A DNA stretch of 63,842 nt, counting the filler, from Octopus bimaculoides (taxonomy: Eukaryota): NCBI RefSeq assembly GCF_001194135.2. It is 4 parts of 4 records of this genome, joined end to end, with 100 filler letters (N's around TTAATTAATTAA, not from the genome) between each part and the next. Parts side by side here need not be neighbours in the genome. Positions count along the whole stretch, not along the records: positions 47,744 to 61,940 come from NC_068983.1; 3 more parts are not named here. The stretch is one strand, 5' to 3'. Below the pieces are notes generated by a model. That model had not been told where the DNA came from, made no database searches, and worked only from the letters and a program-made list of their open reading frames with translations. Made by a program: the position numbers and the translations under genes. Each line of letters starts with the position of its first letter. Position 1 is the first letter of the stretch. Positions 1 through 63,842 of this stretch are shown in pieces.

Positions 1-109
1 CACACAAATAACTAAGATTCAGTTGAATTTTCTTCCATCTTCTTACTCTGTTAAAATATTTAAGAAAAATTATATTAATGTGTCCTACTTATTAAAATTC
101 CGTTTATTT

Positions 110-192
110 GTACAGCTGAAGATAGCACTGCATTTAAATTGATGTAATGATTGCATTGTTCAATTAAATGGAGTCGCTTGAAACGGTCGTAC
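110..192 (+). ncRNA. Degenerate type I hammerhead ribozyme with long stem II
   Basis: GTAC(110-113) ag CTGAAGA(116-122) t AGC...GCT t GAAA(180-183) CGG TC GTAC(189-192). The insert folds as CATTTAAATTGA/TCAATTAAATG with an inner AATG/CATT hairpin. Stem I is short and bulged. Confidence 0.5.
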
Positions 193-304
193 TGCATCAC
201 TTCTTGATATCCTGTTACTTACTTTGACTATGTGTGTGTGTGTGAGTGTATGTGTGTGAGTGTGTGCGCGTGCGTGTGCTTGCGTACATACATATAAATA
301 TGTG

Positions 305-626
305 TGAAGGCGCGTGGGCTAGTGGTTAGGGATATTCGGCTCATGATCGTAAGGTCGCGAGTTCAATTCCCGGTGATGTGTTGTGTCCTTGAGCAAGACC
401 TTTTATTTCATGTTGCTCCAGTCCACTCAACTGGCAAAAGTGAGTTGTACTCGTATTTCAAAGGGCCAGCCTTGTCACACTCTGTGTGACGCTGAATCTC
501 CCCGAGAACTACATTAAGTGTACACGTGTCTGTGGAATGCTCAGCCACTTACACGTTAATTTCACGAGCAGGCTGTTCCGTTGATCGGATCAGCTGGGAC
601 CCTCGTCGTCGTAACTGACGGAGTGA
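305..626 (+). mobile_element. tRNA-derived SINE, group A (head variant 1)
   Basis: A-box-like GGGCTAGTGG, B-box GAGTTCAATTCC and a TGTGTCCTTGAGCAAG core. The 3' half is shared with the SINE at 7602-7976. Confidence 0.85.
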
Positions 627-914
627 TAGTTTAGTTTATTTTTTAAAGTTTTATAAANNNNNNNNNNNNNNNNNNNNNNNNNNNNNNNNNNNNNNNNNNN
701 NNNNNNNNNNNNNNNNNNNNNNNNNNNNNNNNNNNNNNNNNNNNNNNNNNNNNNNNNNNNNNNNNNNNNNNNNNNNNNNNNNNNNNNNNNNNNNNNNNNN
801 NNNNNNNNNNNNNNNNNNNNNNNNNNNNNNNNNNNNNNNNNNNNNNNNNNNNNNNNNNNNNNNNNNNNNNNNNNNNNNNNNNNNNNNNNNGGGGGGGGAG
901 AAGGCGTGCGCTCA

Positions 915-1070
915 GATCTGTGTCATCCGACGATGGCGGATCAGTTGTTGGATCAACTGAACAACACACCCTTGAATTAGCGAGTAAGTGGATGCGTATT
1001 CCGCAGATATTGTGTACCCATAACGAAGTTCGTGGGGAGAATCAGCTTGACACAGCGTATGCCATATGAC
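915..1070 (-). mobile_element. Degenerate SINE group A 3' fragment
   Basis: Reverse complement resembles the 3' half of 305-626 and 7602-7976 (GTACCC-TAACG-AGTT...TCAGC-TGACACAG). Confidence 0.55.
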
Positions 1071-1265
1071 AGTACTTTTCGAATTACAGGTACAATCCAC
1101 CCGACGGGCTTCTATACAATTTCCGTCTACCCAATGTCACCCACAAGGTGTGTGTCAATCCGTGTCTGCAGAAAATGCCTTGTTGCCCAAAATGGTCACG
1201 CAGTGAGATCGAAACCGGAACCTTGTACTCGCAAACCAAACCATCTTAACTATCTGGTCATACTA

Positions 1266-1315
<50 letters not shown>

Positions 1316-1502
1316 NNNNNNNNNNNNNNNNNNNNNNNNNNNNNNNNNNNNNNNNNNNNNNNNNNNNNNNNNNNNNNNNNNNNNNNNNNNNNNNNNNNNN
1401 NNNNNNNNNNNNNNNNNNNNNNNNNNNNNNNNNNNNNNNNNNNNNNNNNNNNNNNNNNNNNNNNNNNNNNNNNNNNNNNNNNNNNNNNNNNNNNNNNNNN
1501 NN

Positions 1503-1543
<41 letters not shown>

Positions 1544-1546
<3 letters not shown>

Positions 1547-1680
1547 ACGGGCTTCCTTCAGTTTCTGTCCACCAAGACTATAGTAGAAGACACTTACCCA
1601 AAGTGCCACGCGGTGGAACTGAATCCGGAACCCTGTGGTTGGGAAGCAAACTTCTGCCCACACATCCCTACGCCGGCACC
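1544..1680 (-). mobile_element. SINE group C 5' half (internally deleted), adjoining (TA)n
   Basis: CGACGGGCTTC-TTCAGTTTC...TATAGTAGAAGACACTT...GTGCCACGC...GAACTGAA-CCGGAACC matches the other group C copies. Confidence 0.8.
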
Positions 1681-2809
1681 TACGCTACATATGCAGACAC
1701 TTGTACCTATGTATAAATATATGTGTAAGCACGCACAGTCTTGGCTTATCCTACTACGCTAAGTGGTTCGACGTTTATTTTATAGATATGAATAAAAATA
1801 CACAGCTAAACATTACAATTTAATTACATAATTGAAGAGACAGAGAGAAAAGGATAGGCCAGCACTTTGTCACATATTTAGAAACATAACTGTCGTCTGC
1901 TGAATGATAGATGCGGTATTTAAATCCCATTTGTGATTATATTCCGATATTCCCGTTTCAAATTGGTGCTTACAGTGTCGAAAACTTTAATCCGTTTAAA
2001 ATTTCACTCGTAAGATCTTCCAACATGTCATAGAAACTTCCAGAAACTTTATATTTCTATCAATCTAAAGATTTTATTCCATTATTTAACATGATTCTCC
2101 AAATATTTTAATTATTTCTCCCTGTTTTATTCTCTCCGTAATCTCTCAATTGTATTACTTTCTTAGAATCCGTTGCAACACATGATCTGAAACTCTACGA
2201 TTTGATTTCAAATACCGACAATGTCATCTTTGCATTCCTTTTTTAAATTTCCTTACATTTTGTTTACTTTAAAAAAAAAATCTTTTCGTGCTTCGTAAAT
2301 GTAATACCATCCTCGTGCTGTCCTATCCTTCTACCCTTTCTAACTGTCACGTCCTAGATGTTCTATAAGAACAAGGATGCTGGGGATCTTGAGGAGTCTA
2401 GACGACTCCTCATGAGTGCATAAAACACCTAAAACAGTTAGTAAAATCATGGGGCATATTCATATCAAGTCATCCTCCTTCTATCACCCAACTCATATAT
2501 CATATATTATACACGCTTAGTGTATATACACGCTTAGTGTTGCCTCCTCAGTACTATAGTAGAACTAAATACGATTTTATTTTGATGGAGTGAGGATCTT
2601 CTCCTGTGAACTCCTACGGTCATAAGACTAGCTAAAAGCTGCGACTTGCCAGATGACTTTGTATGCACAATGGCGAAAGCTCAGTGTGTCCTTTTTCTGT
2701 ATTTACTTGTACTGTCTTCCATTTCTTTTCTCGTTGCTTACGTATTTAACGCGTTTGTTTATGTATTTCATGTTATTTGCACCGTTGGTGACGTCCTGTA
2801 CCCATATAT

Positions 2810-2871
<62 letters not shown>

Positions 2872-3244
2872 GGGAGAATATACAAAAAATAACAACAGAC
2901 GAGGACAGGTGGTGTAAATAACAAAAGTATATATTAGTATGNNNNNNNNNNNNNNNNNNNNNNNNNNNNNNNNNNNNNNNNNNNNNNNNNNNNNNNNNNN
3001 NNNNNNNNNNNNNNNNNNNNNNNNNNNNNNNNNNNNNNNNNNNNNNNNNNNNNNNNNNNNNNNNNNNNNNNNNNNNNNNNNNNNNNNNNNNNNNNNNNNN
3101 NNNNNNNNNNNNNNNNNNNNNNNNNNNNNNNNNNNNNNNNNNNNNNNNNNNNNNNNNNNNNNNNNNTATATATATATATATATATATGTGCGACACATTT
3201 ACAACACTATTACTAGCGGTCGTTATAATAATTCTTTCTACTAT

Positions 3245-3420
3245 AGACACGCGGCCTTGATTTTATGGGGAGGGGGATGAATCGATTACATCGACTCCAG
3301 TACTCAACTGGTACTTAATTTATCGACCTGAAAGGATGAAAAGCAAAGTTGACCTCGGCGGAATTTCAACTCAGAACGTAGCGATGGACGATATACCGCT
3401 AAGCAACTCACCCGGCAAGA
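3245..3420 (-). mobile_element. SINE group B
   Basis: ACTGGTACTTAATTTATCGAC...AAAGGATGAAA-GCAAAGTTGACCTCGGCGGAATTT-AACTCAG is the reverse of the group B core and B box. Confidence 0.85.
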
Positions 3421-4329
3421 CACAGTACAAGTGGTTTCGTCACGATTTCGTTAGAATAATTCAGCTGAAAATTGTGTTTTTTTCTTCCTCAGAAAGAACA
3501 ATCCCAGATTCTTAAACCACCTGTTTATATGATTTGAAAAATAATCCGAAAATTTGTTAAAAACATGAAAAATTATAAGACATTGATGATACTAAAAAAT
3601 GCACGTGATATCGTCGTATAACCCTAGCAGACCTTTGGAGACTGATGAGATTGGTGTGTTTGATATCTAGGATGAAGATCTGTACAGCAATGCTTGCTGG
3701 GTAGCCACGTATTGAGAAAGAATTGAGGTCTGGTAAAAATGCTTACAATACAGTGAAACCCTGTAAAAGAACCTGAAGCTAAGGCAATACTTTTAAAGGG
3801 TTTATTATGCAATTACTTACTTTATCGGTTCCCCGACAATGATTAAAGGAAAGTTGATCTTGGCGAGATTTGAACTGGAAACGCAGGAGGACGTAACTAA
3901 AGTTTTAAAAGTATTTTAAGATAGCCATAAGAGGCTAGGATTTGAAAGCTTTTAAGAAAAACAATTAGACGTTAAAAGTAGCAATAATGATCTGGGGTCT
4001 AAATGCTTTTACAAGTAGTAATAATGGCCTGGAATCTGTAAGTTTTTAAAAATAGTAATGATAGGTTAGAACCAGTTGCAATTAGTCACAACAGTTCAGA
4101 CGAGTCCGAGTGTCTTCTAAGAGAGTGTCACATACAACTCGTTAAAGAAATATTTTCAAACGACAATTTTGGTAAGCAACCGTTTGTGAACGGAATTGCA
4201 GAATAGATCGATTGAAAACTATATATTGCTTGTGAGAGAAGGATTGCTCGGTCAGAATTATCAACGTTTGTTATACAATATCTGACCATAACCAATAAAC
4301 ACGTTGAAGTGATAGTCTGAATGTATTGT

Positions 4330-4700
4330 AAACTGGATGGAAAATTTATCCCGAAGAAACCACTTTGCAGAGCAAAAAGTAAAATAAATAAATATTCCGA
4401 TTACTCAAGAGTTTGCAGTAGTTGAATCTGCTTAAAGTTGGAATAACACGACAAAGTTATTATATCAGTTTGAGTTACACTAAGTTCTATAGCACAGTTA
4501 GAAAATTGCCCTCGTCGTTGAAAGATGCAGAGCAAAGTCCCTGTGGAACATTATTGTGCACGAAGGAAAAACAAAGTCTAGGTTACAAAGCAAATAATTT
4601 ATAATTTAAACATGGAAAAGAAAACCGTAATTTATTACGATAATTAGTAGAGCAATGGCGAATAACTCTAATGATTATTCGAAAAGCTTTGATGCTAAGA
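4330..4700 (+). pseudogene. Possible ancient R4/Dong-type reverse transcriptase relic
   Basis: Fragmented peptides EQSPCG...LGYKANNL and AMA...DYSKSFDA loosely recall the EQxG...GCKxQL and MAWIDYRKAFD motifs of RLE-type LINE RTs. Many stops. Confidence 0.3.
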
Positions 4701-5199
4701 AATTACACTAAATTAAATATTTAATTCAGGAGATGGAATGTAAGAAAATATCTATTATTCTGTTTGTAAATAGTGCAACGGAAACAACTAAGTAAATGCC
4801 TGCAAATGAATTGACACATGAGTAATGAACAAGAACGAAGAGGGGGGGGGGAGTTTCAGAAAATACCATCACTATGTGCTGTAAATGTTGCAATGGTGTT
4901 AAAGAATATTTGTTCACCTTTAACATTTAAATGCAGCAATAACAAGATGCAGCTACTTATGTGTATTAAACAAGGATGGTGAGAGGGGAGCTGAAATGGT
5001 TAAACGAGGCCAGCACTCCTGTTTTTGTCTTGTGCTTCCGGTCCCACTACGGGAAATAATTACATTTATTTATCCTGGGGTTTACAAAATAAGTATCCTA
5101 AACAGGATCTATAACATTAATTTTACCACTCTTTCTCCCTCTGGTCTGTGGTAATACAAAAAAATGATTATAAATAAATCTTGAGAAAGATTAAGCAAT

Positions 5200-5420
5200 G
5201 AAGGCGCATGGCTTAATGGTAAGGGTATTGGACTCATGATCGTACGATTGTGATTTCGACTCCTGGTCTGGGCGATGCGTTGTGTTCTTGAGCAAAACAA
5301 TTCATTCCAAGCTACTCCAGTTCGCTCATCTTGTAAAAATGAGCGATCCTACGACGGACTAGCGTCCCGTCCAGGATGAATATATGTACGCCAGAGAAAT
5401 CGAAAAACCGGTCCTATGCT
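5200..5420 (+). mobile_element. SINE with group A variant-1 head and a different 3' tail
   Basis: Head AAGGCGCATGGCTTAATGGTAAGGG...TGTGTTCTTGAGCAA resembles 305-400. The tail GACGGACTAGCGTCCCGTCCAGG differs from that copy. Confidence 0.7.
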
Positions 5421-5576
5421 CCATAAACAGCGATTTGGAATAATTCATAGATAAAAACTACTGAATCAATAAAGTCCTAGATTCACTTCTGTTGCTCCAA
5501 GACGTTGTGTGTTCGATTTCGTCTTTCATCGTCAAAATATTGAAAAAAAAAAAAAAAAAAATCAAATCCCTGATTT

Positions 5577-6329
5577 GACAAAATCATAGATCAAAATCAT
5601 AGATCAAAATNNNNNNNNNNNNNNNNNNNNNNNNNNNNNNNNNNNNNNNNNNNNNNNNNNNNNNNNNNNNNNNNNNNNNNNNNNNNNNNNNNNNNNNNNN
5701 NNNNNNNNNNNNNNNNNNNNNNNNNNNNNNNNNNNNNNNNNNNNNNNNNNNNNNNNNNNNNNNNNNNNNNNNNNNNNNNNNNNNNNNNNNNNNNNNNNNN
5801 NNNNNNNNNNNNNNNNNNNNNNNNNNNNNNNNNNNNNNNNNNNNNNNNNNNNNNNNNNNNNNNNNNNNNNNNNNNNNNNNNNNNNNNNNNNNNNNNNNNN
5901 NNNNNNNNNNNNNNNNNNNNNNNNNNNNNNNNNNNNNNNNNNNNNNNNNNNNNNNNNNNNNNNNNNNNNNNNNNNNNNNNNNNNNNNNNNNNNNNNNNNN
6001 NNNNNNNNNNNNNNNNNNNNNNNNNNNNNNNNNNNNNNNNNNNNNNNNNNNNNNNNNNNNNNNNNNNNNNNNNNNNNNNNNNNNNNNNNNNNNNNNNNNN
6101 NNNNNNNNNNNNNNNNNNNNNNNNNNNNNNNNNCATAGATCAAAATTATAGATCAAAATTATAGATCAAAATTATAGATCAAAATTATAGATCAAAATTA
6201 TAGATCAAAATTATAGATCAAAATCATAGATCAAAATTATAGATCAAAATCATAGATCAAAATCATAGATCAAAATCATAGATCAAAATCATAGATCAAA
6301 ATCATAGATCAAAATCATAGATCAAAATA
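5577..6329. repeat. 13-bp minisatellite (AGATCAAAATYAT)n spanning a gap
   Basis: About 15 near-perfect units at 6133-6329 and about 2 before the gap at 5611. Confidence 0.95.
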
Positions 6330-6429
6330 TGTACTCCAATGTACATACTCCAGCTGAGTTCGTTCGTTAATAATTTTTCCTAAATTATTAAACTTTTTAC
6401 AACAATTGTAGGCCACTGATCACACAATG

Positions 6430-6785
6430 TTGAATGTATTAGCTAAATATCATAGAATATATTATTCACACAGCATGGAATGGATTGGCTAAATAATGTA
6501 GAATATTTAGCAAATAAATAGATTGGCTAAGTAACGCAGAATATATATAGACGAATGAATGAATTGGCTAAATAGCGTAGATTGTATTGGTCAAATACCA
6601 CTAAATATATTGGCGAAATAACGTAAATGATATTTTAAAAATTATGATAAATATTTGATCAAATAACGTTGAATATATTGGCCCAATAACGTGGATTGTA
6701 TCGGTTAACTGATGTTACGCATGCTGCTACAAAACATTGAATTTATTGGCAATTAGCGTAGATAGTTTTGATCATGTGACATTAA
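6430..6785. repeat. Diverged ~23-bp tandem repeat carrying ATTGG
   Basis: Consensus about AATATATTGGCTAAATAACGTAG, with a 23-bp period visible at 6661/6684/6707. Confidence 0.75.
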
Positions 6786-6889
6786 ATATTTAGTGAAATA
6801 ACTTTGAACATTTAGTGAAACAACTTTGAACATTTAGTGAAACAACTTTGAACATTTAGTGAAATAACTTTGAACATTTAGTTAAATTA
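6786..6889. repeat. 22-bp minisatellite (TGAACATTTAGTGAAAYAACTT), about 4.5 copies
   Basis: Near-perfect units read directly. Confidence 0.9.
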
Positions 6890-7090
6890 AGTCGGTGAGC
6901 TGGCGGAATCGTTAGAACACTGAACAAAATGATTAGAGGCATTTCGTCCGACTTCACGTTTTGATTTCAAATTTCACCGAGGTCGACTTTGCCTTTCATC
7001 CAATCGGGGGTAATAAGTACCAGTTAAACATTGGGGTTGATGTAATCAATTTATCATCTCCTCCGAAACTGCAGAAATTCGAAATCCATA
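6890..7090 (+). mobile_element. SINE group B with 13-bp TSD
   Basis: Head GGTGAGCTGGCGGAATCGTTAG and core GAGGTCGACTTTGCCTTTCATCC. TTTAGTTAAATTA flanks both sides. Confidence 0.85.
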
Positions 7091-7601
7091 TTTAGTTAAA
7101 TTATACTCTTTTATTACTTGTTTCAGTCATTTGAGTGCGGCCATGCTGGAGCACCACCTTTTAGTCAAAGACAAGAATACAAGACATATTATCTTTTACC
7201 TGTTTCAGACATTGGACTGCAGCCATTTATAAACTGAATACAAATAATTTAATTGATGGTACCGTATTTCATTTTACAATCATAATATGCAAAGATGTAT
7301 ACTAAAGGCTTATAAGTTAATACTGCGTCGTACCTGTGTTAGCAGTGCGATTCAGTTACTTTTAAAATTTATCTCTACAGATTATCCATAGAAATTAGAG
7401 CCAACACTGAAAGTTACGACCTTTCGTATACGAATACGTCTTTGTAAGCTCAATACATTCACGCAATTTTCAGCGCTGGGTGTCATTTCTAAAAAAAAAA
7501 AAAATCTGTAGAAATAACTTTAAATCTACAACCTCATATCACAGCAGAAGAAAACATTAACATTGCAAACACATCCTTCACCGCTTGTTTATAGAATTCT
7601 T

Positions 7602-7976
7602 GTGGAGGCGCAATGGCCCAGTGGTTAAGGCAGCAGACTCGCGGTCATAGGATCGCGGTTTCGATTCCCAGACCGGGAGTTGTGAGTGTTTATTGAGCGA
7701 AAACACCTATAGCTCCCTGAGGCAACGGCAGAGGGTGGCGGCGAACCCTGCTGTATTCTTTCACCACAGCTTTCTCTCACTCTTTCTCCCTGTTTCTGTT
7801 GTACCCGTATTTCAAAGGGGCCAGCCTTGTCACACTCTGTGCCACACTGAATCTCCTCAAGAACTACGTTAAGGGTACACATGTCTGTGGAATGCTTAGC
7901 CACTTGCACGTTAATTTCACAAGTTGGTCGGATCAACTGGAACTCTCGACGTCGTAAGCGACGGAGTGCCACGCAC
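7602..7976 (+). mobile_element. Full-length tRNA-derived SINE group A (resembles the octopus OR families) with 9-bp TSD
   Basis: A box TGGCCCAGTGG and B box GGTTTCGATTCC. TSD AGAATTCTT at 7593-7601 and 7977-7985. The family name is recalled, not searched. Confidence 0.9.
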
Positions 7977-8321
7977 AGAATTCTTAGAACCAGCAGCAAG
8001 ATTGGTTCTTGTCGAATTTGCTTAAACTGTATTTGAATTATATCGTTTCCCACATGTCTTATTTATATGGTTATGTCTCACTATCAGTTCGTTTACTCAT
8101 GTGTTCTTAATTCTCTATGAATTATTAAGGCGGAAAAAAAGACGAAGAAAAAAATGACCGGGTGCTTTCATTTTGTATATAATTAAAACACCATTTCCTC
8201 ATTCTTCATTATCAACAGCAGGTTAATAGTTAATAGAAAAGATTCTAATTAACTAATCACCAAACCGTACTCAATGACATAAACGTAATCAAGCATTTTT
8301 TGTGGACATCATGTATGTATG

Positions 8322-8372
<51 letters not shown>

Positions 8373-8593
8373 GAATACATGATTTTGTATATGTATATAT
8401 GTATATACACACATGGACGCATAGACGTGTAAATGTATATCCATATATATTTACACATGCGTGCAATATANNNNNNNNNNNNNNNNNNNNNNNNNNNNNN
8501 NNNNNNNNNNNNNNNNNNNNNNNNNNNNNNNNNNNNNNNNNNNNNNNNNNGTATGTATGTATGTATATACACATGTCTATGTACATGTATATA

Positions 8594-9454
8594 CAGGGTG
8601 GGTGGAAAGTAACTAGGCATTAGAAATTGCTTATGGAATTTTTAGTATCACTGAAGTCATGGCGAAAACATTTTTTAAACAGACATTACTAATAGGAAGT
8701 TTCTATTTTCTTATTGTCTTATTGTCTTATTTCTTATTTTCCAGATGGCCGGTCGCTTGACTGTTCAGGAGCGAGCTAAGATAGCAGCACGCTATGAAAT
8801 GTGGAATTTCGTTCTTTTGGTTCAGAGATGGTGGCGTGCATGGAGAGGCAAGCATGCAACACTACGTCCGGAGACAATAAAAAGTTGTCATGCAAAGCTG
8901 ATGACCACGGGCTCTATGAAGGATGCAAAAAGAAGTGGCCGTCCAGCTACATTCCGATCAGCGGAGAACGTGGCAGTAGTGCAGGAAATGTTCAATCGCA
9001 GCCTGCAAAAATCAACGGGTCAAACAGCTCGTGAAAGTGGGCTAAGAAGACACGCAATACGTACGGTGTTGCATAAAGAATTGAATTTTCGTCCATGGAA
9101 ACCCCATTACGAACAAGAGCTAAAGCCTGAAGACTGTGACCGCAGAAGTCCAGAAGTCCTGAACTCTAAGAAGTCTAGATCTCACTCCATGTGATTTTTA
9201 CCTGTGAGGTTACACAAATGAGGTGTACAAGAAAAAACCTCGCACATTCAGGATGACCTCAATGATATTGAGACGTCCTTCAGAAGGTTGCTCATTCCAT
9301 CCTTGGCTGTTTGAGGAAACTGGTTGAAATATGCAGATTTACTTACATTTTCCCATGTAATAAAGAACATGTGTCATTTGTTTCAATAAATTTGTAAAAG
9401 AAACAGGGATTTTATTACCAATCTTTAATGCCTACTTACTTTTCACCTACCCTG
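8594..9454 (+). mobile_element. Internally deleted Tc1/mariner-superfamily DNA transposon (N-terminal HTH of DD37D/maT-like type)
   Basis: 29-bp TIRs CAGGGTGGGTGGAAAGTAACTAGGCATTA / TAATGCCTACTTACTTTTCACCTACCCTG with TA on the left. ORF 8745-9194 has HTH features (QRWW, KRSGRP, ELNFRPWK) but no DDD/E domain. Confidence 0.85.
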
Positions 9455-9511
9455 AGTTTGTGTGTACGTGTGTGTGTATATATATATATATGTGTATGTA
9501 TAAATATGTGT

Positions 9512-9691
9512 GTTCTTTTATTCTTTTACTTGTTTCAGTCATTTGACTGCGACCATGTTGGAGCACTGCCTTTGGTCGAACAAATTGACCCCAGGACTTA
9601 TTCTTTGTAAGCCTAGTACTTATTCTATCGGTTTCTTTTACCGAGCTGCTAAGTTACGGGGACGTAAACACACCAACATACACACACACAA

Positions 9692-9727
<36 letters not shown>

Positions 9728-9890
9728 GACGAGCTTCTTTCAGTTTCCGGTTTCGAAATCCACTCACAAGGCTTTGGTCAGCCCGAGGCTATAGTAGAAG
9801 ACATTCGCCGAAGATGCCACGCAGTGGTACTGAACTCGGAACCATGTGGTTGAAAACAAGTTTCTTACCACACAGCCACGCCTGCACCTG
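9512..9890 (-). mobile_element. Full-length SINE group C with internal (CA)/(TA) microsatellite
   Basis: Tail TTTTACTTGTTTCAGTCATTTGACTGC, central microsatellite, and head region CTTACCACACAGCCAC. Confidence 0.9.
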
Positions 9891-10658
9891 ATTGGTTAAA
9901 ATATTTTAGAAAGTGTGAAATAATATTGATCTCTGTTTCACTAATTGTTTTTTTGCGGTTTTCTCAAGGAAAGGAGGAAGTGTAGCGCATAAAACTCTTT
10001 TTTTTTTCAGGGCTTTCTGATGAGATGAAAGGATGGAGTTATCCTCGAACCGGAGAAGCGACTTACCGCGGATTCCACTAAAATTACCCAACAAGTTTGT
10101 ACTTTGAAACTAGGCGCATCATTAGATCTACTCCTTTAGAACGCTGAGCGTTAAGGTCCACAAGGCAGGCATCTTGTCCAATATTTCAACAATTCCACCT
10201 TGAAGCGGAACTTTATTTATTTGACTGCTGAAAGGACGAAAGCATGAATTTGACATCAGCGGGATTTGAAATCAGCGCGTATATAATCAGAACAAACACT
10301 GCAAAATATCCTACCCTCTCCTGCTTTGCACTGGGTCCTCAGCTCCTCGATGGAGTCATAACGCTACCAACTATCGTGGCCCGATGATGCATCTTAAAAT
10401 AATTTTAAGGCCTGGTGGAGCACATCCGTTTTTAGGCCTGAATGAAGCCGATACTTTCCAGAAAAGCTGAAAACCGATTGAATGAAGGAAACGAAACAAG
10501 GATCAGTACTTATTTTAACGACACCGAAAAGGTGAAAAACAAAACTGACCTCAGAGGAACTTGAACTAGAGCCGGAAGGATTAGTACAACGCAATCTATC
10601 TGATGCTCTATCGACTCTACGAATCGGATGCTTTCTTTTGCCTTACACCCTTCGTTTT

Positions 10659-10729
<71 letters not shown>
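10659..10729. repeat. (TTTC)n microsatellite
   Basis: Read directly. Confidence 0.95.
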
Positions 10730-10732
<3 letters not shown>

Positions 10733-11127
10733 CTCCTCCCATTCTGCTACTTTGGCAGAAATTAGGAGCTGCATGAGATCCGTTGTATATCAGACCCTAT
10801 TAGGGGTGATAAACAGTCTTGTTTCCAAGCAGATGTGGGGGGTTGGGGACACAGAAATGGGGGCAACAACAACGTTTTTTCTCTTCCTTTTTGATTGCTA
10901 ATAACGCTTTTCTTCCTTTCTGTCCTGACTCCATATTTACATATAGATACATGTGCGTGTGTATACATACATACATACAAATACACACACACCCATATAT
11001 AATATTATATGTGTGTATACATACTCATATATATATATGTATGTATATATACATTATACACACACACGCACACAAATATAAATGCTGTGTGCGTATGTCT
11101 TTGTTAATAACACTTCTTTGTATCACT

Positions 11128-11183
<56 letters not shown>

Positions 11184-11363
11184 NNNNNNNNNNNNNNNNN
11201 NNNNNNNNNNNNNNNNNNNNNNATCCGGGGTCTACACCAAGAACACCCCCACCCCACCCCTGACCACGGACACCGCCACCCTACCGACACCACCCGCTGC
11301 CACTAACATGATAAACTGGAAAGATAAGCCAACTACATGAACCTTATTTCGGAAAATCATACT

Positions 11364-11365
11364 AC

Positions 11366-11416
<51 letters not shown>
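11364..11416. repeat. (AAT)n microsatellite
   Basis: Read directly. Confidence 0.95.
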
Positions 11417-11418
<2 letters not shown>

Positions 11419-13634
11419 TTGGTAGGAAAAGCTCAGAAGGGGCAATAGAATTGCTTGGCTGATCTAGTTGTCGGTATGTATGGAAAGAGGTGCATGCGCG
11501 CGCGCGTCTATGTATGCGTGTGAGTGAGAAGCGGAGACGAATAAAAATGCAAAAGTGGGGCGAAGAAAGGGAGCATAGGCATATATGTGTGTACGTATGT
11601 GTGTGTGTGTTAGATAAATAATTGTTTTTTTTTTATACATGTTCATTTTTTGCTGTTTTTTCTGGTACCATAGGTTTCCTGCTGATTACGAAGCAGTATT
11701 TTTGCTATCAAAATTCAAAATAAAAACCATACTCCATCATTAAGTAACAGATACACACATGAATACACACACACACACACACACACACATACACACACAC
11801 ATGCAAACACGCACATATGCGCAAGCACGCACACATACATGCGCACACACTCACATGAACACACGAGCACAGAAACAGATACACATGTGTATGTATGTAT
11901 ATCTATCTATCTATCTGTCTATCTAACTATATATGTGTGTATATGTCTATCTATCTATCTATCTATAAATATATATATACACATGTGTGTGTGTGTGTGT
12001 GTGAAACTCAGTGACGCACGCACTCATACGCTCTTAACGCTCATCACACACAACAGGAGCGCCGCTACGCTATCATATACATATATATATAAAAGATCAT
12101 GGAAATTCTTCTTCCACACGTGACCATACAGAAAGAAAAAAACATGGGGTAAGGAGGAGCTTTGTCAGATCCCATAAGATTCCCTTCCTCAACTCTCTTA
12201 AGTCTCCTTCTTCAGTCCCTTACATCAGGAAGTAAAAAGGAAGAAGAAATAGGGAGTTGGTGATTGCAGGTGCGTGATGATGGTAGCGTAAACGGTGGCG
12301 ATTGTCGTTTTGTTTATCACCCATAATTGTGTCAGCTATGTAGGGGTCTCCAGTGTATCCCATTTTTCTCCCAATGTAACATAAAGTGACAATTTGGCAT
12401 TTTAAGGGCCACTAATTATACAACTGGCTCCCCAAATGTTTACAAAACCTAAAGCAAAGACTTCCGTTCTTTTCCTTTTCTTATCACTTTTAATGGAATC
12501 TGCTTTTACAAAATGACTCTGTGTGTGTGTGTGAATGGATGATACGATGCATGCGTGTGTTATTCTGTTTGTGTGTGTGTGCGTTTGTGTGTTTCTGTGT
12601 TTGTATACTTGTGTGCATGTGTGTCGTGTATGAGCGTGTGTGTACGTGGGTTGTGATATCGCAATACAAGGTGTTACATATAGAGAATATTGATCTAACG
12701 CCCGTATATAGCAATCGGTGCGTCGCATCATTTATCGACGGAACCCCTTGGCTGGTTGGGGAAGCTTTATTTCTACAGTACCATAAAAACGTAGGCAAAG
12801 TTTAGCTTAATCACATGGAGATTACACATGTCTGCAGAATACTGAAGCCGCGTATATGTTAATTCAGGAGCAGGTAACTCATTATATCGAACAACTGCAT
12901 CCTCATCGTCGAACCACGGAGATCCACCACCGACAACAACAGCCATACATTATTGAGACCTTCAGTCGTTTAAATCTAGTTCAGTACTTCAGCTATTTTA
13001 TCGACCCCAGAAGGATGGAAGGAAATGTTCACCTCGGTGAGATATGAACCCAGAGCATAAAGAACTGCAATAAATACCGCTAGGCATTCTGCCTGATGTT
13101 CTAAAGAAGCTGCTAATCCACTTCCCTTTACGCAAATTTTCTAATTTACCACGGGTGTTTAGTTCCTCAACAATTCCGCGTTAAATGATTCAGCGATAAA
13201 TGAATAACAGAACTATAGTAAATACATGTTTCGATCTGTGACTCAGAGTTGTACTGAGCATCATGAATAGCCGCTAGGGCGCGCTTTTTGTGGTCGAAGG
13301 AGAACCCTTGACTGATCTCATCGACGACCTGTGTTATTACAGATCAAATTCGTGATAAGCGTAACGTGGTTCCCAGTCATTGTACCGTGTTATTCAGTAT
13401 TAGTGATGAACCAATCAGCGATAAACAAGGTTAAGGGTATTCAAAAGCTCCCCTGCTTTGATACATTTCTTGGTAGCGCAAATGCAAATAGCTACAAACT
13501 GAGCAGAGGTTCTATCATTTAATTTGCTGATGTACGATGTAGATACAATAATGGACTAAATATACCGCGAGTTCAGAACCAGAAGTGACACGGATTTCTT
13601 TTTTTTTTTTTTTTGAGATGACCTAAATATATCC

Positions 13635-13921
13635 TTTTATTTGTTTCAGTCATTTGACTGNNNNNNNNNNNNNNNNNNNNNNNNNNNNNNNNNNNNNNNN
13701 NNNNNNNNNNNNNNNNNNNNNNNNNNNNNNNNNNNNNNNNNNNNNNNNNNNNNNNNNNNNNNNNNNNNNNNNNNNNNNNNNNNNNNNATCGATCACAAGA
13801 CTTGTTCTTTGCAAGCCTAGTACTTATACTATCGGACTCTTTTGCCGAACCGCTAAGTTACGGGGGCGTAGACACGCCACCATCGGTTGTCAAGCGATGG
13901 TGGGGAACAGACACAGGCACA

Positions 13922-13957
<36 letters not shown>

Positions 13958-14150
13958 TACATACGTACATACATACATATATACGACGGGCTTCTTTCAG
14001 TTTCCGTCTACCAAATCCACTCACAAGAGTTTGGTCGACCCGAGGTTATAGTAGACATCAGTTGCCCAAGGTGCCACGCAGTGAGACTGAACCCGAAACC
14101 ATGTGGCTGGTAAGCAAGCTACGTACTACACAGCTACTTCTGCACCTATA
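13635..14150 (-). mobile_element. SINE group C spanning a gap
   Basis: Same tail, internal (CA)n and head as 9512-9890. Confidence 0.9.
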
Positions 14151-14312
14151 CACTTAATATATAAAGCACTCTTCGAAAAGTAATGAACCAAAGCGTAAGT
14201 AGCAAATTCAAATTAATGCCCTTCTAAAGCCGGGTCTATGTGTTATCTATTAATCCAATCCACTTAAAATTCTTAAAATATATTACCCTCTACCATGTAA
14301 ACAGTATAATGT

Positions 14313-14696
14313 TTGTAGTAAAGATTATTTGCCAACATAACATGACATTCCGGATTAGGACGAATGTTGCTGTAATTTAGCCCCAGGAGACATTGTCTCC
14401 AGCTGGCTATATGACACGATATTTGTCCTTATATTTTCGAACAAGCGAATTTAGCACCCCACACTCAGCTCAAAAAATATCTGTGTATCGCGATTTTCGG
14501 GTTATTTCCCTTCATCGCGATACACAGATATTGTTTTGAGCTGAGTGGGGGTGCTAGAAGCCCTTGTTCGAAAATATAAGGACACAAATCGTGTCGTATA
14601 GCCAGCTGGAGACGATGCCTCCTGGGACTAAATTACAGTAACATTCGTCCTAAACCAGCACTGCCATGTTATGTTGGCAAACAATCTTTACTACAA
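14313..14696. mobile_element. 384-bp foldback/MITE-like palindrome with hammerhead-like centre
   Basis: Imperfect arms of about 180 bp (TTGTAGTAAAGATT... / ...AATCTTTACTACAA). The 19-nt spacer 14495-14513 reads GAAGGGAAATAACCCGAAA on the minus strand. Confidence 0.85.
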
Positions 14697-15465
14697 GGTA
14701 CTGCTTCTGAATATCTCACGTTGTAAGATTTAAAAATAGTAATTTTCTAGTATAATGTTTGTTGGATGAAAATTAAACGAAGAAAAGTGAAGAACCTGGT
14801 TTTAAAGAACAAGATTTTCAAACGGTCTGTTTGATATTTATTAATCTATTTAAAATTCTTAAAATATATCATATTGTACTATGTATACAGTATAATGTTT
14901 ATAAAATGAAAATTAAACAAAGAAAAGTGAAGAATGATTTTATTTGACAAATACAGGTACAACTTATACACTTCCAAAACAGGGTATGTTTAAATCGTTT
15001 CAATCTCCTTAAAAAAAAAAGCAAAATTGTTTCAATAGACTGTATGCAAATTAACCAACTTCAAAAATAGGGTCTGTTGAGCGAGAGTACGACGCTCCAT
15101 GGCGAGAATGGACTGGACCACTGCATATAAATAGTAGTGGTCTTAGTAACTTCCCAAAGGAACTCAGTGTAAAGGAGCATTTCAACACAGCGTTGGAACC
15201 TCGGTTGTGCGCAAAAACCGATACGGAAAGAAACAGAACTTTCATCCATGAAAACGACGGGAAAAGGAGGCTCTAGTTTGATCACAGCCGCCATCAGTAA
15301 AATAAAAAGAAAAAAAAAACGAATGTAAATATAAGGATAACTTGAAGAGCGTTAAAAGAGAGCAAAGCAGACGATAAGTGTCTGTTACCAAATGACAACA
15401 CAGATCCATAGGACAAAGAACTTATCTTCACTTTGGTAGTGTTTAGTGAAGTGGATGAGAGATAA

Positions 15466-15525
<60 letters not shown>
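15466..15525. repeat. (CTA)n microsatellite
   Basis: Read directly. Confidence 0.95.
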
Positions 15526-15526
<1 letters not shown>

Positions 15527-15698
15527 TTTGTCTCTCTCTCCCCTTGAATAGGAATTTCGTTTATCGCAGATATTGTTTCTCGCAGGAGGTAGAGAACGAG
15601 ACGAATGAACTGGTCTGTTGCTACTTAGAGCGGTGTGCTGATCCTTTCTTTCCTCCACCCATCCTCCGACCTAATCACCCATACATACAGAGACACCT

Positions 15699-15747
<49 letters not shown>

Positions 15748-15759
15748 TGCATATATATA

Positions 15760-15930
15760 CAGGAGTGTCTGTGCGGTAAGTAGCTTGCTTACCAGCCACA
15801 TGGTTCTGGGCTCAGTCCCATTGCGTGGCATCTTGGGCGAGTGTCTTCTATAGCTTCGGGCCGACCAAAGCCTTGTAAGTGGATTTGGTAGACGGAAACT
15901 GAAAGACTTCCATCGTGTAATATATATATA
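15760..15930 (+). mobile_element. SINE group C 5' half ending in (TA)n
   Basis: GTAAGTAGCTTGCTTACC...GGATTTGGTAGACGGAAACTGAAAG followed by a TA repeat. Confidence 0.9.
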
Positions 15931-16219
15931 TATATATATATAATACATTTCTAAATCTCTCAGAGAGACTTAACCGGTAGTGATGCGATAAAGTAGTTGT
16001 ATACTGTCAACTTAACGTGATAGTCCCAATAAGGGAATCATACAACTGCTATTTAGCCCTAGGAAGCTAGCCCGCTTCTTGTCAGCCTTGACACATTTCC
16101 TGTGTCTTTATGTTTACGAGGGGGAGACAGGCACCTCCACCCAGCCTAGCCTGCATTCAGGGACATGTTTCCGAAAAATTCAGGCCCGGTTCTTTACTAC
16201 CCCAAGAAATTTTGTCCTG

Positions 16220-16428
16220 TCATGATGCTGATGATGATGCTGCTTCTACTGCCGATGATGACGGTGATGAGAATGACATCGACGACGACGAGGTCGACGA
16301 TGAAGGTGATGATGACGATGAAGCTGGTGAGATGATGAGGATGGTGATGATGATGAAGATGATTACGTGGCGGCAAAACGACGGCGACGGATAGGCCGAC
16401 AACGACGGTGAAAAAAAACGACAACGAC

Positions 16429-16468
<40 letters not shown>

Positions 16469-16470
16469 TT
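16220..16470. repeat. (GAT)/(GAC) triplet low-complexity region
   Basis: Degenerate GATGAC/GATGAT runs. The poly-D/H/S ORFs here are artefacts of the repeat. Confidence 0.85.
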
Positions 16471-16720
16471 GCGAATGACAATGGTATAAATAATTAGAAT
16501 CTGTCACAGTGCCAACAACAAACCTCCTTCGTACACCTACCCTTCCCCCTTATCTCTCCCCTCCAAATACCATTTCTCAAAGAAATCTATTTTTATCCTG
16601 TTTTCCTCCATTGTCCAACATTTTATTTAGAAATTTCAACAAACGTTCTCTCGCCTTCAATTGCTTTTTTGTTAACCTTTTCCTCATCTTTTATTCTACC
16701 CCACTCTCTCACTCACTCTC

Positions 16721-16778
<58 letters not shown>

Positions 16779-17713
16779 AAACAAATACACACACACACAC
16801 TCTCTCTCTCTCTCGCTTTTTCTCTCTCTCTTACCACCTCATTCAATNNNNNNNNNNNNNNNNNNNNNNNNNNNNNNNNNNNNNNNNNNNNNNNNNNNNN
16901 NNNNNNNNNNNNNNNNNNNNNNNNNNNNNNNNNNNNNNNNNNNNNNNNNNNNNNNNNNNNNNNNNNNNNNNNNNNNNNNNNNNNNNNNNNNNNNNNNNNN
17001 NNNNNNNNNNNNNNNNNNNNNNNNNNNNNNNNNNNNNNNNNNNNNNNNNNNNNNNNNNNNNNNNNNNNNNNNNNNNNNNNNNNNNNNNNNNNNNNNNNNN
17101 NNNNNNNNNNNNNNNNNNNNNNNNNNNNNNNNNNNNNNNNNNNNNNNNNNNNNNNNNNNNNNNNNNNNNNNNNNNNNNNNNNNNNNNNNNNNNNNNNNNN
17201 NNNNNNNNNNNNNNNNNNNNNNNNNNNNNNNNNNNNNNNNNNNNNNNNNNNNNNNNNNNNNNNNNNNNNNNNNNNNNNNNNNNNNNNNNNNNNNNNNNNN
17301 NNNNNNNNNNNNNNNNNNNNNNNNNNNNNNNNNNNNNNNNNNNNNNNNNNNNNNNNNNNNNNNNNNNNNNNNNNNNNNNNNNNNNNNNNNNNNNNNNNNN
17401 NNNNNNNNNNNNNNNNNNNNNNNNNNNNNNNNNNNNNNNNNNNNNNNNNNNNNNNNNNNNNNNNNNNNNNNNNNNNNNNNNNNNNNNNNNNNNNNNNNNN
17501 NNNNNNNNNNNNNNNNNNNNNNNNNNNNNNNNNNNNNNNNNNNNNNNNNNNNNNNNNNNNNNNNNNNNNNNNNNNNNNNNNNNNNNNNNNNNNNNNNNNN
17601 NNNNNNNNNNNNNNNNNNNNNNNNNNNNNNNNNNNNNNNNNNNNNNNNNNNNNNNNNNNNNNNNNNNNNNNNNNNNNNNNNNNNNNNNNNNNNNNTGTAT
17701 ATATATATATATA

Positions 17714-17878
17714 CGACGGGCTTCTTTCAGTTTCCGTCTGCCAAATCCACTCACAAGGCTTTGGTTGGCCCGAGTATATAGTAGAAGACACTTGCCCAAG
17801 TTGCCACGCAGTGGGACTGAATTCGGAACCATGTGGCTGGTAGGCAAGCTACTTACCACACAGCCACTCCTACGCCTC
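17714..17878 (-). mobile_element. SINE group C 5' half
   Basis: High similarity to the other group C heads. Confidence 0.9.
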
Positions 17879-18161
17879 TTAATCTCTTTTCTACATTCCT
17901 TCTCCCCGTCTTTCTCCCTCTGTCCCTGTCCCGTTCATTATCCTCTGCCCTTCATCTCTCACCCACACACTTACACACCTTCTCTTAATCTCTTTTCTAC
18001 ATTCCTTCTCCCCGTCTCTTTCTCTCGTTCTCTTTCATAGATATCCTCCTCCGCTGTCTCTTCTCTCACTGTCTCAAATTAGTTTTTCTTTTCCTTAATT
18101 AAACTATCTATAGCCATTTAATCTAAATTTATTTCTGGCTACTCCCTCCCAGCTCTCTCTT

Positions 18162-18206
<45 letters not shown>

Positions 18207-18721
18207 NNNNNNNNNNNNNNNNNNNNNNNNNNNNNNNNNNNNNNNNNNNNNNNNNNNNNNNNNNNNNNNNNNNNNNNNNNNNNNNNNNNNNNNNNNNNNN
18301 NNNNNNNNNNNNNNNNNNNNNNNNNNNNNNNNNNNNNNNNNNNNNNNNNNNNNNNNNNNNNNNNNNNNNNNNNNNNNNNNNNNNNNNNNNNNNNNNNNNN
18401 NNNNNNNNNNNNNNNNNNNNNNNNNNNNNNNNNNNNNNNNNNNNNNNNNNNNNNNNNNNNNNNNNNNNNNNNNNNNNNNNNNNNNNNNNNNNNNNNNNNN
18501 NNNNNNNNNNNNNNNNNNNNNNNNNNNNNNNNNNNNNNNNNNNNNNNNNNNNNNNNNNNNNNNNNNNNNNNNNNNNNNNNNNNNNNNNNNNNNNNNNNNN
18601 NNNNNNNNNNNNNNNNNNNNNNNNNNNNNNNNNNNNNNNNNNNNNNNNNNNNNNNNNNNNNNNNNNNNNNNNNNNNNNNNNNNNNNNNNNNNNNNNNNNN
18701 NNNNNNNNNNNNNNNNNNNNN

Positions 18722-18920
18722 TGGTGGGGGGACAAACACAGACACACAAACACACATACAATATATATATACATATATACGACGGGCTTCTTTCAGTTTC
18801 CGTCTACCAAATCCACTCACAAGGCTTTGGTCGGCCCGAGGCTATAGTAGAAGACACTTGCCCAAAGTGCCACGCAGTGGGACTGAACCCGGAACCATGT
18901 GCTTGGTAAGCAAGCTACTA
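18722..18920 (-). mobile_element. SINE group C (partial)
   Basis: GGGGGACAAACACAGACAC...CGACGGGCTTCTTTCAGTTTCC...GGAACCATGTG. Confidence 0.9.
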
Positions 18921-18989
18921 TATATATATATATATACATACAAATATATGTGTGTGTGAGTGTGAGTGCCCCCGCGTGGGTGCGTGCCT

Positions 18990-19225
18990 TTCCGTCTGTG
19001 TTTGTTCCCTCATCACCACTTGACAACCGGTGCTCGTGTGTTTACGTTCTCAAAACTTAAAGGTTTGGCAAAAGAATAGGAAAAGTACCAGACTTTACCA
19101 AGAAATAAAGCAACAAAAAACAAAAACAGTACTGGTATCGATTCGTTCGATTAAAAACACCCTTCAAGGCGGTGCCACAGCATGGCCGTAGTCTAATGAC
19201 TAAGACAAGTAAAAGAAAAAAATAA
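18990..19225 (+). mobile_element. SINE group C 3' half
   Basis: CACTTGACAACCGGTGC-GTGTGTTTACG...AAGGCGGTGC...ATGACT-AGACAAGTAAAAG. Confidence 0.8.
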
Positions 19226-19229
19226 AGCT

Positions 19230-19806
19230 GTCTCTCTTTCTCTCGATTCCTCTTAATGTCTTTCTCCCGTTCTCTCTCTCTACCCTCTCTCTCTACCTTC
19301 CCTCTCTAGCTTTGTACTCTCTCTCTCTTTGTTCCCCTCTCTCTCTTTGTCCCCTCTCTCTCTATCTTTCTTTTTCTCTTTGTCTTTGTCTCTCCTCTCT
19401 CACTTTGTTCCCCTCTCTCTTTACCTTTCTCTTTCTCTCTGCCCCTTCTTCCCTCTCTCTACCTTTCTCTCTCTCACTCTGTCCCTCCCTCTCTCTCTAC
19501 CTTTCTCTCTCTCTCTACCTTTCTCTCTCTCTCTCTTTACCTCTCCATCTGTTCGTTCTTACAGAGATTCCTGCGTTAGACGAGAGCGAATACCTTTCCC
19601 AATCGTTTGGGGGAAATGGAACAAAAACACGCCAAAAAGCAAAACGGAGAAAGGAAACAAAAAATTCATTCAACAACAACAAAAAAAAAAGCAACAAGAA
19701 ACATATTTTTAAAAAAAGGGGATTAAAACAGAAACCCCGAAGAAGAAGAAGAAGAAGAAGAAGAAGAAGAAGAAGAAGAAGAAGAAGAAGAAGAAGAAGA
19801 AGAAGA
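19230..19806. repeat. CT-rich low-complexity tract followed by (GAA)n
   Basis: Read directly. Confidence 0.9.
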
Positions 19807-20039
19807 AGACATTAAAAAAATGTCAAGAATAATCTCTAAATACACTTAGAACTTAAAAAATAAGAACGCCATTAGATATCAGTTGACAGATGGTAACTTC
19901 GTTTCTTTAATAGGAAAGTCTGGTTTGGTTTTCGAGGTATTTAATTATTTTGCGTTCGTTATGTCATTCTTCTGCGAGATAATATCTTCTCCGAGATAAT
20001 ATTTGTCCTGAAAGAGAAATCCACTTTAAACTGAGCATA

Positions 20040-20099
<60 letters not shown>

Positions 20100-20177
20100 T
20101 GCATGCCGCTTTCTTCCTCTGTATGCATGTATATCTTTTGTTTGATTGAGTTTTTCGCCACGTTACATTCAAGGAAA

Positions 20178-20632
20178 TATTGGTTTCATATTCTGGTACA
20201 AAGCCAGGAACTTTGGGGGAGAGGCTAAGTCGATTACATCGACCCCCGATGATCAGCTGCTACTTCTTTTATCGACTCCGAAAGGATAAAAGGCAAAGTC
20301 GACCGTGGCGGAATTTGAACTCAGGATGTAAGGACCGGCGAAATGCCGCTAAGCATTTTGCCCGACGTGCTAACGATTCNNNNNNNNNNAAGAAAGAAAA
20401 GAAAGGAAAAAGCATATTCTTTTCTACTCTAAGTACAAAGCCCGAAATTTTGGGGGAGGGGGCCAGTCGATTAGATCGAACCTAGTACGCAACTGGTACT
20501 TATTTAATCGACCCCGAAAGGATGAAAGGCAAAGTCGACCTCGGCGGAATTTGAACTCAGAACGTAACGGCAGACGAAATATCGCTAAGCATTTCGCCCG
20601 GCGTGCTGACGATTCTTTCAGCTCGCCGACTT
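20178..20632 (-). mobile_element. Two SINE group B copies separated by a short gap
   Basis: Each has GGATRAAAGGCAAAGTCGACC...GGCGGAATTTGAACTCAG. The second ends with the head CAGCTCGCCG. Confidence 0.9.
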
Positions 20633-21943
20633 AAAGAAATATTGAGTTGGATTTGTTCGACGCACATGGTCGCAGTCCAATGGCTGGAGCAACTAAAAGA
20701 GTACCAGTTATCAGGTCGTGGAAGTTAGAATCGGTAAACTGATACACGTCTCCACTGTATGACCAATCGCAAATGTTTTTCTCCCGCAACAGAGCTCAGT
20801 AAAGATTGCAAAACAAGTGCAACTGAAGATATACGTATTTAGCAAGGCTCTAAAATAATTTCTGAGATATAACCCGTAGAGAGATCATGCGGTGTTATCA
20901 AACGAAAGTTGGGAATTCCGACCCTTACAATGTCTCATTCAGACTTAGTGCAATTAGTACTTCTTCGCTTCCACCACTCTGCTTGTTTATTTATCTGTAG
21001 AAAAAGGAAAATAATCACTCGATGATAGAGAGTTAGTAAGAATTAGAGGGTTGAATCAGACCAACTAGGACGCAATCACGATATTTTAGTTATTTGACCC
21101 TTATGCACACTCTAGGGGTTATAACACTCGAAATTATTTTAAAGGCAGGCCAAACAAATTATGTGATATAGAACACGTCTTCAAGCAAGTAAAATATCGA
21201 CGAAATATTAGAAAACCACCGGTTAAACTACCGAAACAACACATGGGTTACGTCTGTAGAACATGAAACACTGCTGTGAGGACAAAATTTTGAACGAATC
21301 ATTACTTAACATAATTAACATGCAGAGTCAGAACGTTAGCATATGTCGTTCCATGTAAAGACTGGGGTCTGTATAAATAACTGGTGTAATTCAGATAGAC
21401 AGAAGCCTTTATGTGATCCAACTATCGTCTAGAAATAGCAACAACATCTCTCCCAAGTCACACGCTGTATTGTTTTGGAAAACGAAGGAAATGATGGTCT
21501 TCGATGCAGTGTCTGAGTAAAAGATGGAATGGTTACTGCTGTAGAATGTTTGAACATAGGTCTGCTGGATTAGGGTTGATCTGACGCTGAAGTACAACAA
21601 CAACGCGTCAATGACGTCTTAAATATAAATGACCCACATATAGGTCCCAAGAGGTCGTCCGAAATCAGGAATCGATAAATGCATATCACTGATTCCCTTG
21701 TCTCTCTTTGGAATCGTTGATGTCTTATCAACTCACATCATGTAAATTTCTAAAATTATATGAAAAAGTATAATTGATGACAAAAATTTCTTGATTTCAA
21801 AGTAATAATTCCTTCGTTCTTTTGAGTCATTCCTGATTTTAATATTTAAAGAAATTTAATGAAAATACTTAATGAAATTGATAAAGGACAATAAAAAATC
21901 AGTCATGTTATATTGATACAGTCGGAATATTCAATGTAGAATA

Positions 21944-22095
21944 CATGCTTTTCTACTCTAAGCACAAGGCCCGAAATTTTTGGGGAGGGGACCAGTCGAT
22001 TAGATCGACCCCACCAGTACGCAACTGGTACTTAATTTATCGACCCCGAAAGGATGAAAGCAAAGTCGACCTCGGCGGAATTTGAACTCAGAGCA
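21944..22095 (-). mobile_element. 5'-truncated SINE group B with 13-bp TSD
   Basis: TCAATGTAGAATA at 21931-21943 and 22096-22108. The copy stops just past the B box. Confidence 0.9.
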
Positions 22096-22138
22096 TCAAT
22101 GTAGAATATTTGTTTGGTGAAAATAGTTATTGCGCCGA

Positions 22139-22500
22139 TATTTAACTGGAAAGTATTTCGCCTGTCGTTAAGTTCTGAGTTCAAATTCCGCCGAGGTCCA
22201 CTTTGCCTTTCATCCTTTCGCGGTCGATAAATTATGTACCAGTTGCGTACTGGGGTCGATCTAATCGACTGCTCCCTCTCCAAAAATTTCAGACCTTGTG
22301 TCAAGAATAGAAAAGGATATTTAGCAGGAAAGTATTTCTCCTGTCGCTAAGTTCTGCGTTCAAATTCCGCTGAGGTCGATTTTGCCTTTCATTCTTTCGG
22401 GGTCGATAAATTAAGTACCAGTGAAACACTGGGGTCGATTTACTCTCTTCCCACAAAATTTCAGGCCTTGTGCCTATAGTAGAAAGGATATTTAACTGGA
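22139..22500 (+). mobile_element. Tandem pair of truncated SINE group B units (about 177-bp period)
   Basis: ATATTTA[AG]C[TA]GGAAA recurs three times, separating two B-box/core/tail units. Confidence 0.85.
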
Positions 22501-22859
22501 AATTAGTGAGTTTTAACCTTAAATTACGCATGCTTCACCAGGTCCAGCTTGCCACAAATTCAGCAGCGTTCATGCTGCAGATCATGCCAAGTATTGATCC
22601 CTTGGAAAGGTAACATAAATCGCCAGGGTTCAGTATTGACCATTTTGATGAACCTTGCTCTAAATGTTAGGCTCCACAAAACTATGTTCCCCTCCTGATG
22701 TTCATGCATTCGCAACATTTCCAAAACTGCAACTCAAACACTACTCTGTCTACTTTTAGTCAGATTATACTTCTCCTCTCCCTCATCAAATACTGACCCT
22801 CTAGAAAATCTCAGCTGAGACCCACAACAGAGTACAACTATTATATCTGAGACAGTGCT

Positions 22860-23075
22860 TAGGTGGTGAGCTGGCAGAATCGTTCGCGCGACGGTAAACA
22901 TTTTTAGCAGCATTTCGTCCGTCTTTGCGTTCTGAGTTCAAATGCCACCGTGGTCGAATTTGCCTTTTATCCTTTAGGGGTCGATAAAATAAATACCGAT
23001 TGAGCACTGGGGTCGATGTAATCGAGTATGCTACATCCTCGCTAATTCAGGCCTTGCGACTATAGCAGGGAGGAT
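22860..23075 (+). mobile_element. SINE group B
   Basis: GGTGGTGAGCTGGCAGAATCGTT...GAGTTCAAATG...GGGGTCGAT. Confidence 0.85.
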
Positions 23076-23812
23076 ATTTGGGACGGAGATGCTGTTGCTG
23101 ATAAACACACAGACACCGTAGATCACAACCAAAGAATTTTCACTCAAATGAATGTCAAAAACTTGTTCAACAATTCAGTTACCTCCTTTTGTCTTTTTGT
23201 ACCGCGACTACTGTAAGTTCTTGTCCTTGGATCTAGATCGCCACGTGCCACTTCCTGTCTGGTACTTACGTCTCACTTGTCATCTTGTCGATTCTAGAGA
23301 ATCTCAGTTACCATTTCGCCCAGTTCTTCAAACGCAAAATGTCACTCACTGGAATCACCGCGTTGTAAATGCTTTTCTCTTGAAGTCGTCAATTTGTAAG
23401 CAGTTTCAATGGAATGCCAAGCACGTCGATCGATCCCATGGCCATGGGTAGGGAGAGTCTGAGATCGATCGACGTATTTGATGTGGATCATGAGTCATGG
23501 GAGGGGCTTGGGTTTATCGATCCCAACATTTCTTTCAGACAAACAAAGATATAAAAAAGGAAAAAGAGAAAAGAACCACCTAGGGGTCAACAACGGTGTT
23601 CAAGCGTAAAAATAATAGACCAATTTCCATCCAATAATAGTTTGTTGTCTTAAAAAGATCGATGTAGTCATAGATATGGCTTATTTGAAAAATATGCGAG
23701 ACGGTCATTGATAAAAAGCTTTGATCATATGACCAAGGGAGCACGTGCTATATAGGGCTAGCATCAACGACCATAACAACAACATATGTACTAATGTGCA
23801 TACGTTACGTTC

Positions 23813-23844
<32 letters not shown>

Positions 23845-23944
23845 NNNNNNNNNNNNNNNNNNNNNNNNNNNNNNNNNNNNNNNNNNNNTTAATTAATTAA
23901 NNNNNNNNNNNNNNNNNNNNNNNNNNNNNNNNNNNNNNNNNNNN
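23845..23944. other. Artificial scaffold linker N44-TTAATTAATTAA-N44
   Basis: Exactly 100 bp, and identical to 47644-47743 and 61941-62040. Confidence 0.95.
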
Positions 23945-24489
23945 AAACACGCACACATACACACGTACACATATATAAATATATATACACACACACGTAT
24001 GCATATATATATATATCACCTAAATCCTGTAGCGGCTATTAATCTACAGAACATGATATTCAATCGTGAAACAATAAGAATCTCACTGCAGCTAATGCAT
24101 TTCTACATTATTCAAACACATCCATATATATGTATGTAAATATATGTGCACACACACACATGTATGTACAGACATATACATATACACACATACATACACA
24201 CGCACAAACACACACACACAAGCACGCACACGCATATACATACACTCACGCACACAATAACGCACATACATTCGTGTATATGTAAATACATTCAGATCAA
24301 ATTCATGATTGCTCAAGAATTAGTTATTGTAATTCTGATTACAACAATAGCTAATGTGGTTGTTTTTATTTTTATATCTACTCACGGTTGTTTTGTCCGT
24401 TGGTAACACAGTCAACTAGAGTTCATCTCTGATTGAATAACAATGTGTATGTGTGTGCATATATATAAATATATATATATATATATATT

Positions 24490-24554
<65 letters not shown>

Positions 24555-24659
24555 ATATATATTTTATATCGCAACTTTTGAATAATAGTATCATCGGTTA
24601 CGTGTTCCCAACAGACAATCACTGACTTCTAATGGCGAGCGTTTTTTTAAATTCGGTAA

Positions 24660-24935
24660 TGAATACATATTGGCTTCAAATTCGGTACCGAATACATATT
24701 GGTTTCAAATTTTGGCACAAGCCTAGCAATTTCGGGTAAGGGTATAAATCGATTACATCGACCCAAGTACTTGACTGGTACTTGTTTTTATCGACCACAG
24801 TATTTGACTGGTAGTTATTTGATCGACACCGAAAGGATGAAAAGTAAAATCGATGGAATTTGAACTCAGAACGTAAAGACAGACGAAATACCGCTATGAA
24901 CTTTCTAGGCATGCTAACGTTGCTCGCAGCCAAAG
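24660..24935 (-). mobile_element. SINE group B with internal tandem duplications
   Basis: Duplicated ATCGACC...TTGACTGGTA block and duplicated GAATACATATTGG-TTCAAAT at the tail. Confidence 0.8.
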
Positions 24936-25238
24936 AATTAACATATTGAAGGCAAAAAATTTTGTTCGTAAAATATCGATTGTTAATTTCACAACTAGCT
25001 AGTTTGTTTGTTGCAAATCAGTGACCGAAGGTCGCTTTGTTTACAATGTATTGCTGACTGGAGCGAACTCTGGCTATCCCTCTGGAGACCAGGTGCTCGC
25101 GACTGAAGACGAACCAACCAGCTCGAAACTGAGTCAATCTCCCGATCCTGCTGTCTGCTAGAAGATGGCAGGGGTTCGCTCTCCTGCTAGCAATATATAT
25201 AAGTCCGTACAGGGTGCAGGCTGCACCGATAACCAGCT

Positions 25239-25269
25239 GGCGGAAGATCTGCCTGGGTTTAAAAACTAG
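25239..25269 (+). mobile_element. Possible Helitron 3' terminus
   Basis: GC-rich hairpin GGCGG-AAGAT-CTGCC, then 12 nt, then CTAG followed by T. The 5' end was not located. Confidence 0.4.
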
Positions 25270-25497
25270 TAGTAACTTGGAACAGCTATTTTGATGTAGC
25301 GATTAACTTTATACATATCATTAAATTGAAATAAAAAATGTCCGTGAATTAAATATTTGAAAAAATATCTGTTGAATACTAATGTTGAGTGTTCTTTCTC
25401 AAGTTATGAAAACTTGAGATTTGAAGGTACCTTAAGGTTTGTGTGTGTGTGTGTATGTGTGTGTCAGTGTGTATCTCTCTCTCTGAGTGTACGTGTG

Positions 25498-25532
<35 letters not shown>

Positions 25533-26208
25533 GTCTATATGTATATATACATATATATATATATCAAATAATAAGCAACACGGATTTCAAAAGTGATTGC
25601 AGTACGCACGTTTCATGCTACTTCAATTTATTTAAGTAATGTGAGCATTACCTTAAATGCAATATGAAGAGCAATCTTCAGCTGCACGAAAAAATGTAGA
25701 AAAAAAGACATATTACAAATGTGGCAACATATTAAAACCAAGTGGGAGAGAGCAGAGGAAGAATATATAAGTCCATCTTGACATAGCAGGNNNNNNNNNN
25801 NNNNNNNNNNNNNNNNNNNNNNNNNNNNNNNNNNNNNNNNNNNNNNNNNNNNNNNNNNNNNNNNNNNNNNNNNNNNNNNNNNNNNNNNNNNNNNNNNNNN
25901 NNNNNNNNNNNNNNNNNNNNNNNNNNNNNNNNNNNNNNNNNNNNNNNNNNNNNNNNNNNNNNNNNNNNNNNNNNNNNNNNNNNNNNNNNNNNNNNNNNNN
26001 NNNNNNNNNNNNNNNNNNNNNNNNNNNNNNNNNNNNNNNNNNNNNNNNNNNNNNNNNNNNNNNNNNNNNNNNNNNNNNNNNNNNNNNNNNNNTATATATA
26101 TATATATATTTCGAACAGTATAGCCAACATCCTACGAGCGACCACCGCATACCAAGTAAAACTAAGTATATGCAGCGTAGTATCTTATTTAAAACAAGAC
26201 ACCCGATG

Positions 26209-28023
26209 GGTGCTAGGAAAATTCGTTCCCGGAAAATTCGTTCTCGGAAAATTCGGTCCCGAAAATTTGGTCCCAATAAATTTAGTCCTAGACAGGTATC
26301 CAGTCATCTCGCCCGCTATGGAGTCCGTTTACCCACACGTCATTTCGCCCACAGGATAACAAATATTTCCAATTTTAAGAAGCCCTAATATGGCTGCAAA
26401 ACATTTTAAAAGTGAGAAAAACAAAGATAAATTGATTGATGAACTTAATTATGTTTACGACTTTCATAAGTTCAGTTCCGATGAGACAAGAAAACTGTGG
26501 CGCTGTGAGATTCGCAATACATGTCGTGCTCGTGTTCATACAGAGAATAAACCAGGTGAACCTATAATTATTTCAACAATCAATAGTCATGATCAGGAAC
26601 CAGCACCGAATGCAGTGGAAGCACGATTCGCCATTTCAGCATTAAGAAAAAAAGTTGCAAGATGGAGTTGAAACAAGTACTGGAGTGCTCATTTCAGAAA
26701 CTACAAATAATATTAGAGAGAATGCGAAATATCAATTACCACGGTTGCAAACTATATTTCAAGTGCCTGATTCTTTTAAATACTTAGAAGGCGGTGATTT
26801 GTTCATGCAATGCGACACAGGTAGTAATGATGAAAAGAGGATTTTAACGAAGGTCTTCAACAACAGAAAAACATCTCATTTTTAGGAATGGATGGCACAT
26901 TCAAATCATCACCGAGTGGATGGTATCAGCATTTCACCATTCATGCTATCATAAATAGTAGATCTTATCCTCGAGCTTTCGTTCTACTGCCGGACAAAAC
27001 ACAAGCAGCGTATGACAAGACTTTTCTTGAAATAAAATAATTGCGGCCCAATATTAAACCTCATCAAGTATTGATTGACTTTGAACGGGCAATTCGTAAC
27101 AGCTGTGAGAACGAATCAATTCCAATAGATTTTAGTAGCTATTTCGAGCTGACATACATTGGACCACAGGGAGGAAGACGTGGTAGACGAGAAGAGCTTT
27201 TGTATCCAGTAAATTTTTGAAATGTTTAGTTGAGTAATTCAGGAATTGCCTCGGGCAAACAATGCTCTCGAGGGGTTTCACTCAGCATTGCGCACAAACA
27301 AGCACCCAAACATCTGGAAGTTTATTGATGCTCTTCGGAAAGAAGAATTCCTTACACAGACCAAAATAATTTATGTTCAAAGAGGAGATAATCCACAGAA
27401 AAAGAGAAAATACCAGTCAATAGATACGCGGATAAAAAACCTTGTGCAATCTTATGATAGTAACGATAAATTAACTTTCCTAAAGGTAATTACTCATTCA
27501 TTAAATTCTTCGATTTAATTTTCAGTGTCAGAATGTTCTCAGTCCTATTTTCCTAATTTTTTGTTTAATATGTTTAATAAAAGGAAATATCATATATGTA
27601 TTTTTTGATGGTTTAAACATGAGTTACCCTTATTTTTCTGATGGTTTATACATGTGATTTTTATATTTTTATCAATAAAATTATTATTCTATTTTGTTTT
27701 TTACTTATACTGATTAGTTAAAACAATGTTTACATGAGAAGTATATTAATAAGTCTGGGATCAATATATTTCGGGACCGAATCTTCCAGGACCGAATTTT
27801 CTCGGGCCCAGTTTTCCTAATTTCTTGTGTAATATGTCTGATTATATGGTAATATTATATGGTAATATTATAATTATATTTTTTTGCTGTTTTATACATT
27901 AGTTTATTTATTTTTTTAATAAAACTACTCTTCTGTCTAGTTAAGTATTTTTTTTCATTTGTTTAATTAAACTTTTTATGGGTAGTTTATTAATAATTTC
28001 TGGGAGCGAATTTTCTGGTCACC
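26209..28023 (+). mobile_element. Mutator-like (MULE) DNA transposon, degenerate, with FLYWCH and MULE transposase remnants
   Basis: 9-bp TSD CACCCGATG (26200-26208 and 28024-28032); imperfect TIRs GGTG..GAAAATTCG.TCCC.GA; subterminal GAAAATTCG repeats. Peptides: YVYDF...LWRCEIRNTCRARVHT (FLYWCH-like), MDGTFKSSP...HAII...LLPDKT...IDFERA, and NNALEGFH...HPNIWKFI. Frameshifts and stops are present. Confidence 0.92.
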
Positions 28024-28224
28024 CACCCGATGAGATGCAGCCTGCACTGATGGATTTACACAACTAGGTGTACAATATCTCACCCGTGAGGAACAGATGC
28101 AAGATGGGTCGAAGAGATCGTCGTGTTGAATAAAGATTCCTGCTAACTCCATTTCCTAATTCCCTCATTCATTAAAAACTCAACGAGCATTGCAGAATTC
28201 CTGACGCAGATCCAGTGGGAATTA

Positions 28225-28283
<59 letters not shown>

Positions 28284-30564
28284 TATATATATATGTATGT
28301 ATGTGTATATATATATATGCATGTATGTGTATATATATATATATATGTATGTGTACATNNNNNNNNNNNNNNNNNNNNNNNNNNNNNNNNNNNNNNNNNN
28401 NNNNNNNNNNNNNNNNNNNNNNNNNNNNNNNNNNNNNNNNNNNNNNNNNNNNNNNNNNNNNNNNNNNNNNNNNNNNNNNNNNNNNNNNNNNNNNNNNNNN
28501 NNNNNNNNNNNNNNNNNNNNNNNNNNNNNNNNNNNNNNNNNNNNNNNNNNNNNNNNNNNNNNNNNNNNNNNNNNNNNNNNNNNNNNNNNNNNNNNNNNNN
28601 NNNNNNNNNNNNNNNNNNNNNNNNNNNNNNNNNNNNNNNNNNNNNNNNNNNNNNNNNNNNNNNNNNNNNNNNNNNNNNNNNNNNNNNNNNNNNNNNNNNN
28701 NNNNNNNNNNNNNNNNNNNNNNNNNNNNNNNNNNNNNNNNNNNNNNNNNNNNNNNNNNNNNNNNNNNNNNNNNNNNNNNNNNNNNNNNNNNNNNNNNNNN
28801 NNNNNNNNNNNNNNNNNNNNNNNNNNNNNNNNNNNNNNNNNNNNNNNNNNNNNNNNNNNNNNNNNNNNNNNNNNNNNNNNNNNNNNNNNNNNNNNNNNNN
28901 NNNNNNNNNNNNNNNNNNNNNNNNNNNNNNNNNNNNNNNNNNNNNNNNNNNNNNGCCACACACCAGACTTCCCAAATAAACACATTTTAGTACCTAAATG
29001 TGTTTATTTGGGAAGTCTGGTGGGTGGCATTATTCTGTAGTAATGCCCTTATATAAATATAAACGAATAATTATAGTCTTGGGAATAGAAATTTCCCTTA
29101 TGAATTTTTTTACACACTAGCTTCCTGATAAAATTCTTGTAAAAGATTTTTATCCTATTTTGAATTTATATACGTATATATATACGACGAGATTCCGCTA
29201 TGACAGAAAACACTCGCCTCAGTGCCGCAGCGCGGGATTGAAACCAGCACAACGTGATTACAAAGCGCGCTTCTTAACCGCACAACCAGATCTGCATACA
29301 TGTCAGTTGATGGCCTTTTGTTTTGGATATTTTCAAGAAACAAAATGCCATTTATTAAGTTACACCAGCTGGTCTGACAACGGAACGGTGGATAATAATC
29401 TATGAGAAATCGGTAAATAATTCTCTATGCACACTCGAGTGATTCTGTCAAGGAGGTGCAGATAAATAATACTAGATTGGCAACAATAAGCACACAGGGA
29501 AAACCCCTGCAAAACCAACAAAAGCAGAACAAAAATGAAAAAAAAATGACTTGGAAAAATACAAACAGTAGTTCTTGTATATTCCAAATAATCAAAGAAT
29601 GTCCTGATCAGACAGACGAATGATCAAAGGTGTTACAGCCACGACCACCTCTTCTTTTCTATATATTTAAGTCACAGCTATGAGGACATTTATCAATTTA
29701 CTGTTGTGTGTATGTGCTGAGAGGGCTTTTACTCTTTGGTTCACAATAAAAAGTGTTAGTCATTTTTTTTATCCAAGCTCAACTGTGAGTGCACAGGCAC
29801 CATTGATTTTCTTAATCTAAGATCAGCCATGAGCGCACAAGTACCGTTGATTTGCTAATCAAATGTAAGCATTTTCCGCGTTACAGAAGCGTAGCGTCCC
29901 AGAAAATTTAACGGTACCGAAGTTTTACAACACAAACCCTATTTTTCCATGGATTTCATGTTACATAGGAATCAAAGACAATATATACGTTTCGGAATAC
30001 GGAACTACACGTTAACATCTTTATGACAACTTTAAGCAACGTACTGTAGAGTTTATGCAATGCGAGAGATTTTACTCCTTGTGTCTTAAAAACACCAAAA
30101 TATATGTTGGGTATTCTTTAATCTAAGCTCAACTCTGAGCACACAGGCACCGCTGATCAAATGCCTTAATGTCAAGGCTATCCTGTATTTTTGTATCTGA
30201 TACAGGCACTTCACTTCCCCGCGTTAGAAAAGCGTTGCGTTCCAGAAAATATAACACGAAGGTGAACTTTTGCGGCTCAAATACTATTTTGTCACTGAAT
30301 TTATGGCACATGGAAATCTAAGAGAATATACGTTTCGTATTAAGGAACCACACCTTAATGCAAAACTTTCAGGAACGCAATGTTTTCTTAACGTGGGATG
30401 ATGCGTGTAGGGCATTGTTCAATGTGTATTTCCATTTTAAAGATTTTTAGGTGAGATCTGACATATATTTCGCCTCTATTTCTAGAATGCCGAGAGACCT
30501 CTTTGAAACTCCTTTGCTTGATTCCAGTTGTTTGTTTATACTTATATACATACATACATAAATA

Positions 30565-30625
<61 letters not shown>

Positions 30626-30663
30626 GTGTATATATGTGTGTGTGTTTGTGTGTGTGTGTGTAT

Positions 30664-31011
30664 GCTCTAGGAATGATAGCGAAAGAGGCTGGTTGCTACC
30701 TAGCTCAGATACCAGGAAATACCAAAATGGAAGAAGTTGAAAAATAGTGCTTATAGGAACTGCCCGTATCCTAAAATATTCAGGTACCTTTTGAGCAGGA
30801 TGGGCTACTCGACCTGAAGAAAATTCTAACTGGGCCCAACCTGTAAGGTCATGCGCTGTTTATCTTGATATGAGATCACCATGTCGCGCACATATGGTTG
30901 TGATGCATGTGCCTGATTTACCCTTAACAGACGGGTAGTAATGATGGGAATACTGGGCTTCGTATATTTTGCCCCAGTGTCATTTTGATGGCATGCACTG
31001 CTCTCTCACTC

Positions 31012-31077
<66 letters not shown>
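30664..31077 (+). mobile_element. Dong/R4-clade LINE 3' fragment with internal deletion, ending in (AAT)n
   Basis: ALGMIAKEAGCYLAQIPG...EEVEK/IVLIGTARILK resembles the C-terminal restriction-like endonuclease end of R4/Dong. It is fused to a 3' UTR shared with 31190-31791. Confidence 0.75.
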
Positions 31078-31190
31078 CCTTTCGACCATAGGCACAAGGC
31101 CTGAAATTTGGGGGAGGAAGATAGTCGATTACATCGACCTCAGTGCCCAACTGGTACTTATTTCATCGACCCCGAAGTCGAACTCGGCAG
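31078..31190 (-). mobile_element. SINE group B fragment
   Basis: GGCACAAGGCCTGAAATTTGGGGG...CAACTGGTACTTATTTCATCGACCCCG. Confidence 0.8.
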
Positions 31191-31726
31191 AGTAATGCCT
31201 TATGGCTTCTGATCTTAATTGATTGGAAGCGTTATCATGTACATTGTTTTGTCTTGGTATAAAAAGATGGGCTACAGCAAATATTCTGCTTAATACCACA
31301 GATTTGCTTGTCAGTTGTTTGACCTTAACCAGTTGAGCATGTCCCTTGGTGGCTAACGATATGAACATCTCTGATCATGAGCAGAAGTAGTGGGGGAGCA
31401 TCATAGCCATGCGTTGAGAGGAATTCTTTGGAGTTTGAATAATTCACCTTTGGAATCATGGGTGTTTTGCTCAACATCCTTAAACAAACTTTATTCAGGG
31501 ACCTTTTGAGCGGGATGGGCTACTCGACCTGAAGAAAATTCTAACTGGGCCCCACCTGCGAGGTCATGCGCTGTTTATCTTGATATGAGATCACCATGTC
31601 ACGCACATATGGTTGTGATGCATGTGCCTGGTGTACCCTTATCAGACGGGTAGTCATGATGGGTATAATGGGCTTCGTATATTTTACCCCAGTGTCACTT
31701 TAATGGCATGCACTGCTCTCTCACTC

Positions 31727-31791
<65 letters not shown>
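31190..31791 (+). mobile_element. Second copy of the same LINE 3' UTR, ending in (AAT)n
   Basis: About 230 bp are nearly identical to 30785-31012, and both end in CTCTCTCACTC(AAT)n. Confidence 0.8.
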
Positions 31792-31793
<2 letters not shown>

Positions 31794-33654
31794 TCAACAA
31801 CATCATTAATTCTTTCTAATATAGTCATAAGGCCGGATATTTTTCAGGTGGGAGCAGAAGAAGGAAAAGAATCGACTTAATCGGCTCCTAATATTTGGCA
31901 TTATATTTTTATTGACCCCTAACATAGAAAAGAAGAAAGACTTGCCTTGGTTATTTTCGAACTGAGAACGTAAGGGGACGTAATTAAATACCGCATTGTA
32001 TTATGCATAATTTTATAAAGCAATGAGCATGTTTCACTCATATACAACTCTACTATATTAATAACAACTACTGCATTATTACCGCAGTCATTATGAACAC
32101 CGTTACCACCACCACCACCACCACCACCACCACCACTACTACCACTATCACTGACATCACCTCAGTACAACTATCTGGTAATATCACCACCACTACTATA
32201 ATTATTAATATTGGCATTAATATTTTAACTTCATACAGCGTGTTAATGTATTGAAGAAATGAAGCAAAAACAACACCTCGTCCTCACTTTAGAAAAAAAA
32301 AAAAAAAACTCCTATAAACGCTCCAGCTCATATAACTATCTATGAATAAAAGTCATGCAAGCAACGGAGATGGTTTGGTTACCCCGGTGTAAGGCTACGG
32401 CTCTTAAACATAGCATATTCAAATTTGACGATAAAATATATATATATCTTTCGTAAGTCGTTACACTTTTGTAATACGATAAGCAGACGTATAACACAGA
32501 GCGACCATCTAACTCTAGTCGAGATTAATGCTATCATATCCTGTAACTTGATATGCGAGGGGTAATGAAATATAGCCACCTTTCCAAACTATAAAAATAA
32601 GACGCAATATGCTGGCAACCGAAATGGCTATCGAACTCTCACATAAATAATAAAATTATTACATATGTTGCATGCATACACACANNNNNNNNNNNNNNNN
32701 NNNNNNNNNNNNNNNNNNNNNNNNNNNNNNNNNNNNNNNNNNNNNNNNNNNNNNNNNNNNNNNNNNNNNNNNNNNNNNNNNNNNNNNNNNNNNNNNNNNN
32801 NNNNNNNNNNNNNNNNNNNNNNNNNNNNNNNNNNNNNNNNNNNNNNNNNNNNNNNNNNNNNNNNNNNNNNNNNNNNNNNNNNNNNNNNNNNNNNNNNNNN
32901 NNNNNNNNNNNNNNNNNNNNNNNNNNNNNNNNNNNNNNNNNNNNNNNNNNNNNNNNNNNNNNNNNNNNNNNNNNNNNNNNNNNNNNNNNNNNNNNNNNNN
33001 NTATGTATGTACACACACACACATATACATATTCATATATGTGCGTACGAGTATTTGGACGTGTGCGTGCTGTTTGCATATGTGAGAGTAGGTATATGTC
33101 CTTGTGCGTGTGTACCCATTCAGAGTTCATCCACTCTCCTCACGAAAAGGAAATGCTATAAGGCCATGAATAATTTTGTCTCGATCGTGTTTTAAAATGC
33201 AATAAAAATGGCGTCAGTCGTTTCAAATTCTAATCTACGTAGTCGTTGCTGATAATGATAGAGTAAACGCTGGTAAGGATAGGATATATATATATACCCT
33301 ATAATAGAAGCTGCGTTTCTTTATAGATGGCTGATTGTTAAGCCAACCTAACTTGGAATCGTTATTTTATCTTTAATTTTATATACATACATACATACAT
33401 ACATACATACATGCATGCATATATATATATACACATATATATACACATTTGTCTGTGCATGGAGAGGGGTGAAATTTTTAGGGATACTTAATGCTAAGAA
33501 CGCTGATGATTATATAAAAAATGAAATTCATTGCCATTTCATTGGACATGAAAAAACAAGAGAAAAGAAATGAGAACGAGATATAAAACAATACATATAA
33601 TTAAGTAAATATATATAAATCGTGTTTTCTTTTTATTGTTCGGTTATTTCGCAG

Positions 33655-33694
33655 GTTTTATTGTCAGCAGCCTGTAGATTAAGTCCATATTACT
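33655..33694 (+). CDS. Candidate 40-nt coding exon (VLLSAACRLSPYY)
   Basis: Pyrimidine-rich acceptor TTTTCTTTTTATTGTTCGGTTATTTCGCAG and donor GTAAGC. Only frame 0 is open. Confidence 0.35.
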
Positions 33695-34112
33695 GTAAGC
33701 TATATCTATATTTCGCCAATTTTATAGTCTATGGTTTTTAGATTACAGGGATAAAATAAGCTACTCGTTAAGCTGCGACGTTAAAAATTATGGTTATTTT
33801 AATCCTATTAGTTAGATGAAATTTCTTAATAGCTGAGTAATAGCTACACAAAGTCAGGTTTCCTTGGCTTTTCTTCAGGGCGTATTCGGTGAAGTCCGTT
33901 TATTCTTATTTTTACTCCCTCATCGTTAGAAAATATTCATCTCATACTGACAAGGCATAAACAACACATACCTTATCTGTATATGAGAAAAATCGGATAA
34001 TGACAAGTTGTGACGTTTATGATTTTCTCATGAAAATTAAGAGCATAAATATAGTATAGTTGAAGCGATTTCAACGAGAAATTGAACCCTTGCCGCTTTC
34101 TCGTCGCTACAG

Positions 34113-34174
34113 CAGAAGATTATTTTTGTTTTTGCGGCTTTCACCATATTGTTGTGAAAGTGTTAAGCTCAGAA
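34113..34174 (+). CDS. Candidate 62-nt exon, phase-compatible with 33655-33694
   Basis: Acceptor CTTTCTCGTCGCTACAG and donor GTATGG. It continues the frame as S-EDYFCFCGFHHIVVKVLSSE. Confidence 0.25.
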
Positions 34175-34249
34175 GTATGGAATCATAAACAATTCTTTCT
34201 TTAATCAATTATTATTTTTTTATTTTATTTAATACTTACTTTTAAAATC

Positions 34250-34580
34250 TGATGCTTATTCTATCGTCTCTATTGTCGAACAACTAAGTTACAGAGACGT
34301 CAACAAATCAACACCAGTTGTCAAGCTGTGGTGCGGGCTATATACAAATACAAAGACAAATAGGCAGGCAGCCAGTCAGACAGAAAGGTAGACACATACA
34401 TACATATGACAAGTATCCACACAGTTTCCACTCACAAAATTCACTCACAAGAAATTGGTTGGTCGGTCGGTTCGCAGCTCTAATAGATGATATTTGCTCA
34501 CGGTGTCGCGCAGTGGAACTGAACCTGAAACCACGTGGTTGTAAAGTGAGCTTCTTAACCACACAACCAGGCCTGAATGT
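34250..34580 (-). mobile_element. Degenerate SINE group C
   Basis: CTAAGTTAC-GAGACGT...CAGTTGTCAAG, and GCAGTGGAACTGAACCTGAAACCACGTGG. Confidence 0.7.
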
Positions 34581-35039
34581 AATTTTTTAATCACACAGAA
34601 CTACACACTGAAAATGGCGAAGATAGTCACGATGATTAACATTTTAAGGGAAGGTGTTGAAAGGGTGAACGCTAAAGTTAATCACGTTGAGATTTAAACT
34701 CAGAACTTAAGTTAAAGTTCAATATCACAATTAATTTTGACTGAAGATTTTCCATCTCTACCATCCAGCCATCTCCATATTCCCTGCCTTGTAGACCTGT
34801 AAGTGATACAAGGCCCCAATCGTTTAAATAAGTGATTTACAACCGCTTTATGCCTACGAACCTCTTTGATTTCTATTTTACTCGGATGCGCTCTCATAGC
34901 TATTCGATGTTTTAAAAAATCCTGCCATATTTTTATAAAATAGTATTAGGAATTGTGCAAAAAATAGTTGTATTGTAGAAGCATAATTCATTGCACATAA
35001 ACTTTAGCAACAAAATCTTATATGGACCCCTGGTTGAGA

Positions 35040-35880
35040 ACAACTGGTTTCAATCTACCCAAGAATTTGACTGGTACTATATTTTATCGGTTCCTAAGGG
35101 TTAGACAGCAAAATGAACTTCTGTAGGATTGGAATTCAATAACTAAAAAGGCATACCGAAATACAACGTTGCATTTTACCAGTTGATCTGTTTATTCAGT
35201 CACCAATCTGCCAACAGCGTTTCTAATAATGATGTATCCGCATATTTCTATACAATGATGAAATTACAATTCAAAATATTTCAAATCTACTTCACAGGTG
35301 CGCGGACTCATTTAAATCTACTGAAATTTGGGAGAGGGAGCAAGTCGATTATATTGACCCCAGTGCTCAAATGGTACTTGTTTTATCGACCACAAAACAT
35401 GAAAGGATGAAAGGCAAAACCGACCACAGCGGAATTTGAACTCAGAACGTAAAGCCGGACGAAATGCTGTTAAGCATTTTGCTCGGAGTGCTAGCAATTC
35501 TGCCAGCTCCCTGCCTTATAGCCAATTAATACTGGTTCCAAATTTTGGCACAAGGCATGCAATTTCGGTCTAGTCGATCAGATCTATCCCAATACTCATC
35601 TTATTTTATCGACCCCCAAAAGATAAAGTCGACGGAATTTGAACTCAGAACGTAAAGACAAACGAAACGTCGCTAAACATTTTTCCTAGTGTGATAACGA
35701 TTCTGCCAGCTCACAGCCTTTGCAACCAACCAATTAATATTGAACCAAATCATGACAGGTCTTTATTTTGTCGATCTCAGAAAGATGAAACTCAAAGTCA
35801 TCCGCGACAGGGTTTGAACTCGGAACGTAAAAGGGACTTAACGAAATACCACGTAGTATTTTGTCCGATATTTTACAATT
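35040..35880 (-). mobile_element. Cluster of four degenerate SINE group B copies
   Basis: ACTGGTAC..TTTTATCGAC...GGAATTTGAACTCAGAACGTAAAG blocks repeated in the same orientation. Confidence 0.75.
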
Positions 35881-36309
35881 TCTCTTACTTCATCACCACC
35901 TACACACCTTTGTAACAATCTCGACAACATTGTATTCCAAGAACCCCATGCTTCTTCTGTTTTCGTAGGAGCTGTATTTACTTTTCCACTGCTTTTTTTT
36001 TATTATTATATTTATTTATTTACTTAATTGTTTCCTTTTTATGTTTTTTAATCATCTTTTTTTTCTTCCGCTTTTTTTCCTTCTTGTTTTCATTATCTCT
36101 TTCGTCCACTCGTCTATTTGTTTATTGGTCGAGACGAAAAATATATTTAAAAAAAAAAAAATTAAAAATGAAAACGAAAGTAAAACACAGCAGCCATACT
36201 AGTGTTATACATTGCTACAGCTGGGCTTTATTAATTATTCAGTTAATTAATTTATTTATTCATTTTTAGATTGAAGCCAGACATTTCTTAGTGTCTTTAT
36301 TTTTAGTCT

Positions 36310-37060
36310 TCGTTTTTTTTTTTAATCTTTTTTTTTTTTTTNNNNNNNNNNNNNNNNNNNNNNNNNNNNNNNNNNNNNNNNNNNNNNNNNNNNNNNNNNN
36401 NNNNNNNNNNNNNNNNNNNNNNNNNNNNNNNNNNNNNNNNNNNNNNNNNNNNNNNNNNNNNNNNNNNNNNNNNNNNNNNNNNNNNNNNNNNNNNNNNNNN
36501 NNNNNNNNNNNNNNNNNNNNNNNNNNNNNNNNNNNNNNNNNNNNNNNNNNNNNNNTTCTTCTTCTTCTTCTTCTTCTTCTTCTTCTTCTTCTTCTTCTTC
36601 TTCTTCTTCTTCTTCTTCTTCTTCTTCTTCTTCTTCTTCACCACCACCACCATCATCTTCCCTTATCACAACCATCATCACCGTCGCCCCCGTCGTCATA
36701 GGTGTCTTCCTCTCCTCCTCCTCCTCCTCGTCGTCGCCGGCGTCGTCGTCATCATTGTTGTTGTTGCTACTGTCGTCACCTTCGTTGTTGTTCTTTTCCT
36801 ATTTTTTCTATACCACCACCACCACCACGATCATGGTGGTGGTGGTCGTCGTCGTTCTCCTCTTCCTTGTTGTCGTCGTCATTGTTGTTGTTGTCGTAAT
36901 CGTCGTCATCGTTGCTGTTGTCCTCCTCCTCCACCCCCTTCTCGTCCTCTTCCTTCTTGTTACTATTGTGGTGGAGGTAGTAGTGAAAATGGCAGTGGTC
37001 GTGGACGAAAGAAATAATGAAAACAAGAAGATTGAACAGTCGATAGTCGAGAGATAGCAA
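36310..37060. repeat. Poly-T, gap, (TTC)n and a mosaic triplet tract
   Basis: Read directly. Confidence 0.9.
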
Positions 37061-37219
37061 CTAAATCTGCCTGATGTCAGTCCCCTATCATGGAACGAAT
37101 GTTATGTGGTCTTGTTCACCGGATAAAGTCAGAATAGTTATGGCTGTAATGCTTTTGATTATAAATCTATGTTTACTAACAGTTGATGTCTCCAATATAT
37201 ATTCTTTTCTTCTCTAGGT

Positions 37220-37350
37220 ACTTAAGTTTATCGACACCGAAAGGATGAACGGCAAAGTCGACCTCGGCAGAATTTGAACTCAGAACGTAAAGACAGACGA
37301 AATATTGCTAAGCATTTCGCCCGGCGTGCTAACATTTCTGCCAGCTCGAC
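37220..37350 (-). mobile_element. SINE group B (partial)
   Basis: AAAGGATGAACGGCAAAGTCGACCTCGGC...CTGCCAGCTCG. Confidence 0.85.
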
Positions 37351-37970
37351 GCCTTTTTCTCCAAAATATATTGCAATCGTCATCACAAATTTTCGTTGTC
37401 GTAGTTCTTCTTCTTCTTCTTCTTCTTCNNNNNNNNNNNNNNNNNNNNNNNNNNNNNNNNNNNNNNNNNNNNNNNNNNNNNNNNNNNNNNNNNNNNNNNN
37501 NNNNNNNNNNNNNNNNNNNNNNNNNNNNNNNNNNNNNNNNNNNNNNNNNNNNNNNNNNNNNNNNNNNNNNNNNNNNNNNNNNNNNNNNNNNNNNNNNNNN
37601 NNNNNNNNNNNNNNNNNNNNNNNNNNNNNNNNNNNNNNNNNNNNNNNNNNNNNNNNNNNNNNNNNNNNNNNNNNNNNNNNNNNNNNNNNNNNNNNNNNNN
37701 NNNNNNNNNNNNNNNNNNNNNNNNNNNNNNNNNNNNNNNNNNNNNNNNNNNNNNNNNNNNNNNNNNNNNNNNNNNNNNNNNNNNNNNNNNNNNNNNNNNN
37801 NNNNNNNNNNNNNNNNNNNNNNNNNNNNNNNNNNNNNNNNNNNNNNNNNNNNNNNNNNNNNNNNNNNNNNNNNNNNNNNNNNNNNNNNNNNNNNNNNNNN
37901 NNNNNNNNNNNNNNNNNNNNNNNNNNNNNNNTATATATATGTGTGTGTGTGTAAATATATATATATGTAT

Positions 37971-38567
37971 GTCCTTGATCAGGACGCTTCTGATTTTGGT
38001 CTTGGCATGCAGACGCGAGAGATTGAACAGTTTCCCGTCACTTCTACTGTGCAGAAACACTCCATCATCTGATGTCTCAAAAGCATGTGACAGCAGCATC
38101 GAGAAGAAGATGCCAAATAATGTAGAAGCAAGGACACAGCCTTGCTTTACCCCTTTCTTTATTTAGAAGGCGGCTGGTGTTGAACCATTGTGCTGTAAGG
38201 TGCCTTGCATATCATCATGGAAAGATTTGATGATTCTTAGCAGCTTTGGTGGACATCCGATTTTTTGAAGCAGGATGAATAGGCCTTTTCTACTTACCAA
38301 GTCAAAGGCCTTTGTCAGATCAATGAAGGCCATTTATAATGGCATTTTCTGCTCTCTGGACTTCTCCTGAAGTTGGCGTATGGAGAATATCATGTCAATA
38401 GTTGATCTGCTTCTAAAGCCACACTGCGATTCTGGATAAATTCGAGAAGCAAGCAGTTGTAGCCTGGACAGGATAACGCGAGCAAAGGTCTTTCCAACAG
38501 TGCTGAGAAGAGATACTCCACGGTAATTGTTACAATCACCACGATCACCTTTGTTTTTGTAAAGTGT
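37971..38567 (-). mobile_element. RTE (BovB-like) LINE reverse transcriptase fragment
   Basis: TLYKNKGDRGDCNNYRGVSLLS...PESQCGFR...IDMIFSIRQLQEKSREQ...AFIDLTKAFDLV...GVKQGCVLASTLFGIF; a few in-frame stops. Confidence 0.92.
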
Positions 38568-38610
38568 ACTTAGCACTCTACTGTATGGCAGTGAGACCTG
38601 GACGCCATAC
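38564..38610 (+). mobile_element. Downstream RTE RT piece in the opposite orientation
   Basis: Translates VLSTLLYGSETWTPY, a conserved RTE motif that lies after the RT core. Confidence 0.8.
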
Positions 38611-39334
38611 NNNNNNNNNNNNNNNNNNNNNNNNNNNNNNNNNNNNNNNNNNNNNNNNNNNNNNNNNNNNNNNNNNNNNNNNNNNNNNNNNNNNNNNNNN
38701 NNNNNNNNNNNNNNNNNNNNNNNNNNNNNNNNNNNNNNNNNNNNNNNNNNNNNNNNNNNNNNNNNNNNNNNNNNNNNNNNNNNNNNNNNNNNNNNNNNNN
38801 NNNNNNNNNNNNNNNNNNNNNNNNNNNNNNNNNNNNNNNNNNNNNNNNNNNNNNNNNNNNNNNNNNNNNNNNNNNNNNNNNNNNNNNNNNNNNNNNNNNN
38901 NNNNNNNNNNNNNNNNNNNNNNNNNNNNNNNNNNNNNNNNNNNNNNNNNNNNNNNNNNNNNNNNNNNNNNNNNNNNNNNNNNNNNNNNNNNNNNNNNNNN
39001 NNNNNNNNNNNNNNNNNNNNNNNNNNNNNNNNNNNNNNNNNNNNNNNNNNNNNNNNNNNNNNNNNNNNNNNNNNNNNNNNNNNNNNNNNNNNNNNNNNNN
39101 NNNNNNNNNNNNNNNNNNNNNNNNNNNNNNNNNNNNNNNNNNNNNNNNNNNNNNNNNNNNNNNNNNNNNNNNNNNNNNNNNNNNNNNNNNNNNNNNNNNN
39201 NNNNNNNNNNNNNNNNNNNNNNNNNNNNNNNNNNNNNNNNNNNNNNNNNNNNNNNNNNNNNNNNNNNNNNNNNNNNNNNNNNNNNNNNNNNNNNNNNNNN
39301 NNNNNNNNNNNNNNNNNNNNNNNNNNNNNNNNNN

Positions 39335-39620
39335 NGTACTTATTCTATTGGTCCTCGTTACCGAACTGTTAAGTACGAGGACATAAACACACCAACATCG
39401 GTTGTCAAGTGATGGTAAGGGGACAAACACAAACACACACACACACATACACACACACACACACACACACATACACACACACACACACACGCGCGCATAC
39501 ACGCACACAAACATATACGACGGACTTCTTTCAGTTTCCGCCTACCAAATCCACTCTCAAGCTTCTGGTCAGTCCGAGGCTATAGTAGAAGACAGTTGCC
39601 CAAGTTACCACACAGCCGCG
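39335..39620 (-). mobile_element. SINE group C (partial)
   Basis: Same central microsatellite and CGACGG-CTTCTTTCAGTTTCC block as the other group C copies. Confidence 0.85.
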
Positions 39621-41073
39621 TACGTGTGTGAGTGTGGGCATGTGTGCGCGTGTGCATGTGTTTGTGTGCATGTGTGCGCATGTGTGTGTATACGTGTACT
39701 GATTTGTGTTGGGTATTTTTTCCATATATATATGATCGAACGCACGCGTTATCCCTGCAAGTAAGTTTTGAACTTTATGTTTTCTGACGCGACTCTATCT
39801 ATCTTTGAATCTTTTCCCCCTCTCTCGTCTTCCTTCTGTTACTACTATATCTCTCTTTTCCTCCCTGTCTCTCGTTGCTCACCTATTTTCTACTTCCTCC
39901 CCTTTTTTCTCCCTTTACCACTCTTTCTCCTTACCCCTCGCTGGTCACATGCGTCCAGCCCTACTTCCTTTCTTACCTTGGCTATCGTCAAGCACGCACA
40001 CGAACATTCTTCGTCCCGCTTCCTTCCAGTTCGTTGCTTCACAGTGTTCAGTATACACATATTTTTTCACGTCTGGCCGTAGAGCCTTTTTTGTTTATTT
40101 TCACTGTTTCTGTTTCCATTGCCCTGATCTTGTTCTTNNNNNNNNNNNNNNNNNNNNNNNNNNNNNNNNNNNNNNNNNNNNNNNNNNNNNNNNNNNNNNN
40201 NNNNNNNNNNNNNNNNNNNNNNNNNNNNNNNNNNNNNNNNNNNNNNNNNNNNNNNNNNNNNNNNNNNNNNNNNNNNNNNNNNNNNNNNNNNNNNNNNNNN
40301 NNNNNNNNNNNNNNNNNNNNNNNNNNNNNNNNNNNNNNNNNNNNNNNNNNNNNNNNNNNNNNNNNNNNNNNNNNNNNNNNNNNNNNNNNNNNNNNNNNNN
40401 NNNNNNNNNNNNNNNNNNNNNNNNNNNNNNNNNNNNNNNNNNNNNNNNNNNNNNNNNNNNNNNNNNNNNNNNNNNNNNNNNNNNNNNNNNNNNNNNNNNN
40501 NNNNNNNNNNNNNNNNNNNNNNNNNNNNNNNNNNNNNNNNNNNNNNNNNNNNNNNNNNNNNNNNNNNNNNNNNNNNNNNNNNNNNNNNNNNNNNNNNNNN
40601 NNNNNNNNNNNNNNNNNNNNNNNNNNNNNNNNNNNNNNNNNNNNNNNNNNNNNNNNNNNNNNNNNNNNNNNNNNNNNNNNNNNNNNNNNNNNNNNNNNNN
40701 NNNNNNNNNNNNNNNNNNNNNNNNNNNNNNNNNNNNNNNNNNNNNNNNNNNNNNNNNNNNNNNNNNNNNNNNNNNNNNNNNNNNNNNNNNNNNNNNNNNN
40801 NNNNNNNNNNNNNNNNNNNNNNNNNNNNNNNNNNNNNNNNNNNNNNNNNNNNNNNNNNNNNNNNNNNNNNNNNNNNNNNNNNNNNNNNNNNNNNNNNNNN
40901 NNNNNNNNNNNNNNNNNNNNNNNNNNNNNNNNNNNNNNNNNNNNNNNNNNNNNNNNNNNNNNNNNNNNNNNTATATATATATATATATAATATACAAAAG
41001 AAGGACAACAAAACATCCAGATAGACGATACAAGGAAAACAAGGACGGATCATTTGGAGTTTTCTATCTTCAG

Positions 41074-41150
41074 TCGAGTTCCAGATTATCTTTTCAATTT
41101 CGACTGGTTATACTCGAGATTGCTCAAATCTGGCCAGACCCAAGGAAAAA
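41074..41150 (+). CDS. Candidate 77-nt exon (reading frame undetermined)
   Basis: Acceptor TTTTCTATCTTCAG and donor GTAAGC. All three frames are open (RVPDYLFNFDWLYSRLLKSGQTQGK / EFQIIFSISTGYTRDCSNLARPKEK / SSSRLSFQFRLVILEIAQIWPDPRK). Confidence 0.35.
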
Positions 41151-41223
41151 GTAAGCTAAGAGCATTACATTCTTTGGAATGCATAGAAACACACACACAC
41201 ACTGGCGCGCGCATGTGTGTGAA

Positions 41224-41254
<31 letters not shown>

Positions 41255-41402
41255 GTGTGTGTGTATGTATATATATATGTAAAATTAAAATAAAAGCTGG
41301 GACTTTTGAAAATAGCCCCAATGTAATCGGTAGAACTGTACACATGTAATTTTATGTGGACAACTTGTGTATTGTTCTGCAAATTATATTGAATTAGAAC
41401 GG

Positions 41403-41469
41403 TCGTACTGATGAGCCTCGGATGTGTTACGTAAGTAAATTTTTCGTTAATGGCGAAACCGGTCTACGA
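41403..41469 (+). ncRNA. Minimal type I hammerhead ribozyme, core intact
   Basis: TCGTA(stem I)-CTGATGA-GCC...34 nt...GGC(stem II)-GAAA-CCGG-TC-TACGA(stem I'). GUC cleavage triplet; palindromic ACCGGT at stem III. Confidence 0.8.
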
Positions 41470-42275
41470 TTAATTGTTTATTTTGTATATTTTCATTTGT
41501 CTTGCCCATTCATGTTCTGGTGTGTGCTGAATTTCCCTACAGAACATTCTTTTCTTTTGTGGTTTGACCGTTGGATGGTCTATTTCTACCATAATAGATG
41601 TCCACTTAGTGGTCAACCATTCTCATATATANNNNNNNNNNNNNNNNNNNNNNNNNNNNNNNNNNNNNNNNNNNNNNNNNNNNNNNNNNNNNNNNNNNNN
41701 NNNNNNNNNNNNNNNNNNNNNNNNNNNNNNNNNNNNNNNNNNNNNNNNNNNNNNNNNNNNNNNNNNNNNNNNNNNNNNNNNNNNNNNNNNNNNNNNNNNN
41801 NNNNNNNNNNNNNNNNNNNNNNNNNNNNNNNNNNNNNNNNNNNNNNNNNNNNNNNNNNNNNNNNNNNNNNNNNNNNNNNNNNNNNNNNNNNNNNNNNNNN
41901 NNNNNNNNNNNNNNNNNNNNNNNNNNNNNNNNNNNNNNNNNNNNNNNNNNNNNNNNNNNNNNNNNNNNNNNNNNNNNNNNNNNNNNNNNNNNNNNNNNNN
42001 NNNNNNNNNNNNNNNNNNNNNNNNNNNNNNNNNNNNNNNNNNNNNNNNNNNNNNNNNNNNNNNNNNNNNNNNNNNNNNNNNNNNNNNNNNNNNNNNNNNN
42101 NNNNNNNNNNNNNNNNNNNNNNNNNNNNNNNNNNNNNNNNNNNNNNNNNNNTGTGTGTATTTATTTTGTGTTGGATATTTTCTCTGTGTGATTGAAAAAG
42201 TACTTCTGCGGATGTGTGCGCGTGCATGCGCCATGCATAGTCACGTCCATGTATGCATGTATGTGTATGTGTGTG

Positions 42276-42323
<48 letters not shown>

Positions 42324-42642
42324 GTTCACTGTACTTTTGTAGTTTTGTTTACGAATGTGATCTCATTTATATTGATGTGAGTGCATGTGTGTGTTTGTGA
42401 GTGTGTGCGTGTCTATGAATGCATGTGTTTTTGTGTATATATGTATGTGTGTGCGTGTGTGTGCGTGTGTGTATTTGTGTGTGTGTGTGCGTGTGTGCGT
42501 GTGTGTGTGCGAATTTCTTTACTTGCACTTTGGTGTGATTCCCGGCTGTCATTTTTATGGATAGGAACCCTAGGTAAGGGTTTTTGTATTCTGATCTCTG
42601 CATCTGTTTGTATGATTGGGAAGACGAGCTAAAGAGAGAGGA

Positions 42643-42674
<32 letters not shown>

Positions 42675-42891
42675 AAAGAAGGAGAACGAAAGTGAAAGAA
42701 AGAGAAGGAGAGAGAGATAGAGGGGAAAGAGAGAGAGAGAGAGAAAGTTAAGCAGAAAAATGAGAAGGGCGGTTCGTTGAATAGATATTCATATTGTTTT
42801 TGAATACATGATTTGTGTACATATTGGTTGTATGCGTATCTGCATGAGTGTATCTGGATATGAGTGTATCTGTAGGCGAGAGAAAGAGAGC

Positions 42892-42937
<46 letters not shown>

Positions 42938-43430
42938 GAGAGAGCGAGAGCGAGAGAGAGAGTGAGAGAGAGAAAATAAGAGAAAAGCGAAAAAACTGTG
43001 CAGACATCTAAAGCTACTTGTATAAATGATNNNNNNNNNNNNNNNNNNNNNNNNNNNNNNNNNNNNNNNNNNNNNNNNNNNNNNNNNNNNNNNNNNNNNN
43101 NNNNNNNNNNNNNNNNNNNNNNNNNNNNNNNNNNNNNNNNNNNNNNNNNNNNNNNNNNNNNNNNNNNNNNNNNNNNNNNNNNNNNNNNNNNNNNNNNNNN
43201 NNNNNNNNNNNNNNNNNNNNNNNNNNNNNNNNNNNNNNNNNNNNNNNNNNNNNNNNNNNNNNNNNNNNNNNNNNNNNNNNNNNNNNNNNNNNNNNNNNNN
43301 NNNNNNNNNNNNNNNNNNNNNNNNNNNNNNNNNNNNNNNNNNNNNNNNNNNNNNNNNNNNNNNNNNNNNNNNNNNNNNNNNNNNNNNNNNNNNNNNNNNN
43401 NNNNNNNNNNNNNNNNNNNNNNNNNNNNNN

Positions 43431-44450
43431 NAGAAGAACTCCATGCTGACGACTAGGTCTTTTCTCTTGAATAGCCGTGTTGAGTCGTTCCATCTGTTGA
43501 ACATAGAGTTCCGCGTTGACCGTTTGGTTCCGTTCAAGCAATTCGTAAAGGATAATCCCTTCCCTCCCCCACCATACGCACAACATCGTTTTACGCGGAT
43601 AAAGATCTTGTTTCACGCGCAGTATCACTTGGTTATCGGGGCTAAGGCATTCCTTGCGCTGCTTCATATTGATGTACAGGCACCATTTTTCGTCGCCAGT
43701 AACGATTCCGTAAAGAAATCGTTGCTTGTGTCCATGAGTTAAGCGGTGATGAGCAAGCAAACCAGTGGAGATTGTGGCTCGTTGATTTCTGTTGTTGTCA
43801 CTTAAAGCATGCGGAACCCATGCTCCATACTTCTGAACCTTTCCCATTGAGTGAAGATGCTTCTCTATAGCAGTGTGGGAGCATTCCATTTTCTCTGCTA
43901 GTTCCNNNNNNNNNNACCCATGCTCCATACTTCTGAACCTTTCCCATTGAGTGAAGATGCTTCTCTATAGCAGTGTGGGAGCATTCCATTTTCTCTGCTA
44001 GTTCCCTTGTCGTTTGACGAGAATTTTCGTGAAAAAGTTTGATTAATCACTCTTCATCGAACTTAACTGGACGGCCAGACTGAGGTGCGTTTTTGAGGTC
44101 AAAATTTCCATTTTTGAACTTGGCATACCAATCACGAGCAATTCTTTTAGCTATGGCACCCTCTCCATGCACAGCACAAATGTTGTGAGCAGCTTTTGCG
44201 GCTTTAGAACCTTGATTAAAAGTAAAAAGAAAGTGTCGAAAATGCTCGTTTTGCTTAACTTGACTTTCCTTTTTAATGATCTGAAAATAAACAAAAATAA
44301 ACTAAAATTAACTAGAAAAAAAGACAACAAAAACATAATAAATTCCAAAATGATTCAAAAATAGAATTCTCGAAAAAATAGATTCCAAAATCTAAAAACA
44401 CAATAAATTCCAAAATTAAAAACGGCGGGAACTTAGTTGCCAACTCAATA
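43431..44450 (-). mobile_element. Mariner (DD34D-type) transposon relic
   Basis: AWVPHAL, IVTGDEKW and LCVWW...LYELL motifs; 5' TIR TTGAGTTGGCAACTAAGT next to TA. The N-terminus is frameshifted and the 3' part lies in a gap. Confidence 0.92.
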
Positions 44451-44456
44451 TACACA

Positions 44457-44891
44457 TGGTAAGAAGCTTGCTTCCCAACCACATGGTTCCGGGTTCAGTC
44501 TCGTTGCGTGGCAACATGGGCAAGTGTCTTCTACTATAGCCTCAGGCCGACCAAAACCTTGTGATGGGATCTGGTAGACGGAAACTGAAAGCCCGTCGTA
44601 TGCATATATATACATATGTGTGTGTGTTATGTGTGTGTGTGTGTGTGTTTGTGTGTGCGTGTGTGCGTGTGTGTGTGTGTGTGTGTGTGCTTGTGCACCT
44701 GTTTGTCCGCCCAACATCGCTTGACAACCGATATTGGTATGTTTACGTCCCTGTAAAATAGCGGCTCGGCAAAAGAGACCGATATAATAAGTACTAGATT
44801 TACAAAAAATAAGTTCTGGGTTCAATTTGTTCGACTAAAGGCGGTGCTCCAGGATGCCGGCAGTCAAATGACTGAAACAGGGAAAAGAATA
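44457..44891 (+). mobile_element. SINE group C
   Basis: Head, internal (TG)n and tail are all present. Confidence 0.9.
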
Positions 44892-44904
44892 TATGTGTAT
44901 ATAT

Positions 44905-45120
44905 GAGGCGACCTGACAGAATCTTTACCGAATCAGACAAAATTCTCAGCAGTATTTCGGCATCTTTATATTCTTAGATCAAATTCCACCGCGGTCGACT
45001 TTGCCTTTCATCCCATGTTGTGGGTCAATAAAATAAGTACCAGTTGAGCAGTGAGGTCGATGTAATCGTCTTACCTCCAGCCATAAAATTTCTGGCTTTG
45101 TGCCAAAATTTGAAACCAAA
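44905..45120 (+). mobile_element. SINE group B (deleted head)
   Basis: GAGGCGACCTGACAGAATC...GGTCGACTTTGCCTTTCATCC...AAATTTGAAACC. Confidence 0.8.
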
Positions 45121-45849
45121 TTATATATGCAAACGCTGGAAGCTGTGTTTAAAAATTCGATTTGCAATCACGAACTCCTGGGCTCGATTTTCCATGGCTC
45201 GTGTCACCTTAAACCCACAGAAAGACTGTACCTATAGTCAGGGCCGGATCAAGACCCATAAATCAAGACCCTAAACACTTAACAGATTTTGGTGCCCCCT
45301 TTTGTATGTAATTCAAAATATAAACAGTAAACCAGAAAAAACTTTTATTTTTCAAAATGAAACGAAACTAACAGGAAGGCAGAAAATAATATTTATGTTT
45401 GTATACTTCACTTTATTTATATTTGAAAAGTTTTCTTCTTTTAGTAGCAAAATCTTTGATGAGATCCTCACTATGACATCATGAACACTTCGAAATTATA
45501 TTGTGGACATTATAAAGTGGACATCTTCTGTGGTCCGCAAACCCTGCATACCTTACACAACGCCAGTGGTCTCAAGATTATCTGGCTTCTGTTCCTGTTA
45601 GGAAGATATGGATGGGAACGTCAATACATGGCCGTCATTTCTAATGAATTGGAATAAAGCCAAAATTCTTATAGTGTAAGTGTCTATATAATTAATTGAA
45701 ACATTCTTGATACACTCAATGTGCACGTATTTTGTCGTCCTGTAAAGCATAAAAGACAAACGATGGATTTAGTACGATGTGAAAGCAGAATAAAACAATA
45801 CTAGAATATATGCTATTAGCTATTCACTATAACGTTTTAAGTCCACCTA

Positions 45850-46235
45850 AGGCGGCGAGCTGGCAGAATCGTTAGCACGCCGGCTGAATTGCGAAGTGAT
45901 ATTCCGTCTGCCGCTACGTTCTGAGTTCAAATTCCTCCGAGGTCGACTTTACCATTCATCCTTTTGCAGTCGATAAAATAAGTACCAGTTGCATATTGGG
46001 GCCAATGTAATCGACTTAACCCCTGTCCAGAAATTGCTGGCCTTCTGCCAAAATTTGAAATCAATATTAAGTCCGCTGATTCCGACATTACGCTCTAAGT
46101 TCAAATTCCACCGGGGTCTGCTTTGCCTTTCATCCTTTCGGGGTCGCTAAAACAAGTACCAGTTGAACACTGGGTTTGATTATAATCGACTTACTCCTCC
46201 GAAATTGCTGGCCTTGTGACAAAATTTGAAATCAG
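45850..46235 (+). mobile_element. SINE group B full copy plus a tandem truncated copy
   Basis: AAGGCGGCGAGCTGGCAGAATCGTTAGC head; the second unit starts near the B box. Confidence 0.88.
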
Positions 46236-46383
46236 ATCTACGTCCACGGTTATCCATTACATTATTTCACAGTTCAGAGGATGGTAATGATTGGCTATTT
46301 AAATTAATGACATTTCTGAACTGGATGTTACTTAGAGGAACTCAAAGAAATGAAAGATAAAGACGATTCATGCAAAATACTCC

Positions 46384-46441
<58 letters not shown>

Positions 46442-46858
46442 TTCAAATTTATAGAAAGTAAAAGACAATGACAGGTGAGTGAAGAACAAGATCAGGAAGA
46501 ATGAAAAAGCCCTTGAGGTTTCGAGAAAGGGTTAAGAGGGAAAAAATATGTGTGCGTGTGTATGTACTCAGTATGTTTATCTTTATAGCTTAGAGTAAAA
46601 CTGCTTCTAATAGATGAATAGTGCGATTTAAATCGTATGTCATACAACCAATGTTTAGAACGCGCTATACATTCTTATACAACGAAAAACAAAGCATTGA
46701 AGAAAAAATGCGTATTGTATTCAAAGTTTTCTACAGCTGTACTGTATACTTACAATGCTCACAGAATCCTCAAAGAAAGAAAAATGCAAATCCTAGAGAG
46801 TTGGCTCTGAAATTATTTAATTACGCGTATGTAATTAATTTCAGATCCAAATTTTCAG

Positions 46859-46921
<63 letters not shown>

Positions 46922-46946
46922 GTCTATCTATCTGTCTGTTTGTCTG

Positions 46947-46991
<45 letters not shown>

Positions 46992-47643
46992 TTATCTATC
47001 TATCTATTTGTGTATATTATATGTGTGTGTGTGTGTGTGTGTTCAAGAACACACAGTTACACATGTGTGCACATGTGTGCACATGTGTGCGTGTTTATAG
47101 GCAGATGTTATAATATCTTTTCACAAAAACCAACGTAAACTGACACATGTTTTTCGAATCTTAACAAGGAAAGAGGAAGATGTGGCGACTGAGATTCGTC
47201 AAGATATTAGCAAAGGACAAGAACCAAATCTGGATACAAAGTACGAGCAGAATGGCAGACATTGTTTAAAAAAAGAAGTTACATGTGTCACACATTCCAC
47301 AGAAAGGAAGATAAACATCAGGCTTAGGTGACGGGATGACGTAAGATGGAAGAACCACTTAAATTAAATTATATTGAAATCCTTCAACCAAAGTATTACG
47401 GAAACAAATAAGGAAAATATATAGAATAAATTAACGTTATGTTGCTGATTAAAATTTAATGATTTAGTTAAATTTTTTTCTGCATCTTTTACGCACACAC
47501 ATACACATACATGGAAACACACATAAACGCAAAACACACACACACACACTGGCACATACATGCACACACACCACATACACAAACATTTATCTCCATGTGT
47601 TGTGTGTCTGCGTATAAATATATGTATATGCATATATATATAT

Positions 47644-47743
47644 NNNNNNNNNNNNNNNNNNNNNNNNNNNNNNNNNNNNNNNNNNNNTTAATTAATTAAN
47701 NNNNNNNNNNNNNNNNNNNNNNNNNNNNNNNNNNNNNNNNNNN
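47644..47743. other. Artificial scaffold linker N44-TTAATTAATTAA-N44
   Basis: Identical 100-bp format to the other two linkers. Confidence 0.95.
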
Positions 47744-48607
47744 AACAGTTAGTGATGGAAGAGCCCCTACCTCCTCCTTCGGAGGGAGAGATGGAGGCAG
47801 TGAAGCCCCCCCCCCCAAAAAAAAAGGGGGAAAGAAAGAAGGTGGGCAACCATTGTTGCTCACCGAAGGACCCCATGGTTGCGGGAACGAGGGAAGATCC
47901 TCCGGTTAAAGCAGAGGAACTACACCCTCCCGTAGCAAAGGGAAGAAAAAGAAGAAAAACGGGACAGTGCCAGTGGTTAATACACTGCCGGCATGTTCCG
48001 AAGCCCTGTCGGTGGCACAATTCCCACCGACGGTGGAAGTTGTAGCCTCGACCTAATGGAGGAACCATATTTGGCTTTCTCTAGAAGGTGAGAGGCGATG
48101 GAAAAGCTTTTTAAAAAGCTTGCCAGAGGAGGAGACATAACCTGCAATGGACTCCTTCCCTGTGGATGTATTCCACTTCCGATCGGGGTACCCTGATCTA
48201 GCACTATCGGAGTACCTGAGTGACACTTCGGGCCGGGTCGGGTGCCGGTGGGGCGGAAAATTGTAAGAGAATGAGTGCCTCATATTGAAAAGGCATGTGG
48301 CCCATGAGAAAAACTGTAAGAGGCCAAGTGCCTCATTTCAAGGACATGGTGTCATTTGTGGTAAGAGGATTAGTGCCTCATTGTAAGGACCTTGAGTCCA
48401 AAAGAAATATTGGTAAGAGGTTTATTGTCTCAAATTGTAAGTTCATAAAAGAACAATGTTTTAGAGAAGCAAAGATCTGCAGGTGTCTTCTGCCTTCCCT
48501 CATTAATATCACCCTGTTCATTATTCATCTCATCTCATTAATGTCCTTGTCCAGCCCGCAGCTACTCCATCTGTGTACGGCTTTCATAGCCAATAAAATG
48601 AAATAAA
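47744..48607 (+). mobile_element. Non-LTR retroelement fragment (possibly Tx1/L1-like): Pro/Lys-rich ORF remnant plus 3' UTR with AATAAA
   Basis: GC-rich EEPLPPPSEGEMEAVKPPPPKKKG segment and a structured 3' region, ending CCAATAAAATGAAATAAA directly before a headless SINE. The clade assignment is inference. Confidence 0.45.
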
Positions 48608-48978
48608 GTAGCTTGCTTACCAACCACATGGTTCCGGGTTCAGTCCCACTGCGTGGCACCTTGGGCAAGTGTCTTCTACTATAGCCTCGAACCGACCAAA
48701 GCCTTGTGAGTGGATTTGGTAGACGGAAACTGAAAGAAACCCATCGTATATATGTATGTGTGTGTATATGTTTGTGTGTCTGTGCTTGTCCCTCCAACAT
48801 CGCTTGACAACCGATGCTGGTGTGTTTACGTCCCCCTAATCTTGCGTTTCGGCAAAAGATACCGATATAATAAGTACTAGGCTTACAAAGAATAAGTTCT
48901 GGGGTCGATTTGCTCGACTAAACGCGGTGCTCCAGCATGGCTGCAATCAAATGACTGAAACAAGTAAAAGAATAAAAG
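48608..48978 (+). mobile_element. SINE group C lacking its first ~20 nt
   Basis: Starts GTAGCTTGCTTACC and has a complete tail GAAACAAGTAAAAGAATAAAAG. Confidence 0.92.
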
Positions 48979-49036
48979 ATTATGTGAATGAACAAATATT
49001 CTAATGATTCTACTGACACAACATCCTTGTAATCAA

Positions 49037-49190
49037 TCTAATATTGATTTCTAGTATGATTCCGCCGAGGTCGACTTTGATTTTCATCCTTTTAGGATCG
49101 ATAAAATAAATACCAGATGAGCACTAGGGTCAATGTAATCGTCTTAACCTCTCTTGCGAACATGCTGGCCTTGTGCTAAACTTTGAAAGC
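49037..49190 (+). mobile_element. 5'-truncated SINE group B with 16-bp TSD
   Basis: AATATTGATTTCTAGT on both sides; the copy begins at ATTCCGCCGAGG. Confidence 0.85.
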
Positions 49191-50424
49191 AATATTGATT
49201 TCTAGTCTAGACATAAGGTCATACATTTTTGGGAAGCTGTACAGACGATTAAACGAATACAGTTACTTGACTAGAAAATTATTTTATCGATCTCGGCATA
49301 TGAAAGGTAGATTTGACCTCGAGGAATGGGATGGGTAATGTGAATGCCGAACATAAAGAGGTGTAACTTAATACTGCATTTATACTTTATTCGACTGATT
49401 CTACTAACTTACTGTCTTCCTAGTAATTATACAATATTAAAATGTATTCTGCTGTGATGGCATTCGTTATATAGTCGAGCGCTTTAGCGACATCATAAAT
49501 ATATTTCATAAAAATTGCTGATATTTCAGACAAATTAATTTAATCAGAATCGTTTATGTGATTAAGAACTGTCACCGACTTCACCACTCCTCTTTGTCTT
49601 GTGTGACAATAACTATAGTGAATAATTATTATTGATTTCTTACTTTTGCAAAATTGAACAAAATGCCTCGCAAGGGATGGAAGCACTGGCAGCGTAAGTT
49701 AAGTTCTTGGCAGTGTTGTCGTTTAGTCCTAGATTATCTCTGATCGAGCAGACCTACAACGAACGGCTTTAAACAACTAGAATCATTCTCTTGCTTTTTT
49801 TCCTTTTTTTCAGGATAGCTAGAAATATATCATGCCATGTACCTTGCCTATTTTTCAAGATGGTACAGTGAGATTTTAGGGATGTTTGGCTATATATTGC
49901 AATCCACTTAGCGAACTTAGTCTGTTAGAAGCTTATCTTTTGTTCACGTTACGATTATAATTATGACAAACCAATGACCGACCAGAAGTAACTGCCTAAT
50001 CTCTCCACATAGCAATCTACCGCCTTAAAATGTAAACACTGGATAATACAGTTCAAGAGACATTATGTCTGGAAAAATTTTCTTGGCCGCAATATTTTTT
50101 ATCCTAGAGCTGCACTGTTAGAACTAAAGTGTAGTTAAATAACAACAACAATCTTACTGCTGTAGATGAACGACATTGTTATCGAATGACGTATTAAGAA
50201 AGGTTTAAAAAACAACACAACACTGCTAGAGTCTATACTTAATAGTTATAATTAGACACAAAATTTATTTAATTCTGTGGTTCATTAACTTTCTGTTCAC
50301 AGTTCAATTTTTGCAACAAAAAAACTGTTTGATGATGGTGGGAGTGACGTTAAGGTTTATAAAAACTCGACATGATGTAAATTTTGAATAAATAAACACA
50401 AATCTTAAGTGGAAATGAAATAGT

Positions 50425-50650
50425 TTCTGATTCAGGAACATGCCCTGCAATTCGAGAGGAAGGTATTAGTCGATACCATCAGGCCCATTGCTAAACTAGT
50501 ACTTTACTTTATCGACCCCCGGGGGGGGGGGGGGGATAAAAGCAAAGTTGACTTCAAAAGGATTTTAACTCAGAGTGTAGACATCCAGAAGAAATGTTGC
50601 AAAGCCTTTTTCTGACGTTCTATTGAATGTGTCAACTCGCTGCCCTAAAG
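50425..50650 (-). mobile_element. Degenerate SINE group B
   Basis: TTTATCGACCCC...GGATAAAAGCAAAGTTGAC...AACTCAGAG. Confidence 0.7.
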
Positions 50651-52209
50651 TTGAAATAAAATAACACCCACTAAATCACACGACACAGAAATTTGTCGTA
50701 TCCTACATTAGGCCCTTGACTAAAAGGTCTAATATATTTAGCGGGCTTCCACACTGTTTCCTACTACCCCGTTACCCTCACAAGATTCGTGTCGACCCGA
50801 GACGCTGGTATAAGACACCCAAAATGCCATGTGATGGAATGCTACTCGAGATTATATGATTGTGAAGCGAATTTCTGAATCACTTAGCTATTCTTGAATC
50901 CATTTACAGAAATTTATGGAGCGAAAGCCTCGGCTAAATGAAACTTCAGAAGATACTTTAACACTGAATACAACCAGCAGAAACTTGCCCTTTCAACTTA
51001 AACTTAATTTCCTTCGTAATTAGAATTATGTAATTCCATTTATGCATTCTGTTATCAAGGAGCCATTTATAACTAAATCTGCAGTTCTCTTCAATGATGT
51101 AAGCCTACATACTTTCATGTTTTCTAGTCATTAATACGATGAAATGCATTTCCTATAACATTTCAGTTATGCCACGAATAGAAAGTCACCTTCAGCTGCA
51201 TCTATTAAAAGATTATCTTTTACCTTATAATGTATTATTCTAGATAACATTAGGTAATACTAGCATACATTTCGATGTCATCAAATTAAAACAGAACTTT
51301 TTACTGAATATTAGTTCAATGTTTAAGTGTTAGATATTCACATATTAACTTCGTTTCATTAGATTTTAATGCTTCGTAACCCATAATGGAAAGTTGAATC
51401 AACACAGAAAACTTTGTCCTTACGTTCTGTGTTGAGGGCAAGTAAACTTGCACAGACCCATCCTTCTCTGTGCTATTAACTACATTCATAATTGTTCATA
51501 GGATGAATAGTAAAATATCAGGACAAGGAATTGAATCTGTGTCTTAGATTTCAATTATAATAAGGAGCTGATCACACTTCTCCGGCCTCGTTCGTATTCT
51601 ATCGATTGCTGTCCGCACAACAAATTAATATTATACAAGTAGTCTTAATTAGACAATCCTTTTACTGGCTATCGCATTTCTTATTTCCGTAACATATTTT
51701 AGATCCACTGCATTTTGTGAAGAACAAAATTAATCTCTCTATTTCGATATAACTCTAATCTATCGCTTAGGATAATCATAATTAAGCTGATTCTTTAAAT
51801 CTAAATCGGTTCAAATAATCGGATATTAGTTTACTGTTGAAAGAGAAATTGCGTAAAGGTGGCATAGACGCTTACAGTGAATAAATGCGCAACTGGATGC
51901 TTTACTGTATATAAGCTCGATTGCACAATATCCTGAGTTTAAATACTTCCAAAGAGAATTTATCTTTGCATTCTTTGATAATTCTTATTTCCGTAATCCA
52001 TTCGGTTGTTGAATTCTTTTGAAGACATAATTAATTCGGTGATCCAAGGAATAATAAATTATAATAATTTCTCGCTGCCTTCTCCAGAAAAAATATATAA
52101 GCTTATGCTTAAAATTTAACAAGGAACTAGTGAATTATATTTTACTCCAGTTTCTTATGGCTTGAATTTTATCAGTTTATCATACTTATTTACAGTTTAT
52201 ATATATATG

Positions 52210-52426
52210 TGACCGCGTGTGCAAATTTGGCGATTATCTTTCTCCGTGTTCTCTTCTTTGGACTTTTCCTATATTTCTGACGAAGATCTCCGATCGAAAC
52301 GTTAAATCCTCTTTCTTTTCTTTCCTTTCCTTAGCGTCCGATAACACTGTACTTTTTCCACGTCCTCGCGTTGTTTTTTCACGTTTTTTTCATGTTTTTT
52401 CTTGTTTGTTCGTGTTTAAATTGACT
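52210..52426 (+). mobile_element. Penelope-like terminal-repeat fragment containing a minimal hammerhead
   Basis: ATTT-CTGACGA-A-GATC-TCC-GATC-GAAA-CG-TT-AAAT at 52273-52307; T-rich tail; bounded by (TA)n. The PLE link follows from the known association of minimal hammerheads with PLE terminal repeats. Confidence 0.6.
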
Positions 52427-52903
52427 ATATATATATATATATATATNNNNNNNNNNNNNNNNNNNNNNNNNNNNNNNNNNNNNNNNNNNNNNNNNNNNNN
52501 NNNNNNNNNNNNNNNNNNNNNNNNNNNNNNNNNNNNNNNNNNNNNNNNNNNNNNNNNNNNNNNNNNNNNNNNNNNNNNNNNNNNNNNNNNNNNNNNNNNN
52601 NNNNNNNNNNNNNNNNNNNNNNNNNNNNNNNNNNNNNNNNNNNNNNNNNNNNNNNNNNNNNNNNNNNNNNNNNNNNNNNNNNNNNNNNNNNNNNNNNNNN
52701 NNNNNNNNNNNNNNNNNNNNNNNNNNNNNNNNNNNNNNNNNNNNNNNNNNNNNNNNNNNNNNNNNNNNNNNNNNNNNNNNNNNNNNNNNNNNNNNNNNNN
52801 NNNNNNNNNNNNNNNNNNNNNNNNNNNNNNNNNNNNNNNNNNNNNNNNNNNNNNNNNNNNNNNNNNNNNNNNNNNNNNNNNNNNNNNNNNNNNATTATTA
52901 TTA

Positions 52904-52955
<52 letters not shown>

Positions 52956-54812
52956 GTTCGTACAGTTACGTTTAATTATCAGAATAAAACAGTACATGTA
53001 TCTATCAATAACAAGCCTGTGGATTTGTTACATGCGTATTATATATATATATTAGAATTTGCTGTCTTGTCATTCATGTTCATTTAATAGAACCCAGTAA
53101 CATACTACGTTCGTACTAACTTTACTTGTTCCGATGTAAAATAAATCAATAACCCACAGCAAGAGTAGAATATAAACTGATATGCTAATTCTTTCTTCTG
53201 CTCATTATGGCAAAGTTATTATTAGACGAAAGTAAAATATTTTGATACCGCAGAGTTGAAGTATTTTAAATGTGGGTGTGCGTGTGTATCTTCCCAGGAG
53301 TGTGTGTGTGTGTGTGTGTACGCGAGCACGCACGTGTGTGTAAATAAGCTTTAATTTAAATTAGCATTTTCATTACGTGCGATGTATTTGATTTTAGACT
53401 AATTTTCAGTTTCATCATGTCACATTTCTCTCGAATCGTATTGATAGGAACAGGAATAATTTTCGAAGCTTTCGCTGTTATTGTTTGTTTTACATGATTA
53501 TTTATTTATATTTTGGGTGTGGGGGTGGATGTCTCTCGGTAACAATTTAGCCCCACTTTGATTTTGAGAAAGTTAAACTTTTAGTCTAATTGTCTTCTAA
53601 CGAGTTGAGTTGAAATTAGAAGTGTTCAAATAATCACTGCAGAACAAATTACTGGATAGAAAAAAATAATGATGAAAATTGAAGAAAGGTTGAAGAAAAA
53701 TTCATAATCTTCCGAAGATAAAAATAGTAAATATTTTCTTACATTTTCGCTGATAAAAAAAAATAACACTTTCTTGAAATGTAGAAAAACTTTAAACCTT
53801 TCATTTGAGAAGAAAAAAGAACAGACTTGTGTTGATAATTTTTATGTCTTTATTTTTAGGGGGTGGTTGTATTTGTGGAATAATCTTGCTCTACGTTTCC
53901 AGTCTAATCACGTATAAACATATTTACTTCAGGAATAACATTGATTTCTTGCTTTACTGTATGTCTAGGAAAATGTTGACTGAATTAGTTTGCAAATTCT
54001 GTTCACCAAGGCCTTTCTTATCTACCACTAAGCCAAGAACGACACTACTGCTAATTTGTTGATTATGCATGAACCTCTAGATGGGTGAGACATCGATATG
54101 ATAGGATGCTAGGCAACCAACTGGCCGATCTATAGTTTGTATACACGGTCAGTATTATTTAGCTTTAAACGATTCTAAATTGAAAACACCTTAATTGTAA
54201 GCAAATACGAGTGGTCTTGATCGTTTTATTTTGTTATTTGACTTTTTTTAGTTATAATTAAAGAAGTGCTTTTATAGGCATTTCAAAACTAGGTGTTATG
54301 AATAATTATTTGAAGTAACAGGATTATTATAAATAAAAAAATAAATAAAAATTTACTTTCTTTGGATGGCAATACTGAGTTCTTCACGAATGGAAAACTT
54401 ATCGGGCTTCATTCGCATTTTATATAACCACGTGATTCTATGGCAAACGCCATAGTTTCCACCCATCAAATAAGAAAGAATTTGTGAGTAGGAAATTAAA
54501 ACAAAATATCAGTGAAACTACTGCATCTTTCTTATTGAATTCGGACAACGATACGCAGAGAAAAAAGATGAGGACCACCAAGCAGCATCAGCAGCATCAG
54601 CAGCACACAAGGCGTTTATAGACCTTCCCAGACTAGTGAGATCAGTCATAATTTAGTTGAAATATATTCGTAGGTTGATATCTGCAAAAAAATATAATTA
54701 AATTAAATACAATAAACTAAGTTGTATGGAATTCCAGAAGACTGCATTTCTAAAGAAATGTTTTTAGAAAATGGGTAATATGTGGCTTACATCCGAGAAC
54801 TTGCATTAATAT

Positions 54813-55030
54813 TAGTTTCAAATTTTGGCAGAAGACCAGCAAGTTCAGGGATTGGGGTATGTCAATTACGTCGACCTCAGCACTTAATTCTTACCTTCTT
54901 TTTTTTTTTACCCGGAAAGAATGAAAGGCTAAGTCGGTCTTGGTGGAATCTGAACTCAGAACATAAAGACGGACGAAATGCCACTAAGCATTTTGTCCAG
55001 CATGCAAATGATTCTGCCAGCTTGCCGCCC
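54813..55030 (-). mobile_element. SINE group B with ~18-bp TSD
   Basis: GAGAACTTG[CT]ATTAATAT at 54795-54812 and 55033-55050. Confidence 0.88.
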
Positions 55031-55063
55031 AAGAGAACTTGTATTAATATCAATGTTTCACCG

Positions 55064-55270
55064 TAAGGCGGTGAGGTGACAGAATCGTTAGCATACCGGA
55101 CAAAATGCTTAACGGCATTTCGTCCATCTTTACGCTCTGAGTTCAAATTCCGCCGAGGTCGACTTTGCCTTTCATCCTTTCAGGATCGATAAAGTAAGTA
55201 CTAGTTAAGCACTGGGATCGAGTTAATCAATTTATTCTCTCCCCCGAATTTACTGGCCTTTTGCCACAAT
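55064..55270 (+). mobile_element. SINE group B, head-to-head with the previous copy
   Basis: AAGGCGGTGAGGTGACAGAATCGTTAGC...GAGGTCGACTTTGCCTTTCATCC. Confidence 0.9.
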
Positions 55271-56437
55271 ATTAACAATACCACAGAAAAGTGATGAAAT
55301 ATTCAATTTGATAAAATATTGAATTACTAGATAAGATACTGGCATTTAATACATCCCACAGTTGATGTTTCTGCGCTGCCTTAGCTGACCTTTCTGAGAG
55401 AAACATTCACCAGAGTGTTCTGAAAAATTATTGAAATATCATCTGCTCATGAAAGACGTTAGTTAAAGCTGGTTTAAACGCTAGCCTTACAGATCGTTAT
55501 CACATGAAAGTTTTAATATTAGGATAAAACTAATATTAAAGGTATCTCTACCTAGCGCATTTTGATTCTATTGTAACCCTTTTATTTATGATATAATGTC
55601 ATTCATAATATAATCTTATTTTTAATCAATGGAAAAATTAAGGCGGGATTGATGGAGAATGTAATATAAAACAAAAAAAAACGGAAGAAAAGAAAATGTT
55701 GGCAGAAGAAACTAACTACCTGTATAATACCACTGGCAAAAGATCCTTTTTCAGCTGATTCGAAAAACATAATATGATATTTAAAAATAGAGTAAAGTAT
55801 TTTCCAGGCAATTCAATTTTCAATTAAATTTCTGCTGAGTCACTTTTGCAGAGAAATAGAACAATTGATAACAGACAGGTTGTTCACAAATTATCTTTAC
55901 AACTTCCACAATTTACTGTATCTATAAGTTGAAATCCGTCGATGCGTTACGTGCTGTCAATGGTACCCGCATGGAAGTCTCCTGACGTTTCTAAAAAAAC
56001 TTTATTTCTTTGCCTATGTTTTTCAATAAATTCTGCTGAGATATCCTTGTTTTTCATGGTTTTGAGTTTTATTTTTTAGTTTTTTAGTTTTTTTTTTAGT
56101 TTTTTCTAATCGTAAAGGTAACTATGGACACCCATAATTTCATGCTCAGTGGGGTGGAAGAATGAGATTCCAAGACGTTCGCACGAGTGTTGTGTGTTTT
56201 GAATAACGTACGCAGCACAAATGAAATTAATTGACTTCTACAAAGGCTAGGGAATACTCCATGAACAAATGTTCACAAGAAATTTTTATTTTTCGTTATT
56301 GCACCATTTTGAAACTGCGAGGAGATAACTAGCAATCGTTACTAAATAAAATACCTGTGAGTATTAAAATTAACTTAAATGATTTTACCCATGTGAAGTC
56401 TTGTGTGTATGTTTTGAAATCTATATTATGAGACTTA

Positions 56438-56650
56438 GAAGGCGACGTGCTGGCAGAAATGTTAGCACGTCGGGCGAAATGCTTAGCCATATTAAGTCTG
56501 TCTTTACGTTCTTAGTTCAAATTCCGCCGAGGTCGCCTTTTCTTCTCATTCTTTCGGGGTCGATAAATTAAGTAACACTTGCGTACTGGGGTCGAGCTAA
56601 TTGACTGGACCCTCCCCCAAAATTTCGGGCCTTGTGCATAGAGTAGGGAA
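56438..56650 (+). mobile_element. Full-length SINE group B
   Basis: Head, B box, core and tail CCCCCAAAATTTCGGGCCTTGTG are present. Confidence 0.9.
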
Positions 56651-58324
56651 AAAAAGGAATATTACGAAACTTAGAACATATTTGACATTTCGATCATGAT
56701 ACGAGTGTTGATTTTGTTGAAAATTAAAAAGTGATGTAAAAGAAAACTAGATTCCTCTATGTCTTCAATTGCGATGTCATACACTTCATAGAAAATTTAC
56801 TTTTGAAATAATATAGATATGGTGAGCAATATAGTTAAGTACAAGTTACTATACTTGATGTGGTGATGCAAAAATAATAATTAACTGACAATGTAATCGT
56901 ATGGAGAAGAAAACTAATTGATGGTAATGAAAATTGGCAAGGGTGAGAACTCACATTTTGCACTAATCGTATTTTGGGTCGATTACAATTTCTGAAGTTT
57001 GCTCTTTGGCTCCCTTTGAGATAAATTTTCATTAACGCTCATTATTCATCTTCTCATTACGATTATAATTTCAATTGATTGAAAAATATTTTCGGCTCAC
57101 TAGCTTAAGTATGGCATCATGCATTTAACTATGTTCCTTATGCAGAAAGCACCCATGGGAAATTTTCCAATATCATAATGAACAATATGGCTTATTAGCA
57201 AAAGTAGTATTTTAAAAGACATCGACAACGAAAAAAACAAAACATGTAAAGGTCATCCAAGTAGAGTAAGGAAATTTGTACTATTAAACTGGTGAGAACC
57301 AGATGTAAAAAAATGTTAATGAAGCGAGGAGTAAAATGGCGGATTCATCTTACCGAATATAAATCAATAAATGCTAAGGACATTTTCTATTATAAGAATT
57401 GTAAATAATCAAACTGTTAAAGATATCTTAAAACGATAAAATCTAAGATAAGGAGCTGAACAACAGTACTTAGTATCTCAAAATTAACGCTCAACTTCTG
57501 ATCAGGAAGGCTTATGATCAAATGCATTCTACGTATGATCATTCCGCATTTTTGTATCAACACATAGGGTATGATTTGAGTGTATATGGCTGTTGTTTAT
57601 ACTTCAGCGACAATGCAGAGCTCTCATGCTGACTGCAAGTAAACTATTCAAGAAAGGAGAATGTGTAAATACACACATCAGAGACGGTAGTTTCGTTAGG
57701 TATTGCTTCATTACCATTTAGTATTCTCATGTGCATCACTTGGAGACGGATAGCCGTAACGGACAGATTTTCTCTCTGATCAAACTAAATTAGATGTAAG
57801 TTGTGCATGTTTTGATGTAAACACTTGTGGGACCGTTTTACACATTCTATAACAGTGTTTTTAAAGGTGTAGTTACAAGTTACACAGGCCAAAAAGGCTA
57901 ACAACAGTTTCATTCAATGATCAATACAAGAACTTTACTTCCATCCGTATTTCTAAAAGCATTTTTAATATTTCAAATGCTACGACAGAATTTAACATTT
58001 TTCTTTCCGTTTTTCTTTTTATATGGTGCAGTAAAATAATCAACTAATAGCAAAAACATGATGATGAGAGAAAACAGGAAATATGATTATAAATACAATT
58101 GAGAATGCAACAGATCGTGATGACATATCTAACGCTACTTGAGGGAACTGAATTATTAGTTAAAGGGTGAAATATTTCAGAATAAAGCTTCTGTGAATAT
58201 CTCCCAATTTTTTCAGGAATCTCCTGGTATGCTAGGAGGAAAATGTAAATTGTAGGAAATATTTTATATATTTCCTGGGGGATTCTTAGTTCAAACTTAC
58301 AAGATTATTGATACACATACATAA

Positions 58325-58380
<56 letters not shown>

Positions 58381-58944
58381 CACACTATATCACACCATAT
58401 CACACACCACGCACGCACACAAACACATACATGCACATACATATATATGTGGTATACTGAATTGGATCTACAACAAATTAGATGCAAATTTTGGCAGTTC
58501 TCTTTTAGAACAAAACGGAAACTACTCTACAGTTGTAAATACAAGCATCGGCACATCTAAAACCACAAAAACTAGCTACTTTAGGTCCCTGAACATTGCT
58601 AGCCAAAAACAGATTCATTAGTTACACAGTTCCTTCCGAACCAACCAGCAAGCTAACGGTTTAGAGCAGGATGTAATCAAATGTTAAATAATAAGTATTT
58701 TATACATAATTACTGCCTCTCATGAAAGATATATAATACAAGCTACTCCCTCTTGAACCGACAGCACATCCTATCAGATCTAAAGACGATGAGTATTATT
58801 TATTTTTTCCTTAGCTCCGACAAGGTAATATCTATACAATACTTTGTTATATAATCTGTAAGCGAAACACAATCAAATTAAGGAAAGGTATGTTAATTCA
58901 TGAAAAATGTCTACTTTCATAGAAATTATATTTGGCGCAAACAT

Positions 58945-59095
58945 GGGTGTGTGGTTAAGACATTCACTTTGCAACAACGCGGTTTGTGGGTTAGTCTCCT
59001 AACATATAACCTAAGGTAGGTGTCTTCTACTACAGCCCCGGGTAAAGTAATGCCTTGTAAATGCATTTGGTAGACTAGGACTATGTAGAACCCTA
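58945..59095 (+). mobile_element. Degenerate SINE group C 5' half
   Basis: GTGTGGTTAAG...GTGTCTTCTACTACAGCC...ATTTGGTAGAC. Confidence 0.65.
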
Positions 59096-59852
59096 TATAT
59101 ATATTGTAGAATATGTTTGCCAATTAAATGTGGCTAACGTAAGGCTAGAGATGGGAACGATGACCTCCCCTCACAAATACTAACCAGACACAGACAGTGT
59201 GTCGTTAGCCAGCTAGAGATGTTTTTTCTTGGGGTTAAAAACACCAGTAACATTGTCCTCTATGGGACCGACACATTTAGTTGGCAAATATATTTTACGA
59301 TTCCGCATTGTTACTATTTACCTTTCGCTCAGAGATTTAATATAGTGTGTGTGTGTGTGTGTGTGTNNNNNNNNNNNNNNNNNNNNNNNNNNNNNNNNNN
59401 NNNNNNNNNNNNNNNNNNNNNNNNNNNNNNNNNNNNNNNNNNNNNNNNNNNNNNNNNNNNNNNNNNNNNNNNNNNNNNNNNNNNNNNNNNNNNNNNNNNN
59501 NNNNNNNNNNNNNNNNNNNNNNNNNNNNNNNNNNNNNNNNNNNNNNNNNNNNNNNNNNNNNNNNNNNNNNNNNNNNNNNNNNNNNNNNNNNNNNNNNNNN
59601 NNNNNNNNNNNNNNNNNNNNNNNNNNNNNNNNNNNNNNNNNNNNNNNNNNNNNNNNNNNNNNNNNNNNNNNNNNNNNNNNNNNNNNNNNNNNNNNNNNNN
59701 NNNNNNNNNNNNNNNNNNNNNNNNNNNNNNNNNNNNNNNNNNNNNNNNNNNNNNNNNNNNNNNNNNNNNNNNNNNNNNNNNNNNNNNNNNNNNNNNNNNN
59801 NNNNNNNNNNNNNNNNNNNNNNNNNNNNNNNNNNNNNNNNNNNNNNNNNNNN

Positions 59853-59889
<37 letters not shown>

Positions 59890-59892
<3 letters not shown>

Positions 59893-61940
59893 TGGTTCCA
59901 ACTGAACCTAGGATTAATTTAAAAGACCATAAGAAGAACTTCCAAGATAACCCATCAGTGAGACTCATTTACCCATCTAAGTCTGACAATGGCAGACTCA
60001 GTAAGCTTATACTTGACAGGATTCTACCTCAAATAGTTCCTAATTTGTCCTTAAAGTTATGGATCAATACCGAAGAGGCCCTAAACTGGTTTAAATCTAT
60101 TGACAACATTAAAAACTTTTCGTCTATTCAGTTTGATATAAATAATTATTATTCTAGCATATCCCCTATTCTCCTAAATAAAACCCTCATTTTTGCTATG
60201 AATCGCTCCCTCATTACTAGGGATAAGATAGACATTATTTTATTAGCTAGAAAAACCATTATAGAATTTGATAACAAGCTCTGGACGAGAGCCGATACCC
60301 CAGAAAATTTTGATATACCAATGGGATCGAGCGATTCGGCTGAGGTTACAAACCTAGTGGGGACTTACCTCTTATATTGCTTAAACAAAGAAATCCCTGA
60401 ACTAAAAGGTGGTCTNNNNNNNNNNNNNNNNNNNNNNNNNNNNNNNNNNNNNNNNNNNNNNNNNNNNNNNNNNNNNNNNNNNNNNNNNNNNNNNNNNNNN
60501 NNNNNNNNNNNNNNNNNNNNNNNNNNNNNNNNNNNNNNNNNNNNNNNNNNNNNNNNNNNNNNNNNNNNNNNNNNNNNNNNNNNNNNNNNNNNNNNNNNNN
60601 NNNNNNNNNNNNNNNNNNNNNNNNNNNNNNNNNNNNNNNNNNNNNNNNNNNNNNNNNNNNNNNNNNNNNNNNNNNNNNNNNNNNNNNNNNNNNNNNNNNN
60701 NNNNNNNNNNNNNNNNNNNNNNNNNNNNNNNNNNNNNNNNNNNNNNNNNNNNNNNNNNNNNNNNNNNNNNNNNNNNNNNNNNNNNNNNNNNNNNNNNNNN
60801 NNNNNNNNNNNNNNNNNNNNNNNNNNNNNNNNNNNNNNNNNNNNNNNNNNNNNNNNNNNNNNNNNNNNNNNNNNNNNNNNNNNNNNNNNNNNNNNNNNNN
60901 NNNNNNNNNNNNNNNNNNNNNNNNNNNNNNNNNNNNNNNNNNNNNNNNNNNNNNNNNNNNNNNNNNNNNNNNNNNNNNNNNNNNNNNNNNNNNNNNNNNN
61001 NNNNNNNNNNAATAGTAAACTATATGCTAACACTAGTAATAAACCTATGTTAGTAGACAGTAATGTTGAATCAAATGATAAAAATAATAAGCATCCCACA
61101 ACTAAAAGAACTACTAATCATAATAATAATATTGTTCTGGGAAGTAATAGTAATCATAGCACACCCCATACCCACCCACGCAATAAATTTAAGAGAAAAA
61201 TAAAAACTCTATCTGGTTAAATATACCCTTCAACTGTGCAATATCCACAAATATTTACAAAAAATTCATGAATATTTTACAAAAAAATTTCCCTTCTTCC
61301 CACAGATATAGTAAAATCTTCTCTTGTCATACAGTCAGAATTTCTTACTCTACTCTTCCTAATGTGGGTACAATCATAGGTTAAACAAAAAGAACATCAA
61401 GTCAACTAGAATAAATGAAGTTACAAATAGTGGTCATACGAATACACATAATAATCTAGCTAATACCAATAATGATGCTACTAATAATTATACAAATAGA
61501 AGCGAAAATAACAATGGCGAAAGAAATTATGAAGGTAGTAACAATATACTTAGTCCTACCAACCATAATTTCAACCAACAAATAGAATGCATCAGTAATG
61601 ACGTTGCGGTTTTAACTGAAGTTGATGATAGGCCCAACTCCAATAGAAATAATAGTGATCAAGGACCTAGTTCATATAATATCAATATGCCTAATGTGGA
61701 AAGAATAAGTCCAACTGATAGCACATCAAGATATGAATTAAATAATGATGGTAATAATCAATATATACCTAATAATAGAATTGAAGAATTGATAAATGAT
61801 ATTAGTGTAAATAATTGTAGTAATAATAATAATAGAGATATTAGAAATAATATAGGTGGGGTTGATAACCCCATCATGTGCAACTGTAGAAAAAAGTCCC
61901 ATTGTCCTTTATTTGGATTTTGTTGCACCCGTAACGTAGT
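59890..61940 (+). mobile_element. Penelope-like retroelement (RT, thumb and Cys motif preceding a GIY-YIG endonuclease), truncated and frameshifted
   Basis: WINTEEALNWF, QFDINNYYSSI, FDIPMGSSDSAEVTNLVGTYLL...GG, IWLNIPFN...ISYSTLPN and CNCRKKSHCPLFGFC...NVV. These motifs are typical of PLEs with a C-terminal endonuclease. The GIY-YIG motif itself is cut off by the linker. Confidence 0.88.
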
Positions 61941-62040
61941 NNNNNNNNNNNNNNNNNNNNNNNNNNNNNNNNNNNNNNNNNNNNTTAATTAATTAANNNN
62001 NNNNNNNNNNNNNNNNNNNNNNNNNNNNNNNNNNNNNNNN
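61941..62040. other. Artificial scaffold linker N44-TTAATTAATTAA-N44
   Basis: Identical 100-bp format to the other two linkers. Confidence 0.95.
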
Positions 62041-62379
62041 TTTCATGTGCCACCCGCACAAGAGCCAGTCTAGGGCCACTGGCAACGATCTCGCTCGAAA
62101 ATCCCACGAAGGCCAACCAGGCGGTACTGGCAACGGCCTCACTCAAACTTGTGTAGGGTTTCATATTAGGATAGATTGGGGTTCAGAATTTAGACCCTAT
62201 TAGGGTTAGCTTGGGGATTCGTGAAATGTTTTTAGAGAGATTAGTTAGGTAAGAGATCAAAGTTTGAACTAAGGCTTAGGCTTTGCTGTGATGGGGAGAG
62301 GGCAGAGATTAAACAGGATCAGTATTCAAGATGAAGGGGTTTATTGTGAGTGTTAATCATGGGTTAATGTTGGGTTTGT

Positions 62380-62750
62380 AGAGGTACAATGGCGCAGTGG
62401 TTATGGCAGTGGACTCGCGGTCATAGGATCGCGGTTTTCGATTCCCTGACCGGGGCGTAATGAGTGTTTATTGAGCAAAAACCCTTAAAGCTCCACGAGG
62501 CTCCGGCAGGGGATGGTGGCGAACCCTGCTGTACTCTTTCACCACAACTTACTCCCTGTTTCTGTGGAGGCACAATGGCCTAGTGGTTAGGGCAGTGGAC
62601 TCGCGGACATAGGATCGCGGTTTTCGATTCTCAGACGGGGACGTTATGAGTGTTTATTGAGCGAAAACCCCTAAAGCTCCAGGAGGCTCCGGCAGGGGTT
62701 GGTGGCGAACACTGCTGCACTCTTTCACCACAACTTGCTCCCTGTTTCTG
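62380..62750 (+). mobile_element. Tandem duplication of the SINE group A 5' half (about 180-bp units)
   Basis: Two units, each with AATGGC-CAGTGGTT...GGACTCGCGG-CATAGGATCGCGG...CCCTGTTTCTG. Confidence 0.9.
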
Positions 62751-63842
62751 GCACCTTGGGCAAATGTCTTCTACTATAGTCTCGGGCTGACCAAAGCCTT
62801 GTGATTGGATTCGTTAGTCGGAAACTGATAGAAGCCCATCTTATATATATATATATATATATATATAGGTGTAGGAGTGGTTGTGTGTTAAGTAGTTTCC
62901 TTACGAACCACATGATTCCGGGTTCAGTCCCACTGTGTGGCACCTTGGGCAAGTGTCTTCTACTATAGCCCCGGTCCGACCAAAGCCTTGTGAGTGGATT
63001 TGGTAGACGGAAACTGAAAGAAGCCCATCTTATATATACATATATAGGTGTAGAAGTGGCTGTTTTGCCAACCACATGGTTTCCAGGTTCAGTCCCACTG
63101 CATGGCACCTTGGGCAAGTGTCTTCTACTATAGCCCCGAGCCGACCAAAACCTTGTGAGTGGATTTGGTAGACAGAAACTGAAAGAAGCTCATTTTATAT
63201 ATATATATAGGTGTAAGAGTGCTGTGTGTTAAGTAGCTTGTTTACGAACCACATGCTTCCGTGTTCAGTCCCACTGTGTGGCATCTTGGGCAGGTGTCTT
63301 CTAAAATAGCCGTCAATATTGTCCCCCTACCCCCGTTCCAACACACTTTCACCGCAAATTTCGGAATCTCCATAATAAATAATATCTGTATAGAAAATTT
63401 CATTAAAAAATATTCATTTTTCTCAAAGTTATGACCTTCCAAAGTCGATGGGGTACGATTCTGCCATTATCTGCAGGGTTTTGAAAGGGAGATAATACAT
63501 AAACGCTTGTTATTTTAAAGTCATGGCAAGAGTTACCTCCCCTGAGAGAGTGAATTATGTTTTTGAATTGAAAAATATAGTTTTGTACCCCACTGATTTT
63601 GCAAGGTCATAACTTTCAGAAAAAAAGCCTTGTGAGTGGGTTTGGTAGACGGAAACTGAAAGGAAGCCCATCGTATATATTTATATATATATATAGGTGC
63701 AGGAGTGGCTCTGTGTTAAGTAGCTTGCTTACCAACCACATGGTTCCGGAGTTCAGTCCCACTGCGTGGCACCTCGGGGCCGACGAAATCCTTTGAAGTA
63801 GATTTGGTGGATGGAAACTGAAAGAAGCCCCTCCTATATATA
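62751..63842 (+). repeat. Tandem array of about six SINE group C 5' halves separated by (TA)n, interrupted by a MITE-like insert
   Basis: Repeated ATAGGTGTAGGAGTGG...GGAAACTGAAAGAAGCCC(TA)n units; no 3' halves. Confidence 0.9.
63417..63624. mobile_element. MITE-like inverted repeat (arms about 40 bp)
   Basis: TCTCAAAGTTATGACCTTCCAAAGTCGATGGGGTAC versus GTACCCCACTGATTTTGCAAGGTCATAACTTTCAGA. Confidence 0.6.

What the first reader, a model, noticed from the sequence alone, without database searches (positions are those of the whole stretch)
48263..48454. Four-copy array of a two-hairpin RNA module with compensatory base changes
Seen: units start at 48263, 48316, 48361 and 48413 (spacing 53, 45, 52 nt). 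Each reads GTAA-hairpin 1-A-rich linker ending AA-hairpin 2. Hairpin 1 stems: GAG/CTC, GAGG/CCTC, GAGG/CCTC, GAGG/TCTC. Hairpin 2 stems: GGC/GCC, GAC/GTC, GGAC/GTCC, GTTC/GAAC. The loops diverge freely while pairing is kept, including a double compensatory change (GGAC:GTCC to GTTC:GAAC). In units 2 and 4 the two loops are complementary (CCA/TGG and TTTAT/ATAAA), which hints at a kissing interaction. I do not recognise it as a known ribozyme. Inference: a selected, multimerised RNA motif in a retroelement 3' UTR, such as an RT or RNP recognition array, a stability element or a new catalytic fold.
Basis: partly seen in the sequence, partly recalled or inferred. Interest (0 to 1): 0.7.

Follow-up and report, generated by a model that had tools for sequence, protein, structure and literature searches.

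The report
Degenerate four-unit repeat in octopus UTR
This is a real but short, decaying four-copy repeat of about 50 bases, lying just behind a strongly folded RNA region at the end of an octopus gag-like gene copy; the proposed two-hairpin RNA fold is only weakly supported, so it is a modest curiosity rather than a new RNA class.

Summary
The four-unit direct repeat is real. Units start at 48263, 48316, 48361 and 48413. The 21-nt core GTAAGAGG-N3-AGTGCCTCAT gives 4 hits against 0.02 expected.

The piece is octopus DNA. The array lies on the sense strand, about 310 nt behind the ancestral stop codon of a truncated copy of an Octopus sinensis gene (LOC115225585, weak CCHC-knuckle hit). It follows directly on a 490-nt GC-rich RNA domain that folds very strongly (z -6.7). 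Where a paralogue is available, that fold is conserved with compensation (alifold z -8.1 on +, -4.3 on -). So "3' UTR" is supported, but "retroelement" is unproven.

The two-hairpin module is weakly supported:
- Hairpin 1 is conserved sequence with no covariation.
- Hairpin 2 pairs in register in all four units with three compensated changes (12-13 of 500 shuffles as good).
- Single units do not fold better than shuffles (z 0 to -1.6).
- In context only 1-2 of the 8 stems are predicted to form.
- The loop-loop "kissing" complementarity is at chance level.

There is no Rfam match. No further copy was found in any reachable collection, and the one paralogue lacks the array.

Best reading: a duplicated 3'-UTR cis-element, possibly a multivalent protein-binding platform. 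A neutral minisatellite is nearly as likely.

The parts
47746..47955 (+). Remnant of the C-terminal tail of an ORF (cut by the edge of the piece), homologous to residues 212-280 of Octopus sinensis XP_029652367.1 (LOC115225585)
   Evidence: phmmer E 4.3e-10; BLASTP 38/70 identical; nucleotide homology to L123 10632-10906 at 72.5%; protein name
47956..48045 (+). Start of the ancestral 3' UTR. Here it is read through for 30 more codons, because a 6-nt deletion removed the TAA present in the paralogue. It holds two hairpins conserved with L123.
   Evidence: Alignment A2 columns 205-300; translation; RNAalifold pairs 223-266 and 277-294
47763..48255 (+). GC-rich (53%), closed multi-hairpin RNA domain of 18 helices. 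It is closed by GCCCCUACC/GGUGGGGC and ends 8 nt before unit 1.
   Evidence: MFE -218 kcal/mol, z -6.7 on + and -4.5 on -; helix list with 17 G-U pairs; two-sequence consensus fold z -8.1 on + and -4.3 on -; distal half alone z -3.8 on + and -1.9 on -
48263..48315 (+). Unit 1 (53 nt): core 48263-48283, hairpin 1 48267-48281 (GAG/CTC), hairpin 2 48292-48302 (GGC/GCC)
48316..48360 (+). Unit 2 (45 nt): core 48316-48336, hairpin 1 48320-48334 (GAGG/CCTC), hairpin 2 48343-48353 (GAC/GTC)
48361..48412 (+). Unit 3 (52 nt): core 48361-48381, hairpin 1 48365-48379 (GAGG/CCTC), hairpin 2 48387-48399 (GGAC/GTCC)
48413..48465 (+). Unit 4 (about 53 nt, the most diverged): core 48413-48433, hairpin 1 48417-48431 (GAGG/TCTC with G-U), hairpin 2 48441-48454 (GTTC/GAAC)
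48466..48605 (+). Unstructured tail of the flank, ending in two AATAAA signals (48592-48597 and 48602-48607), immediately before a SINE insertion
   Evidence: z +0.18; AATAAA positions; SINE boundary from matches to O. sinensis and O. bimaculoides loci

Best explanation
The array is a local tandem duplication (4 units of 45-53 nt) of a segment of the 3' untranslated flank of an octopus gene copy. That gene encodes a CCHC-knuckle, gag/ORF1-like protein. The array starts 8 nt after the end of a 490-nt strongly folded RNA domain, and lies 130-340 nt upstream of AATAAA signals.

Each unit keeps three features:
- a 21-nt bipartite core, GUAAGAGG-N3-AGUGCCUCA(U), which can close into a 3-4 bp hairpin;
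- a UUGUAAG-like linker;
- a second 3-4 bp stem-loop whose stem has changed by paired substitutions.

The most likely working is a reiterated cis-element on the transcript. It would be a multivalent platform for a sequence-specific RNA-binding protein, for example the element's own knuckle protein or a partner polymerase, with the small stems presenting the motif. It is not an autonomous two-hairpin fold and not a ribozyme.

Shown: the repeat, the core, the in-register pairing of hairpin 2, the position behind the stop codon, and the + strand RNA structure next door.
Inferred: that the array is transcribed with the ORF, that the core is under constraint rather than merely young, and that a protein reads it.
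For: The repeat and its core are far beyond chance.

Conservation is uneven. 14 of the 17 core columns are invariant while the 3 central columns and the 3' half vary. P is 0.0004 over all columns and 0.012 over the well-aligned 42 columns.

Hairpin 2 has 14 of 16 cells paired, 3 cells compensated, and only 12-13 of 500 shuffles as good. An equally good helix anywhere has P 0.0004-0.035.

Sense-strand 3' UTR position:
- homology of the upstream frame to XP_029652367.1;
- ancestral stop at about 47955;
- AATAAA at 48592 and 48602.

The flanking RNA domain is conserved in structure on the + strand: 57 pairs, of which 4 are double-compensated and 11 changed on one side through G-U. The consensus fold has z -8.1 on + against -4.3 on -. 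The locus is therefore read as RNA in this orientation.
Against: - Folding energy gives no support: unit z scores are 0 to -1.6 and the whole array is -1.97. Competing inter-unit pairings dominate in context.
- Hairpin 1 has no covariation.
- There are only four sequences, and the register of unit 4 needs a 1-nt loop indel.
- The closest pair of units (2 and 3) shows no significant clustering of differences on its own (P 0.32).
- The only paralogue reached (O. sinensis L123) has no array.
- The window copy looks pseudogenised: the stop codon is lost and a C11A9G5 run replaces coding sequence.
- No further copies turned up in metagenome, viral or protein collections.
- No transcript data are available here.
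Confidence: 0.4

Rival explanations
1. Neutral, decaying minisatellite. A roughly 50-bp segment was duplicated by slippage or unequal exchange and is drifting. The short stems are inherited inverted repeats plus chance. The 'core' only looks conserved because the A/T-rich, indel-prone 3' halves align badly.
For: - Unit identities are 62-77% and the edge unit is the most diverged.
- There is no thermodynamic signal.
- Hairpin 1 is invariant rather than covarying.
- The array is absent from the paralogue.
- The host copy is pseudogene-like.
- Clustering of conservation weakens to P 0.012 on well-aligned columns, and is not significant for the closest pair of units.
Against: Three compensated cells and no broken inner pair in hairpin 2. 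The 17 core columns carry 3 variable sites, against saturation in the 3 central columns.
Confidence: 0.35
2. DNA-level array of binding sites, such as a homotypic transcription-factor or zinc-finger protein cluster, or transposase subterminal repeats. The 21-bp core would be read as double-stranded DNA.
For: A conserved bipartite core with a variable 3-bp spacer at roughly 50-bp spacing is typical of reiterated protein sites. GAGG-N7-CCTC is a dyad.
Against: - No inverted partner array or terminal repeat exists within 13.5 kb on either strand.
- The covarying stem (GGAC/GTCC to GTTC/GAAC) argues for a structure, not for fixed half-sites.
- The neighbouring conservation is strand-specific RNA structure.
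Confidence: 0.08
3. Exon-intron border with reiterated 5' splice sites or U1 snRNP sites. The GC-rich domain would be an exon ending at 48262, and each unit would begin with a GUAAG donor-like site.
For: GTAAG occurs 6 times in 200 nt. The first copy sits exactly where GC content drops from 0.53 to 0.38. The O. sinensis gene has three protein accessions with the identical sequence, which would fit transcript isoforms differing only outside the coding region.
Against: The six sites are copies of one another, so they are not independent. The conserved core extends 14 nt beyond any donor consensus. The paralogue has no GTAAG at the matching place. No acceptor or downstream exon was identified.
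Confidence: 0.06
4. The array is pre-existing host repeat DNA into which the GC-rich element inserted, or beside which it ends. It would then not be part of the transcript unit at all.
For: There is an abrupt change of composition and of folding at 48255-48262. Homology with the paralogue ends before the array.
Against: Homology already ends at 48012, well inside the structured domain, so loss of homology does not mark the end of the element. The left flank is missing, so no target-site evidence can be had.
Confidence: 0.05
5. MicroRNA-related: a target-site or sponge array, or a miRNA locus.
For: The core is 21 nt long with a variable centre, like a bulged miRNA site. GUGCCUC in units 1-3 equals the seed implied for Ovu-Novel-79, whose 8-mer site is listed as GAGGCACA in Data S3 of PMC9699675.
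Against: - The match is sense to the seed, not complementary, on the transcript strand.
- On the minus strand only a 7-mer would be explained.
- No site reading GTGCCTC is listed in the held tables.
- My rough estimate, not computed with a tool, is that such a seed coincidence arises by chance about 10% of the time.
- The best inter-unit hairpin has 17 bp, but by hand pairing (no tool) only about 13 of 22 pairs for the arm that would carry that seed, so it is not precursor-like.
Confidence: 0.03
6. A new self-cleaving or otherwise autonomous RNA fold, with kissing loops between the two hairpins.
Against: No Rfam hit even at E 10. Loop complementarity is at chance level. Stems of 3-4 bp have near-zero predicted occupancy. 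There is no conserved unpaired core other than AGUG.
Confidence: 0.02

Closest known systems
Reiterated protein-binding repeats in 3' UTRs, such as the 19-nt DICE repeats of 15-lipoxygenase mRNA or the tandem TGE repeats of C. elegans tra-2 (recalled from my own knowledge, not tested here)
   Same: Short direct repeats placed between stop codon and poly(A) signal, with a conserved core, a variable spacer, and no need for a stable fold.
   Different: No binding protein, no transcript evidence and no orthologues are known for this array. The units are longer (about 50 nt) and carry small stem-loops.
3' tails of stringent-type LINEs (UnaL2, ZfL2-1, ZfL2-2), in which ORF2 protein binds a stem-loop that precedes short terminal repeats (PMC4176376, PMC1636434)
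   Same: A small stem-loop with a conserved loop, next to a short repeated motif, at the 3' end of an RNA. In those LINEs the loop sequence matters more than the stem sequence. The unit start GTAAGAG loosely resembles the AAGTAAA(A/G)GA tail repeats of the octopus SINE copies seen here.
   Different: The array is not at a demonstrable element end, since 140 nt more follow. It is not shared with the SINEs in the piece. No ORF2 is linked to it. The module is multimerised four times with 50-nt units rather than 5-8 nt terminal repeats.
HeT-A-type non-LTR elements, which encode only a Gag-like knuckle protein and carry a long 3' UTR (recalled from my own knowledge)
   Same: An ORF with a knuckle-like motif, no RT ORF behind it, and a long structured or repetitive 3' untranslated part.
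   Different: Retroelement status of the octopus gene is unproven (zf-CCHC E 0.058). There is no telomeric context and no sequence similarity.
Ordinary minisatellites or VNTRs inside transposable elements and UTRs
   Same: Head-to-tail units of 45-53 bp that diverge towards the edge of the array and are lineage- or copy-specific.
   Different: Conservation is concentrated in a bipartite 21-nt core, and one stem changed by paired substitutions.

Membership tests
Any Rfam family (including hammerhead, twister, HDV-like, IRE, flavivirus 3' UTR modules) | Match to the family covariance model at or near the gathering score | tested here: not met
   No match at E<=1 in the whole piece. On 47744-48620 at E<=10 there were only noise hits of 13.7-18.3 bits, against gathering scores of 42-100.
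Tandem repeat / minisatellite | At least 2 head-to-tail copies of a 10-100 bp unit | tested here: met
   Four copies with spacing 53, 45, 52; profile E 6e-12 to 7e-9.
   Hairpin 1 has 0 pairs with a change on both sides. Hairpin 2 has 2 pairs (3 cells), with 12-13 of 500 shuffles as good. Only 4 sequences are available.
   Unit z scores are -0.01, -1.58, -1.37 and +0.08. In context, 6-7 of the 8 stems have pair probability <=0.2.
Kissing-loop complex | Loop-loop complementarity beyond chance and present in all units | tested here: not met
   P 0.22 (unit 2) and 0.24 (unit 4); only 2-nt matches in units 1 and 3.
Stringent-type LINE 3' tail | Stem-loop plus short repeats at the extreme 3' end of an element that encodes EN/RT | tested here: inconclusive
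   The upstream part is cut by the edge of the piece. The paralogous locus has no RT/EN ORF behind the gene. A further 140 nt follow the array before AATAAA and the SINE.
Stringent-type LINE 3' tail | Tail shared with a partner SINE | tested here: not met
   The unit profile finds nothing in the SINE copies of the piece or of L113, L114 and L123. Only a loose GTAA(A)G(A) resemblance exists.
Stringent-type LINE 3' tail | Specific binding by the cognate ORF2 protein | not testable with these tools
   Needs binding or retrotransposition assays (as in PMC4176376).
miRNA target-site array | Seed complement of a miRNA of the species on the transcribed strand, repeated | tested here: not met
   The + strand carries the seed sequence itself (GUGCCUC, as implied for Ovu-Novel-79), not its complement. 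GTGCCTC does not occur as a listed site in the held tables, which are cut.
miRNA precursor | Hairpin of about 60 nt with a roughly 22-nt duplex, mostly paired | tested here: not met
   The best hairpin (units 1/2) has 17 bp. By hand pairing (no tool), the arm beginning AGUGCCUC would pair at only about 13 of 22 positions.
3' UTR cis-element | Lies between the stop codon and the poly(A) signal, on the sense strand of a gene | tested here: met
   ORF homology and ancestral stop at about 47955; AATAAA at 48592 and 48602. Transcription itself is not testable here.
Retroelement (gag/ORF1-type gene) | Recognisable Gag/ORF1 domains and a linked RT, or multiple dispersed copies | tested here: inconclusive
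   Only a sub-threshold zf-CCHC hit (E 0.058, 14 bits against a cut-off of 20.8). The structure model was unusable (pLDDT 39). There is one 50%-identity cluster in 1.84 billion representatives, two non-syntenic copies and no RT nearby.

The most novel reading that the evidence does not exclude
The array and the 490-nt folded domain together form the recognition and packaging 3' UTR of a cephalopod family of gag-only, trans-mobilised elements, or of a domesticated capsid-like gene. The four units would be multimerised hairpin sites that load the knuckle protein or a partner reverse transcriptase. That would be a multivalent version of the single stem-loop tail of stringent LINEs.
Probability: 0.12. 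Interest if true: 0.6.

Novelty: new member of a known kind. Interest (0 to 1): 0.3.

Why it matters
As it stands, the array is one more lineage-specific tandem repeat in a repeat-rich cephalopod genome.

It would matter if other copies show that the core and hairpin 2 are kept. It would then be a defined, reiterated RNA recognition site attached to a conserved, heavily structured 3' UTR of an uncharacterised octopus knuckle-protein gene. Such a site could be used to find the binding protein and to ask whether the gene family is a mobile, gag-only element.

The firmer result of this work is the neighbouring domain. Its fold is conserved with compensation on the coding strand, which is unusual enough to deserve its own follow-up, also as a possible ADAR substrate in a heavily RNA-editing animal.

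Tried and rejected
- TRF does not see the array because it is too diverged.
- Rfam gave nothing on the whole piece (E<=1) or on 47744-48620 (E<=10). There are no tRNAs.
- Pattern scans of the metagenome and viral collections with the core gave 109 and 3 loci. Each holds a single match of about 20 nt and none holds an array, so these are chance hits.
- Exact-protein look-ups of three ORFs over or beside the array found nothing on record.
- Word-indexed protein searches with the upstream frame and with the ORF across the array found no hit.
- Pfam on all local ORFs gave nothing.
- About 128 kb of octopus or octopus-like DNA, fetched through other proteins, contains no second copy of the array. 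Apart from L123, it contains no copy of the GC-rich domain either.
- A scan of viral contigs with P0012 found no relative.
- The PDB sequence search gave only noise. The AlphaFold single-sequence model had pLDDT 39, so no fold search was made.
- The miRNA idea gave only a sense-strand seed coincidence with Ovu-Novel-79. Mature sequences are not in the held supplements.
- A resemblance of unit 2 to the 28S rRNA R2 target site (GCCAAATGCCTC), and of the hairpin 1 loop to an IRE, were both recalled from memory. Both were dropped. Only unit 2 has GCCA; the IRE needs CAGUG plus a bulged C; and Rfam found neither LSU nor IRE.
- A fifth, degenerate unit downstream (CTCATTAATGTCCTTGTCC) is not supported by the profile.
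- A literature search for LOC115225585 returned no paper.

Full report
WHAT THE PIECE IS. The finding's piece (47744-61940) is AT-rich, about 34% GC, with three runs of N. It is octopus DNA.
- An RT-like ORF fragment at 59889-60413 has its closest named relatives in Octopus sinensis and O. bimaculoides.
- Loci fetched from those two genomes share dispersed repeats with 48606-49008 (86% identity), 49059-49199, 54808-55268 and 56436-56646.
- From memory, the first of these is the common tRNA-derived octopus SINE.
- Nothing in those loci matches 47744-48605.

THE OBSERVATION. The repeat is real.
- The repeat finder reports four copies starting at 48257+6, that is 48263, 48316, 48361 and 48413, with spacing 53, 45 and 52.
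- The core GTAAGAGGNNNAGTGCCTCAT, with up to 3 mismatches, occurs four times, all on the + strand, against 0.02 expected.
- A profile HMM of the units finds only these four in the piece, at E 6e-12 to 7e-9, with the next hit at E 2.3.
- Unit identities are 62-77%, which is why TRF misses the array.

IS IT A TWO-HAIRPIN RNA MODULE? Hairpin 1 (GAGG-N7-CCTC) is simply conserved sequence. Three pairs never vary. The fourth is G-C in two units, G-U in one and an A-C mismatch in one, so it gives no evidence for or against pairing. Its loop is not free either: only the first three bases vary, and AGTG is kept.

Hairpin 2 is better supported.
- MAFFT on the segments alone puts the four stems in one register, with one extra loop base in unit 4.
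- 14 of 16 cells pair. The two inner variable pairs read GC/GC/GC/UA and GC/AU/AU/UA.
- 12-13 of 500 shuffles do as well, and every slid register is much worse.
- In a column-permutation test that searches the whole unit for any fully paired 3-bp helix with as many pair types, P is 0.0004 (Watson-Crick only) or 0.035 (with G-U). This should be multiplied by about 4 for the freedom in placing unit 4.

Energetically there is no support.
- Single units have z -0.01, -1.58, -1.37 and +0.08, and only units 3 and 4 give the two-hairpin MFE.
- The whole array has z -1.97 on + and -2.97 on -.
- In the context of the flank, only unit 4 hairpin 2 (pair probability at least 0.9) and sometimes unit 3 hairpin 1 (0.09-0.9) are populated. 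Units pair with one another instead, for example a 17-bp hairpin between units 1 and 2.
- The proposed kissing complementarity is at chance level (P 0.22 and 0.24) and is absent in units 1 and 3.
- No Rfam family matches, even at E 10.

A SECOND SIGNAL: UNEVEN CONSERVATION. Fourteen of the 17 core columns (1-8 and 12-20) are invariant, while columns 9-11 and the 3' half vary. A window this good arises in 0.04% of permutations over all 54 columns, and in 1.2% if only the 42 well-aligned columns are used. For the closest pair of units alone the clustering is not significant (P 0.32). So there is a moderate hint that the 21-nt bipartite core is constrained, or was homogenised.

CONTEXT, WHICH CHANGES THE PICTURE. 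The 519 nt upstream are 53% GC and fold extraordinarily well.
- MFE is -218 kcal/mol, with z -6.7 on + and -4.5 on -.
- There are 18 helices of up to 20 bp. The whole is closed by GCCCCUACC (47763) with GGUGGGGC (48254), so it ends 8 nt before unit 1.
- The distal half alone has z -3.8 on + and -1.9 on -. The 140 nt after the array are unstructured, z +0.2.

The +2 frame, open from the edge of the piece, gave no hit in the word-indexed search. The exhaustive HMMER search found one relative, P0012, at E 4e-10.
- P0012 is XP_029652367.1, 'uncharacterized protein LOC115225585 [Octopus sinensis]'.
- The match is to its last 70 residues.
- P0012 has only a sub-threshold zinc-knuckle hit (E 0.058), no PDB relative and an unusable single-sequence model. 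'Gag/ORF1-like' is therefore my reading of a C-x-E-P-G-H-x4-C motif plus a basic tail, not a result.

Its locus, L123, aligns with window 47744-48012 at 72.5% identity. There is no synteny beyond that, so the two are paralogues. The paralogue's TAA stop falls at window position about 47955. The window copy lost it through a 6-nt deletion and reads on to 48045. The array therefore begins about 310 nt into the ancestral 3' UTR, on the sense strand. Two AATAAA signals follow at 48592 and 48602, just before the SINE.

RNAalifold on the two copies gives 57 pairs. Four changed on both sides and 11 changed on one side through G-U. The consensus energy is 8.1 sd below class-preserving column shuffles on the + strand, against 4.3 sd on the - strand. 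The neighbouring domain is thus a conserved RNA structure read in the orientation of the ORF.

The paralogue has neither the distal half of the domain nor the array. No RT/EN ORF follows its gene.

WHAT IT MOST LIKELY IS. The array is a tandem duplication inside the 3' untranslated flank of this gene copy. There are two nearly balanced readings.

(a) Confidence 0.40: a reiterated cis-element on the RNA. Each unit offers the 21-nt core and a small stem-loop, giving a multivalent site for a sequence-specific RNA-binding protein.
- In favour: the core conservation, the compensated stem, and the position next to a conserved RNA structure.
- Analogues, recalled from my own knowledge, are the DICE and TGE repeats. 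The stem-loop tails that ORF2 proteins of stringent LINEs bind, where the loop matters more than the stem sequence, are documented in PMC4176376.

(b) Confidence 0.35: a neutral, decaying minisatellite.

Minor rivals are:
- a DNA-level array of binding sites (0.08);
- reiterated GUAAG donor or U1 sites at an exon-intron border (0.06), noting that GC content falls from 0.53 to 0.38 exactly at 48262/48263;
- host repeat DNA that merely abuts the element (0.05);
- a miRNA connection (0.03);
- a ribozyme or kissing fold (0.02).

The miRNA lead was checked. The 8-mer site listed for Ovu-Novel-79 is GAGGCACA (Data S3 of PMC9699675), so its seed is GUGCCUC. That is the same sequence as the core of units 1-3 on the + strand, not its complement. 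I estimate, without a tool, that such a coincidence has roughly a 10% chance. No precursor-like hairpin carries that arm.

LIMITS. No orthologue or further paralogue of the array could be reached.
- The metagenome and viral scans gave only single chance matches.
- Exact and homology protein look-ups failed.
- About 128 kb of fetched octopus or octopus-like DNA holds no copy.

VERDICT. The repeat is real and its address (a 3' UTR beside a conserved RNA structure) is interesting. However, the claim of a selected two-hairpin module rests on one 3-bp stem in four sequences. It is not a member of any known RNA family, and nothing suggests catalysis. Interest 0.3; new member of a known kind (tandem repeat or cis-element in a 3' UTR).

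Noticed in passing
window 47763-48255 (+): A 490-nt GC-rich closed multi-hairpin RNA domain (z -6.7) that overlaps the end of the ORF and the start of the 3' UTR. Its proximal 270 nt are conserved in structure with an O. sinensis paralogue (57 pairs, 4 compensated, 11 changed through G-U; alifold z -8.1 on +, -4.3 on -). There is no Rfam match. It could be a packaging or recognition signal, or an ADAR substrate.
   Followed up: partly
window 47746-48045 (+); L123 10001-10846: The ORF remnant is homologous to the C-terminal tail of XP_029652367.1 (LOC115225585, O. sinensis; 281 aa, knuckle-like CLEPGHIKKNC). In the window copy the stop codon was removed by a 6-nt deletion, so the frame runs 30 codons into the hairpins. 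The two loci are not syntenic.
   Followed up: partly
window 47806-47830: A homopolymer block C11 A9 G5 stands where the paralogue has ordinary coding sequence (GATGAGGTGGAAACCTCGAAAAAAGG). It forms a CCCCC/GGGGG hairpin. It may be a sequencing or assembly artefact, or a sign that this copy is a pseudogene.
   Followed up: no
window 48104-48121 and 48181-48198: A perfect 18-nt palindrome, AAGCTTTTTAAAAAGCTT (two HindIII sites), and a second near-palindrome around GGTACC, both inside the structured domain.
   Followed up: no
window 48275-48281, 48328-48334, 48373-48379: GUGCCUC in units 1-3 equals the seed implied for the octopus-specific miRNA Ovu-Novel-79 (listed 8-mer site GAGGCACA in PMC9699675 Data S3). 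The match is in the sense orientation and is probably coincidence.
   Followed up: partly
window 48606-49008, 49059-49199, 54808-55268, 56436-56646: Dispersed octopus repeats (SINE-type) shared at 70-86% with loci of O. sinensis and O. bimaculoides. The first is 5'-truncated and starts right after the AATAAA signals. At 54808-55268 both strands carry ORFs with similar products, which looks like two copies in inverted orientation. SINE tails read AAGTAAA(A/G)GA repeats.
   Followed up: partly
window 59889-60413, 61011-61220, 61687-61940 (+): Fragments of a retroelement ORF, broken by N gaps. Relatives include O. sinensis and O. bimaculoides proteins and TARA ocean metagenome scaffolds, where RVT_1 lies about 2 kb downstream of the homologous ORF. 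The last fragment ends in a CNCRKKSHCPLFGFCC cysteine motif. This element is unrelated to the array, which lies 11.5 kb upstream of it.
   Followed up: partly
window 52447-52893, 59367-59852, 60416-61010: Assembly gaps (runs of N). The first two are flanked by microsatellites ((TA)n, (ATT)n, (GT)n), typical of a short-read draft scaffold. Long 'ORFs' listed across them are artefacts.
   Followed up: no
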